From positions 2,110 through 66,109 of the forward strand of contig CAZPWS010000013.1 of assembly GCA_964590225.1 (NCBI GenBank): a DNA stretch of 64,000 nucleotides. The letters run 5' to 3'. The stretch is from an uncultured Fibrobacterota bacterium. GTDB lineage: Bacteria > Fibrobacterota > OXYB2-FULL-49-7 > JAEUSG01. The notes under the pieces were generated by a model. It saw only the letters and a program-made list of their open reading frames with translations, made no database searches and was not told the origin of the DNA. Shown here in pieces: positions 1 to 64,000 of the stretch (positions are counted from its first letter, which is position 1; the number at the start of each line of letters is the position of its first letter). Both the position numbers and the translations under genes were made by a program.

Positions 1-363
1 AGAGCCTTCCCTTTTGTAAGATGTTTTTTCACAGTTGGCCATACCTTCATCTGAGCCGCATCGGAAACGAGCAACTGGATTATTGTTCCTTTTTGGAGAG
101 CTTCATCAAGATCGAAAAGAGTTTTGCCTGGCTTCCATCCATCAGCAACGGCTCTGTCCCAATCTCTCTTGAATGCCTTGGACTGGCCTACTATTACATT
201 AATACCATTATCTTTCATATTGAGTGCCTGGGCGGGTCCCTGGACGCCGTAACCAATAACTGCTACAACTTCATTTTTTAGTACCTTTCTTGCTTTTTCA
301 AGAGAAAATTCCTTGCGAGTTACAACCTTTTCACGAACGCCGCCGAAATCGATGATAGCCATT
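1..363 (-). CDS. ilvC: ketol-acid reductoisomerase, N-terminal 121 codons (gene runs off the window start)
   Basis: Reverse translation from the ATG at 363-361 gives MAIIDFGGVREKVVTRKEF...VAVIGYGVQGPAQALNMKDNGINVIVG, a KARI-type Rossmann N-terminus. It lies directly downstream of ilvD-ilvB-ilvN. Confidence 0.85.
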
Positions 364-391
364 TTTAGACTCCTTCTGGTTTTATTTTATT

Positions 392-892
392 CTACTTTTC
401 GCTTTCATTTTCTGTAATTGCCACTTTACCGGATCTGACAAGTTCCTGAATACCAAAAGGTTTAACAAGCTCTATAAAGCGATCAACCTTTTTTCCTGGT
501 CCAGACATATCAACCGTAATATGGTCCTCAGTAACATCTACCGTTTTCGCCCTGAACACATTGATCAATTCAAGAAGTTCAGATCTATCTTTCGGCGAAG
601 TTATTCTCATGAGTGCAAATTCCCTGACAATATAATGGTTTTTGTGCGATATATCTGCCACCTTGAGGGTGTCTATCAGCTTATTTAGCTGCTTAACTAT
701 CTGTTCAACCTCCCTCTCAGTGGCAAAAAGCCCAATATGAATCTTATACACATCCTTGGTCTCGGTTGGGGCCGCTATTATACTCTCAATATTGTATCCT
801 CGTGCCGAAAAAAGGCCGGTAACGCGGGCAACAACCCCCACCCTGTTAAGTACGGAAACTATTATGGTGTGATATTCTTTTGTCTCAGCCAT
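392..892 (-). CDS. ilvN: acetolactate synthase small (regulatory, ACT-domain) subunit
   Basis: 166-aa ORF with HTIIVSVLNRVGVVARVTGLFSARGYNIESI, an ACT-domain signature. The start overlaps the ilvB stop by 8 nt. Confidence 0.9.
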   Translation of the reverse strand: MAETKEYHTIIVSVLNRVGVVARVTGLFSARGYNIESIIAAPTETKDVYKIHIGLFATEREVEQIVKQLNKLIDTLKVADISHKNHYIVREFALMRITSPKDRSELLELINVFRAKTVDVTEDHITVDMSGPGKKVDRFIELVKPFGIQELVRSGKVAITENESEK

Positions 893-2627
893 TACTTTGT
901 TCCCCTGTTAATATGTCGTCTATTGATTTGCCGGCTGGAACCATCGGATAAACATTCTCTGTCTTTTTTATCATAAATTCCATTAAAACAGGCCCTTTCC
1001 TTGCAAAACCTTTTTTAAGCATATCATCAACTTCGGCTGCCTTGTCGGTGCGCATAGCATAAACTCCACAAGCTTCGGCAAGTTTTACAAAATCGGGAAG
1101 ATATAATTTGCGGCAATGTTTTCCTGGTCCATGACATTCCCGAGGACAATTCTTATCCTGCTTCAGACATGTTTTGGAGTAATTCTTGTTCCAGAAAAAC
1201 TCCTGCCACTGCCTGACCATGCCCAAATATTCATTATTCAACAGGATGATTTTTACACCTATGTCATTAAGAGCACATGTTGTTAATTCCTGCATATTCA
1301 TTTGTAAACTTCCATCGCCGGCAATAACCATTACAAGTTTATCCGGATTAGCAACAGCAGCACCCATTGCAGCAGGAAAACCAAAACCCATCGTCCCCAG
1401 TCCACCCGAACTTATAAAAGATCTTGGCCGCCTATGCCTATAATACAGAGCAGTGAACATTTGATGCTGCCCAACCTCAGTGGTTACAATGGCATCATCT
1501 GGCGCAAAACTACTAGCTTGCTCTATTACAAACTGCGGATGAATTTCACTATCCATCTCCTGTTTAAAGCGTAGCGGATACTCCTCTCTCCATCCATCAA
1601 TCTTGGCATTCCAGTCGTTCCGCTCCCGTTTTTCCATAGCATTAAACAGTTCGGATAGAACAAGTTTGGCGTCACCCACAATTGGTATGTGAACAGACAT
1701 ATTTTTTCCAATCTCTGCCGGATCGATGTCTATGTGGGCAATTTTTGCGTGCTTCGCAAATGTTTGCAAGTTTCCAGTAACCCTATCGTCAAAACGAACA
1801 CCGACAGCTATTAGAAGGTCAGAATGCATTATGGAATAGTTTGCTGCCACTGTTCCATGCATTCCTGGCATACCAAGATTAAGGTGGTGGTCTGAAGGTA
1901 CTACACCAAGCCCCATGAGCGTTATAACTGTCGGAATATTCCCCTTTTCAATTACCCGTTGTAATTCAACGGAGGCGTTTGAGCTAACTATCCCACCGCC
2001 TACATACAAAAGAGGTCTTTTCGCATGCGCAATGGCTTCTGCTAACTTTTCTATCTGTCGCGGATTTCCCTTGATAGTAGGTTTGTATCCTGGCAGGTCA
2101 ACAGAATCAGGATAGACAAAAGTGTTCAGTGTAGCATTTGATATATCAACGGGGATATCGATTGATACGGGACCAGGCCTCCCCGTTCGGGCAATATGAA
2201 AAGCCTCCTTCACAACTCGCGGAACATCCCTGACATCACGAATCAAATAGTTATGCTTACATATTGACCGCGTTATGCCAAGAACATCAGCCTCCTGAAA
2301 GGCATCTGTGCCAATTGTCGCACTTCTTACTTGCCCACTTATTACCACAAGCGGCACAGAATCAAGCTTGGCATCCGCTATACCAGTTATCGTATTTGTA
2401 GCTCCAGGGCCGCTTGTCACGAGAGCAACTCCTACTTTACCGCTTGAACGGGCATACCCTTCCGCAGCATGAACCGCTCCCTGTTCATGTCTGGTAAGTA
2501 TAAGTTCTATCCCTTTGGTTTTGTAAAGAACATCGAATATTGGGATTACAACCCCACCCGGATAACCAAAAAGGACATCAACCCCTTCCTTTTTCAATGA
2601 TTCTATTAAAGCTTCTCCACCAGTCAT
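885..2627 (-). CDS. ilvB: acetolactate synthase large subunit (ThDP-dependent)
   Basis: MTGGEALIESLKKEGVDVLFGYPGG N-terminus and a GDGSLQMNMQEL ThDP-binding motif. I chose the internal ATG at 2627 because the track ORF (to 2705) would overlap ilvD by 70 nt. Confidence 0.9.
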   Translation of the reverse strand: MTGGEALIESLKKEGVDVLFGYPGGVVIPIFDVLYKTKGIELILTRHEQGAVHAAEGYARSSGKVGVALVTSGPGATNTITGIADAKLDSVPLVVISGQVRSATIGTDAFQEADVLGITRSICKHNYLIRDVRDVPRVVKEAFHIARTGRPGPVSIDIPVDISNATLNTFVYPDSVDLPGYKPTIKGNPRQIEKLAEAIAHAKRPLLYVGGGIVSSNASVELQRVIEKGNIPTVITLMGLGVVPSDHHLNLGMPGMHGTVAANYSIMHSDLLIAVGVRFDDRVTGNLQTFAKHAKIAHIDIDPAEIGKNMSVHIPIVGDAKLVLSELFNAMEKRERNDWNAKIDGWREEYPLRFKQEMDSEIHPQFVIEQASSFAPDDAIVTTEVGQHQMFTALYYRHRRPRSFISSGGLGTMGFGFPAAMGAAVANPDKLVMVIAGDGSLQMNMQELTTCALNDIGVKIILLNNEYLGMVRQWQEFFWNKNYSKTCLKQDKNCPRECHGPGKHCRKLYLPDFVKLAEACGVYAMRTDKAAEVDDMLKKGFARKGPVLMEFMIKKTENVYPMVPAGKSIDDILTGEQSNG

Positions 2628-2634
2628 AATGGTT

Positions 2635-4314
2635 CTACTCCTTGTTGTTCCACTTGCATACTGCCCCTTCATCGGCTGATGAAGCAAGCAAGGCATATTT
2701 TCCAAGAGCTCCTGTTGATACTCGTGCTTTCCGTGGCTTCCACCTCTTCGCTCTATTCTTCAATTCAGCATCTGTAATTACAATGTCGATTTTTCCGTTT
2801 GGAATATCAATTTTTATAATATCACCATTCTTTATGAGCGCTATCGGACCTCCTTCTGCAGCTTCTGGACTGATATGTCCTATACATGCCCCCCTTGTTC
2901 CGCCCGAAAAGCGGCCATCTGTAATAAGCGCAACACTCTCACCCAAACCACGCCCCATAATATATGAAGTGGGAGAGAGCATCTCCTGCATCCCTGGACC
3001 ACCTTTAGGTCCTTCATATCTTATAACAACAACGACACCTGCCTTAACTTTGCCCGAAAGAATTCCTGCGCATGCCTCTTCCTGACTTTCAAAAATAACT
3101 GCCGGACCTTCGAATTTTAGCATGTTAGGCGAGACACCTGCCCATTTCACAACGCCGCCTTTAGGTGCAATGTTCCCTTTTAGTATAGCTAGTCCGCCTA
3201 CGGAACTATACGCTTCCTTTGTTGGGTGAATTACCTTTTTATCTTTTATTCGAGCATGCTTAATATTTTCTCCGATGGTTTTCCCTGTAACTGTAATGCA
3301 TTTTTCGCTTAGCAGCCCCTTTATAGTTGATATTTCCCTTAGAATAGCAGAGATGCCTCCCGCCCGTCCTACATCTTCCATGTGATAAACACTCGATGGA
3401 GAGACTTTACATATATTGGGTGTCCGCTTGGCAAGAGCATTTATTCTGTTTATGTCATATTTAACGCCGGCCTCGTAAGCAAGCGCAAGTGTATGCAGAA
3501 CCGTGTTGGTGGAACCCCCCATAGCCATGTCAAGAATCATTGCGTTATCGAGAGACTCCTGTGTTACTATATCGCGGGGTCTTAATCCCGACCTAACCAT
3601 GCTAATTATTCGCTCGGCTGCTTTTTTATAAAGTGTGTCGCGTGTTTTATCGCTGGCGAGTACAGTGCCATTACCCGGCAGGGCAAGGCCAATGGCCTCA
3701 CAAAGACAATTCATTGAATTAGCCGTAAACATACCAGAGCAGCTTCCACAACCGGGACAGCTATGCTCTTCAATGGATTTAAGTTCGGCTTCGGTTATTT
3801 TTTTCTCTTTAAGCGCACCAACTCCCTCAAATACAGTTATAAGATCAGCAGCACTGCCATTAGGTAGTTTACCAGCCTTCATTGGGCCACCAGAAACAAA
3901 TATTGTCGGGATATTAACCCTAACTGAGGCCATAAGCATTCCTGGTGTAACCTTATCACAGTTAGGTATGCATATCAACCCATCAAAAGAGTGAGCCCGC
4001 AACATGGTTTCAACAGCGTCAGCAATATTTTCTCTGCTCTGGAGAGAGTAGCGCATTCCGGCATGTCCCATAGCTATGCCATCGCACACAGCTATAGTGT
4101 TAAATACAAATGGTACACCGCCAGCTTTTATAACAGCCCTTTTAACAATTTCACCGACTCTGTTAAGATGAATGTGACCAGGTACAATATCGGTGTAGGA
4201 ATTAGCTATTGCTATGAATGGCTTTTTGAAATCTGCTGATTTTATTCCGCAGGCCCTCAATAGCGACCTGTGGGGCGCTCTTTCGGCTCCCTTTTTTACA
4301 TTATCACTCAGCAT
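2635..4314 (-). CDS. ilvD: dihydroxy-acid dehydratase
   Basis: 559 aa with [16 protein letters not shown] and [27 protein letters not shown] motifs typical of IlvD. GGAGGG Shine-Dalgarno upstream. Confidence 0.95.
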
Positions 4315-4343
4315 TTAATCTTCCCTCCATTTATAAATCAACC

Positions 4344-4378
4344 AAAACAAAAAACCCCTTCCTTTTAAGGGGAAGGGG
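4344..4378 (-). terminator. intrinsic-terminator-like hairpin plus U-run in the ilvD 5' leader (candidate attenuator)
   Basis: Minus strand reads CCCCTTCC-CCTTAAAA-GGAAGGGG followed by TTTTTTGTTTT. It ends about 30 nt before the ilvD SD/ATG. The neighbouring gene is divergent, so this hairpin cannot terminate an upstream gene. Confidence 0.55.
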
Positions 4379-4415
4379 CTCCGTTTACACTTTTTTACCT
4401 CTTTGAAGTAAAGAA

Positions 4416-4487
4416 TTACCCCTCCGCCTTAAGATGCGAAATGTGAAATAATTCAATAATTAGCGATAATTGCACGAGGTACTCCAT
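4416..4487 (-). promoter_or_regulatory. candidate 23-codon leader peptide MEYLVQLSLIIELFHISHLKAEG upstream of the ilv terminator hairpin
   Basis: ATG at 4487-4485, TAA at 4418-4416. 9 of 23 residues are Leu/Ile/Val, including LSLII. The last codons (GGCGGAGGGG) can pair with the C-rich 5' arm of the terminator. The SD is weak (AAGG only 1-2 nt from the ATG). Confidence 0.3.
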
Positions 4488-4557
4488 ACCTTTTTTAAGA
4501 TAGTGAATATCCTAATGCGATTGCAAGAAGTTTTTATTGTTGAATACCTTGGGGAGC

Positions 4558-4571
4558 GGTATTGCAATACC
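4558..4571. promoter_or_regulatory. perfect 14-bp palindrome GGTATTGCAATACC in the divergent ilv/ABC promoter region (possible operator)
   Basis: Read directly from the sequence. An extra AATACC half-site lies at 4543-4548. The function is unknown. Confidence 0.3.
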
Positions 4572-4656
4572 CCCCCAACGGAAGCTATCTTGAGTGTGTT
4601 TACCTCATTCGGATCCAACTGATATTGGAAAATATAATCCGTGAAAGGATAAAAAG

Positions 4657-5766
4657 ATGGCGACTCTTTCATTTCGCAATGTTTACAAGGAATTCAAAGG
4701 CGGCGTACAAGCCGTTAAGGATTTCAATCTTGAAATTAAAGATAAGGAGTTTATTGTGCTTGTTGGGCCGTCAGGTTGCGGCAAAACAACAACTCTTAGG
4801 ATGATTGCCGGTCTCGAATCCGTATCAAAGGGTGAAATTTGGATAGACAACACCGTAATAAACGATGTTCCTCCAAAAGACAGGGATATCGCAATGGTTT
4901 TTCAGAACTATGCGCTGTATCCTCACATGGATGTTTACAACAACATGGCTTTTGGCCTTAAATTACGAAAGTATCCTAAGGAAGAAATTGACAGAAGAGT
5001 TAAAGAAGCTTCAGATATCCTCAATATCAGACAATACCTTGCGCGACGCCCAAAGGAGCTTTCCGGCGGTCAGATGCAGAGAGTTGCGGTTGGAAGGGCA
5101 ATTGTTCGCCATGCAAAGGTGTACCTATTTGACGAGCCACTTTCCAATCTTGACGCTAAACTTCGGGTAGAAATGCGTGCAGAGCTCAACAGGTTGCACA
5201 ACAGGCTTCAGGCAACAATGGTTTATGTAACTCACGATCAGGTTGAAGCCATGACCCTTGGAGATAGAATCGTAATCATGAAAGACGGTTTAATTCAACA
5301 GTGTGCTTCTCCGCTTGTTCTTTACGATTATCCCGTAAACAAATTCGTAGGTAGTTTTATAGGCTCTCCGCCTATGAATTTTATTCTTGGCAATCTTGAG
5401 GGAAGCGAAGAAGCTATGAATTTTTCTTTTGGTAATTTCAAAATTCCGCTTCCAGAGCGCATCAGAAAAAAGGTTCGTCATCTTGTTAATCAGGAAGTGT
5501 TCTTTGGTGTTCGTCCGGAACATGTTTCCGATGCCAAATACTCAAAACAGGGCATATCAGATTCACCAGCCTATGGAACAGTAGAAGTTATTGAAAGACT
5601 CGGCAACGAAATATTGATATACTTCTCGGTTGCCGGACAAAAAATTACTATCAAAGAGGATGCCCACTGTAAGGCAGAAATCGGCGAAAAGATCAACCTC
5701 AGTTTTAACATGGACGCAATTCACATCTTTGACAAAAAAACAGAGGCTAACCAGACGCTTGATTGA
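4657..5766 (+). CDS. ABC transporter ATP-binding protein, MalK/UgpC/MsmX (CUT1 sugar importer) type
   Basis: Walker A GPSGCGKTT, signature LSGGQMQRVA, Walker B LFDEPLSNLD, and a MalK-like C-terminal regulatory domain. No permease or binding-protein gene is adjacent. Confidence 0.9.
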   Translation: MATLSFRNVYKEFKGGVQAVKDFNLEIKDKEFIVLVGPSGCGKTTTLRMIAGLESVSKGEIWIDNTVINDVPPKDRDIAMVFQNYALYPHMDVYNNMAFGLKLRKYPKEEIDRRVKEASDILNIRQYLARRPKELSGGQMQRVAVGRAIVRHAKVYLFDEPLSNLDAKLRVEMRAELNRLHNRLQATMVYVTHDQVEAMTLGDRIVIMKDGLIQQCASPLVLYDYPVNKFVGSFIGSPPMNFILGNLEGSEEAMNFSFGNFKIPLPERIRKKVRHLVNQEVFFGVRPEHVSDAKYSKQGISDSPAYGTVEVIERLGNEILIYFSVAGQKITIKEDAHCKAEIGEKINLSFNMDAIHIFDKKTEANQTLD

Positions 5767-6725
5767 TGGCTGGCTATCTGTCAAGAGCATTAAAGATCGT
5801 TGTCTCCATTTCCTTATTGGGGTGGCTTCTTCATAAAGCAGACTTGCGGTCGATGTTTCAGGCTCTTGCTACGGCGGACAGCTTACCTTGCATCGGAGTT
5901 CTATTCAGTATTCTTCTTATAAACCTGTTTCAGGTCATCCGCTGGAGGGCGCTTCTCAAAACTGAAGGCATAGGTTTCAAAAAGCTTTTACAATTCCATT
6001 TTGTCAGCATATTCTTTCAGAGCTTTCTGCCGTCATCCGTAAGCGTTGATGTTATAAAAGGTTTTCTTTTGTCAAAAGAGATAAACAAAGGCTACGCTTA
6101 TGCTTCGGTTTCGTTTGCAAGGCTTTCAGGGATGATTGTTTTGCTTTTTTTCATGATAGCCGTATTGCTTATTAAACCTTCATTGATTGTCGAGCAATTG
6201 TATGCAAACGAGGTTTACGCAGTACTTATAGCTATAGTCATTGCTACTGTCATCATGTTCAGTAAAAAGACTTCCCGTTTTATTTTTGGCAGATTTCCAA
6301 GACTTTCTTCGAGCAGGATCTTCCTTAAAGCAAAAGCGTTCCGCGAGTTAATATATGCGTACAGAAAGAGGCCGGTACTTTTTGCGCAAACTCTTCTTTA
6401 TGCGGCGATAATCCACTTTTTTACGATGTTAGCAGGATATTTTTCCTATAAGGCTGTGGGAGCAAATATACCGTTGCCTGTTTTTTTTATAGTTAGTCCA
6501 ATTGTTTATGCTGTATTATTGCTTCCTATCTCTATTAATGGCATTGGTGCTCGTGAGGGAGTTATGCTCCTTCTGCTTTCTCGCTGGGGTGCCAATTATG
6601 AGTTAGTTCTTGCAGCAGCGCTAATCACTTATGTGATCATATATTCTCTAAGCCTGACAGGGGGCATTGTTTACCTTATGAGCGGACTCAAGGGGGTTTT
6701 AAGACAAAATGAAAAAGAACAATAG
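5766..6725 (+). CDS. UPF0104 / lysyl-PG-synthase-TM-like 'flippase-like' membrane protein
   Basis: Polytopic, about 8 TM segments, with an N-terminal LLGWLLHKADL pattern typical of the family. ATG at 5766 overlaps the ABC stop (TGATG). Confidence 0.65.
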   Translation: MAGYLSRALKIVVSISLLGWLLHKADLRSMFQALATADSLPCIGVLFSILLINLFQVIRWRALLKTEGIGFKKLLQFHFVSIFFQSFLPSSVSVDVIKGFLLSKEINKGYAYASVSFARLSGMIVLLFFMIAVLLIKPSLIVEQLYANEVYAVLIAIVIATVIMFSKKTSRFIFGRFPRLSSSRIFLKAKAFRELIYAYRKRPVLFAQTLLYAAIIHFFTMLAGYFSYKAVGANIPLPVFFIVSPIVYAVLLLPISINGIGAREGVMLLLLSRWGANYELVLAAALITYVIIYSLSLTGGIVYLMSGLKGVLRQNEKEQ

Positions 6726-9111
6726 TAAAGCTATTGCTGAATGCACTCCGGATAAAAAAATGGAGCTAACTGAAAAGACAGCTTTATTGATAATCGTGTC
6801 GATTGCCCTACTGTTTTTCTTACCATTTTTATTATCGAACAAGATGATTTACGGATCAGATGCACTTGGTGGAATATATGCGCGCTATTTTTATGCGGAC
6901 TTTTTTGGGAAATATCATTCCTTCCCTCGTGTTTTATCTGTTACGCTTTCTGGTATGCCAACGCTTGAAGCGTTTATGGGCGACTTCTTTTATCCCTTGA
7001 TTGTTTTCCAATTTATTTTTGATGTTCCCCGCTCGCTTGGATACAAATTTCTTATAACTGTAATCTGCGCTGGTGTATTTGCGTGGCTATTTTTTTACCG
7101 TGCATTAAAACTAAGGAAGGACATCTCCCTTTTAGGGGCTATCGCATTCGCCTTTAATACACAATTTATATCGCATTTTTTTCCCGGTCACGACGGTAAA
7201 ATGTTTGTAATCAGCTGGCTTCCATTATCGCTGTTTGCGGTTAAAAGGTTATGCGACACCAGGCGTCCCCCTTATGTTATTATTCTCGCTTTTTCTATCG
7301 GCATGTGTCTTTTGTCGTCACATGTGCAAACAACCTATTTTTCTCTATGGGGAATAGGTCTTTATTTTTTATACGAAACAATCTCCTTATATCGCCTGAA
7401 TAGATTAAAAAAGCTTTTTACAATTAAAGTGGCGTTATTTACTTTTGCAGTCACTTTGGGGCTTGGTATAGGTATGGTACAGCTTCTGCCCCCATATAAA
7501 TTTACAAAGCAATATTCTGTCCGCAGCACAGGCGAAAAAACCACCTACGAACACGCGACCTCATGGTCAATTCACTGGGAGGAAGTGGCATCATTCATAG
7601 TTCCGGAATTTTGTGGTTTTGCCGACAAGGATGGCGAACAGAAAACTGAGTATTGGGGACGAAATCCATTTAAACTGAACAGCGAATATGCAGGTATCGT
7701 TATTCTTGTTTTTGCTCTTTTTGGCATTGTCGCATACAGAAAAGATCCCTTAATCCGTTTCTGGGCATTTATGGGAGGAGGGGCATTAATATTTTCTCTT
7801 GGAGCCAATACACCATTTTTTCATCTTTTTTACAACTTGGTGCCGGGTGTAAAGCTTTTTCGTGCACCAAGCATGATACTGTTCTGGTTTTCAATGGCCG
7901 CTGTTGTAATAACAGTTTATACAATTAACAAACTTCTCTATGGAGATAAAATAACTGCACAACAAAAAGAGCTATGGGCGCGAAGAATAATGTGGTCGCT
8001 CGCTGTCTGTGGAGCACTTACCATTGTTGTGACTATTTCCGAATCAACGGTATTTACTTTTTGGCGTTCTGTGTTTTATTCTGATATCGACAACCAAAAA
8101 GTGGCAGCCTTTGGCAAAAACTATGGTGCGTTTATAAAAGGGGCGTGGTTTGCACTTCTTTTTGGCGGAAGCGCCCTTTTATTGCTTTACGCCTATTTAA
8201 AGGATATGGTGAGTAGCAAGATTTTTATTGCGGTTCTTATTGTAGTATGTGCAGCGGATCTATTCAGGGTTAACAGTTATTTTTTTAAGCTTATAAATCC
8301 TTCTGATTATATCTCGCGTAACGAACCCGCCCTTATTGAGCTGAATAGAAAAACAAGAAACGACTATTTTAGAGTGTTGCCTGTTCCTGGTCACCTTGGC
8401 AATGGCGATCCGCAGTTGTACGGTCTCGATAATGTGCTTGGTTTTCACGACAACGAGTTGAGCTGGTACAGGGAATTTACAGGAGGACAGCAACGCAACA
8501 ATCTTTTTTACAGACTTCAAACAGGCCGTGTTGATAGCAATCCCTTTTTAGATATGTTAAATGTAAAGTATATCCTTTATCGTGCTTCCAACAACGGCCC
8601 TATACAAATTGCCTACAATCCAACGGCTATGCCGAGGGCATTTACTGTTCCGTTTTTTATTGTAATGAATCCTGATGCCATACCAGAGAAAATGAAAGAG
8701 GAAGGCTTTCCTTATAGAAACACTGTGATCCTTGAGAAACAGCCAAGCGGCATAACTATGGATCAAACGGATACAACAGCCCCAGGTTCTGTTTCATATA
8801 AAATTGAACAGGAAAACCGTATAATAGATGCAAACATGCAACGAGGTGGATTTGTTGTGATTTCGGATATTTATATGCCTTACTGGCAAGCAACAATAGA
8901 CGGAAAACTAACAGAGATTCACCAGGCAAACAGGGCACTTATGGCGGTTTATGTTCCGGCCGGTGAACACCAAATTGTAATAAGCTATCATTCACCAAAT
9001 ATACGAATGGGTATGGTAATAACTTTTGTAGCAATGCTCGTTTGTATATTAGTTTTAGTTGCGGATAGGATTGTTTTGAAAAAACGCAACATAAGAACGG
9101 AAGACAGCTGA
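6709..9111 (+). CDS. YfhO-family polytopic membrane protein (GT-C-like extracytoplasmic glycosyltransferase family)
   Basis: 800 aa, many TM segments, with a C-terminal YMPYWQATIDGKLTEIHQANRALMAVYVPAGEHQIVISY block typical of YfhO. The start overlaps the upstream gene by 17 nt. Confidence 0.7.
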   Translation: MKKNNSKAIAECTPDKKMELTEKTALLIIVSIALLFFLPFLLSNKMIYGSDALGGIYARYFYADFFGKYHSFPRVLSVTLSGMPTLEAFMGDFFYPLIVFQFIFDVPRSLGYKFLITVICAGVFAWLFFYRALKLRKDISLLGAIAFAFNTQFISHFFPGHDGKMFVISWLPLSLFAVKRLCDTRRPPYVIILAFSIGMCLLSSHVQTTYFSLWGIGLYFLYETISLYRLNRLKKLFTIKVALFTFAVTLGLGIGMVQLLPPYKFTKQYSVRSTGEKTTYEHATSWSIHWEEVASFIVPEFCGFADKDGEQKTEYWGRNPFKLNSEYAGIVILVFALFGIVAYRKDPLIRFWAFMGGGALIFSLGANTPFFHLFYNLVPGVKLFRAPSMILFWFSMAAVVITVYTINKLLYGDKITAQQKELWARRIMWSLAVCGALTIVVTISESTVFTFWRSVFYSDIDNQKVAAFGKNYGAFIKGAWFALLFGGSALLLLYAYLKDMVSSKIFIAVLIVVCAADLFRVNSYFFKLINPSDYISRNEPALIELNRKTRNDYFRVLPVPGHLGNGDPQLYGLDNVLGFHDNELSWYREFTGGQQRNNLFYRLQTGRVDSNPFLDMLNVKYILYRASNNGPIQIAYNPTAMPRAFTVPFFIVMNPDAIPEKMKEEGFPYRNTVILEKQPSGITMDQTDTTAPGSVSYKIEQENRIIDANMQRGGFVVISDIYMPYWQATIDGKLTEIHQANRALMAVYVPAGEHQIVISYHSPNIRMGMVITFVAMLVCILVLVADRIVLKKRNIRTEDS

Positions 9112-9114
9112 AAA

Positions 9115-10002
9115 ATGGGAAAAAAGATCTGTATAACGGGCGTTTCCGGACTTCTTGGGCAAAACCTCGTAAAAGTATTTTCGCAGAACGGCTACTATAC
9201 AATTGGTATGGACTTGAATCATCCAGGCGAAGCCTGCGTTGGCCTAAGCGAGTTCCGTGAAATTGACATTACGAACAAGGAAGCGCTTGTTGAACTATTT
9301 GCTGGAACAATGCCCGATTTTGTAATAAATACTGCGGCAATCACTAATGTTGACTTGTGCGAAAAAGAACAGGGACTGGCAGAGAGGGTTAACTTCAGAG
9401 CCGTTGAGCTCCTTGCTTCAGTTGTTCCCCGTTGTTGTAAGATTATTCAGCTCTCAACAGACTATGTGTTTGATGGAAAGAACGGACCATATGGCGATAA
9501 CGACAAAGAGAATCCTATAAGCTGGTACGGTAAAACTAAGAGAATGGCTGAAGTTGCGCTATTGACGGCAAATAAAAATCACCTTGTGGTCAGGACAATG
9601 GTACTTGTTGGTAAGGCAAAAGGGTTGAAGCCCGATTTTATCCATTTTGTTTGCGAATCCCTTTCAGCCGGAAAACGAATACGGGTAGTGACTGATCAGG
9701 TTGGTAATATTACACTTGCTTCCAATCTTGCGCAAAACATAAAAGTTGCGATTGAAGAAGGTTGTTCAGGTGTTATTTCGCTCGCAGGGGGGGAGCGTAT
9801 TAGCCGTTTTGACTTTGCGCAACGGCTCGCGGCAAGATACGGACTTGATAACTGCTTGATTGATCCCATCACGACCGCCGAACTAAAGCAACCCGCAATG
9901 CGTCCCCTTTCCTCAGGCTTTACGCACGAAAAAGCAATGAACATTAAGGGCATAAAACTTCTTTCTATTGAAGAGATGCTGGAGAAATACGACAATGAAT
10001 GA
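9115..10002 (+). CDS. RmlD-like NAD(P)-dependent sugar reductase (dTDP-4-dehydrorhamnose reductase family)
   Basis: GVSGLLG Rossmann motif, STDYVFDG and YGKTK (YxxxK) motifs. No rmlA, rmlB or rmlC in the window. Confidence 0.7.
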   Translation: MGKKICITGVSGLLGQNLVKVFSQNGYYTIGMDLNHPGEACVGLSEFREIDITNKEALVELFAGTMPDFVINTAAITNVDLCEKEQGLAERVNFRAVELLASVVPRCCKIIQLSTDYVFDGKNGPYGDNDKENPISWYGKTKRMAEVALLTANKNHLVVRTMVLVGKAKGLKPDFIHFVCESLSAGKRIRVVTDQVGNITLASNLAQNIKVAIEEGCSGVISLAGGERISRFDFAQRLAARYGLDNCLIDPITTAELKQPAMRPLSSGFTHEKAMNIKGIKLLSIEEMLEKYDNE

Positions 10003-10711
10003 GAAAGTTCTTATTATTCTTCCAACCTATAATGAAAAAGAAAATCTTGAGCTAATTTCGGCAGCCATACTCAAGCAGATGCCTTATGCAAACATTCTTG
10101 TTGTTGATGATAATTCTCCGGATGGCACCGGTATGATTGCAGACAAGCTTGCCGAAAGCGACAAACGGGTTTTTGTTATTCATAGAGTGAGAAAAGAGGG
10201 GCTTGGACGGGCATATCTTGCCGGCTTCAGATGGGGAATAGAAAGGAATTATGATTTTTTATTTGAAATGGATGCTGATTTTTCGCATGATCCACGATAT
10301 CTCCCTGTTATGCTCGATGCCGCTAAAGAAGCCGACTTGGTAATAGGTTCTCGTTATGTGCAGGGAGTTAATGTTGTTAATTGGCCAATGTCAAGGCTTT
10401 TATTAAGCTGGGGCGGTAATCAGTATGTAAGATGGATTATAGGTCTTCCAGTAGCGGATGCTACCGCCGGATTTAAATGCTTCAGGCGGACAAAACTCGA
10501 AAAAATTGATTTTACAAAAATAGGAAGCAGCGGATACTCTTTTCAGATTGAAATGAACTATCATTTCTGGAAAAAAGCGATGCTGATTAAGGAAGTCCCT
10601 ATAATTTTTACTGAAAGGGAACGGGGCGTTTCCAAGATGTCAACAGGTATTATTAAGGAGGCTCTTCTCCTTCTGTGGAAACTTAAAATCAGAAGCCTTT
10701 TCAGGAAATAA
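9995..10711 (+). CDS. polyprenol/dolichol-phosphate mannosyltransferase-like GT2 (Ppm1/DPM1/GtrB-like)
   Basis: LIILPTYNEKENL, VVDDNSPDGTG and MDADFSHDP motifs. ATG at 9995 overlaps the upstream stop by 8 nt. Confidence 0.8.
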   Translation: MNEKVLIILPTYNEKENLELISAAILKQMPYANILVVDDNSPDGTGMIADKLAESDKRVFVIHRVRKEGLGRAYLAGFRWGIERNYDFLFEMDADFSHDPRYLPVMLDAAKEADLVIGSRYVQGVNVVNWPMSRLLLSWGGNQYVRWIIGLPVADATAGFKCFRRTKLEKIDFTKIGSSGYSFQIEMNYHFWKKAMLIKEVPIIFTERERGVSKMSTGIIKEALLLLWKLKIRSLFRK

Positions 10712-10716
10712 CAGGA

Positions 10717-12336
10717 ATGGAAAAACTGGATTGTCCGCAACTTTCTGTAATTATTGTCAGTTGGAATGTGTCCGGGTTTCTCAACCATTGTCTTGATTCT
10801 GTAATTCGTGCCTGTACTGATATCCAGTTTGAGATTATCGTAGTCGATAACGCCTCTACAGATGGCACAGCCGAGATGATAAAGGCCAAATATCCATCGG
10901 TAAAATTGATTGAAAACGCAGAAAATGTGGGTTACAGTAAAGCAAATAATCAGGGAATAATGTTTAGCCGCGGCAGATATACTCTTTTCCTGAATCCCGA
11001 CACTATCCTTCCGCGGGACGCACTTCGCCTATCCATTGACTATATGGAGCAAAACAGACTTGTTGGAGCGATGAGCCTGAAACTTGTTGATGCAGACGGT
11101 TCTTTTCAGGCGGCTTGCCGGAGAAGTTTCCCCACCCCATCAACGGCCTTTTACCGCATGACAGGTTTGTCGTCCCTTTTTCCCCGAAGCAAACGGTTCG
11201 GAAAGTACAATCTTACATTTCTTGACGAAGATGAGACAATGGCTGTGGACGCCATCTGTGGCGCTTATATGATGGTTCGGCACGAAATACTTCAGCATAC
11301 CGGAGGCTTTGACGAATCTTTTTTTATGTACGGAGAGGATATCGATCTGTGCTGGAGAATCCGAAAAGCAGGCTATGAAATAATTTACCATCCCATTGCG
11401 GAGATAATTCACTTCAAGGGTGAAAGTAGCAAAAAGAATAGGTTTAGGAGCGCCCTTAATTTTTACAATTCAATGTTCATCTTCTCAAAGAAATATTTCT
11501 CAGAAAAGATGACTTTTATGCCAAGAAGCATTCTTTTTATTGGTATCTTTTTTAACGCGATTGTGAAAGCTCCTGCAGAATGGTTTTTACGCTATTTCGC
11601 CATTCCTGTTGACTTATTAATAGTGAATCTTGTCCTTCTGGGGTTTTTATCTATAAAAACAGGTGGCGCTGGTAACTTTTATTTAAATATTGATTTCAAA
11701 TGGACACTTCTTCTGCATTTTTGCATATCATCCGCATACGGTTTATCTCTCCACTTTCATGGCGCTTATTCCGGCAAACCAAAAAGTGTTGTTGAGTATA
11801 TTCGTGCATTGGCAATAGCTACCCTCCTCTTTTTTTCGCTTGTCTATTTTATTCCCTATGTCCGCTTTTCTCGTGCTGCCTTCACGGCTACAGGCGTCTC
11901 TCTTTTGGCACTAATACCTGGTTGGCGCTTCCTTTTCTCACGGACAGCCCTTAAACTGTACTCGCCTATTGCGCGAAAAAGAAGGGTACTAATAGTGGGG
12001 TGTGGAGATTTGGCTGTAAGTGTACACAATCGGCTTTTACAAGATGTTGATTACCATAAAGGATTTGTTGGATTTGTTAATGCAAATGTTCCCGATAAAA
12101 AAGTAGAGGTACCGGCAAAAATAATCGGTACACTGGATGAAATAGAGGCTCTTGTTAGTCAGCATAAAATAACTGAACTTGTACTGGCAACAAAGGAACG
12201 AGATAACTTTGACTTAGTGAAACTTATTAACTATTGCGGAAAAAACCATATTAACATGAAAATTGTGGAAGGTATCGCCGAAAAGAACCGCTTTTACCTA
12301 CTTGATGTGGACTTATCAGAAAATTTTGTATTATGA
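10717..12336 (+). CDS. GT2 glycosyltransferase fused to TM segments and a Rossmann-like module resembling the N-terminal part of polyprenyl glycosylphosphotransferases
   Basis: The N-terminus has SVIIVSWN, VVDNASTDGT, LNPDT and YGEDIDLCWR, as in a WbbL-like GT2. The C-terminus has RRVLIVGCGDLA...ITELVLAT, as in the CoA-binding-like domain of WcaJ/EPS PGTs. It stops before any Bac_transf catalytic domain. Confidence 0.7.
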   Translation: MEKLDCPQLSVIIVSWNVSGFLNHCLDSVIRACTDIQFEIIVVDNASTDGTAEMIKAKYPSVKLIENAENVGYSKANNQGIMFSRGRYTLFLNPDTILPRDALRLSIDYMEQNRLVGAMSLKLVDADGSFQAACRRSFPTPSTAFYRMTGLSSLFPRSKRFGKYNLTFLDEDETMAVDAICGAYMMVRHEILQHTGGFDESFFMYGEDIDLCWRIRKAGYEIIYHPIAEIIHFKGESSKKNRFRSALNFYNSMFIFSKKYFSEKMTFMPRSILFIGIFFNAIVKAPAEWFLRYFAIPVDLLIVNLVLLGFLSIKTGGAGNFYLNIDFKWTLLLHFCISSAYGLSLHFHGAYSGKPKSVVEYIRALAIATLLFFSLVYFIPYVRFSRAAFTATGVSLLALIPGWRFLFSRTALKLYSPIARKRRVLIVGCGDLAVSVHNRLLQDVDYHKGFVGFVNANVPDKKVEVPAKIIGTLDEIEALVSQHKITELVLATKERDNFDLVKLINYCGKNHINMKIVEGIAEKNRFYLLDVDLSENFVL

Positions 12337-12346
12337 ATGTGAGCAG

Positions 12347-13483
12347 ATGATAAAAACGATTTATTTTATTTCTGGTTTTGCTCTTTTTTACATCTATATC
12401 GGTTATGCTGTGGTTCTTTACATCTACGGCTTATTTACGAAAAAAAACAGATTTACTGATGATGAATACAAGCCCTTTGTCACGCTTATTATTCCTGCTC
12501 ATAATGAAGCTGATTGCATTGAAAATAAAATAAAAAACGCCATTGGAATCGATTACGATAAGGATAAACTGGAAATAATTGTTGCTTCCGATGCTTCCAC
12601 TGACAATACAGTTCAACTCGCCAAAAGAATGTCTCCGGAAATAAAGGTGCTGGATTTTGCAGAACGATCGGGCAAAATGGGTACTGTTAATAAAGCAGTA
12701 AAAGAAGCTTCTGGAGAAATAATTATTTTAACTGACGCCAACTCCCTGTTTGCAAGCTATACCGTAAGGCAACTTGTCAGGCATTTCATAAATCCTCTTG
12801 TGGGATGTGTCGGCGGAGCAAAAATAATCCGAAATGCCCCGTCAGCAATCAACTCTACCGGAATGGGCGAGGGTCGTTACTGGAAATACGAAACAGTATT
12901 AAAAACAATCGAATCGCGTACCGGGTCATGTGTTGGTGTGGACGGATCCATATATGCTGTGAGGCGTAGCATATATCCCTTTCCTCCCACAGATCGCATT
13001 ATAATGGACGATCTCGCCGTATCGCTTATGGTGATTAAAAGTGGTTTCGAATGCATCTTTGAGCCTAATGCCAGGGCTTTTGAAGAGAGTTCGGAAAAAG
13101 TAAAAGACGAATTTATTAGAAAAGCAAGAATATTTGCCGGTGCATTTTCACTTTTTGTCGCCAAGCCTAACTTGTTGCTTTCAAACATATTTTTAAAGCT
13201 ACTGTCGCATAAAATTCTCAGGTGGTTAACACTTCTATTTCAGATTTCATTGTTCTTAAGTTCCTATTTTTTAAGACATGATGTTAGCGTAAGACCGATA
13301 TTTGGAATTCAGGTTGTTTTTTACGGTTGCGTAGCCATTGGATTTCTTCTCGATAAAATCGGGGCTAGGCTACCTATTTTCCATGCGCCATATTATTTTA
13401 CAATGACAACAGTGGCACAACTTTACGGTTTTATTTTCTATATAAGGAACAGACGAAAAGCTTCGTGGGAAAGAAGAAGGTGA
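12347..13483 (+). CDS. membrane GT2 glycosyltransferase (cellulose/PNAG-synthase-like architecture)
   Basis: N-terminal TM, then LIIPAHNE, VASDASTDNT and TDANS motifs and C-terminal TM helices. I prefer the ATG at 12347 over the track start at 12263, which overlaps the upstream gene. Confidence 0.75.
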   Translation: MIKTIYFISGFALFYIYIGYAVVLYIYGLFTKKNRFTDDEYKPFVTLIIPAHNEADCIENKIKNAIGIDYDKDKLEIIVASDASTDNTVQLAKRMSPEIKVLDFAERSGKMGTVNKAVKEASGEIIILTDANSLFASYTVRQLVRHFINPLVGCVGGAKIIRNAPSAINSTGMGEGRYWKYETVLKTIESRTGSCVGVDGSIYAVRRSIYPFPPTDRIIMDDLAVSLMVIKSGFECIFEPNARAFEESSEKVKDEFIRKARIFAGAFSLFVAKPNLLLSNIFLKLLSHKILRWLTLLFQISLFLSSYFLRHDVSVRPIFGIQVVFYGCVAIGFLLDKIGARLPIFHAPYYFTMTTVAQLYGFIFYIRNRRKASWERRR

Positions 13484-13486
13484 TAA

Positions 13487-15409
13487 ATGAACCCTAAAAA
13501 GACACTCGCTTTTCAGTTTCTTATGCTTTTTCTTACTTTATTAGCTCTTTATATAGGAATCAGATTATGGTCTATTGGACCACTAAAAGAAAAACTTATT
13601 TCACAAAGAGAAAGCATTATAAACCTTTCTCTATCTGAACTACAGTCAATAATAATATCCGGAAATTTTGAGGAACCAAAAGTAATGATTGGTGCTATTG
13701 CCCAGCATTACAGGGGGCGTTTTTCAATCTTGCGAATCGCAATTCTTGATACAAAAGGTAGGATTCTTTCGTCAACGGAAGGTGATACAAAGAATGTTGC
13801 AGAACACACACCGGAAGTTCTCAATTCACTTAATGCACGAAATAACATGTTTTACTTTTCAGATAAGGATAACGCTTTAAACTTTTTGGTTTCAGATCCC
13901 ACTGTTAATGCTTCACGAGGAGGAATATTAATTTCTTTTTCGGTATCAGATCTTAATAATACGATAAACACTATGGCTTTTCGTACCACCATTGTAGCCT
14001 TTGTTGTAATTTTGCTACTATTTATCTTTGAGATAATAAGATTTCACTCACTTGCAACCACATGCACGGAACTGCAAAAAGGTTTCTCACTTCTAAAGGA
14101 TGGCATTCATTCCTTCGATCCTAATAGTGGCAAGAAAGGTCCAAACAGCCAGCTGATTACAGATTTCAGAAACGCTGTTATAGCAGAAAAGGAAAGAGAT
14201 AACGAAAGAAATAAACTAATAGAAAAATCTAAAGCTATCGCTGTAATTAAAGACAAAGAGCAGCTTTTCTCTGTTCTTTTTAATGAAATGGAGGCTCTGC
14301 TCGGTGTTGACAAACAGATAGCCATGGAAATAGACGACGAAACTCTTGTAATTGCAGCAGAAAGGGGACATGGCGCATCTCTTATTGCTCCTGGCGAAAA
14401 GTACTCGGCTTGTGAGGATGTTTTTAATGAAGTACTGGAGTTTGGCAGACCGCTTACAATAGAAGAACCGTCTGAAATCCGGCTAAATCTTAACTACATG
14501 ACGATTATAGCTCAATCAGGTTATTCGGTTTTATTTCCTCTCACGCTCGGTAACGAAGTTGTAGGAATCTTACATGTTTCCCGTTCCAGGGAAAAAGGAC
14601 GGTTGTCCCCAAGTGAAATCGAAAAGGGAATGATTCTTATAGGTGGTGCATCCATTGCCCTGCTTCACGAAACTTTTCCAGATGATTCCTTTATACCCCA
14701 TAATACTAATCGCAACGAATGTATTGCGGTTAAACCATTTGGCGAACTCAAAAGGATGTCAGCCTCCTCAATATTTATTGGCGTCGATAAGCATGGAGCG
14801 TGGGCCGAATGGTTTCATCTTGGAAGCGAGAGTGGCACTGATGCCACATTTATCTGTGTTTCTTCTCCGAACTCCCGTTTAAAGGGTGTTCTACGACATA
14901 AAATGGACGGTATATTAGCGGTGACCTCACGGCTTAAGCGCCAAATAGGTAATCTTTCTTTGTTCTCTCTTTCTGCTATTACTAAAATGCCAAATGGTTC
15001 TGAAAAAGAGAAGCTTGTAGAACTATTTAAAACGAACCCATTCTCTTTAGAAGGTATCGATGCTCTCATTAAAAGTTCTCTTGGAAATGAAGCGGCGGCA
15101 GTTAGTATCGACATCTTCCGTTTTGACACAAAAAGGATGATTATCCGTTCGCTGTCGAATAATTTTTCTTTGTTCGCAATAGACAACAGGTGGACAGCCC
15201 TTATTGATAATTTTCCAGCCGCAATAAAGAAAGAGACGGTTTATGCGCTATTACCTCATGACATAATACATAAGGATGACCTATCAACAGGTTTCATGCA
15301 GGACGACCTGACAACATTTTTAACCAATATGAGAATAAAGGCCTCGGTGGAAGAGGCTATTTTATCGAAGATAGCAGCTCCCGCTGCACTCGCAGTGGTT
15401 GTTTCATGA
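13487..15409 (+). CDS. membrane sensor protein: TM, periplasmic domain, TM, GAF-like domain, then a divergent SpoIIE/PP2C-like C-terminal region
   Basis: TM segments at about aa 8-28 and 166-186. GAF-like pattern SVLFPLTLGNEVVGILHVSR. The C-terminal GVDKHGAWAE and FRFDTKRMIIRSLSN blocks loosely resemble SpoIIE motifs. No kinase or GGDEF output domain. Confidence 0.45.
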   Translation: MNPKKTLAFQFLMLFLTLLALYIGIRLWSIGPLKEKLISQRESIINLSLSELQSIIISGNFEEPKVMIGAIAQHYRGRFSILRIAILDTKGRILSSTEGDTKNVAEHTPEVLNSLNARNNMFYFSDKDNALNFLVSDPTVNASRGGILISFSVSDLNNTINTMAFRTTIVAFVVILLLFIFEIIRFHSLATTCTELQKGFSLLKDGIHSFDPNSGKKGPNSQLITDFRNAVIAEKERDNERNKLIEKSKAIAVIKDKEQLFSVLFNEMEALLGVDKQIAMEIDDETLVIAAERGHGASLIAPGEKYSACEDVFNEVLEFGRPLTIEEPSEIRLNLNYMTIIAQSGYSVLFPLTLGNEVVGILHVSRSREKGRLSPSEIEKGMILIGGASIALLHETFPDDSFIPHNTNRNECIAVKPFGELKRMSASSIFIGVDKHGAWAEWFHLGSESGTDATFICVSSPNSRLKGVLRHKMDGILAVTSRLKRQIGNLSLFSLSAITKMPNGSEKEKLVELFKTNPFSLEGIDALIKSSLGNEAAAVSIDIFRFDTKRMIIRSLSNNFSLFAIDNRWTALIDNFPAAIKKETVYALLPHDIIHKDDLSTGFMQDDLTTFLTNMRIKASVEEAILSKIAAPAALAVVVS

Positions 15410-16269
15410 ACCAAACTTCGAGTTACTTGAATCTCCTTGGCGCACATGTTTCTACTTCTGGTGGCGTTCACAATGCTCCCCTAAATGGGGCTGCGATTGG
15501 TTGCAACGCTATACAAATTTTCGCAAAAAATCAGCGGCAATGGGCAGCTAAGCCACTTACCGAAGATGAGGTGGTACAGTATCATAAAAACTTAGCTGCT
15601 ACGAAAATTAAATTCACTGTTTCGCATGATTCTTATCTGATAAATATGGCCTCGCCAGATAGGGCGATGGTGCAAAAATCAAAAATAGCTTTTGCCGATG
15701 AAATCAGGCGGGCAGTAGCTTTAAAACTTGACGGGATTGTTTTTCATCCCGGCTCCCACATGGGTGCCGGTGAAGAAAAGGGTATCGCCACTATTGTTCA
15801 ATCTCTTAATGAAGTAGTTGATTCAATGGCGACAGTACCTCTATTGTTAATAGAAACCACTGCCGGACAAGGCACAAACCTTGGTTGGCGTTTTGAACAT
15901 ATTCGTGACATTCTTTCTGGCATAAAGGCACAAAGTTGTTTCGGTGTTTGTGTCGATACCTGCCATATATTCGGTGCCGGCTATTCTCTTGTTGAAAAAG
16001 AGCTGTATGATGAGTCGTTCAGGCGTTTCAATGAAATAATCGGTATCGCAAAAATTCACTGCTTTCATGTTAATGACAGTAAGCAGCCTCTTTCTTCCAG
16101 AAAAGATAGACACGATAATATTGGCAACGGACTTATTGGAAAAAAGGCTTTTAGCCGTTTGATGAATGATAGCCGTTTTATCAATATTCCTAAGATTCTT
16201 GAAACACCAGGCGGCGATGAATGGTATAGGAAAGACCTTGCTTTCTTAAGATCGCTTATAACTATCTGA
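15406..16269 (+). CDS. nfo: endonuclease IV (AP endonuclease)
   Basis: LGAHVSTSGG, FHPGSHMG and ETTAGQGT motifs. ATGA overlap with the upstream gene. Confidence 0.9.
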   Translation: MNQTSSYLNLLGAHVSTSGGVHNAPLNGAAIGCNAIQIFAKNQRQWAAKPLTEDEVVQYHKNLAATKIKFTVSHDSYLINMASPDRAMVQKSKIAFADEIRRAVALKLDGIVFHPGSHMGAGEEKGIATIVQSLNEVVDSMATVPLLLIETTAGQGTNLGWRFEHIRDILSGIKAQSCFGVCVDTCHIFGAGYSLVEKELYDESFRRFNEIIGIAKIHCFHVNDSKQPLSSRKDRHDNIGNGLIGKKAFSRLMNDSRFINIPKILETPGGDEWYRKDLAFLRSLITI

Positions 16270-16281
16270 AAGGTTTATAAC

Positions 16282-17586
16282 ATGACACAATTGGAATCTG
16301 CCCGCAAACAAATTATCACTCCTGAGATGGACTATGTGGCTAAGCGAGAGCATCTTCCCCCTTCGTTTATACGGGACGAAATTGCTAAGGGAAGACTTAT
16401 AATAACAGCTAACCCTGCTCACAGAAAACTGCAACCAACAGCCATAGGGCGTGAGGTTTGTTGTAAAATCAATGCGAACATCGGAAACTCCTCTCTTCTT
16501 TCCAATTTAAGTGGAGAGATTGAAAAGCTTAATCGATGTGTAAAATATGGTGCTGACGCAGTAATGGATTTGTCAACAGGAGGTGAAATCAATGAGATTA
16601 GAGGGGCTATTCTCGAAAATTCCACTATTCCGCTCGGAACAGTTCCTGTTTATGAAGCACTCGCATCCTCACGAGATTTTCTTAATCTTACAGAGGAGTC
16701 TATTTTACGCGTAATTAAGGGTCAAGCAGAACAAGGTGTTGATTTCATGACTATTCACTGTGGACTTTTGCGTGAGCACCTTCCTCTTGCATGTAAACGA
16801 CTTACACGAATCGTAAGCCGTGGAGGCTCAATTGTAGCCCGCTGGATGGCCTACCACGAACGCGAGAATCCGTTTTACACCCGATTTGACGATATTCTTG
16901 ACATATGTCGCTCCCACGATGTCTCTCTCTCGCTCGGTGATGGTCTTCGTCCTGGCTCTCAGGCTGATGCATCCGATGCTGCCCAGTTTGCCGAACTCGA
17001 TATACTTGGGGATCTAACACTTCGAGCATGGGATAAAGGGGTGCAGGTTATGATTGAGGGGCCTGGCCATATCCCGTTCAATGAAATAGAAATGAATATG
17101 AAACGGCAGGAGAGCGTTTGTCATGGAGCGCCTTTCTACGTGCTTGGACCTATTGTTACTGATATTGCCCCTGGCTATGACCATATAACTGCTGCCATAG
17201 GCGGTACTATGGCTGGTTTTCATGGTGCTTCAATGCTCTGCTATGTTACCCCAAGAGAACACTTAGGGTTACCTGACGCCGAAGATGTAAGACATGGAAT
17301 TATTGCTTTCAAGATAGCTGCCCATGCAGTTGATATTGCCAAAAAACGGCCAAGATGCCGTGAACGGGACGATGAAATGTCTAAGGCCCGCTATGATTTT
17401 GACTGGGAAAAACAGTTTTCACTATCACTGGATCCGGAGAAGGCAAGGGAACTCTATCTCAAAAATCATGGTACAGAAGAAGACAAAAATAATAAACATA
17501 AAATAGAACAATACTGCACCATGTGCGGTCCCGACTTTTGCGCAATGAAAAACAGCTCGCTTGTCGATTCTCCATCAGTATCTTGA
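16282..17586 (+). CDS. thiC: phosphomethylpyrimidine synthase (radical-SAM ThiC, short form)
   Basis: 434 aa. MIEGPGH motif and a C-terminal [12 protein letters not shown] cluster motif. Confidence 0.9.
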
Positions 17587-17633
17587 ATTCTGGCATTTAG
17601 TGCGGTAATTTAAACCCCATGGGTTATTTAGCG

Positions 17634-18065
17634 TCAGAAGTCAGGATTTTTAGCAGCGTAGTTTTTCCGTTCAATAGTTTCCTTCATCTCACTTGTTAAT
17701 GTTTTTAATTTTATGAGATGCATTGATACCACTATGGCAATTAACAGGAGAATTATTCTTATCCACAACAATGAAACTATGAATAAAATTGAATAGAGTA
17801 TAAACACCCAAAGAAAAAACAGCGAAACTGCCTTTGCTCTACCTGACACTGCCCCAAACTTCTGGTATGCCAAGATGTAATTCCCAAAAACACGATGGCG
17901 CATTAGCCATGAATTCATTTTATCCGAACTACGCATAAAACAGGCGGACGCAAGCAGCAAAAACGGCGTTGTAGGAAGCAAAGGAATCACGATTCCAACA
18001 ATACCCAATAACAGTGCAACAATACCTGTGACCAACAAAGCAAGTCTTTTCACATTTACTATCAA
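17634..18065 (-). CDS. DUF454 (YbaN-like) inner-membrane protein
   Basis: LLPTTPFLLLASACFMRSS motif and about 4 TM segments. The track start is TTG; a GVG at codon 5 is not excluded, specifically a GTG start there. Confidence 0.75.
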   Translation of the reverse strand: MIVNVKRLALLVTGIVALLLGIVGIVIPLLPTTPFLLLASACFMRSSDKMNSWLMRHRVFGNYILAYQKFGAVSGRAKAVSLFFLWVFILYSILFIVSLLWIRIILLLIAIVVSMHLIKLKTLTSEMKETIERKNYAAKNPDF

Positions 18066-18109
18066 CCTTCTATCAACAGTTTGATCTACTCTCTTGAGAC
18101 CGTCTCTGT

Positions 18110-18652
18110 TCAGGAAGTAGGTATAAAAATTTCGAACCGATCTTTCTTTGCCTTACAAACAGGACAAACTTCTGGAGGATTATCGCGAGCCGCGAGGTAG
18201 CCACATACTTTACAGCGCCATACAGGATATGGTAAATTTTGAGCGGTCATTTGCCCTTTCTCATTTACATCATGCTGTTTATTTTCCTGCTTGTCTGAGA
18301 TATTGGCTTTCGGAGGACGCCTTTCCGGAATGGAATGAGCCTCAACTTCACAAGACAATATTTTTTCGGAGACATAAAGACTACAATAGCAGCAGTCATG
18401 TTCTGCAAGATCAGCATCTCTATAATCACAGGGGCAAATAATATCGAGATCATCAGCCTGCGTGTCTCCAGCTCTGCGGCAGGGACACGCCCAGTAACCA
18501 TATCTTCGTTCGTTTATAAGTAGGCCTCTAATCAGATCCTTTGTAAACTCTTTGTCGGGATTAAGATGGTAACCACCCTCCTCCGCATCTCTATAAAGCC
18601 GCTGATAAACACGCTCAATTTCTGCGTCAGTAATTGTAATGTTATTATTCAT
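18110..18652 (-). CDS. ferredoxin:thioredoxin reductase catalytic-subunit-like protein fused to a C-terminal rubredoxin-type zinc/iron finger
   Basis: CPC-x14-CPC-x11-CCYC pattern (FTR CPC..CPC..CHC family, with Tyr in place of His), followed by CKVCGY...CPVC. ATG at 18652 overlaps the upstream stop by 8 nt. Confidence 0.7.
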   Translation of the reverse strand: MNNNITITDAEIERVYQRLYRDAEEGGYHLNPDKEFTKDLIRGLLINERRYGYWACPCRRAGDTQADDLDIICPCDYRDADLAEHDCCYCSLYVSEKILSCEVEAHSIPERRPPKANISDKQENKQHDVNEKGQMTAQNLPYPVWRCKVCGYLAARDNPPEVCPVCKAKKDRFEIFIPTS

Positions 18653-18932
18653 TTGGCTCAAGCGCCTTCATAAGATCGGCCGCGTTAAATCCTCTAAGCC
18701 CTTTCTGGTTATTTATTACTATTGTGGGAAACGAACCCGCAGGATTCCACTTCTTAACCTCTGCCATAGCTGTTTTATTTTCATCACTATCTAACAAATC
18801 AACATCAAGGAAAGAATAGGCAATTCCTTTTTCTTTTAAAAACTGTTTCGTTTTCTTACACCAGCCACATGTACTTAGAGCATAAATGACTATTTCACCT
18901 CTGTCTTCACCTGATATTTTTATCGCTTTCAT
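18645..18932 (-). CDS. glutaredoxin/NrdH-like small thiol-disulfide oxidoreductase (CGWC active site)
   Basis: 95 aa with IYALSTCGWCKKTKQFLKEKGIAY, a thioredoxin-fold signature. Confidence 0.75.
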   Translation of the reverse strand: MKAIKISGEDRGEIVIYALSTCGWCKKTKQFLKEKGIAYSFLDVDLLDSDENKTAMAEVKKWNPAGSFPTIVINNQKGLRGFNAADLMKALEPNE

Positions 18933-18982
18933 AGATAAATTTTTCCCGACTAAATTGATATTATAAACCTATATTATAAAAT

Positions 18983-19903
18983 CTAACAATTTGCAGCAAA
19001 CCATTTCCATGTCAACTCTATGCCACGGCTTAATGAGGTAATGTTACCAGTGTCGAAAAAACTATTAAGTACTTTTGTTGAGCCTACCATGGTGCTCGCA
19101 TCCCCTCTGCGTAATTTTTTTGTATATCTAATGTCTTTTTTTATGTTGGATACTTCCATCAATGTTTCGGCGATTCGCCGTATCGAAACACTGTTTCCCG
19201 AACAAACATTAGTTACTGCACCACTAAAATCGCCTTTTATAACAAACTTGGTAATTGCCCGAACCGCATCTTTTACAAAAAAGAGGTCTCGCCGCTCTTT
19301 ACCAGTTCCAATTACCTCAAGTTTTCTTTCCTTGCTTAACAACTTTTGCATAAGATCATAAACAACCTGTTTACGCTGGCGTGGACCATACAAAGGGAAA
19401 AGCCTAACTACCCCTATTTTCATATTATAAACAGATGAATAAACGCGACCATATAATTCAACCCCAGCTTTTGATACACCGTAAGGAGATATTGGCGAAA
19501 CAGGATCACTCTCTTTCATAATATTTTTGCACTCGCCTAAAACAGCCGCTGATGAAAAGAGTAGGATTTTGGGGCGTTTCGACATACACCTAACTGTTTC
19601 AAGTAGGTTTACTGTTACATCAAGATTATTTCTAAAATCGTATAATGGATTTGTCACAGAATGAGGTATATAGGCAGATGCCGCGGCATGAATTACAACA
19701 TCAAAGCGCCCTTTTTTCAATACTGAGAGCGCATCTTTCTCCCACAATGTCATCTTATGAAAACGAAATCTACCTAATCCCTTTATATTCTCATATTTCC
19801 CCGTTGATAGATTGTCTATAATAGTAACTTTATGCTGTTTTAACAACTCTTCGACAAGATGGGATCCTAAAAATCCCGCGCCTCCTGTTATAAGAAAATT
19901 CAT
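18983..19903 (-). CDS. NAD-dependent sugar-nucleotide epimerase/dehydratase (extended SDR)
   Basis: ITGGAGFLGSHL and YGVSK (YxxxK) motifs. 4-nt overlap with gmhA. Confidence 0.8.
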   Translation of the reverse strand: MNFLITGGAGFLGSHLVEELLKQHKVTIIDNLSTGKYENIKGLGRFRFHKMTLWEKDALSVLKKGRFDVVIHAAASAYIPHSVTNPLYDFRNNLDVTVNLLETVRCMSKRPKILLFSSAAVLGECKNIMKESDPVSPISPYGVSKAGVELYGRVYSSVYNMKIGVVRLFPLYGPRQRKQVVYDLMQKLLSKERKLEVIGTGKERRDLFFVKDAVRAITKFVIKGDFSGAVTNVCSGNSVSIRRIAETLMEVSNIKKDIRYTKKLRRGDASTMVGSTKVLNSFFDTGNITSLSRGIELTWKWFAANC

Positions 19904-20526
19904 TTTATTAGAAGCTCTTCAACCGCCATACAAATGGTGTGATATATCGGAAGGTGTCTCTCCTGTATTTCGGGAGTGGATTTTCCTGGAGCATTAATAA
20001 GAATGTCGGTATATTTAGCAAGCTTACCACCGCCATTACCTGTTAGGGATATTACCATCATCTGCCTTGCGCGTGCTGTCATGGCTGCGTACAATACATT
20101 AGAAGAATTTCCCGAAGTACTTACGCACAAAAGAACATCTCCTTCCCTTCCAATGGCATTTACTGCTTGCGCAAATGCAAGTTCATAAGAAACATCATTG
20201 GCGAACGCTGTATTAAGCCCCGTAAATGATGGTATGGATATGGCACGAAACCCAACTTGGAGATTTGTCGAAATAAAACTTCCTTCTTCGCCATATAGTT
20301 CAGCAAACTTCTCACATAATTGTTTTGATATTGGACGCTTTTTCATAAATCCCTTAAGGAATTCCGTTGCTATATGGTCGCTATCCGCAGCACTGCCACC
20401 ATTACCACAGATAAGTAACTGACGATCATTCTGAAACGCCAAATGGATAGCGTTAACCGCCTCTCTTATTACCGGTTCCATAATGGCAAGATCATGATAC
20501 TTCGTTATGAGATTATTAATTATCAT
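19900..20526 (-). CDS. gmhA: SIS-domain D-sedoheptulose-7-phosphate isomerase
   Basis: CGNGGSAADSDH, VSTSGNSSNV and IQERH motifs typical of GmhA. Confidence 0.75.
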   Translation of the reverse strand: MIINNLITKYHDLAIMEPVIREAVNAIHLAFQNDRQLLICGNGGSAADSDHIATEFLKGFMKKRPISKQLCEKFAELYGEEGSFISTNLQVGFRAISIPSFTGLNTAFANDVSYELAFAQAVNAIGREGDVLLCVSTSGNSSNVLYAAMTARARQMMVISLTGNGGGKLAKYTDILINAPGKSTPEIQERHLPIYHTICMAVEELLIK

Positions 20527-21496
20527 TATTTATCCTATCAAAGAAACTATTTAGATCTGCCTCAAGCTTTTCAATTATGGCGAGAGGTAATTCTTCCGCT
20601 TCGCTCGCGCGCACATTCTCAAGTATCTGGCCGGCGGTTTTACTTCCGCATATTACTGAGGACACTTCGCGCCTTGAAAGAACATATTTAAGACAAAACT
20701 GAGCCATTGTAAGGCCAAGCTCAACTGTATAACCAAAAAGGTAGTCGGCAACATCTATCGCCTGATGAAGTCTCTTTCTGGGATAAAGCAGAGAGCGAAA
20801 ATCATTAGCCTCAAAAAAAGAATTCTTGTTGTACTTACCCGAAAGCACACCAGAAGCAAGCGGGGATTTTATTAATAAACCAAGATCTTCATTTTCGCAT
20901 TCAGGAAACAGATCGGACACAGCAGAGCGTTCCCAAGCACTATACTCAGCTTCAATTATATCACCAAACCCACTTTCAATAAGCTTTCTTCCTTGTTCCG
21001 CTCCGGTTACCGAGGCGCCGTAAAAACGGATTTTCCCATCAGCTTTAAGCTTGTTAAGCACAGAAAAAACATCGTCGCTAAAAACAAAATCATCATCAGG
21101 GGTGTGGAGCATATAAATGTCAATAAAGTCCGTACCGAGCCGTTTTAAACTCGCTTCGCACGCATTTGTTATCCAATCAGGTGTAAAGTCCTTGATCCAG
21201 CGATTTTCATCGCCTCTATTCCCAACCTTTGCAGCCAATATTACTTTTTCACGCCTTCCATCAATAGCCTTTCCAATAACCTCCTCCGCGTGGCCATAAC
21301 CATATATGTCTGCCGTGTCAATCAGATTTATACCCGCATCAAGTGCCACCTTTATTGCCTTAATTGAATTACGATCGTCAACATCACCGCGTCCAAATTG
21401 ATACCCTCCAAGAACAAATGGGCCACCCATAGTGATCGTGCCGAGAGCAATTTCAGAAACAGTTAATCCTGTTCTACCAAGGGTTCGGTATTTCAT
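20516..21496 (-). CDS. aldo/keto reductase
   Basis: YRTLGRTGLTVSEIALGT N-terminus and DTADIYG motif. Confidence 0.85.
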   Translation of the reverse strand: MKYRTLGRTGLTVSEIALGTITMGGPFVLGGYQFGRGDVDDRNSIKAIKVALDAGINLIDTADIYGYGHAEEVIGKAIDGRREKVILAAKVGNRGDENRWIKDFTPDWITNACEASLKRLGTDFIDIYMLHTPDDDFVFSDDVFSVLNKLKADGKIRFYGASVTGAEQGRKLIESGFGDIIEAEYSAWERSAVSDLFPECENEDLGLLIKSPLASGVLSGKYNKNSFFEANDFRSLLYPRKRLHQAIDVADYLFGYTVELGLTMAQFCLKYVLSRREVSSVICGSKTAGQILENVRASEAEELPLAIIEKLEADLNSFFDRINNDN

Positions 21497-21503
21497 TTAT
21501 TGA

Positions 21504-24500
21504 CTACCCATGACATTTTTTAAATTTTTTTCCCGACCCGCAGGGACAAGGATCATTTGGTCCCACTTTGGGAGGAGCAATTACCGGCCTTTGCGGGCCA
21601 TGATTTTGAGCATGCGCCCTTGATTCAGCTGAAGACTCCGAATCATTCCCTGTACTTCTATTAGTTCCATGATCCCTAATAGCATTTGATGCTTCCGCCT
21701 TAGAAAAACGGACATTAACAAGCGACTGCGTTCCTCGCTTTTCCTCAACAGTGAATGTAGTATTATAAATCTTCTCTAATGAAGATCTTTGTACTTTGCT
21801 AAGCAACGCCTCAAACATACGGAAACCCTCTTTTTTGTATTCAACAAGGGGATCCTTCTGCCCGTAAGCCTGAAAATTAATGCCTTCACGGAGGCAGTCC
21901 ATATCATAAAGGTGATCCTTCCAAAGATCATCAATTGTTCGGAGTATATGTATTCTTCTTATTTTATCAAATAGATTATTATCTATCGAATCGACAAACT
22001 TTTTCCTTTCGGCAAGATACTCTTCTGCTTTATTGACAAGCAAATCAAGCATTTCCTCCAGCGATAGATTATGTTGTTCGTCAACTGTTATAGACAAAAC
22101 CGATAAAAGCTCACCATTCAAACCATCCCAGTCCCATTCTGAACTCGGAACATTTTCACCGCAATACTGAAACAGTACATCTTCAAGATACCCCTCAATT
22201 GTTTCCCTCATTACAGAATCGATATTTTCGCCCGTAAGTGCCGCTTTTCTTCGCTTATAAATCTCCGTTCGCATGATATTCATGACATTATCGTACTCAA
22301 GCAAGTGCTTACGGATTTCAAAATTTCGCGCTTCAACCCGTTTCTGTGCTCTTTCAACAGATTTTGTAATCCACGGATGAATTATCGGCTCGTCTTCCTT
22401 CATTCCAAGCCTATCCATAATGCGGGCAATACGATCCGAACCAAAAAGCCGCATAAGATCATCCTCAAGCGAGAGATAAAATAGCGATGCCCCTGGATCT
22501 CCCTGTCTGCCCGCCCTTCCTCGTAGCTGCCTGTCAATACGCCTGCTCTCATGCCGCTCTGTTCCGATTACAAAAAGCCCTCCTTCAGCACCATTCTTAA
22601 CACCATCTCCATTAACATATTTAACCACTCCGCTTCCAAGCTTAATGTCTGTGCCACGACCAGCCATGTTAGTCGCTATCGTCACCGCACCAAATTGACC
22701 AGCTTGTGTAACAATTTCTGCTTCCCGTTCATGATGGCGGGCGTTTAATACCTGACATCTGACACCTTGTCTTTTAAGCATTGCAGCAATAAATTCGGAA
22801 ACCTCCACGCTTATGGTTCCAACAAGTACTGGTCTTCCTATGTCATTAAGCTCTTTGATTTTAGCAATAAGAGCCTTATATTTTTCCTTTCTTGTTTTAT
22901 ATACCATATCATCGTAATCAGCCCGTCTGATGCTATCATTTGTGGGAATAACTACAACTTCAAGCTTGTAAATTTCCCAAAATTCATTTTCTTCTGTTTC
23001 GGCGGTTCCCGTCATGCCAGCAAGCTTTTCGTACATTCTGAAATAATTCTGGAGAGTTACCGAAGCGAGCGTCTGACTCTCCCTCTGTACCTTAACCCCC
23101 TCCTTAGCCTCAATTGCCTGATGCAATCCATCCGAATAACGGCGACCTTCAAGAGGACGACCTGTATGCTCGTCGATAATGATAATCCTATCATCCTGCA
23201 CCATGTACTCAACATCTTTTTCGTACAGCGAGTAGGCTCTGAGCAACTGGGAAATCACATGGATTCGCTCGCTTCTATCCTGATGTTTTTTATGAATTTC
23301 TTCCTTAGCCTTAAGTTTATCTATTTCACTAATTTTAACATCATTACTAATTTTAACAAGCTCATCTGACAAATCTGGAAGGAGAAAGAGATCCTTATCT
23401 CCTTGATTACCCGCAAGGATTTCCCGCCCTTTTTCGGTTAAATCTGCGCTATGATTCTTTTCATTGATGTTAAAGAAGTTTTTCTCTTCGAGTTCATGTG
23501 TCCTTTTTTCCCGTATGTAATAGTTTTCAGCTTGCTCACAAAGGGCTTTCATTCCCGTCTCGTTGAAGATTTTCATAAGCTGTTTATGCTTTGGGCCTCC
23601 AAGCTTGGCCTGAAAAAGCTTTTCGCCCGCCTGCAATCGGATTTCTTCTGTAACAGCCTCTTTGGCAAGCAACGCTTTGGCTTCAGCAATAAGCTCATTA
23701 TTAAAATGATTCTGCCTTTCGTAAAGTTTCTTTACGAGTGGACTAAGCTGATTATACGACTCCATCGTAACATTTATTGTGCCGGAAATAATCAGCGGTG
23801 TTCTCGCTTCATCAACGAGAACAGAGTCAACTTCATCCACTATTGCGTAATAAAATGGCCTTTGGACAAGATCGTCTATATCAACCGCCATATTGTCACG
23901 CAGGTAATCAAAACCAAACTCATTATTGGTTCCATAAGTAATGTCACATGCATAATTTTTCCGTCTTGTATCGCTGCTCATATTATTAAGTATGACACCA
24001 ACGCTTAAACCGAGAAATCTATGGATCTGACCCATCCATTCTGAATCTCTTTGGGCAAGATAGTCATTAACGGTTACTACATGAACGCCCCTACCGGTAA
24101 GGGCATTAAGATAAGTAGGCATGACAGCAACCAGCGTTTTTCCTTCTCCTGTTGCCATTTCTGCAATTTTACCCTGATGAAGAGCGATACCTCCTATAAG
24201 CTGCACATCATAAGGCACCATTTCCCACCTGATGTTGTGATTTACAACCCTCCACTCCTTGCCTACATGACGGCGGCATGCCTCTTTAACAACAGCAAAG
24301 GCTTCGGGTAAAATATCATCGGTGGATTCACCCTTGGCAATCCGCTCTTTAAAAAGCGCAGTTTTTGCTCTTAATTCTTCGTCGGACAAACGGTTAAGAG
24401 TTGAAAATTCATCATTTATCTTTTTTACTAATGGCGCAACTCTTTTAATAAACCGCTCATGTTTTGACCCAAAAAGTCTTGTAAGTATTTTACTTATCAT
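21504..24500 (-). CDS. secA: preprotein translocase ATPase SecA
   Basis: 998 aa. MATGEGKT Walker A, the DEVDS box and a C-terminal zinc finger CPCGSGKKFKKCHG. Confidence 0.97.
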   Translation of the reverse strand: MISKILTRLFGSKHERFIKRVAPLVKKINDEFSTLNRLSDEELRAKTALFKERIAKGESTDDILPEAFAVVKEACRRHVGKEWRVVNHNIRWEMVPYDVQLIGGIALHQGKIAEMATGEGKTLVAVMPTYLNALTGRGVHVVTVNDYLAQRDSEWMGQIHRFLGLSVGVILNNMSSDTRRKNYACDITYGTNNEFGFDYLRDNMAVDIDDLVQRPFYYAIVDEVDSVLVDEARTPLIISGTINVTMESYNQLSPLVKKLYERQNHFNNELIAEAKALLAKEAVTEEIRLQAGEKLFQAKLGGPKHKQLMKIFNETGMKALCEQAENYYIREKRTHELEEKNFFNINEKNHSADLTEKGREILAGNQGDKDLFLLPDLSDELVKISNDVKISEIDKLKAKEEIHKKHQDRSERIHVISQLLRAYSLYEKDVEYMVQDDRIIIIDEHTGRPLEGRRYSDGLHQAIEAKEGVKVQRESQTLASVTLQNYFRMYEKLAGMTGTAETEENEFWEIYKLEVVVIPTNDSIRRADYDDMVYKTRKEKYKALIAKIKELNDIGRPVLVGTISVEVSEFIAAMLKRQGVRCQVLNARHHEREAEIVTQAGQFGAVTIATNMAGRGTDIKLGSGVVKYVNGDGVKNGAEGGLFVIGTERHESRRIDRQLRGRAGRQGDPGASLFYLSLEDDLMRLFGSDRIARIMDRLGMKEDEPIIHPWITKSVERAQKRVEARNFEIRKHLLEYDNVMNIMRTEIYKRRKAALTGENIDSVMRETIEGYLEDVLFQYCGENVPSSEWDWDGLNGELLSVLSITVDEQHNLSLEEMLDLLVNKAEEYLAERKKFVDSIDNNLFDKIRRIHILRTIDDLWKDHLYDMDCLREGINFQAYGQKDPLVEYKKEGFRMFEALLSKVQRSSLEKIYNTTFTVEEKRGTQSLVNVRFSKAEASNAIRDHGTNRSTGNDSESSAESRAHAQNHGPQRPVIAPPKVGPNDPCPCGSGKKFKKCHG

Positions 24501-24973
24501 TTAATCTCCGGTGGCACAATATCAAATGTGGAAAATTCCAAACCAGCAAGCCGCCCCTTTCTAATAAGCGAATCTATCTTTTCGGTAAGCTCAAGCCTAA
24601 CTTCATCCATTGCTATTTGGGACGGTGTTAATTTTGCAAATACGAGTTTTGTAAGATAGCCAATTCCCTCTTCCTTTTCGATAATCTCCGTCTTTAAAGA
24701 ATCTGCTTCATAAAGAAGCGTTAATCCAACCTGAACAAAAAACCCCATCGAATCTGCCGTACGACAAAGAATGGGGCTCAACGATACAGTATTTTTTTCT
24801 ATAACATCCATCGACTCTTTTTTCTTTACAGAAAATCCACTGCTGTCTAATGAAACCTTTGCCGTATTAAAATCAACTATCGTAACAGCCATGTTTTTAT
24901 TAATGCGTAAAACCAAAAAGATACTTACCCCTATCACAATTGTTAAAACACACAAAACAAACGGCTTAGCCAT
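24497..24973 (-). CDS. single-pass membrane protein with FliL-like sequence pattern
   Basis: N-terminal TM. FFVQVGLTLLYEADS...LTPSQI...EKIDSLI...GLEFSTFDIV mirrors the FliL family pattern (conserved block, then a C-terminal VLFTxF-like motif). The ATGA-type 4-nt overlap sits at the stop (24497-24500), with the start of secA, the next gene downstream. Confidence 0.35.
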   Translation of the reverse strand: MAKPFVLCVLTIVIGVSIFLVLRINKNMAVTIVDFNTAKVSLDSSGFSVKKKESMDVIEKNTVSLSPILCRTADSMGFFVQVGLTLLYEADSLKTEIIEKEEGIGYLTKLVFAKLTPSQIAMDEVRLELTEKIDSLIRKGRLAGLEFSTFDIVPPEIK

Positions 24974-24978
24974 TTTAC

Positions 24979-25305
24979 TTATCTGACCAATTTTGCTCTT
25001 ACCGGAACGCCTTTACTATACGAATCAACAATAGCAGCCATCGCGTTTCTTTTACTATTGTCCATGTCTTCGTAATGAAATCCAGCATGCCACTCACCCT
25101 TCGAAACAGGCTTTACATACACAACCGATGATTTTATCTGAAGCTGATTACGACTGTTTTCGATTACAAGAAGGACATCTCTCCCCTGAGCAACACCTGT
25201 AGTATCCTTTAATAAGAGAGCGATTCCTGTTTCACTGATATCAATGGGCGCATTGTCGTCCAGAGTTAAATGCTGAATTCTATCAGCTTTTCGAATTTCT
25301 GCCAT
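24979..25305 (-). CDS. stand-alone PilZ-like domain protein
   Basis: 108 aa. RKADR (RxxxR) then DISETG (DxSxxG) 12 residues later, with a C-terminal HAGFHYEDM beta-barrel-like pattern. The spacing is shorter than canonical. Confidence 0.45.
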   Translation of the reverse strand: MAEIRKADRIQHLTLDDNAPIDISETGIALLLKDTTGVAQGRDVLLVIENSRNQLQIKSSVVYVKPVSKGEWHAGFHYEDMDNSKRNAMAAIVDSYSKGVPVRAKLVR

Positions 25306-25342
25306 ATAACAATCTCCATATGAAACCGTTTATACAATATCT

Positions 25343-26386
25343 TCAGCTGGCGCTGAAGACAATAGGCCATTCGATTGTCAGCTTTCCGGAAGCAGTGCCA
25401 AACCGAATCCGTTCTACATAACGAATAAGGTTCCGCTCCAACTCCTTATCGTTAAGTTCCGAAGAGACGACGCTAACACTGGAAACAGAGCCATCCGGTT
25501 CTATAGTAAGTTTAAATACAATTTTACCGGAAAGATCGGGGTTTCTTTTAAGAAAATCCTCATATACTTTTTTCAGCCGCGGCTGAAACCGTTGCAAAAC
25601 CGAATTGAGTGTTTTAATGTCGCGACTCGCTTCATTTGCGGCATCCCCCTCAATGTTTTCAAGCTTTGACATGGCCACCTGTCCTTCACTCTTAAGGGTT
25701 CCCGCTGCTGCTGCTGTTAGGCCGGATGTGCCTATTGTTCCCCCTTCGCTTCTTTCTCCACGACGCCCACCAAGCTTTTCTGCGAGATTTTCGCTCTTTC
25801 TTTCGGCAAAAGACTCACCGCTAAGCGATAAATTCGAAATTGAAGCCGTTGCATCTGCATCTCCCAAAAGATCCTGTACAACCCTGCCACTGCCCTTGCC
25901 TCCGGAAGAACCCGCGGTAAGCTCCGCGAATAATCCAACATTTTCAAGCTGTTTCTTCATTGCCTCCCGCTTTTCCGCCCTCTGTTGCGTAGTTGCCTCT
26001 TTTCTCACTTTCTTCTCTTCAACAGTTTCCTGCTGCCGCTCCTCCTCTTTTTTCTCTTCCTCTTCCACCTTTTTGGTCACAGCCATATCTTCGACCTTTG
26101 CCGCTTCCTCAACTTTCTTTTCTTTCTTTTCTATCGGCTGATTGAGAACAAGGCGGGCATATCTTTCCTGCATCCGTTCCATATCCTCATTCGATACTTC
26201 AGGCGGTTCCTGAAGTGCGCCCACAATAAAAAGAGGAATTATTACAGCAGCACATATAAGCAGTACACGAATAAACCTGCGATCGAGAGACTGAAAAAAT
26301 CCCTGCTTCAGCTCCGAAGGAAATGCCCCCCTTCTCACAGCCACACCCATCGATGTAAAGGTCAAATTATCCATTTTTATAGCCAA
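25343..26386 (-). CDS. TonB/TolA-like protein with an AgmX/PglI-type C-terminal domain
   Basis: N-terminal TM anchor, a long Lys/Glu-rich linker, and a C-terminal VYEDFLKRNPDLSGKIVFKLTIEPDGSV...IEWPIVF block (TonB-C-like). The track start is TTG; an ATG at 26374 is an alternative. Confidence 0.6.
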   Translation of the reverse strand: MAIKMDNLTFTSMGVAVRRGAFPSELKQGFFQSLDRRFIRVLLICAAVIIPLFIVGALQEPPEVSNEDMERMQERYARLVLNQPIEKKEKKVEEAAKVEDMAVTKKVEEEEKKEEERQQETVEEKKVRKEATTQQRAEKREAMKKQLENVGLFAELTAGSSGGKGSGRVVQDLLGDADATASISNLSLSGESFAERKSENLAEKLGGRRGERSEGGTIGTSGLTAAAAGTLKSEGQVAMSKLENIEGDAANEASRDIKTLNSVLQRFQPRLKKVYEDFLKRNPDLSGKIVFKLTIEPDGSVSSVSVVSSELNDKELERNLIRYVERIRFGTASGKLTIEWPIVFSAS

Positions 26387-26899
26387 TTACTCATTTTTAT
26401 AAACAACCATCTGCATATTTGGAAAACCAGCCTGTCCGCATGTAAACATTACCTTAGTTAAAACATCGTAAGAAACGGAAGTGTCCGCCTGTATGTTAAC
26501 ATCTCCCTTAAATTCCTCTTTAAAAAGCTCCGAGGCCTTTCGTGCCTGTTCTGCATAGTTCTTAAGCACTTCGTCAAGTTTGGGGATTAGAAAACCCTTC
26601 TGCTCCTTAACTTCATTCGTTGATATTATAAACTTCCCTTCAACCTGAACTGCCCCTGGCCGCATCTTTCCACCTTCAAGGTGATCCATCGATATTTCGA
26701 GACCTATGGCCTGAACAGCTGTTGAATCGACAGACGCACCTGGAATAGTTAAGCCTTTTGCCGGAGCAACAAGTTGCCCTTGAGCAGAAAAGCTTTTTAG
26801 CAAGAAGACAAGTATAATAGTAAACATATCCATCATACTTGTAATATTTAGCTTTGCCTCTCCCGAGCCTCTTTTCCGTCTTTTTGAAAAGCCAGCCAT
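26387..26899 (-). CDS. ExbD/TolR-family biopolymer transport protein
   Basis: LNITSMMDMFTIILVFLL TM motif followed by a periplasmic domain. There is a 1-nt gap to the upstream gene. Confidence 0.85.
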   Translation of the reverse strand: MAGFSKRRKRGSGEAKLNITSMMDMFTIILVFLLKSFSAQGQLVAPAKGLTIPGASVDSTAVQAIGLEISMDHLEGGKMRPGAVQVEGKFIISTNEVKEQKGFLIPKLDEVLKNYAEQARKASELFKEEFKGDVNIQADTSVSYDVLTKVMFTCGQAGFPNMQMVVYKNE

Positions 26900-26900
26900 A

Positions 26901-28178
26901 TTAACGCATCACTCCCATAGAAACAACAGGGAAAAGAGGTATCTTGACCCCTTCTTCCGTCTTTATGTTTCGCGCAGCATCCATTACAGCTATAACTGTC
27001 TGGTATTTTATGCTATTATCCGCCAGTATTTTTACATTGTAAAGATCTTTATAATCTTTAAATTCTTTCGATTGAATCGCGTCAACATAACTGTTTGAGA
27101 GTGACACAAAATCGCCACTGTTCCTCATAAGAAGCAAGCGAAGCACTTCCACCTTTAGCTCTTTAAGGGCTGTTGTTAATTTATCGTAATCATATTGGCC
27201 CTGTTTAGTCAATTTTATTTCCGGTTCAGCTTCTTGCGACAACTCAATTACGCCTTTTTTCAATGAATGCACAAGCGTAAAACCCTTCTCAGTAATAATG
27301 AGTCCAAGATCAAGCGTTTTGGGTGGAACAGAGTTATCCTCGCCACCATCGCCCGAAGCAGCAGATGACTGCGGAAGATTTACGGTTGCCCTTCCAACTT
27401 TAACAAACTCAGCAGAAGAAAGCAGAAGAGGAATTAAAACTACCATAAGTCCCATTATAGGAACCATATTCGGTTCCGTCTCGACAGCCTCTTTGGTCTT
27501 TTTCTCAGAGGCCTTATAATTCTTTGAAAGGCGCTCATCAGGAACCAGCGTTTTTATAAGTGGCGCAGTAGCTTCATCAATATCTGCAACTATTTTATCA
27601 ACGAGATTTCTATAGTAAGTGTAAAAAAGAATACATGGTATGGCAACGATTAAACCAAATAGAGTCGTATTCATGGCAGCTGAAATACCATTGGCAAGCA
27701 TGGAGCTTTTTATTGCCGGTTCGATATCTGGTGCGCCTACCGCAGAAAAGGAGAGTATCAGGCCGTAAATTGTTCCCATAAGACCAACAAGGGTGGCTAT
27801 ATTGGCAAACATGGCTATAAACGCCAGATCCTTTTCGAGTCGCGGTATGGTTGAGATAGTTCGCTCTTCAACAATTCCTCTAACATGCTTGTAATCGACA
27901 GCGGCAGTTTCTATAGCCCCCTTAACTATCCACGGTAGCGCTCTTCGGCCTCCAGAATCACAAAGCGAAATTGCGCTTTCCGGCTTCCCTTCACGAATAT
28001 CTTGCAATATCCTTAACATAAAAAGCTTGGCATTGATATTACTGCTTTTGGAAAGGAAGATGCCTCTCTTAACAATAAATAGAGCCGCCAATAGCGTAAG
28101 GAAAACAAGAATCCACATGAAAATGAACCCTGCCTGAGACGGAAGGAATGATAAAAGAAGCTGCTCCGTAAAACTCAT
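26901..28178 (-). CDS. MotA/TolQ/ExbB proton-channel domain fused to a C-terminal ExbD/TolR-like domain
   Basis: N-terminal 220 aa carry GTIYGLILSFSAVG...MNTTLFGLIVAIPCILFY (ExbB family). The C-terminal 200 aa carry PNMVPIMGLMVVLIPLLL plus an ExbD-like periplasmic domain. Confidence 0.7.
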   Translation of the reverse strand: MSFTEQLLLSFLPSQAGFIFMWILVFLTLLAALFIVKRGIFLSKSSNINAKLFMLRILQDIREGKPESAISLCDSGGRRALPWIVKGAIETAAVDYKHVRGIVEERTISTIPRLEKDLAFIAMFANIATLVGLMGTIYGLILSFSAVGAPDIEPAIKSSMLANGISAAMNTTLFGLIVAIPCILFYTYYRNLVDKIVADIDEATAPLIKTLVPDERLSKNYKASEKKTKEAVETEPNMVPIMGLMVVLIPLLLSSAEFVKVGRATVNLPQSSAASGDGGEDNSVPPKTLDLGLIITEKGFTLVHSLKKGVIELSQEAEPEIKLTKQGQYDYDKLTTALKELKVEVLRLLLMRNSGDFVSLSNSYVDAIQSKEFKDYKDLYNVKILADNSIKYQTVIAVMDAARNIKTEEGVKIPLFPVVSMGVMR

Positions 28179-28193
28179 TATACAACAGCCTGT

Positions 28194-28961
28194 TTACAGG
28201 TTGATTTCCTTGATAAGTGTATTATCGGTAAATATTTTGATATTGCCATGAGTTACATGGATCCCTATACCTTCTTTAACTTGTGCAGTACTTATATGAT
28301 ACTTATATGTTTTCCTTGATCGTTCTGTAAGCACATTGGCAAGTTTTAGCCCGAATTCGTCAATATCGTCTATGATTTTTTGCGTTATATTGTGATAAAA
28401 AGTAAATACGACAATTGAAGGAATAGCTATGGCAAGGCCAGCCAGCGTCGTATTCATAGCGGCGGATATACCCTGAGCGAGAAGCGTGGATTTCTGTGCC
28501 GGATCGATTCCGGGAGCGCCTACCGCAGCGAAAGATACTATAAGGCCATAAATAGTTCCCATAAGACCTACAAGTGTTGCCACATTTGCCGTCATAGCAA
28601 GATAATTAGTACGCTGTTCAAGCATAGGTACTGTACCAAGCGTCCGTTCTTCAAGAGCGGCTGTAATTTTTTCGGCTCCGTTCGCCGCGTTTTCAAGCCC
28701 CGCCTTTACAACCCGTGCAAGAGCCATGCCGCTATGCCTGTCGCACAACTTGATGGCCTCTGGTATGGAATCCTTCTTAATGAGATCGAATATCGATGCC
28801 ATAAAAAGGTTAGCCTTGCCTCCTGCCCGTCCAACGAGAAATATGCCCCTTTCAATCATTAGAGCTATCGAGAAAACAAAAAAGAGGAGCAGAACCCACA
28901 AAAAGCCATAGCCGGGCTCCGTCGCTGAAAAAGAGACCAAAAATTTTTGAAAGAAACTCAT
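28194..28961 (-). CDS. MotA/TolQ/ExbB-family proton channel protein
   Basis: GTIYGLIVSFAAVG...AMNTTLAGLAIAIPSIVVFTF. A paralog of the N-terminal half of the next gene downstream. Confidence 0.85.
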   Translation of the reverse strand: MSFFQKFLVSFSATEPGYGFLWVLLLFFVFSIALMIERGIFLVGRAGGKANLFMASIFDLIKKDSIPEAIKLCDRHSGMALARVVKAGLENAANGAEKITAALEERTLGTVPMLEQRTNYLAMTANVATLVGLMGTIYGLIVSFAAVGAPGIDPAQKSTLLAQGISAAMNTTLAGLAIAIPSIVVFTFYHNITQKIIDDIDEFGLKLANVLTERSRKTYKYHISTAQVKEGIGIHVTHGNIKIFTDNTLIKEINL

Positions 28962-28977
28962 TTACTTTACCTCCACC

Positions 28978-29265
28978 CTATTTTATTAACGAAACATCCA
29001 TAGTAAAGGGAGAGTCGTAGTACTTATACTCGAACATCTCACCGTTAATGTTTTTAGTAATATCTTTTCGTGATTCAAGACTGGCAAGAGCCATTGGCCT
29101 TATTTGAGGTCTTTTATCAACTGAAATAAGAGCGACCTGAGGCTTTTTGATTTTGCCTTCAATCGTAAAGGTTTCGAGAACTATCGAACGATTGGTTCCG
29201 CCCCGTTCAGCAGGCAGATGACAACACATTGCAATGAGCACAACAACCACTCTTTTGCAAAACAC
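28978..29265 (-). CDS. small (95 aa) signal-peptide protein, unknown function
   Basis: GTG start with AAAAGG upstream, and a hydrophobic N-terminus VVVVLIAMCC. Its position inside the operon-like block is the only support for it. Confidence 0.4.
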   Translation of the reverse strand: MFCKRVVVVLIAMCCHLPAERGGTNRSIVLETFTIEGKIKKPQVALISVDKRPQIRPMALASLESRKDITKNINGEMFEYKYYDSPFTMDVSLIK

Positions 29266-29355
29266 CCTTTTACCCCTTTTATAGTTCTTAACCTGTTTAA
29301 CTTCAATGCATTGTAAAAATAAAACAATGGGTGCGCGAAAACAATATATTCCTCC

Positions 29356-32300
29356 CTATCTGCTCATCTTACTCTCAAGGATCTTTCTATAGACCTGAAT
29401 GTCGTTCCGGGCTGACTTAATTGCCTCGTCTGTAGATGCAATTCGAAACTTTATACTCCTTATTCTCGTTTGAATCGCCTTAACCTCTTTTTTAAGTTCG
29501 TCGTTCCTTTGAACCAGTTTTTCTCTTTCCGATGTAAACTCTTCGTAAGTTCTAAACTCGTTTACCCCTTCTGAAGCTTTCGTTTCAGTTGTTGTTGGCG
29601 GAGATTTTACTGCCTCTTTGACATGCGTCGTATCCCTTTTTGGTTCTTCTTGTTTGGGCTCTACATGCGCCTTGTGATCTGTTTCCACAACTTTTTCAGT
29701 TACAGCTACAATTTTATTTTGCTCGCTTACTTCACCACCAACAGAATCTTCCTTGACATTGTATTCAGCCACTTTGTCTTCAGGTGTTTCTTCTCCAGCG
29801 GCCAAAAGTCCGATTGAAGAGGTGTAATGGAGAGAAGTATCGATAGTTGCCTTAATAGAAACACCTATTCCTTCGCCATTGCCGGTTTTAAAGGATAGGG
29901 CAACAGAATTATCCCCACCAACAAGAATGTTTTTTATATCGAAGGAGTCAACCTTTGAAAAAGAACGATTTATAGCCGTATCGGCACTCACCGGCGTACC
30001 ATTCACCGAGAAACGATATTTCCCCCCGCTTGCTATGTAAGCGATAGCGTTCATAACTTTGCCCCGAAGCAGAAATTGTCTCTTTAAATATATCTGCTTA
30101 TTATCAACTGTTCTTATTGAATTTCCACTCAGCTGTTTTTTGTCAATTTTCTTCCACAACGAGTCAAACGGCGATAACTTAGTCCAGCCTGCTACAGAAT
30201 CGCTACGACACCGCCATTCCAAACTTACTCCAATTTCAATTTCTGCCAACGCCTCCTTCGGAGTATATGTTTGAGGATCAAGTTTTTTAAGTGCCTCAAG
30301 GATTTTACGCCTCCACTCGCCTCCTATCGATTCTTTTTGTATATAATTGTAACCTTCTTCAAACAGTTTAAGAGCTCTATCCTGAATTTCAAAGGCGACA
30401 TCCTCTATCTGAAAAATTGTCTCCTCTCTTTCATCTCCCTTGATTTCAGGCGGAATTGCAGGACTATTTAGCATTTCACTCGACAGAGAAAAGAATACAT
30501 TGGCCCTGTTAAATAGAATAGAGGCGATGGAGTCATCTATCGATATGATCTCGGTGTCTGCAAAACCCCTCTCTTTTAGCTTTGTCTTAGACTCAATAGT
30601 TTTCTGAAACGCCTGCATATAAAGAGGCTGGACAGTCTCAGCCAATTTTTGCCGATAAAGATAATGTTGTACCGCCATTTTTTTAATTTTGGCAGGAGCA
30701 GGAACACCCGACAACACCTCGGCAGCCTTGGCATGAAATCCGCCAAGCGATAGATAAGTTTTTAATATCGCGGCTCTTGACATATCCACAAACTTACGCT
30801 GTTCTTTTTTAATCAATGTATCAGAAGCGAGAGATTTAGCGAGATTAATATTGACCATATGCGGCTCTATACACTTTTCTCTCAATGCTACAGTCGCTAT
30901 GTAAATATCCCTCTCCGCAATGGCTGCTTTTGCGGGATCCTGCTTAGTGTCCCGCTCCTGAAGAATAAATGTCTCGGAAAAGGTTGTGTAGGCATCTCCT
31001 ATTCTGTATGCTGCTTCAAAAAGTCTTTCTGATTTCAACTGTATCACCCTTGTATAGCTGTCAATCGTTTTCTTGAGCAGCTCAGCCTTATTTTTTTGTG
31101 CTTCCTCCATCGCCTTAGCCGGCAATTTGAATTCAACCGCCTCAAAACGGAGACGAACCATTTCTGCTATATTAAACGCCGCTTCGCCGGCGAAATAATC
31201 ATTATTCCGCCCGATCGGTCTGAGCGTCTCATTCCTTCCAATCAGTGCTTCAAATGCAGATTCTGCACTCGATTTATTGCCTTCCTTCTGTAGAATTTCG
31301 CACACTCTGTATCGAGCCTCTATTTCACCGGTTGAACCGGGAAAACGGCGGACAAAGTTTTCGAAGGCTTTTTTAGCACGATCCGGCTTATTTCCTTCAA
31401 GAAAATACTTGGCAGATGAAAACAGAAGCGCTTCCACCTCCTTAGCATCAGGATAAGCTTCGGCGTACCGCTCCTGTGATTCAGCCATCTTATCGTAGGC
31501 CTTCATTTTTTCGTAGCAAAGCCCAATATTAAAGAGAGCGTCCCTTGCTTTTACTGAAGAAGGATACCCCGCAAGAATAAGCTCATAACATACAATAGCT
31601 TCAGCAAAAGAACTGTCATTCTCAAAACAGGTTGCACCGTTAAAAAGTGCTCCATCAGCAAGTTTACTATACGGGTACTTTTGCTGAAGCCGCCTATAAA
31701 TTGACGCAGCCTCCCGCCATTCACCTTGCTTTTCGTAAGCATCGGCAGCATTAAAGAGTACAATATCCATATTCGAGTAATCGGGATACTTCCTTTCAAT
31801 AGCAATAAAAAGAAGTGCCGCAACTTTATAGTCCTTCGCATGTCGCTTGGATTCGGCGTTCTGAAATGCCGATTCAACTCGACGGGCTTTTGCCTCTTCC
31901 CTGAACTTTCCATCGGGAGCGAGCGAATAAAGCGTATTGAATACCTTTTCGGCCATTTCAAATTCCTTTAAACCACTGTAGCATTGTCCTTGATAGAGCA
32001 AAGCCTCAAGTCGCTTCGAATCGGAGGAATCTTTAATCTTTGAAATTATGAGTGAGTAAATTTTTTGAGCATTATCAAACATTCGACGATTGAAATAAAT
32101 AGACGCCGGAATAAATGCTACATCTATAGTTTCATTATTATCCGGCAACAAGTTGACAAGATTCTGACATGCCTCAATAATATTTTTTTCCCTCTCGGTG
32201 ACACGACCATCTTCGCCCTTATCCGTTTCCTCAATCCTTTGAGCGACAGCAATGGCGTTTATTGCCGCCTGCTGCCTGTGTGCTGTTTCGGGACGACGGG

Positions 32301-33681
32301 ATACCGATAGGTACAATATCCTCGCGCTATCAAGGTTATAAAGATTCTGTTCATATATTACCGCATTAACCCAAAGCGCTTCGTATGTTTCCTCCGCTTC
32401 CTCGTATATAGCCGCAAGACGACTGTTGAGTGTAATAACCGATTTATATGCCGTGTTAGATGAAGTTTCTCTGGCCTTAGTAAAGCGGTATTGGGCAGCA
32501 GAAAGAATACATTTTATTGAAAGTGAATCTGCGCTTTTAAGCCATACCGGATCAGCTATTTTTTTCTGCCAAACATTACCCCTTGAATAAGTATCGAAAA
32601 AACGCTCCTTTTCTATTTGCGCGCTATCGTAGGAGCCAAGCCGCTCAAGGCAACGAATAATACCCATTCTGCCGCTAAGTACCTGACCGTAAAAAGGGTA
32701 CTTATCCTGCATAAGACGGTAGCAGCTCATGGCACTCTCAAAATCCATCTGTTCTTCGTAGTAGGTCCCCATCCTGTTAAGTATCAGCAAGGCATAAACC
32801 TTGTTTCCTAACATTTCAAGAAACTGGGTCACCCGTCCAAGATCGCCAACTTCACATAAGCTGACAGAGATATATTCGATAGCTTCATCACGGAACATCG
32901 GGTTTTTTTCTACACCTGACTGCCGCACTCCATAAGCCTCAGAAACATCTATTTCCTCAATTAAGTGCCTGAATACCGTAACCGCTTCAGTGTAGCGATC
33001 GAGCATATAGTACGACCATGCCAAACGATACAAAGCCTCAATAAACTTGTCTGAATCCCTGTATTTTAGCACCTCTTTGTAAATATCTATTGCTTTTTCA
33101 TACCCTTTTCCGTTAATAGATGACGGATTATTGAAATAGTATGCTCCCATTTCCATTAGCGCATCAAGATAATGCGCTCCATTTGGATACTTCATAACAA
33201 GAACTTCGAACGCTTTATTTGCCTTAGCGAGATCCTCACTCTTTTTATGGCAGAGGCCGGTATAATACAATACCTGCTCTGTCATAACCGAATCCTGACT
33301 TCGCTTTAGTATATCACGATAAACCGCAAGAACCCTTGAAAAATCATATGAAGGATACTGCGGCTCTGCCTTTAATACACCCTTTTCAAACTTAGAATAC
33401 TCTTCTTCATATATTGCAACACGATTCGAAAAATCAATTAGCTCTTTTTCGTATAACAGCTCTGAAAGGCGAAACATAAAATCTTCCACATATTTACCTT
33501 CCGGAGAAAACAGAACCAACATTTCAAGGTTTTTTATCAGCGCATCCCTCTCTCTCTTGATGGACGCTTCAATAAGCTGCGCCTCATTTTCGAGATCGGC
33601 AATTGCAGTTTTTCCCTTTTTTGCATAGACAAAATTAAAAAGCAGCATGATTACCAGTGAGAAGCGTACGATATTGGTCAT
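29356..33681 (-). CDS. 1441-aa TPR-repeat protein with a C-terminal beta-rich domain, a disordered acidic linker and a coiled coil
   Basis: Signal/anchor N-terminus and dozens of A..Y/F..A TPR-like repeats (for example YYTGLCHKKSEDLAKANKAFEVLVMKYP). The terminal 70 aa are heptad-like. Confidence 0.8.
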   Translation of the reverse strand: MTNIVRFSLVIMLLFNFVYAKKGKTAIADLENEAQLIEASIKRERDALIKNLEMLVLFSPEGKYVEDFMFRLSELLYEKELIDFSNRVAIYEEEYSKFEKGVLKAEPQYPSYDFSRVLAVYRDILKRSQDSVMTEQVLYYTGLCHKKSEDLAKANKAFEVLVMKYPNGAHYLDALMEMGAYYFNNPSSINGKGYEKAIDIYKEVLKYRDSDKFIEALYRLAWSYYMLDRYTEAVTVFRHLIEEIDVSEAYGVRQSGVEKNPMFRDEAIEYISVSLCEVGDLGRVTQFLEMLGNKVYALLILNRMGTYYEEQMDFESAMSCYRLMQDKYPFYGQVLSGRMGIIRCLERLGSYDSAQIEKERFFDTYSRGNVWQKKIADPVWLKSADSLSIKCILSAAQYRFTKARETSSNTAYKSVITLNSRLAAIYEEAEETYEALWVNAVIYEQNLYNLDSARILYLSVSRRPETAHRQQAAINAIAVAQRIEETDKGEDGRVTEREKNIIEACQNLVNLLPDNNETIDVAFIPASIYFNRRMFDNAQKIYSLIISKIKDSSDSKRLEALLYQGQCYSGLKEFEMAEKVFNTLYSLAPDGKFREEAKARRVESAFQNAESKRHAKDYKVAALLFIAIERKYPDYSNMDIVLFNAADAYEKQGEWREAASIYRRLQQKYPYSKLADGALFNGATCFENDSSFAEAIVCYELILAGYPSSVKARDALFNIGLCYEKMKAYDKMAESQERYAEAYPDAKEVEALLFSSAKYFLEGNKPDRAKKAFENFVRRFPGSTGEIEARYRVCEILQKEGNKSSAESAFEALIGRNETLRPIGRNNDYFAGEAAFNIAEMVRLRFEAVEFKLPAKAMEEAQKNKAELLKKTIDSYTRVIQLKSERLFEAAYRIGDAYTTFSETFILQERDTKQDPAKAAIAERDIYIATVALREKCIEPHMVNINLAKSLASDTLIKKEQRKFVDMSRAAILKTYLSLGGFHAKAAEVLSGVPAPAKIKKMAVQHYLYRQKLAETVQPLYMQAFQKTIESKTKLKERGFADTEIISIDDSIASILFNRANVFFSLSSEMLNSPAIPPEIKGDEREETIFQIEDVAFEIQDRALKLFEEGYNYIQKESIGGEWRRKILEALKKLDPQTYTPKEALAEIEIGVSLEWRCRSDSVAGWTKLSPFDSLWKKIDKKQLSGNSIRTVDNKQIYLKRQFLLRGKVMNAIAYIASGGKYRFSVNGTPVSADTAINRSFSKVDSFDIKNILVGGDNSVALSFKTGNGEGIGVSIKATIDTSLHYTSSIGLLAAGEETPEDKVAEYNVKEDSVGGEVSEQNKIVAVTEKVVETDHKAHVEPKQEEPKRDTTHVKEAVKSPPTTTETKASEGVNEFRTYEEFTSEREKLVQRNDELKKEVKAIQTRIRSIKFRIASTDEAIKSARNDIQVYRKILESKMSR

Positions 33682-35276
33682 TGTTCGCTTTCACCTCTAC
33701 TTGCTTTATCGAGTTTACCAATTTCACGATACACTTCAGAAAGCCGAACCTTTAATTGATCAAGATGCATAAAGCTCCAGTCAATAAACTTCGCCTGCGC
33801 ATCTTCGGCTCCAGTGTAAGAAATCTCGGAATTTATAGAATGCTGCCGTATATCATCTCGCAGCTCGCGGCGGGTCCTGATCAATATCATAAGAGAATCC
33901 CGTGATGCAATTATTCGGGATTCTTCCATCGGATCTCTTTGTCCAACCCTGCCAGTAGTAACAGCAGCAATAGCGGAAGTGAGAGAATCGGCCACCCTTT
34001 CCAGACCAGAGACTTCTTTATCAAGCTGTTCAAGAAAGCGCAGTTCGTAAACACCTGAGCTGCCGCTTATGTAGGCTGCCGCATCCAGACCGCGAAGCAG
34101 ATCTTCGAAGCCCGCGCTGATTTTTCCCTTTATTGCCGTTATTGTATCATAAACAGCCGATATCAATCTTTTTTTGTCAAGAGTAATAGCCCTCGCAGAT
34201 AAATCATTACAAAATGCGCCAAACATTGAATGCGCGTCTGAGAGCTGATCAAGCTCCTTATAAACATCAAATGTGAGCTTCTTTCTCCTTATTGTTGTTT
34301 CAAGGTATGACCGCAAGGTATCGATTTTGGTATCTTGCTTTGTCCGGAGATATGCAGACTCAAGCACCATGGCCGCCTCAAAAATGTATTCTCCATTTCC
34401 TGCCGTAAGAAGTATTTCTCCCAGCTTTATTGCATTTGGAAGATCGTTACCATACAATTTGATTTGACTAAGAAAAATCAGCGATTCACCATAACGCGGC
34501 GAAAGCGGATCAATTTTTGCCAGAAATTCCTCTGCCCTATCCATTCGTTTAAGCTTTATATAAAGCTGCCCTGCTACAAGCTTGGCTTCGTCAGAAAGAA
34601 GCTTATCCTTTGTCCCCTTTATTATCGCATCAAGCTGTAGAAGTGCTTTCTCATAATTATTCAATTCTATGGCGCATAAACTCCTGATAAATAGCGAAGC
34701 ATACCGAAGAGGAGAGTTGTCCGATATGGAAGCCATGACTTTTTCAGCATCAGCAAATAGTCTTTTTCTATAAAGTCGCTTGCCTTCTGTAAACTTTACA
34801 GCATCTGCCATTTCTCCAATCGAGTCTGTCCTGAACATAATTTCCATATGAAACAGAACTCCTTCGTCATCTCCTTTTGTATATGCATGTTCGACAAGAC
34901 GAAAAAGCGCTTTGGAGCGAAACGGACTACCTGGGTATTCTTCCGATAAACGACGGTAAAAACCTACGGCAATCTTATCCATGCCGAGTGCTCTGTAACT
35001 CTCACCCTTAAGAAAAAGGTAGGCATCCATCCTGCCATCAGGCAATCCCATAGCAAGCATTTCCCTAAGCTGCAGAATGGCAAGACGATATCTGCCATTT
35101 GAGTAATTTCCAATTATCGCACGATATTCTCCAGGCAAAAGGGACAAACCATACTCAGGAGAACTATCATATCTATCAACTGACGAGTTCATTATGTAAT
35201 AGTCGTCAACAGAAGCAGCCCATATCGAACAAAAAACAGGCAAAATTACGAGAACTATTTTCGCTATTTGCAACAT
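33678..35276 (-). CDS. 532-aa TPR-repeat protein
   Basis: Signal peptide, then TPR-like repeats (AVGFYRRLSEEYPGSPF...). ATGA overlap with the downstream TPR gene. Confidence 0.75.
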   Translation of the reverse strand: MLQIAKIVLVILPVFCSIWAASVDDYYIMNSSVDRYDSSPEYGLSLLPGEYRAIIGNYSNGRYRLAILQLREMLAMGLPDGRMDAYLFLKGESYRALGMDKIAVGFYRRLSEEYPGSPFRSKALFRLVEHAYTKGDDEGVLFHMEIMFRTDSIGEMADAVKFTEGKRLYRKRLFADAEKVMASISDNSPLRYASLFIRSLCAIELNNYEKALLQLDAIIKGTKDKLLSDEAKLVAGQLYIKLKRMDRAEEFLAKIDPLSPRYGESLIFLSQIKLYGNDLPNAIKLGEILLTAGNGEYIFEAAMVLESAYLRTKQDTKIDTLRSYLETTIRRKKLTFDVYKELDQLSDAHSMFGAFCNDLSARAITLDKKRLISAVYDTITAIKGKISAGFEDLLRGLDAAAYISGSSGVYELRFLEQLDKEVSGLERVADSLTSAIAAVTTGRVGQRDPMEESRIIASRDSLMILIRTRRELRDDIRQHSINSEISYTGAEDAQAKFIDWSFMHLDQLKVRLSEVYREIGKLDKASRGESEQ

Positions 35277-38200
35277 CTGAAACCAACACTCTTATTTTTG
35301 CTAGAAAGCAGCTCAGGGAATGACGAACTGCATCTGGCGTTTTTCCCATATGAAAAGTCTCCACCGGCGATTTTATTATAGCCACCCTCCCTGTCCGCAA
35401 CCCATTCCCATACATTGCCAGTTAGATCATAAACACCATTATCGCCAACACATCTTTTCCTTTTTCCAGACACCTCTACTTCGGTTGAACTCGTATTGCA
35501 TTTTTCCTCGCTGTAAATAGCACCCCAGGGATACTCATTTGATTCTCTTCCATTAACGCAGGCGGCTCGCCATTCAGTGAAACGACAAAGCCTTTTCCCT
35601 ACGCTTCTGCAGCGCATCTCCGCCTCAACCCACGAAGCTCCCGTATGAGGCAATTCGCCCTTAATATTTGGGAACTCATATTTATCTATACAAAAAGCCT
35701 GTTCCCCGGCAAATAGGGAGACCATATTTACAGGGCAGTTTTTATATATCTTGACTTCTCTTGTTAGGCGAGATACAAGCCCCGCCGGATCCATAACCTC
35801 AAGACTTACTGAATACCTGCCAGGCCTTTGAAAAAAGGCTTCCTTTTGGGGATTACTGGACCAACCTGATTCAATAACAGAATCGCTCTTTATATCCCAC
35901 CGGTACCGAAGCGCATCGGAACCTGATTCCTCATCGACTGACATTGAAGCATCAAACATTACCGGAGTACCTTCCAAAGGCATTGATGGCTCTACAACAA
36001 AATCAGGTCTCGGCGGCAAATCAAGGATATAGTCTCCCCCTGCTATTTTTCCCTTATAGCCGTACTGATCCATCGCAAAATAACGGAGTCTCGTTGATTT
36101 GGTTACTGGTATGGGACTCCTATAAATCTGCGACCTTTCCGTTGGCTCTTTTCCGTCGATGCTGTAATATATGGTTGCGTCATTAAAGGTGGAGAGAACT
36201 ACATGAAGGATTTTATTATGCTTCCCTTCTGCGGGTGTTGCAAGAACCGTTGGCAGGTTGGCATCAAACTGGTACAGCATACTCCTGTTACCAGCCATGT
36301 CCTCTGCTATGAAATTTATACGGATGGTATCTCTCAGAGGGAAAACGAGTTTATCCTTGGAAAGAAACAATTTATTACCAATAACGGAAGCGGTAGGACT
36401 CCTTTCGGGATTTGATCCGTCTGTAGTATAGTAAATAGACGCATTTTCAGAACATTCGAAATATAGAGTAATCGTGGAATCAACAATATTTCTCTTTGAA
36501 TAAACATTAACATCTGGAGGGTATAAGTCTATAAAATAACTTTCTTCTCTAATAGACGAGCGGGCACCCTGAAGGTTTTCTGTAAAGTATTCTACTTTAT
36601 ACAAACCATTGGCGTTAAAGAATAATGGTTCACCATATTCTAAGAAATCCCCTCTATCAGCATCTCTTGCCTTTATTCTATAAAAAATTTTGCTCTTCAT
36701 GTTGGATGTAAGCGAGACGCGAACAGCCCTCCTATAAACCCCTCCCGGTGGTGCGGCGCTTACGCTCGGAAGGGCAATTTCGGTAAGCTCGGAAACATCA
36801 GTTCTGTTTCCCACAGTATCAACAGCAAAATAACGAACCCTGCCCCCTGCATTAACTGTAAAAGGTTTTTCGTATTTTTTTGATAAAAAACTAGGCTCAC
36901 TACCGTCCGTCGTAAAATAGAGGATATCTTTAACATCTATTTCGAAAGCAATCTCGAAAGTTTTCCCATCTTCACCCTTAGTTATACGGGATAAAACCTT
37001 CGGAGGAGTCTGATCCAAAGTGTAAATTGCAGATGCAAATCCGCTTCTTACTCCGTTTATATCAACGGCCTGACAGGTAACCGAGACACGACCATCTTTA
37101 GTAACAGAAATTGGAGCAACATATTGCAGAGAATTCTCACCCGGCAGATTGTTATCGAGCGAATAAAAAATCCGTGCCGAATCACTTGTCGTTATTGATA
37201 TTCTAAATGGCTTATTATAAGTACCAGGTGCTGGGGAAAAGAAAATTTTTGGCGGCTCGGTTTCGGATGTAAATCTTTGCCTGAAATCGTTAGAAAAATT
37301 ACCCGCAGCATCCCTCGCATAGACTCTTAAATCAAGAACACCTTTTTTGGGTACAGATATGGGGCCGGTGTATGGAATAGATTTTTCAGTAGGAGCTGTT
37401 CCGTCGATAGTGTAAGTGATAACTGCCTTTTCGTTGGATCGGATTTGGACACTTCTTTTTTCACCAGTTGTTTTCATCACAGCCGATACCTTTGGAGGAT
37501 GTATATCAACGGTAAATACAAGTTTTGACAGATCGGATCTTACGCCCGCACTATTCTCACCATAGAAACTCAATATGGTTTGTCCTGCCTTAATATTAAG
37601 TGGGGAAACATATTGTAAGAAGGAAGATATTGGAGCAAATTCGTCAAACGAGTATCGAATTTTTACCCCCTCAGTTGACGAGAGTGTTAACTTAAATGGT
37701 TTATCGAAAAGACCACCTGCTTCACTCGCTTTAACAACAGGCATCGATTTTTCGAATGAGTAAACAGCAGACGCCTCATCACTTCTATTTCCAGCTTCAT
37801 CTATCGCATAAGCTTTGAGTGAACACGGCTTACCAATTACAATCCGCCCTTTGTACGCAACAAAATCGGAACCGCAAAGCGAATAATAAATCGATGCGGG
37901 CTCACTTGTAAGCAATTTAACTTCAACATCTTTTGCGAATACGCCACCACGAGGAGTAATGTCAACTTTTGGAGCATGGGTATCAACTCTATAAACAACA
38001 ATCTTTTCTTCAGATCGGTTTCCAACTATATCGGAGGCGAAATACCGTAGCTCTGTCCGTCCTTCAGCAGAAATTGTAAGCAGACCGGAGTACTCCGTCG
38101 ATTTATCCGTTGGCGTTGTTCCATCAACGGTATAGTATATGGTCGCCTGCTCATTTGTTGTAAAGCGGATTTCGAGTGGCCTATTATACAAGCCAGGAGG

Positions 38201-38311
38201 GACAGTAACCTGTACAAATGGAGCCGTTGTATCAATGATACCTGCAGATGGCACAGGTAACGCTCGCTCGGCCGCTATAAAGCTAAAAAGTGATAGGACA
38301 AAAAGTATCAT
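35264..38311 (-). CDS. secreted multi-domain protein: 9 chitobiase/hexosaminidase-C-like (Fn3-associated) repeats, a PKD domain, and a C-terminal FGE-sulfatase (SUMF1/GldJ/GldK-type) domain
   Basis: Nine copies of the motif IYYTxDGSxP...Y..P....(R/K)..A.D.AGN.S. A PKD-like RYRWDIKSD block. The C-terminus has FCIDKYEFPN...SWVEAEMRCRSVGKRLC...YPWG...GVYDLTGNVWEWV. I chose the ATG at 38311 (signal peptide MILFVLSLFSFIAA) over the TTG at 38359. Confidence 0.75.
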   Translation of the reverse strand: MILFVLSLFSFIAAERALPVPSAGIIDTTAPFVQVTVPPGLYNRPLEIRFTTNEQATIYYTVDGTTPTDKSTEYSGLLTISAEGRTELRYFASDIVGNRSEEKIVVYRVDTHAPKVDITPRGGVFAKDVEVKLLTSEPASIYYSLCGSDFVAYKGRIVIGKPCSLKAYAIDEAGNRSDEASAVYSFEKSMPVVKASEAGGLFDKPFKLTLSSTEGVKIRYSFDEFAPISSFLQYVSPLNIKAGQTILSFYGENSAGVRSDLSKLVFTVDIHPPKVSAVMKTTGEKRSVQIRSNEKAVITYTIDGTAPTEKSIPYTGPISVPKKGVLDLRVYARDAAGNFSNDFRQRFTSETEPPKIFFSPAPGTYNKPFRISITTSDSARIFYSLDNNLPGENSLQYVAPISVTKDGRVSVTCQAVDINGVRSGFASAIYTLDQTPPKVLSRITKGEDGKTFEIAFEIDVKDILYFTTDGSEPSFLSKKYEKPFTVNAGGRVRYFAVDTVGNRTDVSELTEIALPSVSAAPPGGVYRRAVRVSLTSNMKSKIFYRIKARDADRGDFLEYGEPLFFNANGLYKVEYFTENLQGARSSIREESYFIDLYPPDVNVYSKRNIVDSTITLYFECSENASIYYTTDGSNPERSPTASVIGNKLFLSKDKLVFPLRDTIRINFIAEDMAGNRSMLYQFDANLPTVLATPAEGKHNKILHVVLSTFNDATIYYSIDGKEPTERSQIYRSPIPVTKSTRLRYFAMDQYGYKGKIAGGDYILDLPPRPDFVVEPSMPLEGTPVMFDASMSVDEESGSDALRYRWDIKSDSVIESGWSSNPQKEAFFQRPGRYSVSLEVMDPAGLVSRLTREVKIYKNCPVNMVSLFAGEQAFCIDKYEFPNIKGELPHTGASWVEAEMRCRSVGKRLCRFTEWRAACVNGRESNEYPWGAIYSEEKCNTSSTEVEVSGKRKRCVGDNGVYDLTGNVWEWVADREGGYNKIAGGDFSYGKNARCSSSFPELLSSKNKSVGFRCCK

Positions 38312-38380
38312 TTTGTTGTAGGATAATATTATAGAATTGTATGAGTAGTCGCAAAGCAAAAAAGAGATAGGCGCCTTTTC

Positions 38381-39541
38381 TTACTTGAAATATTTATCAA
38401 GAATTTCGCGACTCGAAAGGATATAATCAATTCCTGAATAAACGGTAACAAGCGTAACCATCCCCATTAGTGAAAATGGGACCCAGCTCCACGCAATCAG
38501 TAAATTTCCGTAAATGAGAGGATAAAGGGAGGGAAATGCACTGTTCGATAACATGGAAAGAGCTGTAGCAAGTACGAGAACCGTAATAATAACAGTTGCC
38601 TGAAGTGCTGTTTTCCACTTGCCAGAATTTCGGGCAGATATAACAACATTTTCGGCAGCAGCAAGCGTTCGAATAACATCTATCGCTGTCTCTCTATAGA
38701 AAACAATTGCAACCATCCACACCGGAACATAGTTTGAAGCCACAAAGCAGAGAAACATGGTCATAGTGCATATCTTGTCTGAAAATGGATCGAGGTATTT
38801 GCCAAGCTTGGTCACTTCATTTCTCTTGCGGGCAAAATAACCATCGAGCCCATCTGTAACAGTAAAAAATACCGCCAGCAGTATCGCAAGCACCTGAAGA
38901 ATTATGGAGTTGTCTGAAAAATTTGCGTTCCGGTCGTAGAAATAAACAATAAGAAAAACAGGGCTCATTAAGAGCCGCATAAGCGTTATTCTTGTTGCAA
39001 GATTTATCTCTTTAAACTTTCTGTCCCGTTTGTATCTGTTCCAGAATAAACCTACACCATCAACAAAGGAGACAACAAGAACCGCAATAAGCGCGAGATT
39101 ATGAAACGGCTCAACCGGATAAACCGTCGCTACAGTAAATAAGAAAATTGCCATAAATACGGTGCCGGTGTTAAATTTTTGCATCCCCTTTGGTGCCGCA
39201 TATTCAACATTTTTCAAAAGATACTGAACAGCATGACGCATGAAAAAAAGCTCTTTTCCAAACACGAAAAGTGTAACAAAGGAGAGCAGTATTGGAAACC
39301 TTGCACTGTTTTGTATGGACATGCCACAAATTGTTACAAGAATCGAGACAAGAGCAAAGCGGTTTGATAGCGCACACACAACCTTTGATGGCTGATCCCT
39401 CTTAAACAGTTCGAGTAATCCAACCAAAGCAATGGCTCCCAATGCGACAATCGCGCCAACAGCTTCGCCGAAAAGGAGCGCCTTAATTACAATAAAGGTA
39501 AGTATCAGTTTGGTGGCCGATAATACTATCGCAAATTCCAT
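38381..39541 (-). CDS. CDP-alcohol phosphatidyltransferase with an extra N-terminal polytopic extension of about 180 aa
   Basis: DGLDGYFARKRNEVTKLGKYLDPFSDK matches DG(x2)AR(x8)G(x3)D(x3)D. The N-terminal half is an additional set of TM helices. Confidence 0.8.
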   Translation of the reverse strand: MEFAIVLSATKLILTFIVIKALLFGEAVGAIVALGAIALVGLLELFKRDQPSKVVCALSNRFALVSILVTICGMSIQNSARFPILLSFVTLFVFGKELFFMRHAVQYLLKNVEYAAPKGMQKFNTGTVFMAIFLFTVATVYPVEPFHNLALIAVLVVSFVDGVGLFWNRYKRDRKFKEINLATRITLMRLLMSPVFLIVYFYDRNANFSDNSIILQVLAILLAVFFTVTDGLDGYFARKRNEVTKLGKYLDPFSDKICTMTMFLCFVASNYVPVWMVAIVFYRETAIDVIRTLAAAENVVISARNSGKWKTALQATVIITVLVLATALSMLSNSAFPSLYPLIYGNLLIAWSWVPFSLMGMVTLVTVYSGIDYILSSREILDKYFK

Positions 39542-39564
39542 TTAGTTTTGAATATACTTAAATT

Positions 39565-41208
39565 TCAACTTAACAGTTTTTTTGCGTGTTCGACGGCAGC
39601 TATTTTTTCTGCTCCTCCAAGCATCCGTGCAAGTTCCTCAACCCTCTCCTCATAATCAAGCTCTATAACTCTCACAACCGTAGCTGTTCCAATATTTCTT
39701 TTAACCACCGAAAAATGGTGCTCAGCTTCTTTTGCTATCTGATGAGAATGAGTTACAGAGAAAACCTGTCTATTTATACCAACTTTCTTAAGCATCTTTC
39801 CAACCATTTCTGAAGTTTCGCCGCCTATACCGGCATCAATCTCATCAAAAACAAGAACTGGTACCAAATCTCTTTCGGCCGTAACAACTCTTATAGAAAG
39901 CATTAAACGGGCAAGTTCGCCACCCGAAGCAGTATCCGCAAGGTTTTTCACCTCTTCACCAGGATTAGCCGAAAAGACAAACTCAATTTTATCAATTCCG
40001 CTTTCGGAGGGGAACTCCCTGTCTATAAATTTAATTCTGAATTCTGTCTTTTCCATATTAAGCAGCTTCAAATTTTTTATAACACCACGACTAAATAATT
40101 CAGCCGCTTTTTTTCTTTGTGAAGAAAGCCCCTTCCCCTTCGATAATACTGATTCTCGTAAATTATCTGCTTTAATCCGCAATTCATCTTCTTCTGTCCC
40201 ACCATTAGCTAATGAAAGAAGGGCTTTTTCTGTTTCGGCAAGAAGCGATACAAGCCCACCTTCATCCTGCTGATACTTTCGTTTGAGCCTGTTTATTTTA
40301 GCAAGAGAATCGTTAAGAGCATCAATATTTTCGTCAGATTCATCATCGTAGTCGAATTTTATAGCCGAAGCAGCCTCCTTTACAAGCGACAACGCCTCAC
40401 AAACCATTTTCCCCCGCTCATCATACAAAGCGTCAATTGCAATAAGCCTTTCGAATAGTTTTTGTGTCTCCCTTAATGAAGGAAGCAGCCTGTCATCAAG
40501 ACATTCTCTCAATTCCCTGCGAAGCTCTATTAACTTTTGTCCTCCTTCAATTCTGCGTATTTTTGCAAGAAGCTGCTCTTCTTCTCCAAATCTGACATTC
40601 GCCTCCTTTAACTCCCTTAATCGCAATGAAAGCATATCTGATTCTTCGCGAATTTTTTTATTGCGAACAACAAGCATATCGAGCGCTCTTTCCGTCTCCT
40701 TCCACTCCATAAATAGCATCGCATATTCTTTTCGTAAAGACACTAAGCCGCCGAAATCATCAAGCAATGAAAGCTGTGTTTCGGTCTTTGTAAGCGATTC
40801 GTTGTCGTGCTGACCATGAAAATCAACCAAAAGATCTCCAAGACTCCGAAGTGATGCCATTGTTATCTGCTGACCGTTAGCAAAAGCACGGCTTCTGTTA
40901 TCTGAGCCTATTTCCCGCTTAATAATTAGTTCTGTTCCATTCTCAAGTGCAATAGCAGAATCATTAAGCGCCCTATGCAGCGAGCTATTCTTTTTATCAA
41001 TATTAAATGTGCCTTGAACTACGGCCTTCTCTTTACCGCTTCGGACTACGCTTCCCTTTAACTTACCACCTAGAAGTAACAGAAGGGCATCAGTAACCAT
41101 CGACTTGCCCGCTCCTGTTTCGCCGGTTAGGACATTAAACCCTGCACCGAACGAGATATCAAGTTTATCTACGAGAATAAGGTCTCTCACAGACAGGTAT
41201 GTTAACAT
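39565..41208 (-). CDS. recN: DNA repair protein RecN
   Basis: MLTYLSVRDLILVD N-terminus, GETGAGKS Walker A, coiled-coil middle region, and ASGGELARLML/VFDEIDAGIGG at the C-terminus. Confidence 0.93.
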   Translation of the reverse strand: MLTYLSVRDLILVDKLDISFGAGFNVLTGETGAGKSMVTDALLLLLGGKLKGSVVRSGKEKAVVQGTFNIDKKNSSLHRALNDSAIALENGTELIIKREIGSDNRSRAFANGQQITMASLRSLGDLLVDFHGQHDNESLTKTETQLSLLDDFGGLVSLRKEYAMLFMEWKETERALDMLVVRNKKIREESDMLSLRLRELKEANVRFGEEEQLLAKIRRIEGGQKLIELRRELRECLDDRLLPSLRETQKLFERLIAIDALYDERGKMVCEALSLVKEAASAIKFDYDDESDENIDALNDSLAKINRLKRKYQQDEGGLVSLLAETEKALLSLANGGTEEDELRIKADNLRESVLSKGKGLSSQRKKAAELFSRGVIKNLKLLNMEKTEFRIKFIDREFPSESGIDKIEFVFSANPGEEVKNLADTASGGELARLMLSIRVVTAERDLVPVLVFDEIDAGIGGETSEMVGKMLKKVGINRQVFSVTHSHQIAKEAEHHFSVVKRNIGTATVVRVIELDYEERVEELARMLGGAEKIAAVEHAKKLLS

Positions 41209-41222
41209 GTCAATACGCAGTG

Positions 41223-43471
<2,249 letters not shown>

Positions 43472-43496
43472 TAAACCCCCCTTTCAAAATTAAAAA

Positions 43497-43518
43497 AGCG
43501 CACAATCCCGTGTGCGCT
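43497..43518 (-). terminator. intrinsic-terminator-like hairpin about 25 nt upstream of the DUF164 start codon (leader attenuator or end of a small RNA)
   Basis: AGCGCACA-CGGGAT-TGTGCGCT (8-bp stem) followed on the minus strand by TTTTTTAATTTT. It lies in a divergent intergenic region, so it terminates no annotated upstream CDS. Confidence 0.5.
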
Positions 43519-43673
43519 TTTAGTGTGGTTATTACAGATTATCTGCTTTGTATGATTATTCGCTTGTTTCATTTTTTATTTAATGAGCAAATATAATTAA
43601 TAGAATGTGCGCGTTACAAAAAAACATAATTGCATTTGTAAAACGGTTTAAATAATATTAATTGCAATAAGTT

Positions 43674-44168
43674 ATGAAAAAGACGCTTACTGTGAAAGAA
43701 GTTGCTGATTTGTGCGCAGTCACCCCCTCCACTGTTCAATACTGGGAACGAAAGGGGGCAATAAAGTCATTTAAGACTTTCGGTGGGCATAGAAGGTTTG
43801 AAGCTGACGCGGTTGAACAGTTCCTCGCTGAAAGAGGCAGGGGTTCTGCATCAATAACAGTGGCTACCGAAAAAAGAGCGGAACCCCGTTTTGCCGTAAG
43901 TTTCCCAGTACTAATTTTTGTTGAAGGGCTAACCGCGTGTACAGCCAGCGGAAATCTATCCAACCTGTCAAATAGTGGTTGTTGTATTGAATTTGCATCA
44001 AGTTGCTGCAACAATTTGACCTCTATTGAAGAAAAGCTTTTTAATAACGAGGTAAAAATTGAACGGGGCGAAGGGTGTCAAACCATCAATTCCCCCATGG
44101 CGGGACAAATCCGAAATATACGGTTGTTAGACCAGAAAACCATCCGAGTTGGTGTTTCGCTAAACTAA
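43674..44168 (+). CDS. DNA-binding (excisionase/MerR-type HTH) protein fused to a PilZ domain
   Basis: LTVKEVADLCAVTPSTVQYWERKGAI HTH. The PilZ motifs are RAEPR (RxxxR) and NLSNSG (D/NxSxxG) about 24 residues apart, with a C-terminal IRVGVSL strand. Confidence 0.7.
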   Translation: MKKTLTVKEVADLCAVTPSTVQYWERKGAIKSFKTFGGHRRFEADAVEQFLAERGRGSASITVATEKRAEPRFAVSFPVLIFVEGLTACTASGNLSNLSNSGCCIEFASSCCNNLTSIEEKLFNNEVKIERGEGCQTINSPMAGQIRNIRLLDQKTIRVGVSLN

Positions 44169-44236
44169 ATCGGCCAAAGGCCGAAACTAAGACTATGTGA
44201 TGGTAATCACGGACACGGCTCGCTAAATTAAATACC

Positions 44237-44265
44237 TTTACCATGCCCCCTTTTTCATGTATAAT
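44237..44265 (+). promoter_or_regulatory. sigma70-like promoter candidate for the giant adhesin gene
   Basis: TTTACC, 17 nt, TATAAT (preceded by TG), about 45 nt upstream of the ATG at 44308. The promoter consensus of this lineage is unknown. Confidence 0.3.
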
Positions 44266-44307
44266 ATCTGTATAGTGGGTGGTTTGCCTTTGTGATGGAG
44301 AAATAAA

Positions 44308-47300
44308 ATGAATAAAAGTACTCTATTTGCACTAATCGTGGCTTTAATTGCGGCGAATTCCTTCTCATATTCTGATGGTCACTTAAGAATTGCGGATATC
44401 TCCTATTACAACAATGTAGAATATTCGCTTACTAACGATTCTATCTTCGTTGAGGTAACGGATCCAGACTTGGACACAAGCGCCTCTGTTCGGGAAACCC
44501 TTTTTGTTCACATTTCAAGCTCAGTTGAACCAGCGGGCGACTCAATAAAACTGATCGAAACATGGAGTGGGAATGGGTGGGTTTTAAGAGGAGCAATCTA
44601 TGTCGATAGTTCGGCTACTCCAGTTTCCGGCGATAGAAAAATACAGGCAGTTGTGGGAGATATGATAACAGTAAGGTATCACGAATCAGCTAATCTTTAC
44701 GGAGAACCGGTTGTACACCAAAAGAAGCTCTTTGTTGCTAAAACAATTAAAAGTGGTGGCAGTGCCGGAAATGAAACATGGCCATTAAGCGGAAGCCCCT
44801 ATTTTGTTAGTGAAAATTTTACAGTTAACTCCAGTGATACCGTCACAATTGCGGCTGGTTCAATACTTGTGTTTCCTGTTAACAGGGATCCATGGTCTGA
44901 GGGTGTTAAACTAACCGTTTATGGACATTTAGTCGCAAACGGAACACTAACCGATTCAATTTATTTTGAATCGCTTGGCGATACTCCAACCAGAAGAGAT
45001 TGGCGAGGGATAGAAGTATATAATGGCTCAATAAATTTACGGTATTGCGTTTTACGCAACTCCACCTATGGAGTAAATTGGTATTATAGTTCCAACTTCG
45101 TTTTCAAGTCCAGCAGAGTAAGCCACTCTTCATTTGTCCGCCACGAAAATGCGCTGCGACACGAGGCATACAATTCACCATACAAATCACTTATCATCGA
45201 CAGCAATTACATTGAATTGTTTGCTTTGCAGGATTCATCTTCAGTAACAGGTATATACAGCACTCAGGGTACCACATATTCTGACACTTTTAAAATTTTT
45301 GACAACAAAATAAAGATCAATCAGGAGACATCTTCCGCTACCTTCTTTTATGGTATGCAATTGACTGGTAGAGATTCTTCCGCTACTGACTACAGCCGTG
45401 CTGTTATTGAGAGGAATTTGATATGGTCGGATAGTGGATATCCTGATCGGCAGGCGAATGGTATCTACCTGTCGTACTTCAAGGCAACAGATATAAAGAG
45501 TAACAGAATCAGCGGTTTTTCAAAAGGTGTTTATTTCGGGTGTCATAACTTCGGTACCATTTTTGAGGACAATATTTTAACACGAAACCATATTGATGCA
45601 TACATCGACTGTGAACCCGGAATTGCTCTTAGAAACAATGCCTTTGCCAGTAACAGTGCAGGAGGATATGGGGTTTACAATTCGCATTACAGTGATGTTG
45701 ACGCAAGGAATGTTTATTGGGGTGAAACGGCGCGGGCGCAAATGAATAGCGGAAGCAACCCAAAAAACATTACAAGAATTTATGACAAATTTGATTATTC
45801 CGGAGTTGGACAAGTTCTTTATTCCGGTTGGTTGAGCGATACAAATGGTACACCAACACCTTCTGGAATTGATGGAGAAATTAAAATACTCGATATGTCC
45901 TATATGACACGCGGCTACTGTCTGGTTGGACAAAGTATTCGGGTGCGAATAATCGATTCAGATCTGAATCTTGACCCGGGAGTTATGGAGACTATTAAAA
46001 TTAGTTTCTCAACAGGAGTCGAGACTACCGACACTCTTTTTCTGCAGGAAACATCGATAAATTCTGACACTTTTGAGGTTGTTGCTCTTGTTGAAAACAA
46101 TCCGACTCCATCCCTTAAAGATGGGAAAATTCAGGTTTTATATGGTCAGATGATTGAGTTTACATACAGAGATGCGCTAACTGGCTATGGATCAGCAGTT
46201 GACAAGAAAATTGTTATAACTGTTCCCAAAACAGTTGTATCGTCCGTATCGGGCAATACAATATGGAATTCAACTAATAGCCCTTACTGGCTTGATGGAA
46301 GTATTACTGTGTGGGCAGGAGACACACTCGAAATTCAGCAGGGAACAAGAGTGTGGATGAAAGCCAATAAGAGCCAGGAATATGAGCAGTATGGTGACAC
46401 CATAAATGTGTTTGGTCACCTTAAAGTTATTGGCGCCTCTGGTGACTCTGTACATATTGGTCCTGTAAGTACAGCTCCTGCTATTCGTGAATGGTTTGGA
46501 ATCCGTGCGTACGGAACAGGTTCAGTTTCTTTAAAGTATGCCAAATTGACCAATGCCTATCGTGGTGTTGAACTCTGGTACGAATATAGCGGTTCTGTCT
46601 GTTTTAATCGAATATCACATTCATTGATATCCTCGGCAAAAACAGCCGTTTATGGATACAATTCAGAATCGCAAGGCATAACAATAATTATTGACAGTAG
46701 CAAGTTTGTGTCTGCTCCTGCCGATACGGTCTCGGATTACTTAGTCAATATGGCATGGTACGGCTATAACAATTCGGGGGATAGTTTGCTGATTTCAGAC
46801 AACGAGTTTAGCATACATAGCAGTCCATCATACACATCAAACAACAAGGCGGTTTATCTTTATGGCAGAAGGGCTTTGCCTGGTTTTAAAAAGGGGTATT
46901 TTCAGCGGAACATAATAAAATCTGATTCTTTGCCAGGGATAGGTCATGAAAGTTCGCATTTAGGTATTGAACTAAGCGACATGCATAGCCTCATGGTGCA
47001 AAATAACCGCTTCAGCAGATTTATTACTGCTATGCGTATTACCGGAGATTCAGGCAGTATTTATAGCGGAAATATTTTTAACGAAAATCAACATCACATC
47101 TACATTGGCTGGGGAGAGAAAGCAGGTCGCTTTCAGGGAAATGCCTTCTCTCACCCATTGTCTGGCGGCTATGCCTTTTACAACAACTCGAGTCCATTTG
47201 TAGATGCTCGTAATAACTATTGGGGTGGTCCTGCAACATCGGAGATGAATAGTGGTGGCAATCCAAAAAATATCTCTGTAATACACGATATGTTTGACGA

Positions 47301-50300
47301 AGCTTCGAGAGGACAGGTGCAGTATGCAGGTTGGTTGAGCGATACAAACGGTACTCCTTCTGCTACCGGTACCGCTGGTATGCTTAAGCTTGCGATTAGC
47401 GATACCGTTTCAAGGGATTGGTATCTGCCTGGCGACACGATGATTATACTGCTTACGGATCCCGATCTTAACACAAATGGAAGCGTTACCGAAACGGTTA
47501 AGATTTCAATATCAAGCAATCAGGAAGCATCAGACACAATCACTCTTACTGAACATGGAACCGACTCTTCACTTTTCACGGCAACGGTGGTAATCGACGA
47601 AAGCGGAACGCCAGTTTATGGCGATGGAAAATTACAGGCTCTGCCTGGAAGTGACATAGTTGTCCGCTATCAGGATATGCAAAATAATTTCGGTCAGCCG
47701 CAACTTGTTATGAGAAAAGCTTTACTTGCAAAGACATATCTTCCTTCAGGTCCATTATCTTACGGAACAGTTCTCGATCATACGCAAAGCCCATACATTA
47801 TGGGTGGCAGTATAAGCGTCATGGTTGGGGATACACTGAAAATCAATCAGGGCACACGGATAATTACAAGAAAGCGGGAAAAGATCAATCCGTGGGATAG
47901 CGACAATGGAGACACTATCTCTGTTTACGGCCATTTGCAGGTAGATGGCGTGGCAGGGGATAGCGTTTATTTCGATACACAAAGAGAGGAAAAATATCCT
48001 GGCAGCTGGTATGGAATCCGTGTTGAGAACGGAGGCACATTCAATATTCGCCATGCTTCATTCTGGAATACTGAGTGCGCACTTGATATTTATACATCAA
48101 ACTATGATACGAACTATGTCAACTTCAGATTGACTAATTCAAAAGTTAATAACGCAAAACGGGCCATGATATTTAACTCAAGCACTTCTGAAAAAATGAC
48201 CCTTAGGGTAAATAACAACAGTTTCGATATTGTCCTGCCTGATACATTTGCAACAGATGCTTTTTATTTTCATTACAACTGGTCAAATGGTGACAGTCTT
48301 ATTTTTTCCGATAACCGGATAAATTTGCACAACAGACGATATAGCCGAAATGGTGCTGCCATTAGAATACAAAACAGAAACAGTGGACCGGAATGCATCC
48401 AAGCATTAATCATTAGAAATATTATTTCTGCCGATACCGCTACAGTATTCAGTAACGATTTTAGTGGCATATACATTGCACAGGCGAGAATGATCAAGGT
48501 TGATACGAATGAGATTTACAGGTTTAGCAGAGGCATATATATATCGGACGACTCAGGGATTGTTATACAGGCAAATAAGTTTGAAGGAAATAACACTCAC
48601 ATTGAAAGAAATTATACATACAACCAATCAAATTCTTACGCAAATAATAATGATTTCGGCCCATTTATGGCTGGTGGTTATGCAATTAGAATGGCCGCAG
48701 AATCAAATGGCTTTGATTTCGATGCAAGGTATAATTACTGGGGACCTTCCATTACCGCCGAGATGAATGGAGGAGGTAATCCGAAAAATATTTCAGGAAT
48801 ACTTGATTTCTACGATAATTCAACTTACGGTAAAGTCACATACTCAGGCTGGCGTTCTACGCCTGCGCTAAATGTGCCGCCAGTATTTACATCGGCTCCA
48901 TCGCTCGCTATTCTGCAGGGCAGGGTTTGGACATACGAAATGACCGCAACCGATGCTAATGGGGATGCTATTGTATTTGAGTTGACAAGCGTACCTGCTG
49001 ATATCGAGCAGACAGGCAATACTTTGAGCTTTAGACCAATGGTTGCCGGTAATTATGAGTTTGTGTTGAGCGCTGTGGCAGGAGGCCAGACAACTCAGCA
49101 AATATTTACGCTTGTTGTAAACGCTGATACTGACCGTCCTTCAAATCCATTAACACTCACTGCCAACGCTGTTTCTGACTCAGCGATAGCACTTTCTTGG
49201 AACCATGATGCTCTTATAGGCACTGATATTGATTCTATTGGAATATGGGCAACTTCGTCAACTTATCCTGATAGTGCTCCCTATGAAGGCGGGGTATTAT
49301 ACAGCCATAGATTCAGTAAAAGTGAATCAAACGCTATGGTTTCATATCTCTGGCCAAAACTTGGACTCTATTTCTCCCTTTTTGTGATGGATAGTGCCGG
49401 GAACTGGAGTGTTGCACCTTCTCAGACTTATGCTCAAACACTTGATTTGCAGCCACCTGAACCTGTTGTTGGTTTTTGGATTGAACACCTTAGTGCTGAT
49501 AGTGTCAGGCTTCATTGGTCGTCTTCAGTTTCGACCGATGTTGATTCACTGGCGATTTGCGTAAGAACAGACTCCATTTATCCAGTTAACCAGTTTGATG
49601 GAGCTATAGGTGCGGTTCCTGGAACAATAACTTCCTTTAGATGGAGTGGTTTGCCGGAAAATACAACTGCCCGTTTTTCGATTTACGCAAGGGACACTTC
49701 CGGCAACTGGAGCACTGCCGCTACCTATGAAGTTTATATGCCAAGAGTCACAAAGCCTGTGAACAATCTTGTGCTAAGTGCCACTCCTATCAGAAAGAAT
49801 CTGGTGAGACTAAAGTGGAATCCTGCCCTTATTGCCGGAGATGGAGTTATGCATGTTGAGGTAATGTGGGGAATGGCAAAACCTAAGGTGTGGCGCGATA
49901 CTTCGATTGCGTTGCAGTATATGATAATGCCTTCTCTGCTTGATTCAGTCACGGATATTGGCATTGAGGAAAATGAGGATTACTGGTTTGCTCTCTTTGT
50001 AGTGGATTCGTTTGGTCTTGGAAGCGATACAACAACAGCCGCAATGAAAAAAGTGAATAGTAATGATTTTATTCCTCCGGCTAACCCGCTGGTATTGTCC
50101 GCAGAGGTGCTTTCCGAACATTCTGCAAGATTGTCCTGGGATCTTTCAGCATTGAACGGAACGCCTATCTCACAAATCAGTTTGTATTACGGTCATTCCA
50201 AAATGACTCATAGAGAAGATACAAATGGTGTTCACATTATGACCTATTTTGCTCCTTTTGATTCAGAGTACACAGCTGCTTTCCTTGAAGGCAAAAAAGA

Positions 50301-53300
50301 TTACTGGTTTACGCTATTTGTACGAGATTCTTTTACAAATTCCAGCGATACGGCTACTTTGGCAATGAAGAAAATAACCACTCCTGATCAGACATCACCG
50401 AACTCAATAGCAGCTCTTCATGTTGATTATGTTGGACTTGGAACTCTGGCTTTCAGCTGGAATCCATCAAATTCTCCGGATGCAGAACAAGTAGTAGTTC
50501 GTTATCGTACCGATGGTTTTTATCCTGATTCAATATCTGATGGATTGTTACTAAAGAACTATTCACCTCTTGATACTGCTGATACGCTTAGTGTTTTTAC
50601 GGAAGGCGTTGACTACCAATTTACCTTCTTTGTTATAGACTCATCCGGAAATGTAAGTCCGCCAATGCCGTGGAATCAGGCACAAATACAAGTAAAAACT
50701 CCGGCGCAAAATGTGAACAATGTTCTCGTATCTGCCATCGACACTTCAACCATAGGTGTCAGGCTTGATTATGCTGGAGCTTTTGCTGATTCTTTCCTTG
50801 TAAGGGTTGATACGGCACGGCATTTAAGCAGTGCTACTAATCTTTCAGCGGCAATTACCTACGCTTACATGAATTATTTCAATCCAAACGATACACTTAA
50901 AATTTTCTCAGGACTAAAAAGTGGTTCGCTCTACTATGTTACTGTATCTGCGTTTAATCAGGGATTTATATCAGACACGATAAATGATTTTAAAGGCGCA
51001 ACTGTGTTAACGCCATCCGTTGGCCCGGCTGCTCCGATATTTGTTACAAGTTTTACCGATACGCTGCAAACACTTGTTGACTCTCTCTTTTTTCTCAACT
51101 TAATTGCTGTTGATGCCAATAATGATGCGCTTGGTTTTTATTTCCTACAGACTCCTCCTTCTGGCATGACTCTTAATCCAACCACCGGAGCCTTATCGTG
51201 GACACCAACCATAGCAGATACAAACATATATACAGTATCTATTTATGTCAGTGATGGCAGCTTGCGGGATACTCTCTCCTTCGTTCTCAAGGCGTTAAAT
51301 ATTAACCAACCACCCGTCTTTATTACCACTGCTGGTGAAATGCCTCAGTGGATACCAGAGAAAGTTTTGTGGACAAAACAGATTAGAGTTTATGATCCCG
51401 ATTCCGCAAGAGGCGACAAGGCACGCTTATTTCTCGATATCGCTCCCACTGGAATGGTTATCGATTCAACTACCAATGTTCTTAGCTGGACACCATCTGC
51501 TTCCCAGATTTCTGCGCTGCCAAATTACGAGGTATATATAAGAGCAGTTGACAATAAAGGTCTTACGGCTGTTCTTAATTTTTCAATCGGGGTTCAGAAT
51601 GTTAACGACAAACCTGTTCTTAACACATATTCCTCAAAGGATACAGCTTATCAGGACATATTGTTCAGGAAAATATATGCCGCAGTTGATCCTGATATGA
51701 ACGAAGTGCTTGTTTACAGATTGGTCAGCGGACCTACTGGCATGACAATAGACTCTACAAATGGAAGGATAAGCTTTACTCCTGTTGAAGGGCAATTTGG
51801 AAATACTACTTTTAGTATCTCAGTTACCGATGCGGGAGGACTATTTGATACTCTTTCTGTTACGCTTACAATGATTAACAGGAACGATCCTCCAGTAATA
51901 TCAACTACTCTCAATACTGAAACAATACAGGAAAAGGCAGCCAAGACATGGACATTGGCAGCAACGGACCCTGATGTTAGTGATATTTTGCGATGGAAAA
52001 AATTGGTTGGACCAACTACTCTTACCGTAGATTCCCTTAATGGCTCTGTTTTATGGGTGCCACAAAACAATGATGTCGGCACACACACAATCACCATAGC
52101 GGTATATGACAAAGAGGGGCTTTCTGATACGCTCACCTTCTTAGTAGTAGTAGAGAACACCAACGATATTCCTACTATCACGATTACAGAAGGACCATTG
52201 GTAAATTTTGGAGCTGTAAAAATCAAATTTAGCGCAAACGATGTTGATCGCAGAAACGGAATAGACTCAACGCTAACCATATCTGCTGTTATAACTGTTT
52301 CAGATTCCTCGGTTCCTCTTTTAAGTAAAACCATATCCCTAAGGAAAAACGACTCTCTCTTCGAGTTTTACCCTGTGAATGATGGGGTATATGATATTAA
52401 GTTAACAGTAAAAGACCAAGCGGCAGACAGCAGCACTGCAATCAAGAAATTCTCCATTGGTGGTGCCGGACAATCTGTTACTTCAAATTTGTTTGTCGGT
52501 GGTAACTGGATAATGGCATCTGTACCTACAGATTCATCAGCCATGCCATCTACTCTTACCGATACAAACCGAAGTGTTGCCGTCTGGTCACCTTCTAAAA
52601 AGCAATATGTTTATGCCAATAGTGGCTTTTCGGCTCTAAAGAGAGGAAGTGGCTTCTGGATTTACTCTATGGACTCTGTAAGAATCAACACACCCAAGAG
52701 CCTTGTTAATCCCTCTTTATCTGGTAGCTGTACTTTAAGAGTTGACACAGGGTGGAACATGATATCAAGTCCTTATGCCTATCCGGTAAAGCTCCCCCTT
52801 TCCGACCCACTTCGCCACTGGTCTTTAACAACAGAAAACTACGATACAACATCCATAATGGAGCCGTGGAAGGGATATTTTGTGTATTCACTCAATGCGC
52901 AGCCAATAGTTCTCACTGGCAACCCATTCAACCCAGATAGTACTGAAAAAAGGTCGCTTGGTAAAACACGACAACTCAATAAAGACGCTGGGGAGTGGCT
53001 TGTTAACATTATAGTAGTTTCCGGCGGTAAACACGACTTAATGAACTCCTTTGGCTCAATGATTGGAGCAAGCGACTTCCACGATACGCTCGACATGACA
53101 AAACCTCCCCCTGCTCCTAATGGCGGTCCAATAATAGCGTTTGTTCAAAAGGGTAGCTCCCAAATGCTTGACCGAAGCGTAACAGCACCATTTAGCGGAA
53201 CAAAAGAGTGGCTCCTTTATGCAGAACCAGCGGCTGGCGAAAATCAATTGGAACTGACTTTTACCGCTACCGATCTTCCAGAAAAATTCCGCATGTATAT

Positions 53301-53736
53301 AGATAACAGTGGTGATTGTTTTGATATTACAGAGAATAATAAAGTAGCGTTAAAAACTATAGATGGAAGATATGTTTCCGTTTTTGTATCTGACGATCCA
53401 AACTTCCTGTCGAAGAGGGTAAATATATTTGAGCTTGCCCAAAACACCCCAAACCCGTTCAACCCCGCTACTTCAATCAACTTTTCACTGCCAAGAACAT
53501 ACAGCCCAAATGGAAAACCTGTTGATGGCTCTGTTCTTTTATCCTTAAAGATTTACAATACGCATGGCAAACTTGTAAGAATCCTTGCAATAGGAAAGTA
53601 CGATCAAGGTAGAAGGTATAGCACAATGTGGGATGGAAAGAGCGACAACGGCAAGCCACTCTCATCCGGATTATATTTCTACAAGCTCGAAGCAGGCACT
53701 TGGAAGGCTACAAGAAAAATGGTTATGGTGAAATAG
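44308..53736 (+). CDS. 3142-aa secreted adhesin-like protein: three tandem modules (beta-sandwich plus parallel beta-helix), cadherin-like/He_PIG domains, six Fn3-like domains, and a FlgD-Ig/T9SS-type C-terminal sorting domain
   Basis: Signal peptide MNKSTLFALIVALIAANSFS. The YWG..(x)..MNSGGNPKNI...GW motif occurs at aa 470, 971 and 1477. PPVF..TA.D.. cadherin-like units. The C-terminus is NTPNPFNPATSINFSLP...WDGKSDNGKPLSSGLYFYKLE. Confidence 0.9.
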   Translation: MNKSTLFALIVALIAANSFSYSDGHLRIADISYYNNVEYSLTNDSIFVEVTDPDLDTSASVRETLFVHISSSVEPAGDSIKLIETWSGNGWVLRGAIYVDSSATPVSGDRKIQAVVGDMITVRYHESANLYGEPVVHQKKLFVAKTIKSGGSAGNETWPLSGSPYFVSENFTVNSSDTVTIAAGSILVFPVNRDPWSEGVKLTVYGHLVANGTLTDSIYFESLGDTPTRRDWRGIEVYNGSINLRYCVLRNSTYGVNWYYSSNFVFKSSRVSHSSFVRHENALRHEAYNSPYKSLIIDSNYIELFALQDSSSVTGIYSTQGTTYSDTFKIFDNKIKINQETSSATFFYGMQLTGRDSSATDYSRAVIERNLIWSDSGYPDRQANGIYLSYFKATDIKSNRISGFSKGVYFGCHNFGTIFEDNILTRNHIDAYIDCEPGIALRNNAFASNSAGGYGVYNSHYSDVDARNVYWGETARAQMNSGSNPKNITRIYDKFDYSGVGQVLYSGWLSDTNGTPTPSGIDGEIKILDMSYMTRGYCLVGQSIRVRIIDSDLNLDPGVMETIKISFSTGVETTDTLFLQETSINSDTFEVVALVENNPTPSLKDGKIQVLYGQMIEFTYRDALTGYGSAVDKKIVITVPKTVVSSVSGNTIWNSTNSPYWLDGSITVWAGDTLEIQQGTRVWMKANKSQEYEQYGDTINVFGHLKVIGASGDSVHIGPVSTAPAIREWFGIRAYGTGSVSLKYAKLTNAYRGVELWYEYSGSVCFNRISHSLISSAKTAVYGYNSESQGITIIIDSSKFVSAPADTVSDYLVNMAWYGYNNSGDSLLISDNEFSIHSSPSYTSNNKAVYLYGRRALPGFKKGYFQRNIIKSDSLPGIGHESSHLGIELSDMHSLMVQNNRFSRFITAMRITGDSGSIYSGNIFNENQHHIYIGWGEKAGRFQGNAFSHPLSGGYAFYNNSSPFVDARNNYWGGPATSEMNSGGNPKNISVIHDMFDEASRGQVQYAGWLSDTNGTPSATGTAGMLKLAISDTVSRDWYLPGDTMIILLTDPDLNTNGSVTETVKISISSNQEASDTITLTEHGTDSSLFTATVVIDESGTPVYGDGKLQALPGSDIVVRYQDMQNNFGQPQLVMRKALLAKTYLPSGPLSYGTVLDHTQSPYIMGGSISVMVGDTLKINQGTRIITRKREKINPWDSDNGDTISVYGHLQVDGVAGDSVYFDTQREEKYPGSWYGIRVENGGTFNIRHASFWNTECALDIYTSNYDTNYVNFRLTNSKVNNAKRAMIFNSSTSEKMTLRVNNNSFDIVLPDTFATDAFYFHYNWSNGDSLIFSDNRINLHNRRYSRNGAAIRIQNRNSGPECIQALIIRNIISADTATVFSNDFSGIYIAQARMIKVDTNEIYRFSRGIYISDDSGIVIQANKFEGNNTHIERNYTYNQSNSYANNNDFGPFMAGGYAIRMAAESNGFDFDARYNYWGPSITAEMNGGGNPKNISGILDFYDNSTYGKVTYSGWRSTPALNVPPVFTSAPSLAILQGRVWTYEMTATDANGDAIVFELTSVPADIEQTGNTLSFRPMVAGNYEFVLSAVAGGQTTQQIFTLVVNADTDRPSNPLTLTANAVSDSAIALSWNHDALIGTDIDSIGIWATSSTYPDSAPYEGGVLYSHRFSKSESNAMVSYLWPKLGLYFSLFVMDSAGNWSVAPSQTYAQTLDLQPPEPVVGFWIEHLSADSVRLHWSSSVSTDVDSLAICVRTDSIYPVNQFDGAIGAVPGTITSFRWSGLPENTTARFSIYARDTSGNWSTAATYEVYMPRVTKPVNNLVLSATPIRKNLVRLKWNPALIAGDGVMHVEVMWGMAKPKVWRDTSIALQYMIMPSLLDSVTDIGIEENEDYWFALFVVDSFGLGSDTTTAAMKKVNSNDFIPPANPLVLSAEVLSEHSARLSWDLSALNGTPISQISLYYGHSKMTHREDTNGVHIMTYFAPFDSEYTAAFLEGKKDYWFTLFVRDSFTNSSDTATLAMKKITTPDQTSPNSIAALHVDYVGLGTLAFSWNPSNSPDAEQVVVRYRTDGFYPDSISDGLLLKNYSPLDTADTLSVFTEGVDYQFTFFVIDSSGNVSPPMPWNQAQIQVKTPAQNVNNVLVSAIDTSTIGVRLDYAGAFADSFLVRVDTARHLSSATNLSAAITYAYMNYFNPNDTLKIFSGLKSGSLYYVTVSAFNQGFISDTINDFKGATVLTPSVGPAAPIFVTSFTDTLQTLVDSLFFLNLIAVDANNDALGFYFLQTPPSGMTLNPTTGALSWTPTIADTNIYTVSIYVSDGSLRDTLSFVLKALNINQPPVFITTAGEMPQWIPEKVLWTKQIRVYDPDSARGDKARLFLDIAPTGMVIDSTTNVLSWTPSASQISALPNYEVYIRAVDNKGLTAVLNFSIGVQNVNDKPVLNTYSSKDTAYQDILFRKIYAAVDPDMNEVLVYRLVSGPTGMTIDSTNGRISFTPVEGQFGNTTFSISVTDAGGLFDTLSVTLTMINRNDPPVISTTLNTETIQEKAAKTWTLAATDPDVSDILRWKKLVGPTTLTVDSLNGSVLWVPQNNDVGTHTITIAVYDKEGLSDTLTFLVVVENTNDIPTITITEGPLVNFGAVKIKFSANDVDRRNGIDSTLTISAVITVSDSSVPLLSKTISLRKNDSLFEFYPVNDGVYDIKLTVKDQAADSSTAIKKFSIGGAGQSVTSNLFVGGNWIMASVPTDSSAMPSTLTDTNRSVAVWSPSKKQYVYANSGFSALKRGSGFWIYSMDSVRINTPKSLVNPSLSGSCTLRVDTGWNMISSPYAYPVKLPLSDPLRHWSLTTENYDTTSIMEPWKGYFVYSLNAQPIVLTGNPFNPDSTEKRSLGKTRQLNKDAGEWLVNIIVVSGGKHDLMNSFGSMIGASDFHDTLDMTKPPPAPNGGPIIAFVQKGSSQMLDRSVTAPFSGTKEWLLYAEPAAGENQLELTFTATDLPEKFRMYIDNSGDCFDITENNKVALKTIDGRYVSVFVSDDPNFLSKRVNIFELAQNTPNPFNPATSINFSLPRTYSPNGKPVDGSVLLSLKIYNTHGKLVRILAIGKYDQGRRYSTMWDGKSDNGKPLSSGLYFYKLEAGTWKATRKMVMVK
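44371..48882 (+). repeat. three tandem, diverged, in-frame coding repeats of about 1.5 kb within the giant gene
   Basis: The period is 501 and 506 codons between the YWG motifs. A 29-nt segment at 45826-45854 recurs at 47328-47356 with 2 mismatches (encoding GWLSDTNGTP). Confidence 0.8.
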
Positions 53737-53738
53737 CA

Positions 53739-55931
53739 TTATCTTATCAGGTTCAGCTTTTTCACCATTGACTTACCATCCGCTGTATAAGCCCTACACA
53801 GGTATATTCCACTTGTAACAGGTGTCCCTTTACTGTTTTTTCCATTCCACACAAACTCATAACCAGTACGATTATGTAAACCGTTATCAAGCCTTGCCAC
53901 CAAACAGCCTTTTACATCTACAATGTCAACAGTAAGATCTTTATGCCATTGGTTAATGATTATGCTAACGCTACCAGAAAACGGCATCGGTGACGCCAGT
54001 ATAGAAAGCGCGGAGAGCCTTGGTAAAGATGATTCTATCTTCCCTGTAACATCAACGCCATAACCACAAGGTAAAATGGTGACAATATAAGGATCGCTTC
54101 CAGAGCCACATCCGTTAAGTACAATGGTTCCAGCTTCATATTTTTTCCTGTAAACATCCCAGTCACCAAAATACTCTCCCGTAGGTATCCACAAGTTATC
54201 CTCAAGCCAATCGCTCTTCTTTCTATGACGATACTGAATAACCGAAACATTAACCGCCCTATTAACCGAGAATGTTATATGATTCTGATCAGAACCAATG
54301 GTGTCTCTGTAAGATGTGGATATGTATGGCATATTCATAAAGTCCAGCGGACAAGAATACATAACGCTGTTTGTGTTGTCATAATTAAAAGCTTTTAATG
54401 TATCAATGCCAGCAATCCTTAGTTGCCTGCCACTCGAAGATACAAGGTCCCGTACAATAATTAATGGTACGGTATCAGCTACAATCAGATTTGAAGAAGC
54501 TGCCTTATCGCGCACATTGGAAATTACAACAAACGAATCTGTAGCAGAAGCAAAACTATTGGTCTTAAGTATGACTGTTTTTGCATTTCTAAGATGTATT
54601 GCCGACACGGTAATAGATGCCGGAAGAGCGTAGTTAGACGGCTGTACAGCAAATACCGAGTCAACTGGCTCAGAAAAGACAACCTGTATTGAATCGCCGT
54701 ATGAAATGGCCACAATTCCCTTTGGTGGTAGAATATCAGCCTGTGTTGTAATAGAGCGCACTTCGGGAGAAGATTCCCCTACGCCATCTGTTTTACTAAT
54801 TACCTCATACACATAACTTGTAAGCTCGGCCAATAAACTATCAGCAAAAAAAGTGTTTTTTGTGTATGCTATAACTATCCCATCTCTTTTTATCTTATAC
54901 AAAGAAGGAATTGGAGCAGAGGTTGGAGCATTCCAAGAAAGTGTTACCTTAGTCCCGTTGGCTACAGCGGTTAAATTAGACGGGGTAGCCGGGTTAAGCG
55001 TATCCATGAGCCAACCACGCGTATCGTAACCCCAGATACAAAAACCGCCCGAAAGCAGTTTAGTAGTTCTGCCAGTAAGCACATCGAGATGCCAGGAGGT
55101 TGTATCTCTATTATTGTGAAATGTCATGTCATACTCAGAATTATACGACCATTTATTGAACCAGTAAGAATGGCCATATATGGTTCTTACTGTAGGAGCA
55201 AAAAGGCTATCATCTTGGACGAAAAGTCTCTTTATTCTGTCGTTTGAGTGTCCTGTTGCTACGGCGAGATTTCCAGACGGCGACATAGCAGCCTGACAAA
55301 AAGGCGTTTCTGGAAATTTATTTTCTTTAGCACTTGGGTCAAGTTTAAAAACTGATGAGTTATAAAATCCATGATCGAGAGAATAACAGCCACTCCTTCC
55401 ATCCGCAGACACATTTCCATAAGCACCAATTCCAAGTATATCCTTCGTATTTTGTGTATTAAAGTCAATTTTAAATGTATATACTGTATCGATCCTATCA
55501 TTATAGACATTTAAACTTAAGAGGCTTGTGCCCCAGCTCCATCTTGTGTATATACAGCTGTCTGCCCAACTTAAGGGAACCCTTGGAGTGGTATCGGGCC
55601 CTACTGCTATTATTTGTTTTGTATGAATATCAATTATTCTAATTTTATTCCGTTTTTTCGCATAATAGGCCACTCTTTTACCGTCTGGGGAAAAACATGG
55701 GGAGAATGGTTGTACAGAATCGTTTGAGGCAACAAGAAGTTCTATTGCTCCTGTTGCAAGATTATAAAGCGCAAGATCACCGGGAACATTTCCTTTCCAT
55801 GAGCTTCTATCCGAAGAAAGGTTTTTATTATTTGGCATTGTAATAAGAAGCGTTCCTCTATCTGGAGCAGAGAGCGATTGAGCTGAGTAGCTCAGGCTAA
55901 AAAAGAACATACAAATAATTAACATTGACAT
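53739..55931 (-). CDS. secreted protein: TolB/PD40-like beta-propeller, Fn3, Ig-like domain, unknown domain, and a FlgD-Ig/T9SS-type C-terminal domain
   Basis: FSPCFSPDGKRVAY (PD40-like), PSNLTAVANGTKVTLSWNAP (Fn3), and C-terminal FVWNGKNSKGTPVTSGIYLCRA. Confidence 0.7.
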   Translation of the reverse strand: MSMLIICMFFFSLSYSAQSLSAPDRGTLLITMPNNKNLSSDRSSWKGNVPGDLALYNLATGAIELLVASNDSVQPFSPCFSPDGKRVAYYAKKRNKIRIIDIHTKQIIAVGPDTTPRVPLSWADSCIYTRWSWGTSLLSLNVYNDRIDTVYTFKIDFNTQNTKDILGIGAYGNVSADGRSGCYSLDHGFYNSSVFKLDPSAKENKFPETPFCQAAMSPSGNLAVATGHSNDRIKRLFVQDDSLFAPTVRTIYGHSYWFNKWSYNSEYDMTFHNNRDTTSWHLDVLTGRTTKLLSGGFCIWGYDTRGWLMDTLNPATPSNLTAVANGTKVTLSWNAPTSAPIPSLYKIKRDGIVIAYTKNTFFADSLLAELTSYVYEVISKTDGVGESSPEVRSITTQADILPPKGIVAISYGDSIQVVFSEPVDSVFAVQPSNYALPASITVSAIHLRNAKTVILKTNSFASATDSFVVISNVRDKAASSNLIVADTVPLIIVRDLVSSSGRQLRIAGIDTLKAFNYDNTNSVMYSCPLDFMNMPYISTSYRDTIGSDQNHITFSVNRAVNVSVIQYRHRKKSDWLEDNLWIPTGEYFGDWDVYRKKYEAGTIVLNGCGSGSDPYIVTILPCGYGVDVTGKIESSLPRLSALSILASPMPFSGSVSIIINQWHKDLTVDIVDVKGCLVARLDNGLHNRTGYEFVWNGKNSKGTPVTSGIYLCRAYTADGKSMVKKLNLIR

Positions 55932-55953
55932 ATTGTTTCCCCTATTGTTGATT

Positions 55954-57540
55954 TTACTTTATTAGCGTTATCATCCGTTCAATATTTTTTCCGCCAACTA
56001 CAACTCTGACAATATAGTTTCCAGATACAACCTGCAAACCATCAGAATTACTTCCATCCCAATTAACCTTAAAATAACCTGTATTTCTGTCCCGACTTAC
56101 CTGCTTTGTTAAATTTCTGATAAGACGACCATCAACAGTAAAAACAGACACACCAATACCATCATACTCCTTCAAGTCATTATTGATTCCGTTATATAGA
56201 ATGCTTATGGTTGGATTAAATGGGTTGGGGAATAGCGTTAAAAAATCCGTTGATTTCCTGTGCATCTCAACAACTGTTTGATTGTCCGCAGAAATTAACT
56301 TTGCTTCCAGAGTATAAGCGCCATCGCCACCATCCTGTTCCCACACCATCAAAAATTTCTCCTTACCGTATGCTATACATTGGCCAGCCACCGGAACCGT
56401 TCCAGAGTGGATAACAAACCATGGTGCAGCATCTCCGTCAAGCCTAAAGCCATCAGTGTTGAGTCGTTGTGCATATAATTTTGTATTATCATTTACGCTA
56501 CGACCAACATTCAGAAAAACATCACTTCCATATGCTGAAGCTATTGGCATAAAAAATTCATCTGTTTTAAAAAGCAATATTATCTTTTCATTATTATATC
56601 CAGAAGCCGTATGATTATCACTATTAGGATTTGGAAGTGCCACTGCACTATTTGTTTCGTAAAGGGCACCATGAGCTATTCTAACACCCGCATGGCCAAC
56701 CCCATCCATAACAGCAGCAAAAACCTTACCCTTTTTGTCACTCGTTAAATTAGGTGTATTATATTTTGAAAATCTTGCAGCGGGAGAGTCAGCTTTCTCA
56801 AGTACAAGAATGTTGGTGGCATCCTTTGATAGCCGGACAAATTTACCGTAAATAGTAGGATCGGTCTTCTGTTCACGATAATAAAGGAACCAGATATTAT
56901 CTTCTGCATAAGTTATCGATAAACTGCCTCCCGGCAATTCTGTACTTCCATTCGTCAACTTTTGAATGGGTGTGCATATACCTGCGAGAGAAACGAATAG
57001 GCCATTTACCGAATAGAAGGCCGTTGTATCAGTACCTTGCCAACACACTAAAAAGCCGTTTTCGTCCGGCGCAACTACAGGAAACACATCCGAACCCATT
57101 CTGTCGGCAATGGGAAAGCCGTTTGGATCTTCAAGTGCACCTGCTGCCGTTATTCTTGCAGCATAGATTGACCAGTCGCGATTATTGCGGGAATCGCTCC
57201 ATACAACAAGAAATTTTCCACCCGATGCTGCTACTTTGGGGCGTTCCTGATTGCCCGGATACTCGCACACCTTAATTGGAGTGCTGTCCAACACCACACC
57301 ATTTTCTGTTATCCTGACTGCATATATGTCGGCACTATCGGATTCAAAATAGTCCTTGCCCTGTTGCCACACAACAAGAAAGCATCCGCTCAACGAGTCA
57401 AAAGCAATATCCGGGGATAATTGCGCTCTTTGGTCGTTAGGGCGAAGTGATACAGAAAAAGCGGCTTCTGAAATTATTCCCGCTTCTGCTATCCTCATAA
57501 AGAGAACACACAGCAAGCTCGCAAGAAATATTTTTACCAT
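55954..57540 (-). CDS. secreted repeat (propeller-like) protein with a FlgD-Ig/T9SS-type C-terminal domain
   Basis: Signal peptide. Recurring blades (G.FLVVW...IYAxRI...G...D). The C-terminus has FPNPFNPTISILY...VNWDGSNSDGLQVVSGNYIVRV. Confidence 0.65.
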   Translation of the reverse strand: MVKIFLASLLCVLFMRIAEAGIISEAAFSVSLRPNDQRAQLSPDIAFDSLSGCFLVVWQQGKDYFESDSADIYAVRITENGVVLDSTPIKVCEYPGNQERPKVAASGGKFLVVWSDSRNNRDWSIYAARITAAGALEDPNGFPIADRMGSDVFPVVAPDENGFLVCWQGTDTTAFYSVNGLFVSLAGICTPIQKLTNGSTELPGGSLSITYAEDNIWFLYYREQKTDPTIYGKFVRLSKDATNILVLEKADSPAARFSKYNTPNLTSDKKGKVFAAVMDGVGHAGVRIAHGALYETNSAVALPNPNSDNHTASGYNNEKIILLFKTDEFFMPIASAYGSDVFLNVGRSVNDNTKLYAQRLNTDGFRLDGDAAPWFVIHSGTVPVAGQCIAYGKEKFLMVWEQDGGDGAYTLEAKLISADNQTVVEMHRKSTDFLTLFPNPFNPTISILYNGINNDLKEYDGIGVSVFTVDGRLIRNLTKQVSRDRNTGYFKVNWDGSNSDGLQVVSGNYIVRVVVGGKNIERMITLIK

Positions 57541-57572
57541 TTGCTACTTCCTCCCGAATAATTAAAAAAAAC

Positions 57573-58982
57573 TTATCTAACTAAACATATTTTCTTTGAC
57601 AGTGAGCGCTTTCCATCAAACGCCCTAATTAGATAAAAACCATTATTTTGTAATCTTTCAACAACAAGCTTTTCTGTTTTTGTATCTCGCGCAACAATCT
57701 TGCCATTGAGGGAAAAGACTTCTATTGTTGACTGAACCCCTTTTGTGGAAATTTCGATTCTATTGCTAAAGGGATTCGGAGAACATTCAATCGTGTAATC
57801 GATAGGCTTGGCTATTTCTGGCAGGTAAGTATTGGTGCTATTCCTATTGTCAATACTAAAGGAGTCAATCACGCTATAATTGGAACCAAGGGTATAGCCT
57901 TTTTGGGTATAAACCCCAACATATGGAGAATCAACCACGGCTATTGAATAAGAGTAATTGGTTGTATTATACGCAGCCACATAATCAGCAGGGGAACCAC
58001 TAAAGGGGTCAAGCTTTGGGCAACCGGGAGAATTATAGATTGCATATCCTTCAAGCTGAACATCGCTGACATCAAATGGATAAGTCCCATTAGCTGTGGG
58101 TGGATTTTTAATCCATTTCGTTCGTGAATAAAAATGCAAATGTCCATTAAGAATTAATTGACATCCAGCATTTTCAAGGTGATACGCTACTCTCATGCTA
58201 CTTCTTGTTCCTGCTAAAGCATAAGTAGGCTCATGGTCCATTCCTATCTTAAACAAGGCATTGGTATCCCGAAATTTCGAATAGGCAGGTTGACTACTAA
58301 TTACGCCGCCATTATCAACCGCCAAGAAAGCAATACTACCGTACTGAAAAGTATAAAATCGGCCCGAATCTGGTAAGACCGAGAAGGTACTAAGGTATTG
58401 ATCTGTTCCATCATGATTCCCCTTGACAGGAATAAGGATTGTATTGGCAAAGACTTCAGGACTCAAAGCAAATAAGGAATCATAACTGCACCGTGCTCTG
58501 TATGGATTCGTTGCGCATGTAGTACTGCCATCAGACCATATTAAATCGCCCACAATCACAAGTAGATCCGGCCGAAAGCGAACAAACATTTCCTTAAAAG
58601 TATCCGCTCCATCTTTATCGACTTGTTGTGTATCGCTGGTTAGCGCAATAACAACAGAAGTGCCCGAAGCTGGAGCCGTCCTAAACGAACCTGCTATACT
58701 TGTATCACCATTGCAGATCACTCTATACGCATACCTCGTATCAGGCTGTAATCCCTCAAGATGTGCCCCACGAGCATCACCTTCAGTTGAAAAATCAAGA
58801 GCTTCACTGCCAAGAACTCCATAGATCACGGTTGCATTGGCAGTGGATTTCCATCTGACATAAATGCCCGTTCCTGGTGATTCAGCATCAATTAAAAGAT
58901 ATGGCTGAACCAATATCTCAGAAAGCGAAAACACAGCCATAATAGCTATGCAAACAAACAAATTTTTTATCGCTATAAACAC
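57573..58982 (-). CDS. secreted metallophosphoesterase (purple-acid-phosphatase-like) with a T9SS-type C-terminal domain
   Basis: PAP-like N-terminal domain (LQPDTRYAYRV), then GDLIWSDG, VKGNHDG and LNGHLHFY motifs, and SPNPFSNRIEIST at the C-terminus. GTG start with a GAAGGGGGG SD. Confidence 0.8.
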   Translation of the reverse strand: MFIAIKNLFVCIAIMAVFSLSEILVQPYLLIDAESPGTGIYVRWKSTANATVIYGVLGSEALDFSTEGDARGAHLEGLQPDTRYAYRVICNGDTSIAGSFRTAPASGTSVVIALTSDTQQVDKDGADTFKEMFVRFRPDLLVIVGDLIWSDGSTTCATNPYRARCSYDSLFALSPEVFANTILIPVKGNHDGTDQYLSTFSVLPDSGRFYTFQYGSIAFLAVDNGGVISSQPAYSKFRDTNALFKIGMDHEPTYALAGTRSSMRVAYHLENAGCQLILNGHLHFYSRTKWIKNPPTANGTYPFDVSDVQLEGYAIYNSPGCPKLDPFSGSPADYVAAYNTTNYSYSIAVVDSPYVGVYTQKGYTLGSNYSVIDSFSIDNRNSTNTYLPEIAKPIDYTIECSPNPFSNRIEISTKGVQSTIEVFSLNGKIVARDTKTEKLVVERLQNNGFYLIRAFDGKRSLSKKICLVR

Positions 58983-59013
58983 ATTTGCCCCCTTCTTTCA
59001 CGCTGCCAAAAAA

Positions 59014-60177
59014 CTATCTGCGAACCCTTGTAAGCTTAAATACGCGTGTTGGAACAGGTCCCTTATTGGCTATGGTGATACTAACCCCTTTCCAATCATT
59101 TAGCCATCCATAAAGATTCCCTTCAATATCATTACCGCCAAGATGGCTAACCATAAGAAGTGGTTTTGTAAGATTAATACCCGATGAATCAAAAACGGTT
59201 GAAGCCATAGCATTGTGGTCAGTATTTGAAGCCACAATCCACCTTCCGTTACGCCCCAGTGTAGAAGATGTAGATATCCTGTCGGTTGGCATCCTTCTTA
59301 TCAAATAGTGGTCGCCTCCACACACATAAAAACACTCACCTCCAGGTTCTGCTGCAATGCTTGATGGCGTATCAAAACCTGTTTGCAGGGGTGGGCCATC
59401 GGGCATCTCCTTCATATCAGGCATACCTGCTGCATGTATCAGACTATCGTCCTTAACCATAACGGCTGAATTTGGCGTCCGAGAAATAAAATAGACCTTG
59501 CCAACAGTATCGCTTGCTCCCATTTGAAGAGCGAGACTAGTTCTACTACCCCTTGCCGATTCCGGCCACGAACCGAGGTGGGTAACCGTTGATCCATCCG
59601 ACGACACCTTATAGCAAACGCTGTTTGTTGCCACCAGCACCTCACCATAGCTATTTGCTGCAATAACAAATGTATTGCCTAAAAGGACCGTTTTGGCTGA
59701 AGCCGTTCCCCCCTCAGAAAGCCTTACGGTACCACCACCGGCCCATGTTTCGACCAACCATTCATCTCCGCTCTTAAAAATTCTACGCACCCTACCATTT
59801 CCATCATCGCCAACAAAGATATTACCGTTTTTATCACAGGTGATGCTCCTTGGGTTGTATGATCTATTCATTAAATTAAAAAGAGCAGACTTTGCCTTGC
59901 CGTCGCGAAAACCGGCATTACCTGTTCCGGCAAGAACATGTCGCTGTCCTGATGGCGTAACCACATCGATTCTTTGACCATCAATGATGTAGAGGTATCC
60001 GTTCCTGTCACCAGTAAGGCCGATGGCGCCTCCAGTAGAATGGGTCACTTTTCCTGTAGTTGGGCCGCCACCAAATGCACCCGTAAATGGTTCTGGGAAC
60101 CACTGTTCCGACCTCCAATCCGCATAACAAAAAAGAGCCGTCAACATCATGAATATCGAAATTATTGGTATTTTCAT
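59014..60177 (-). CDS. secreted NHL-repeat/beta-propeller protein
   Basis: Signal peptide. Repeats such as GTGNAGFRDGKAKSALFN and GNIFVGDDGNGRVRRI. No recognisable sorting domain. Confidence 0.65.
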   Translation of the reverse strand: MKIPIISIFMMLTALFCYADWRSEQWFPEPFTGAFGGGPTTGKVTHSTGGAIGLTGDRNGYLYIIDGQRIDVVTPSGQRHVLAGTGNAGFRDGKAKSALFNLMNRSYNPRSITCDKNGNIFVGDDGNGRVRRIFKSGDEWLVETWAGGGTVRLSEGGTASAKTVLLGNTFVIAANSYGEVLVATNSVCYKVSSDGSTVTHLGSWPESARGSRTSLALQMGASDTVGKVYFISRTPNSAVMVKDDSLIHAAGMPDMKEMPDGPPLQTGFDTPSSIAAEPGGECFYVCGGDHYLIRRMPTDRISTSSTLGRNGRWIVASNTDHNAMASTVFDSSGINLTKPLLMVSHLGGNDIEGNLYGWLNDWKGVSITIANKGPVPTRVFKLTRVRR

Positions 60178-60310
60178 TCCACCTTCCCCTATTTTTAGTA
60201 CACAGTAGAAATATTTATATGCGCGCTACAACTCTATAAATTTTAGCCTATTTTTTAGGATTATCTCTGCTAATAGTTGTATTTTAACAACAACTTGGTT
60301 ATATCGAATT

Positions 60311-62302
60311 ATGACTATACAGCCAATCAATAGAAGGAGTACAAGAGTCTTTTTGCCGGTTCTGCTCCTTTTTATTTTCAATTACACTTATCCCAACCCC
60401 ACCCCATCATTTTTGTATGTAAATGACTCCGCATGGAAATCTATCGAGTGGAAGATGGATTTTAAAGACAGCATTGGTCTCCGCTTTATAGATAACAAAA
60501 GCTTAACAAACAATTCCGAAATCATTGCCATGGCTGGAAATGATATCAAGCGGTCAAATTTATTTGGGAAGCTACCTTTAAGTAGTGAGCTGTGGCAGCA
60601 ATTCTATATCGATTCTGTAAGTTTTGAAAACAACAACGATTTAACACATTTTACAGTCTTAAAAACATATTTCTCTGAACTTGCTGGCACAGACTTACCC
60701 AGCCAAATCTTATCGCTGCGCCTGAATCAAAAAGGGTTGGTTTTTGATTTTACACCATCCAAAGATACAGCTACTCATAAATCATTTTTGTATAATTCCT
60801 CCTTCTCAAAACCATTGCGTATTGAATGCGGCTATCTCTTCCATAGCAATGAATCTCTTTCTTTTGAACTACATATTAACGGAAAGCATGAACTTTCAAA
60901 AATGTTGCCGATTAATTTTTCAGCCGACTTCTTTATGTCACAAATAGTAAATCACATTAACAATAGGTCAAACCTCGCAAAAGCACACATAGGCGGGTTT
61001 GCCGTGTCAACAAATAGGAATATCGACATCCCAACCATCCCAACTGGAATTTACGACTCAATTGTTGCCAATCGTCTATTTATTAAGAACAGCGCATGGG
61101 ACGGTCGATTGGATAAAAAAACCATTAAAGCCGTGAGAGTAAGGCTTTTTGATATGGCAGATACAGCGACACCTATTTACGACAACATATACACAGATCC
61201 ATTCTTTTTTTCGCGCTTTGTTGAAATACCATTTCCTCTTGATACAGGTAATTACTGCTTCGATTTGTCCTACAAGAATACCTTTGACAGGTGGGGACAT
61301 TTTAGTGCAAAGAAATTTGTAACTATTGACTCGATAGCCAAAGCAAAATACAATTTGATTAATTTCTCTATTGGGAAAAGTAAGTATCTCAAATCTGGCA
61401 AATGGTATAAAGCCGAATTAAACTTGCGTGGCTCTTTACCAGACGATTTTTCCTATTTTATTGCCAACCTACACCACCATTCTTATACGCTTGGACACCC
61501 GGGAAACAAGGGTGGACCATACTACAGCAGTACAAATTACTCCTTTAATCTTTCCTTTACAAAAGACTCTATTATTGCCTTTGAGAGAATAGAAGAAGGA
61601 ACAATGAGGTCGAAGAGAGTGGGTAAAAAGGGTGTTTATACCGATATCCGTTCCGCCCGTATAATAGAAAAAGCGGGGGTTACTACAATTAAGTTTAGCG
61701 CAAGACTACTTAACAACGCTTTACCTGGAGAGTGGAAACTTGGCGCATGGTTTATTGACCCTGATGGCATTGTTTCCAATGTCCACAGAAAAAATATTAT
61801 TGTTGAAGAGACAAAGTTGGCATGGAATGGAAAAAAAACAAAATTAACGATAGTCATTGCTTTAGCAGCCATACTGGTGATAACAGCCATTTATCTTAAA
61901 TTCTTTCGATTCGGCGATGGCTCGCATAAAGATAGAGGAGGGAATGAAAAATGGAAACCAGACAGTCGCTATTCTGAAATAGTAAATTACATCAACGAAC
62001 ATATCAAGGAAGAGATAACCGTGACTACAATCAGGCAACATCTTGGAATTAGTGAAAGAAAGTTTCATGGTTTGCTTAAGAAGAATAGCCCCTATTCATT
62101 CTCACAGCTTATCAATAAAATAAGGGTTGAAAAGGCTGCCGGTATGCTGCTTACACAGGAAGAAAAAAATATTACAGAGGTTGGCTACGAAGCAGGTTTT
62201 AACGATTCAGCCTACTTTTCCAGAATTTTTAAAAAGGAAAAGGGAGTTTCTCCAAGGGAATTCAGGGAATCGGAACGCAAAAAAATTGATTCCGGACTAT
62301 AA
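60311..62302 (+). CDS. membrane-anchored AraC-family transcriptional regulator with an N-terminal extracytoplasmic domain of about 480 aa
   Basis: N-terminal signal/anchor, a TM segment LTIVIALAAILVITAIYLKFF (nt about 61841-61905), and a C-terminal AraC HTH (ITEVGYEAGFNDSAYFSRIFKKEKGVSPREFR). Confidence 0.8.
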   Translation: MTIQPINRRSTRVFLPVLLLFIFNYTYPNPTPSFLYVNDSAWKSIEWKMDFKDSIGLRFIDNKSLTNNSEIIAMAGNDIKRSNLFGKLPLSSELWQQFYIDSVSFENNNDLTHFTVLKTYFSELAGTDLPSQILSLRLNQKGLVFDFTPSKDTATHKSFLYNSSFSKPLRIECGYLFHSNESLSFELHINGKHELSKMLPINFSADFFMSQIVNHINNRSNLAKAHIGGFAVSTNRNIDIPTIPTGIYDSIVANRLFIKNSAWDGRLDKKTIKAVRVRLFDMADTATPIYDNIYTDPFFFSRFVEIPFPLDTGNYCFDLSYKNTFDRWGHFSAKKFVTIDSIAKAKYNLINFSIGKSKYLKSGKWYKAELNLRGSLPDDFSYFIANLHHHSYTLGHPGNKGGPYYSSTNYSFNLSFTKDSIIAFERIEEGTMRSKRVGKKGVYTDIRSARIIEKAGVTTIKFSARLLNNALPGEWKLGAWFIDPDGIVSNVHRKNIIVEETKLAWNGKKTKLTIVIALAAILVITAIYLKFFRFGDGSHKDRGGNEKWKPDSRYSEIVNYINEHIKEEITVTTIRQHLGISERKFHGLLKKNSPYSFSQLINKIRVEKAAGMLLTQEEKNITEVGYEAGFNDSAYFSRIFKKEKGVSPREFRESERKKIDSGL

Positions 62303-62319
62303 TAAATTATTTTAGAAAA

Positions 62320-62976
62320 ATGGGCAACGAACGGATTCTTTTCTTTGAAGATGGAGCAGATGGCGGATTTCCTATCAGGCTAATGAAGGATGGCCTTGCT
62401 CATCTTAACGATAAAGGCGGCAGCCTTTTCCTTGATCTATCGCGTGCACGAACGATAGATAGTCGCACTATCGGAGCCGTGGTTAATCTTACGAACAAAT
62501 ACAATAAATCAGGCAACCGTTTTATTCTGCGCAATGTAAACGAATCTATTATTAAAATATTTGACTTCATGAATCTAACACAATTCCTAACAATAGAACA
62601 AATAAGCAGGCAAAATAAACAGGATACAGAATGCGAAAAACTTACTGTTGACTACGATACCATAGGTAAATTTGGAATATTCAGGTTCAACGGCGCTATT
62701 GATTCTTCCTGCGATTCGGCCATGTTTCTTAACATTATTAATAAAATTGTTGGTGATGGAAATCCAATGCTCATTGATATGAGCGGCATTACATCAATTG
62801 ATAGTCTTGGTGTTGGAGTAATAATTCGGCTTATAAAACTAATGCGCGAAGGAAAGGCTGAGGTAAGATTTTTTGGTGCAAGTGAACACCTTGCCAAAAT
62901 TTTCCACATCAATCAACTTGACTCGGTTATAAACATATACCCCTCTGCCGAGGAGGCAATGAAGGGGTTCGCCTAA
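62320..62976 (+). CDS. tandem STAS-domain protein (two anti-sigma-factor-antagonist-like domains)
   Basis: Two copies of the STAS pattern: LDLSRARTIDSRTIGAVV...NVNESIIKIFDFMNL and IDMSGITSIDSLGVGVII...GASEHLAKIFHINQL. Confidence 0.7.
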   Translation: MGNERILFFEDGADGGFPIRLMKDGLAHLNDKGGSLFLDLSRARTIDSRTIGAVVNLTNKYNKSGNRFILRNVNESIIKIFDFMNLTQFLTIEQISRQNKQDTECEKLTVDYDTIGKFGIFRFNGAIDSSCDSAMFLNIINKIVGDGNPMLIDMSGITSIDSLGVGVIIRLIKLMREGKAEVRFFGASEHLAKIFHINQLDSVINIYPSAEEAMKGFA

Positions 62977-63881
62977 TACGCTTCTCTAAAAGAATCGTTT
63001 TCTTTAAACCGTCTGTGCGCCCATAGCCATTGCGTTGGGTTTTGCATAATAGCTTCACTTATAGCATTATTGATTGCCAGGCTTATTGCATTCACTTTGT
63101 CTGACTCATTACCGACAATAGCCCGACTTACATCGAGAGAAGAAAGATCAATCCGGTAATTTCCGATAGATTTTCTTATAACATGTATAACAAATATTGG
63201 AGCCCCTGTTTTTATATGCAAAACAGAGGCAGTTGAATTTGTCCGCGCATCAAACTGTAAGAAGGGAATAAAAGGTTCACCTGACCTGTACTGATCAAGG
63301 AATATTCCTGCAATATTATTTTCACGGAGCGATTTTAAAAGCAAGACAGCCCTCTTTCTGCCGGCAGATGGAGCGAGAATGGATATTCCTGCATGAGCCT
63401 GAAAAAGCTCTCTTACTTTCTGCAAAATAGAGATCTTTACGCTCTTAACGGCTACTGTTACCGGAATGTCATGACGCGACAAAAATGGCCCGATAGCCTC
63501 CCACAGCCCAACATGTCCACCCGTCAAGACAACACCATTTCTTTGTTGCGACAGCGTTTCTTTTAATTCATCAATATTATCGCAACAGAACATTTTATCC
63601 ATCTTTTTGACATTTTTAGGATTGATAGAAATAAGAAGTATCAGCTCAATTATAAGTTTTCCGTAATGGATATAGTTTCCTATTACAAGCTTTTCAATAG
63701 CAAACCAATTATCTGTGAAGCCATACTTTTTATAAACCATCCTAATCTGGAAACGGATAAGGTGCCTGCGATACGGTATAAAGAGATATATTAACAGACC
63801 TAAAAAAGCCCCAACTGTTTCAAGCAGTGGGGCTGGTACAAACGAAATACACCGACTAAATAATTTCAGAAAAAAAATCAC
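62973..63881 (-). CDS. lipid A biosynthesis (LpxL/HtrB-type) lysophospholipid acyltransferase family protein
   Basis: N-terminal TM, a GGHVGLWE (HxxxxE-type) motif, and NPTQWLWAHRRFK at the C-terminus. GTG start. The stop overlaps the STAS gene stop. Confidence 0.7.
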   Translation of the reverse strand: MIFFLKLFSRCISFVPAPLLETVGAFLGLLIYLFIPYRRHLIRFQIRMVYKKYGFTDNWFAIEKLVIGNYIHYGKLIIELILLISINPKNVKKMDKMFCCDNIDELKETLSQQRNGVVLTGGHVGLWEAIGPFLSRHDIPVTVAVKSVKISILQKVRELFQAHAGISILAPSAGRKRAVLLLKSLRENNIAGIFLDQYRSGEPFIPFLQFDARTNSTASVLHIKTGAPIFVIHVIRKSIGNYRIDLSSLDVSRAIVGNESDKVNAISLAINNAISEAIMQNPTQWLWAHRRFKENDSFREAY

Positions 63882-63892
63882 GGCAACGGTTG

Positions 63893-64000
63893 TCAGCTTC
63901 TCCAGAGACCATGTTTATTGCAATAAGCTCTCGCATACACAGAACCATCAAACGATCCAGTAAACACTGCTTCAGGTTTATCTCCCGCTTTCAGAAACTT
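63893..64000 (-). CDS. C-terminal 35 codons of a superoxide reductase (desulfoferrodoxin/neelaredoxin)-like gene (the rest lies outside the window)
   Basis: Reverse translation gives KFLKAGDKPEAVFTGSFDGSVYARAYCNKHGLWRS*. The YCNxHGLW ending is characteristic of SOR. Confidence 0.5.
   Translation of the reverse strand, partial: KFLKAGDKPEAVFTGSFDGSVYARAYCNKHGLWRS

What the first reader, a model, noticed from the sequence alone, without database searches (positions are those of the whole stretch)
43674..44168. HTH-PilZ fusion (candidate c-di-GMP-responsive transcription factor) directly upstream of the 3142-aa adhesin gene
Seen: the N-terminal excisionase/MerR-type HTH (LTVKEVADLCAVTPSTVQYWERKGAI) is fused to a PilZ domain with intact RAEPR and NLSNSG motifs at canonical spacing. 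The gene ends 139 nt before the giant adhesin gene, with a promoter-like TTTACC-17-TATAAT in between. Established: PilZ-containing transcription factors are known (for example MrkH activating type 3 fimbriae), and c-di-GMP commonly switches on large adhesins. Inference: a dedicated c-di-GMP switch controls the giant surface protein. Together with the PilZ-like protein at 24979-25305, this suggests that c-di-GMP coordinates the motor block and its putative cargo.
Basis: partly seen in the sequence, partly recalled or inferred. Interest (0 to 1): 0.65.

Follow-up and report, generated by a model that had tools for sequence, protein, structure and literature searches.

The report
c-di-GMP sensor-regulator beside giant gene
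A small gene in an uncultured sludge bacterium (Fibrobacterota lineage) fuses a BldC-type DNA-binding domain to a c-di-GMP-sensing PilZ domain. Genes of this rare, unstudied family sit directly in front of giant surface-protein genes far more often than chance, so it is probably a second-messenger switch for those proteins.

Summary
ORF 43674-44168 encodes a 164-aa protein. Its N-terminal winged HTH is the BldC/excisionase type and scores above Pfam cut-offs. The C-terminal domain scores just below the Pfam PilZ cut-off, but it folds as a PilZ barrel. Across the family, its invariant residues include the four motif positions RxxxR and SxxG.

The family is tiny: about 18 clusters among 5.8 billion proteins, all named hypothetical or excisionase-family. 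Every member with a taxon label is from Fibrobacterota or Raymondbacteria.

The proposed link to giant genes is supported at family level. Of about 19 loci, at least 5 have a gene of 1,530 to 7,270 aa directly downstream on the same strand (P about 3e-7). These giants belong to at least four unrelated kinds, and most gaps are 47 nt or less.

In this window the link is looser. The gap is 139 nt. The giant has its own promoter, preceded by a CRP-consensus palindrome (44196-44211). In the congeneric genome the two genes are not adjacent.

That palindrome marks a genome-wide regulon: 11 sites, all intergenic, four of them in front of giants. A CRP homologue with an RETVSR recognition helix is encoded elsewhere. 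The giant therefore probably has two inputs. The proposed coordination with the motor-block PilZ is unsupported.

Verdict: a new variant of a known kind.

The parts
43674..44168 (+). HTH-PilZ gene, 164 aa
   Evidence: ORF. The N-terminus aligns with homologues.
43683..43835 (+). BldC/excisionase-type winged HTH, aa 4-54. The wing is GGHRRF (aa 37-42) and the helix carries W24.
   Evidence: HTH_17 43.1 bits. BldC 6ama: E 2.6e-6 by sequence and rmsd 1.4 A by fold. The BldC contact residues Thr27, Trp31, His46, Arg47 and Arg48 (PMC5859096) correspond to T20, W24, H39, R40 and R41. The base-reading Arg30 is Tyr23 here.
43869..44165 (+). PilZ beta-barrel, aa 66-164: six strands and no C-terminal helix
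   Evidence: Pfam PilZ 19.9 bits, below the cut-off. AF2 secondary structure. Foldseek hits to PilZ domains.
43875..43889 (+). RxxxR motif (R68-A-E-P-R72)
   Evidence: R68 and R72 are invariant in 14 family members.
43962..43979 (+). [D/N]xSxxG motif (N97-L-S-N-S-G102)
   Evidence: S99 and G102 are invariant. Position 97 is D in all other members and N here.
43627..43666 (+). Two direct repeats TAATTGCA (43627-43634 and 43659-43666), 32 bp apart, just 5' of the HTH-PilZ start. This is a candidate BldC-style operator and is inferred only.
   Evidence: the repeat finder family D1. Similar AATT-core direct repeats lie 5' of homologues in G048 and G001. The BldC wing reads AATT-type minor grooves. 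No statistical test was run.
44170..44184 (.). 6-bp GC hairpin TCGGCC-AAA-GGCCGA, starting one base after the stop codon. It has no T-tail on the + strand.
   Evidence: It is terminator-like only on the minus strand, so read-through from the HTH-PilZ gene into the giant gene is not excluded.
44196..44211 (.). CRP-consensus palindrome TGTGATGGTAATCACG (TGTGA-N6-TCACg)
   Evidence: Conserved 5' of the giant's orthologue in G001. It is one of 11 such sites in the genome, all intergenic, and 4 of them lie 5' of giants.
44237..44265 (+). Promoter-like TTTACC-17-TATAAT of the giant gene
   Evidence: The -35 (CTTTAC) and the -10 region are conserved in G001.
44308..53736 (+). 3142-aa secreted giant protein with a T9SS type A sorting domain
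   Evidence: Pfam He_PIG, Big_9, fn3, Cadherin_5, NosD and FlgD_ig. TIGR04183 25.4 bits against a cut-off of 23. A signal peptide is visible.
24979..25305 (-). Stand-alone PilZ protein in the motor block. It is real, but no link to this locus was shown.
   Evidence: Pfam PilZ 34.9 bits. Motifs RKADR and DISETG.

Best explanation
The gene encodes a one-component, c-di-GMP-responsive DNA-binding regulator.

Domains. A BldC-type winged HTH is joined by a flexible linker of about 12 residues to a canonical-motif PilZ barrel. The HTH has no coiled-coil dimerisation helix.

Proposed mechanism. c-di-GMP binds at R68, R72, N97, S99 and G102. Binding changes how the protein associates with itself or how it presents its HTH. 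This alters occupancy of AT-rich (AATT-core) operator repeats at its own promoter and at the promoter of the giant surface-protein gene that follows it. Synthesis of the 3142-aa T9SS-sorted protein is thereby coupled to the sessile, high-c-di-GMP state.

In most relatives the regulator and a giant gene form one operon. Here the giant has its own promoter, which also carries a CRP-type site. The giant would therefore integrate a cyclic-mononucleotide (CRP) input and a c-di-GMP (HTH-PilZ) input.

Shown: the domain folds, motif conservation, presence of c-di-GMP enzymes, and the statistical association with giant genes. Inferred: ligand binding, DNA targets, and the sign of regulation.
For: - Domain identity.
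- The C-terminal-domain positions that stay invariant across about 25-40% identical homologues include the four motif positions R68, R72, S99 and G102.
- The genome has 6 GGDEF genes.
- Six family members found in whole genomes have a large same-strand gene directly downstream: window 3142 aa (gap 139 nt); G002 >=2416 aa (33 nt); G004:C44 >=3312 aa (4-nt overlap); G004:C49 7270 aa (31 nt); G048 >=1530 aa (23 nt); G046 >=851 aa, open-ended (15 nt).
- Metagenome loci add L112 (>=1138 aa, open-ended) and L090 and L087, whose open-ended downstream ORFs start like secreted proteins.
- Background rate: 0.78% of ORFs in this genome are >=1400 aa. P(>=5 of 19) = 3e-7. Counting one inherited cassette once gives P = 1e-5.
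- The giants are of at least four unrelated kinds, so the pairing arose or was kept repeatedly.
- The BldC wing residues that read AT-rich minor grooves are conserved, and AATT-core direct repeats lie at the gene's own 5' end.
Against: - There is no experiment and no transcript data. Only DNA runs from sludge hold the sequence.
- The Pfam PilZ score is below the cut-off, and the model lacks the C-terminal helix of canonical PilZ.
- In the closest genome (G001) the positional orthologue is not next to the giant, whose orthologue keeps its own promoter.
- Orthologues of this particular giant in G004 and G046 have no HTH-PilZ neighbour.
- About 10 of 19 family loci have ordinary neighbours.
- A CRP-type site gives the giant an alternative regulator.
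- The candidate operator repeats were not tested against chance.
Confidence: 0.55

Rival explanations
1. The giant gene is controlled essentially by a CRP-type, cyclic-nucleotide-dependent factor acting at the TGTGA-N6-TCACA site. HTH-PilZ is a co-expressed member of that regulon whose own targets lie elsewhere, for example as a pleiotropic BldC-like regulator. On this reading, adjacency reflects co-regulation and not control of the giant.
For: - The palindrome at 44196-44211 is conserved 5' of the G001 orthologue, where no HTH-PilZ gene is seen in the 175 nt available upstream.
- The genome has 11 such sites, all intergenic (P = 5e-13). Four lie 5' of genes of 2771-3386 aa (P = 2.5e-8).
- The same site lies 5' of HTH-PilZ genes in G004:C44, G004:C49, L090 and G001:C252.
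- A 231-aa CRP homologue has a cNMP-binding motif and an RETVSR recognition helix.
- The palindrome is enriched in genomes without HTH-PilZ.
- BldC itself is pleiotropic (PMC5859096).
Against: - This does not explain why the regulator is repeatedly fused into one operon with unrelated giants at gaps of 47 nt or less.
- Operon partners of regulators are usually their targets.
- Several HTH-PilZ-giant operons (G048, G046, L112) show no palindrome in the upstream sequence inspected.
- The two models are not mutually exclusive.
Confidence: 0.22
2. HTH-PilZ itself is the protein that binds the TGTGAT-N4-ATCACA palindrome. It would then be the master regulator of the whole giant and surface-protein regulon.
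For: - The palindrome is strongly enriched at HTH-PilZ loci: 5 of about 19 within 300 bp.
- It also lies in front of four giants in this genome.
Against: - The site is the exact CRP consensus, and a CRP homologue with the matching RE..R helix exists.
- BldC-type HTHs lack a dimerisation helix and bind direct repeats, not palindromes.
- The palindrome is enriched in Fibrobacterota genomes that lack the family (G026, G030, G044, G060). In G030 it precedes ordinary genes.
Confidence: 0.1
3. The PilZ-like domain no longer binds c-di-GMP. It would serve only as a protein-interaction or oligomerisation module on a BldC-like DNA-binding protein.
For: - Pfam scores are sub-threshold in all members tested, 16.7-22.2 bits.
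- The C-terminal helix is missing.
- Non-binding PilZ domains are known (Galperin and Chou preprint 10.1101/814665).
Against: - Both binding motifs are intact, and they are the most conserved C-terminal-domain positions in the family.
- The same preprint states that PilZ domains in fusion proteins retain binding.
Confidence: 0.08
4. The excisionase-type HTH acts as a recombination directionality or architectural factor in phase variation of giant genes.
For: - The HTH matches HTH_17 and TIGR01764 (excisionase).
- One homologue (G114) has a serine recombinase two genes downstream.
Against: - No inverted repeats flank the giant's promoter.
- No recombinase lies next to this gene or next to the other giant-linked loci.
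- The closest structural match is the transcription factor BldC.
Confidence: 0.03

Closest known systems
MrkH of Klebsiella pneumoniae (PilZ-based c-di-GMP-dependent activator of type 3 fimbriae; PMC3161979; PDB 5kec, 5kgo)
   Same: - The c-di-GMP sensor is a canonical-motif PilZ domain in a small DNA-binding regulator.
- It is encoded beside the surface-adhesion genes it controls.
- The PilZ domains superpose (Foldseek E 5e-3).
   Different: MrkH has an N-terminal PilZ-like barrel and no HTH, and it contacts DNA largely through the PilZ C-terminal helix. The protein here has a canonical winged HTH and lacks that helix. It is an analogue, not a homologue, outside the PilZ domain.
BldC of Streptomyces (68-aa MerR-like wHTH; PMC5859096; PDB 6ama, 6amk)
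   Same: - The N-terminal domain is 41% identical, with rmsd 1.4 A.
- The wing GGHRR and Trp are conserved.
- There is no coiled-coil dimerisation helix.
   Different: - BldC has no sensor domain.
- The base-reading Arg30 is Tyr here.
- The NCBIfam BldC cut-off is not reached (52.7 bits against 77).
- BldC is a pleiotropic developmental repressor in Actinomycetota.
BrlR of Pseudomonas aeruginosa (MerR-family c-di-GMP-responsive regulator)
   Same: It is a MerR-type HTH regulator whose activity responds to c-di-GMP (review PMC12564702).
   Different: BrlR senses c-di-GMP through its GyrI-like domain and HTH region and is a classical coiled-coil dimer. It has no PilZ domain. Foldseek similarity is limited to the HTH.
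Uncharacterised two-domain PilZ proteins with DNA-binding domains (Chi et al. preprint 10.1101/2020.02.11.943704, cluster 15)
   Same: PilZ plus HTH in a protein of about 140-280 aa, predicted to regulate genes.
   Different: Cluster 15 has the HTH at the C-terminus and no member has been characterised. Here the HTH is N-terminal and of the BldC/excisionase type. No paper in the held library uses the terms HTH-PilZ, PilZ-HTH or MerR-PilZ.
MerR-type HTH fused to a cobalamin-binding sensor domain (CarH 5c8d; 'putative cobalamin binding protein' 8jbs)
   Same: The same kind of short MerR/BldC-like HTH is placed N-terminal to a small-molecule sensor domain.
   Different: The sensor is a B12-binding domain, not PilZ, and the signal is light or cobalamin.

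Membership tests
PilZ domain (PF07238) | RxxxR motif in the N-terminal loop | tested here: met
   R68-AEP-R72. Both arginines are invariant in 14 homologues.
PilZ domain (PF07238) | [D/N]xSxxG motif about 20-30 residues downstream | tested here: met
   N97-L-S99-N-S-G102, 24 residues after R72. S and G are invariant.
PilZ domain (PF07238) | Six-stranded beta-barrel fold | tested here: met
   The AF2 model has six strands at aa 78-163, pLDDT 83.5. The best Foldseek hits for this part are PilZ domains of BcsA, VCA0042, PA4608, MrkH, PlzA, Alg44 and YcgR.
PilZ domain (PF07238) | Score above Pfam's gathering threshold | tested here: not met
   19.9 bits against 22.5. Relatives score 16.7-22.2. The profile match covers positions 1-83 of 102.
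PilZ domain (PF07238) | C-terminal alpha-helix of canonical PilZ (Galperin and Chou) | tested here: not met
   The model ends with strand 156-163, and the protein ends at residue 164.
PilZ domain (PF07238) | Binds c-di-GMP | not testable with these tools
   Requires a binding assay.
BldC family (NF033787) / MerR-like wHTH | HTH_17 or MerR-type winged HTH above threshold | tested here: met
   HTH_17 43.1 bits (cut-off 27), MerR 39.0 (28.2), TIGR01764 39.1 (28.8).
BldC family (NF033787) / MerR-like wHTH | NCBIfam BldC subfamily cut-off | tested here: not met
   52.7 bits against 77.
BldC family (NF033787) / MerR-like wHTH | Wing His-Arg-Arg and helix Trp that contact DNA; base-reading Arg30 | tested here: inconclusive
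   H39, R40, R41 and W24 are conserved, but Arg30 is replaced by Tyr23 (alignment; contact residues from PMC5859096).
BldC family (NF033787) / MerR-like wHTH | Head-to-tail multimers on direct repeats | not testable with these tools
   Only candidate AATT-core direct repeats were seen.
Classical MerR regulators | C-terminal coiled-coil dimerisation helix plus effector pocket | tested here: not met
   After the HTH come a disordered linker and a beta-barrel.
MrkH family | N-terminal PilZ-like (PilZN2) barrel plus C-terminal PilZ with a DNA-binding helix | tested here: not met
   The N-terminal domain is a wHTH and there is no C-terminal helix (description of MrkH).
T9SS type A cargo (the neighbouring giant) | C-terminal sorting domain TIGR04183 | tested here: met
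   25.4 bits against a cut-off of 23. FlgD_ig 30.3 bits against 27.

The most novel reading that the evidence does not exclude
BldC-type HTH-PilZ proteins are a lineage-specific class of 'giant-gene switches'. In this reading they form a portable two-gene cassette (regulator plus any giant secreted protein) in which c-di-GMP bridges PilZ domains. That bridging drives BldC-style head-to-tail assembly on AATT direct repeats. The cassette is wired into a CRP-type cyclic-nucleotide regulon that has recruited most of the largest surface proteins of these bacteria. Two second messengers would then jointly decide when the cell pays for a 3,000-7,000-residue protein.
Probability: 0.3. Interest if true: 0.7.

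Novelty: new variant of a known kind. Interest (0 to 1): 0.55.

Why it matters
According to a 2025 review (PMC12564702), MrkH is the only characterised transcription factor that senses c-di-GMP through a PilZ domain, and it lacks a classical HTH. A PilZ domain fused to a canonical winged HTH would be the simplest possible c-di-GMP one-component regulator. It would also show how a BldC-type domain, which has no dimerisation helix, can be put under ligand control.

The repeated pairing with unrelated giant genes gives a concrete, testable rule for how uncultured Fibrobacterota and Raymondbacteria regulate their most expensive surface proteins. The CRP-type palindrome in front of the same genes points to combined cNMP and c-di-GMP control.

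The protein is small and soluble-looking, so binding and footprinting tests need only synthetic DNA.

Tried and rejected
- Close-homologue search: only one truncated relative was found. An exhaustive search was needed.
- The search for related loci with the 14-member alignment failed because no stretch was conserved enough. It was repeated with the close clade.
- Loci from other genomes are not visible to Python, so contexts were read with the ORF listing.
- Homology between the window's giant and the giants beside the G002 and G004:C44 homologues: none by BLASTP. Only the G002 and G004:C44 giants are related to each other. G004:C49 and G048 are unrelated over their first 500 aa.
- Orthologues of the window's giant (G001, G004:C28, G046:C239) were checked for an HTH-PilZ neighbour: none. 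The 170-aa ORF upstream in G004:C28 is a secreted CTD protein, not a regulator.
- Transcript evidence: only DNA runs from sludge and wastewater hold the locus.
- Intrinsic terminator between the two genes: the hairpin at 44170-44184 has no T-tail on the + strand.
- HTH-PilZ as the binder of the palindrome: considered and rated low, because the site equals the CRP consensus, a CRP homologue is present, and the site is enriched in genomes lacking the family.
- Phase-variation reading: no inverted repeats flank the promoter.
- Literature: no paper in the held library uses the terms HTH-PilZ, PilZ-HTH or MerR-PilZ, and the single paper holding both 'PilZ' and 'excisionase' is on an unrelated topic.
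Full report
**1. The observation**

The + strand ORF 43674-44168 encodes 164 aa. It ends 139 nt before the ATG (44308) of a 3142-aa ORF.

The N-terminal 54 residues are a winged HTH that scores clearly above curated cut-offs:
- HTH_17: 43.1 bits against 27
- MerR: 39.0 against 28.2
- MerR_1: 32.9 against 21.6
- excisionase domain TIGR01764: 39.1 against 28.8

The best NCBIfam model is the BldC family, at 52.7 bits, below its cut-off of 77. The best solved structure is Streptomyces BldC (6ama, E 2.6e-6).

The PilZ call cannot rest on the HMM. Pfam gives 19.9 bits against a cut-off of 22.5, and relatives give 16.7-22.2. Three other lines settle it.
- In a 14-sequence alignment of full-length relatives (21-42% identical), the only invariant residues in the C-terminal domain are R68, R72, S99, G102 and G160. 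Position 97 is D everywhere except here, where it is N. Apart from G160, these are the RxxxR and [D/N]xSxxG contact positions.
- An AlphaFold2 model built on that alignment (mean pLDDT 83.5) has two well-folded domains joined by a low-confidence linker at aa 59-66.
- Foldseek against the PDB returns PilZ domains for the C-terminal part: BcsA 4hg6 (E 3e-4), VCA0042 2rde (rmsd 3.5 A over 100 columns), PA4608, MrkH, PlzA, PA0012, Alg44 and YcgR. It returns BldC for the N-terminal part (rmsd 1.4 A, 41% identity).

The family profile's only non-HTH PDB matches are also PilZ domains, although they are weak. The barrel has six strands. It lacks the C-terminal helix of canonical PilZ, which explains why only profile positions 1-83 of 102 match.

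The TTTACC-17-TATAAT element exists at 44237-44265 and matches 10 of 12 positions. Such matches are common in this AT-rich stretch.

**2. The organism and how rare the family is**

Close relatives come from MAGs labelled Fibrobacteres, Fibrobacterota and Candidatus Raymondbacteria. The locus is found in sludge metagenome DNA runs and in no RNA run. The genome has six GGDEF genes and five Pfam PilZ hits, so c-di-GMP signalling is present.

The family is very small.
- A word-indexed search found one truncated relative.
- An exhaustive scan of 1.84 billion representatives gave about eight full-length relatives among hundreds of HTH-only hits.
- A profile search of 5.8 billion proteins gave 18 clusters. 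All are named hypothetical, HTH-domain-containing or excisionase-family, and only about half carry a precomputed PilZ hit.

There are two clades. One carries the motif PSTVQYWE...GGHRRF and includes this protein. The other carries PSTVxLWVKKG...GGNFRF and includes a paralogue in this genome on contig C56.

**3. Is it linked to giant genes?**

I read the gene directly downstream of every full-length family member I could reach. That covered 14 members in 296 Fibrobacterota genomes, plus loci from metagenomes.

A very large ORF follows on the same strand at these loci:

| Locus | Downstream ORF | Gap |
|---|---|---|
| Window | 3142 aa | 139 nt |
| G002 | >=2416 aa | 33 nt |
| G004:C44 (also L092) | >=3312 aa | 4-nt overlap |
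| G004:C49 | 7270 aa on a longer JGI contig | 31 nt |
| G048 | >=1530 aa | 23 nt |
| G046 | >=851 aa, cut by the contig end | 15 nt |
| L112 | >=1138 aa, cut by the contig end | 47 nt |

L090 and L087 have open-ended downstream ORFs that start like secreted proteins.

Ordinary neighbours follow at about ten loci:
- G001:C478: a convergent CHASE2 cyclase
- G001:C252
- G003
- G000:C56: a PEGA protein plus an ECF sigma and FecR anti-sigma pair
- G114, G110 and G108
- L088: an oxidoreductase
- L110: a response regulator
- L111: an 805-aa protein

In this genome only 21 of about 2,700 ORFs reach 1,400 aa. The chance of 5 or more such neighbours in 19 loci is therefore 3e-7. It is 1e-5 if the homologous G002 and G004:C44 cassettes are counted once.

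The giants are not one family. The window's giant has no BLASTP similarity to those of G002 or G004:C44. G002 and G004:C44 are related to each other (29% identity, E 1e-27). G004:C49 and G048 are unrelated over their first 500 aa. Their domains (Ig-like, PKD, fn3, PA14, beta-helix) and signal peptides mark them as extracellular. Both clades of the regulator show the pairing.

The linkage is with giants as a class, not with one adhesin.

**4. What is special, and weaker, at this locus**

Here the two genes are not tightly coupled. The hairpin starting one base after the stop (44170-44184) has no T-tail on the + strand.

The congeneric genome G001 keeps the regulator in the same upstream synteny: it is divergent from the Zn-ribbon, IMPDH, RecN and CDP-alcohol transferase genes. 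However, a convergent CHASE2 adenylate/guanylate cyclase follows it there. G001's orthologue of the giant (46-53% identity) lies on three other contigs.

The 175 nt in front of the G001 orthologue align with the window only from 44194 onward. The shared elements are a palindrome, the -35 CTTTAC and the -10 region. The giant therefore carries its own promoter module. Orthologues of this giant in G004 and G046 also have no HTH-PilZ neighbour.

**5. A second regulator for the giant**

The conserved palindrome TGTGATGGTAATCACG (44196-44211) is the CRP consensus TGTGA-N6-TCACA.

The genome has 11 sites matching TGTGAT-N4-ATCACA at 11 or more of 12 positions. All 11 are intergenic, although about 92% of the genome lies in called ORFs (P about 5e-13). 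Four lie 33-135 nt upstream of genes of 2771-3386 aa, out of only eight genes of 2000 aa or more (P about 2.5e-8). Three of those giants share the same C-terminal sorting-domain sequence. Other sites precede secreted proteins and an 83-aa BldC-like HTH gene.

The same palindrome lies upstream of HTH-PilZ genes in G004:C44, G004:C49 (TGTGACATAGGTCACA), L090 and G001:C252.

I attribute the site to a CRP-type factor and not to HTH-PilZ, for four reasons.
- The genome encodes a 231-aa CRP homologue with a cNMP-binding motif and an RETVSR recognition helix like that of E. coli CRP. The residue-to-TGTGA assignment is from my own knowledge.
- BldC-type domains bind direct repeats, not palindromes (PMC5859096).
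- The palindrome is also enriched in Fibrobacterota genomes that lack the family.
- In one such genome, G030, the sites precede ordinary-size genes.

The giant, and in relatives the whole HTH-PilZ-giant operon, thus appears to belong to a cyclic-nucleotide regulon.

**6. How it most likely works**

Shown:
- a BldC-like wHTH with the wing residues that read AT-rich minor grooves (H39, R40, R41) and the kink-inducing Trp (W24)
- a PilZ barrel with intact, family-invariant ligand motifs
- a flexible linker
- enzymes for c-di-GMP synthesis in the genome
- non-random placement in front of giant secreted-protein genes

Inferred: c-di-GMP binding alters self-association or HTH presentation. That changes occupancy of AATT-core repeats at the gene's own promoter and at the giant's promoter, tying production of the giant to high c-di-GMP. 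Candidate repeats are TAATTGCA at 43627-43634 and 43659-43666. Similar repeats precede the G048 and G001 homologues.

The sign of regulation is unknown. In the operonic relatives the regulator would also autoregulate. I put this model at 0.55.

The main rival (0.22) is that CRP is the real controller and HTH-PilZ merely rides in the regulon. The two are compatible as a two-input promoter.

**7. Comparison with known systems**

MrkH is the closest functional analogue: a PilZ-sensing regulator beside adhesion genes. Its architecture differs, however, with a PilZ-like N-terminal domain, no HTH and DNA contacts through the PilZ C-terminal helix.

BldC is the closest relative of the DNA-binding half, but it has no sensor. 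BrlR is a MerR-type c-di-GMP-responsive regulator without PilZ.

A large-scale PilZ survey notes that two-domain PilZ proteins with DNA-binding domains exist, and describes an uncharacterised cluster with a C-terminal HTH. A 2025 review lists MrkH as the only PilZ-based transcription factor characterised. No paper in the held library uses the terms HTH-PilZ, PilZ-HTH or MerR-PilZ, and the one paper holding both 'PilZ' and 'excisionase' is on an unrelated topic.

**8.

The PilZ protein at 24979-25305 is genuine (34.9 bits, motifs RKADR and DISETG). It lies 18 kb away, on the other strand, in another transcription unit. It is one of at least six PilZ-type proteins in the genome. I found nothing that ties it to this locus.

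**9. Verdict**

Interest is moderate (0.55). A c-di-GMP specialist would expect such fusions. The recurrent operon with unrelated giant genes, the BldC-type DNA-binding half and the overlapping CRP-type regulon are new, specific and cheaply testable.

Noticed in passing
window 44196-44211; own genome C8:26793, C35:20132, C46:13189 and seven further sites: A CRP-consensus palindrome (TGTGAT-N4-ATCACA) defines a small regulon. It has 11 sites, all intergenic. Four lie directly 5' of genes of 2771-3386 aa. Others lie 5' of secreted or T9SS-sorted proteins. A CRP homologue with an RETVSR helix is at C4:79078-79773.
   Followed up: partly
L021 7126-9231 (G001:C478): In the congeneric genome the HTH-PilZ orthologue is followed, 8 nt after its stop, by a convergent CHASE2 adenylate/guanylate cyclase gene. 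A cyclic-nucleotide source therefore sits beside a c-di-GMP sensor.
   Followed up: no
own genome C8:42112-42363: An 83-aa stand-alone BldC/MerR-like HTH gene has a perfect TGTGATTAAAATCACA palindrome 124 nt upstream. A putative outer-membrane or secreted 359-aa protein follows it.
   Followed up: no
L113 10524 onward (Raymondbacteria, JGI contig Ga0208953_1000248): The gene behind the HTH-PilZ paralogue P0064 encodes a 7270-aa protein. It is preceded by an ECF sigma factor and a response regulator, and a perfect CRP-type site lies about 160 nt 5' of the regulator.
   Followed up: partly
L026 5829-9368 (own genome C56): The second HTH-PilZ paralogue of this genome heads a block of PEGA-domain protein, ECF sigma factor and FecR-type anti-sigma. 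It lies just downstream of a fused sugar-transferase/polysaccharide-synthesis gene. This is another cell-surface context.
   Followed up: no
window 43494-43521: An 11-bp perfect hairpin followed by T-rich sequence lies on the minus strand, in the leader of the divergent Zn-ribbon/IMPDH array. An equivalent hairpin is conserved in G001 (L021 about 9870-9900).
   Followed up: no
window 44193-44203 and 44288-44298: A direct repeat CT(A/T)TGTGATGG occurs 95 nt apart. The first copy overlaps the CRP-type site and the second abuts the giant's Shine-Dalgarno sequence. Its significance is unknown.
   Followed up: no
G001 contigs C56, C420, C803: The orthologue of the giant is split over three short contigs in the congeneric MAG. 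This is presumably assembly breakage at its internal 500-aa repeats, and such giants are systematically truncated in short-read MAGs.
   Followed up: no
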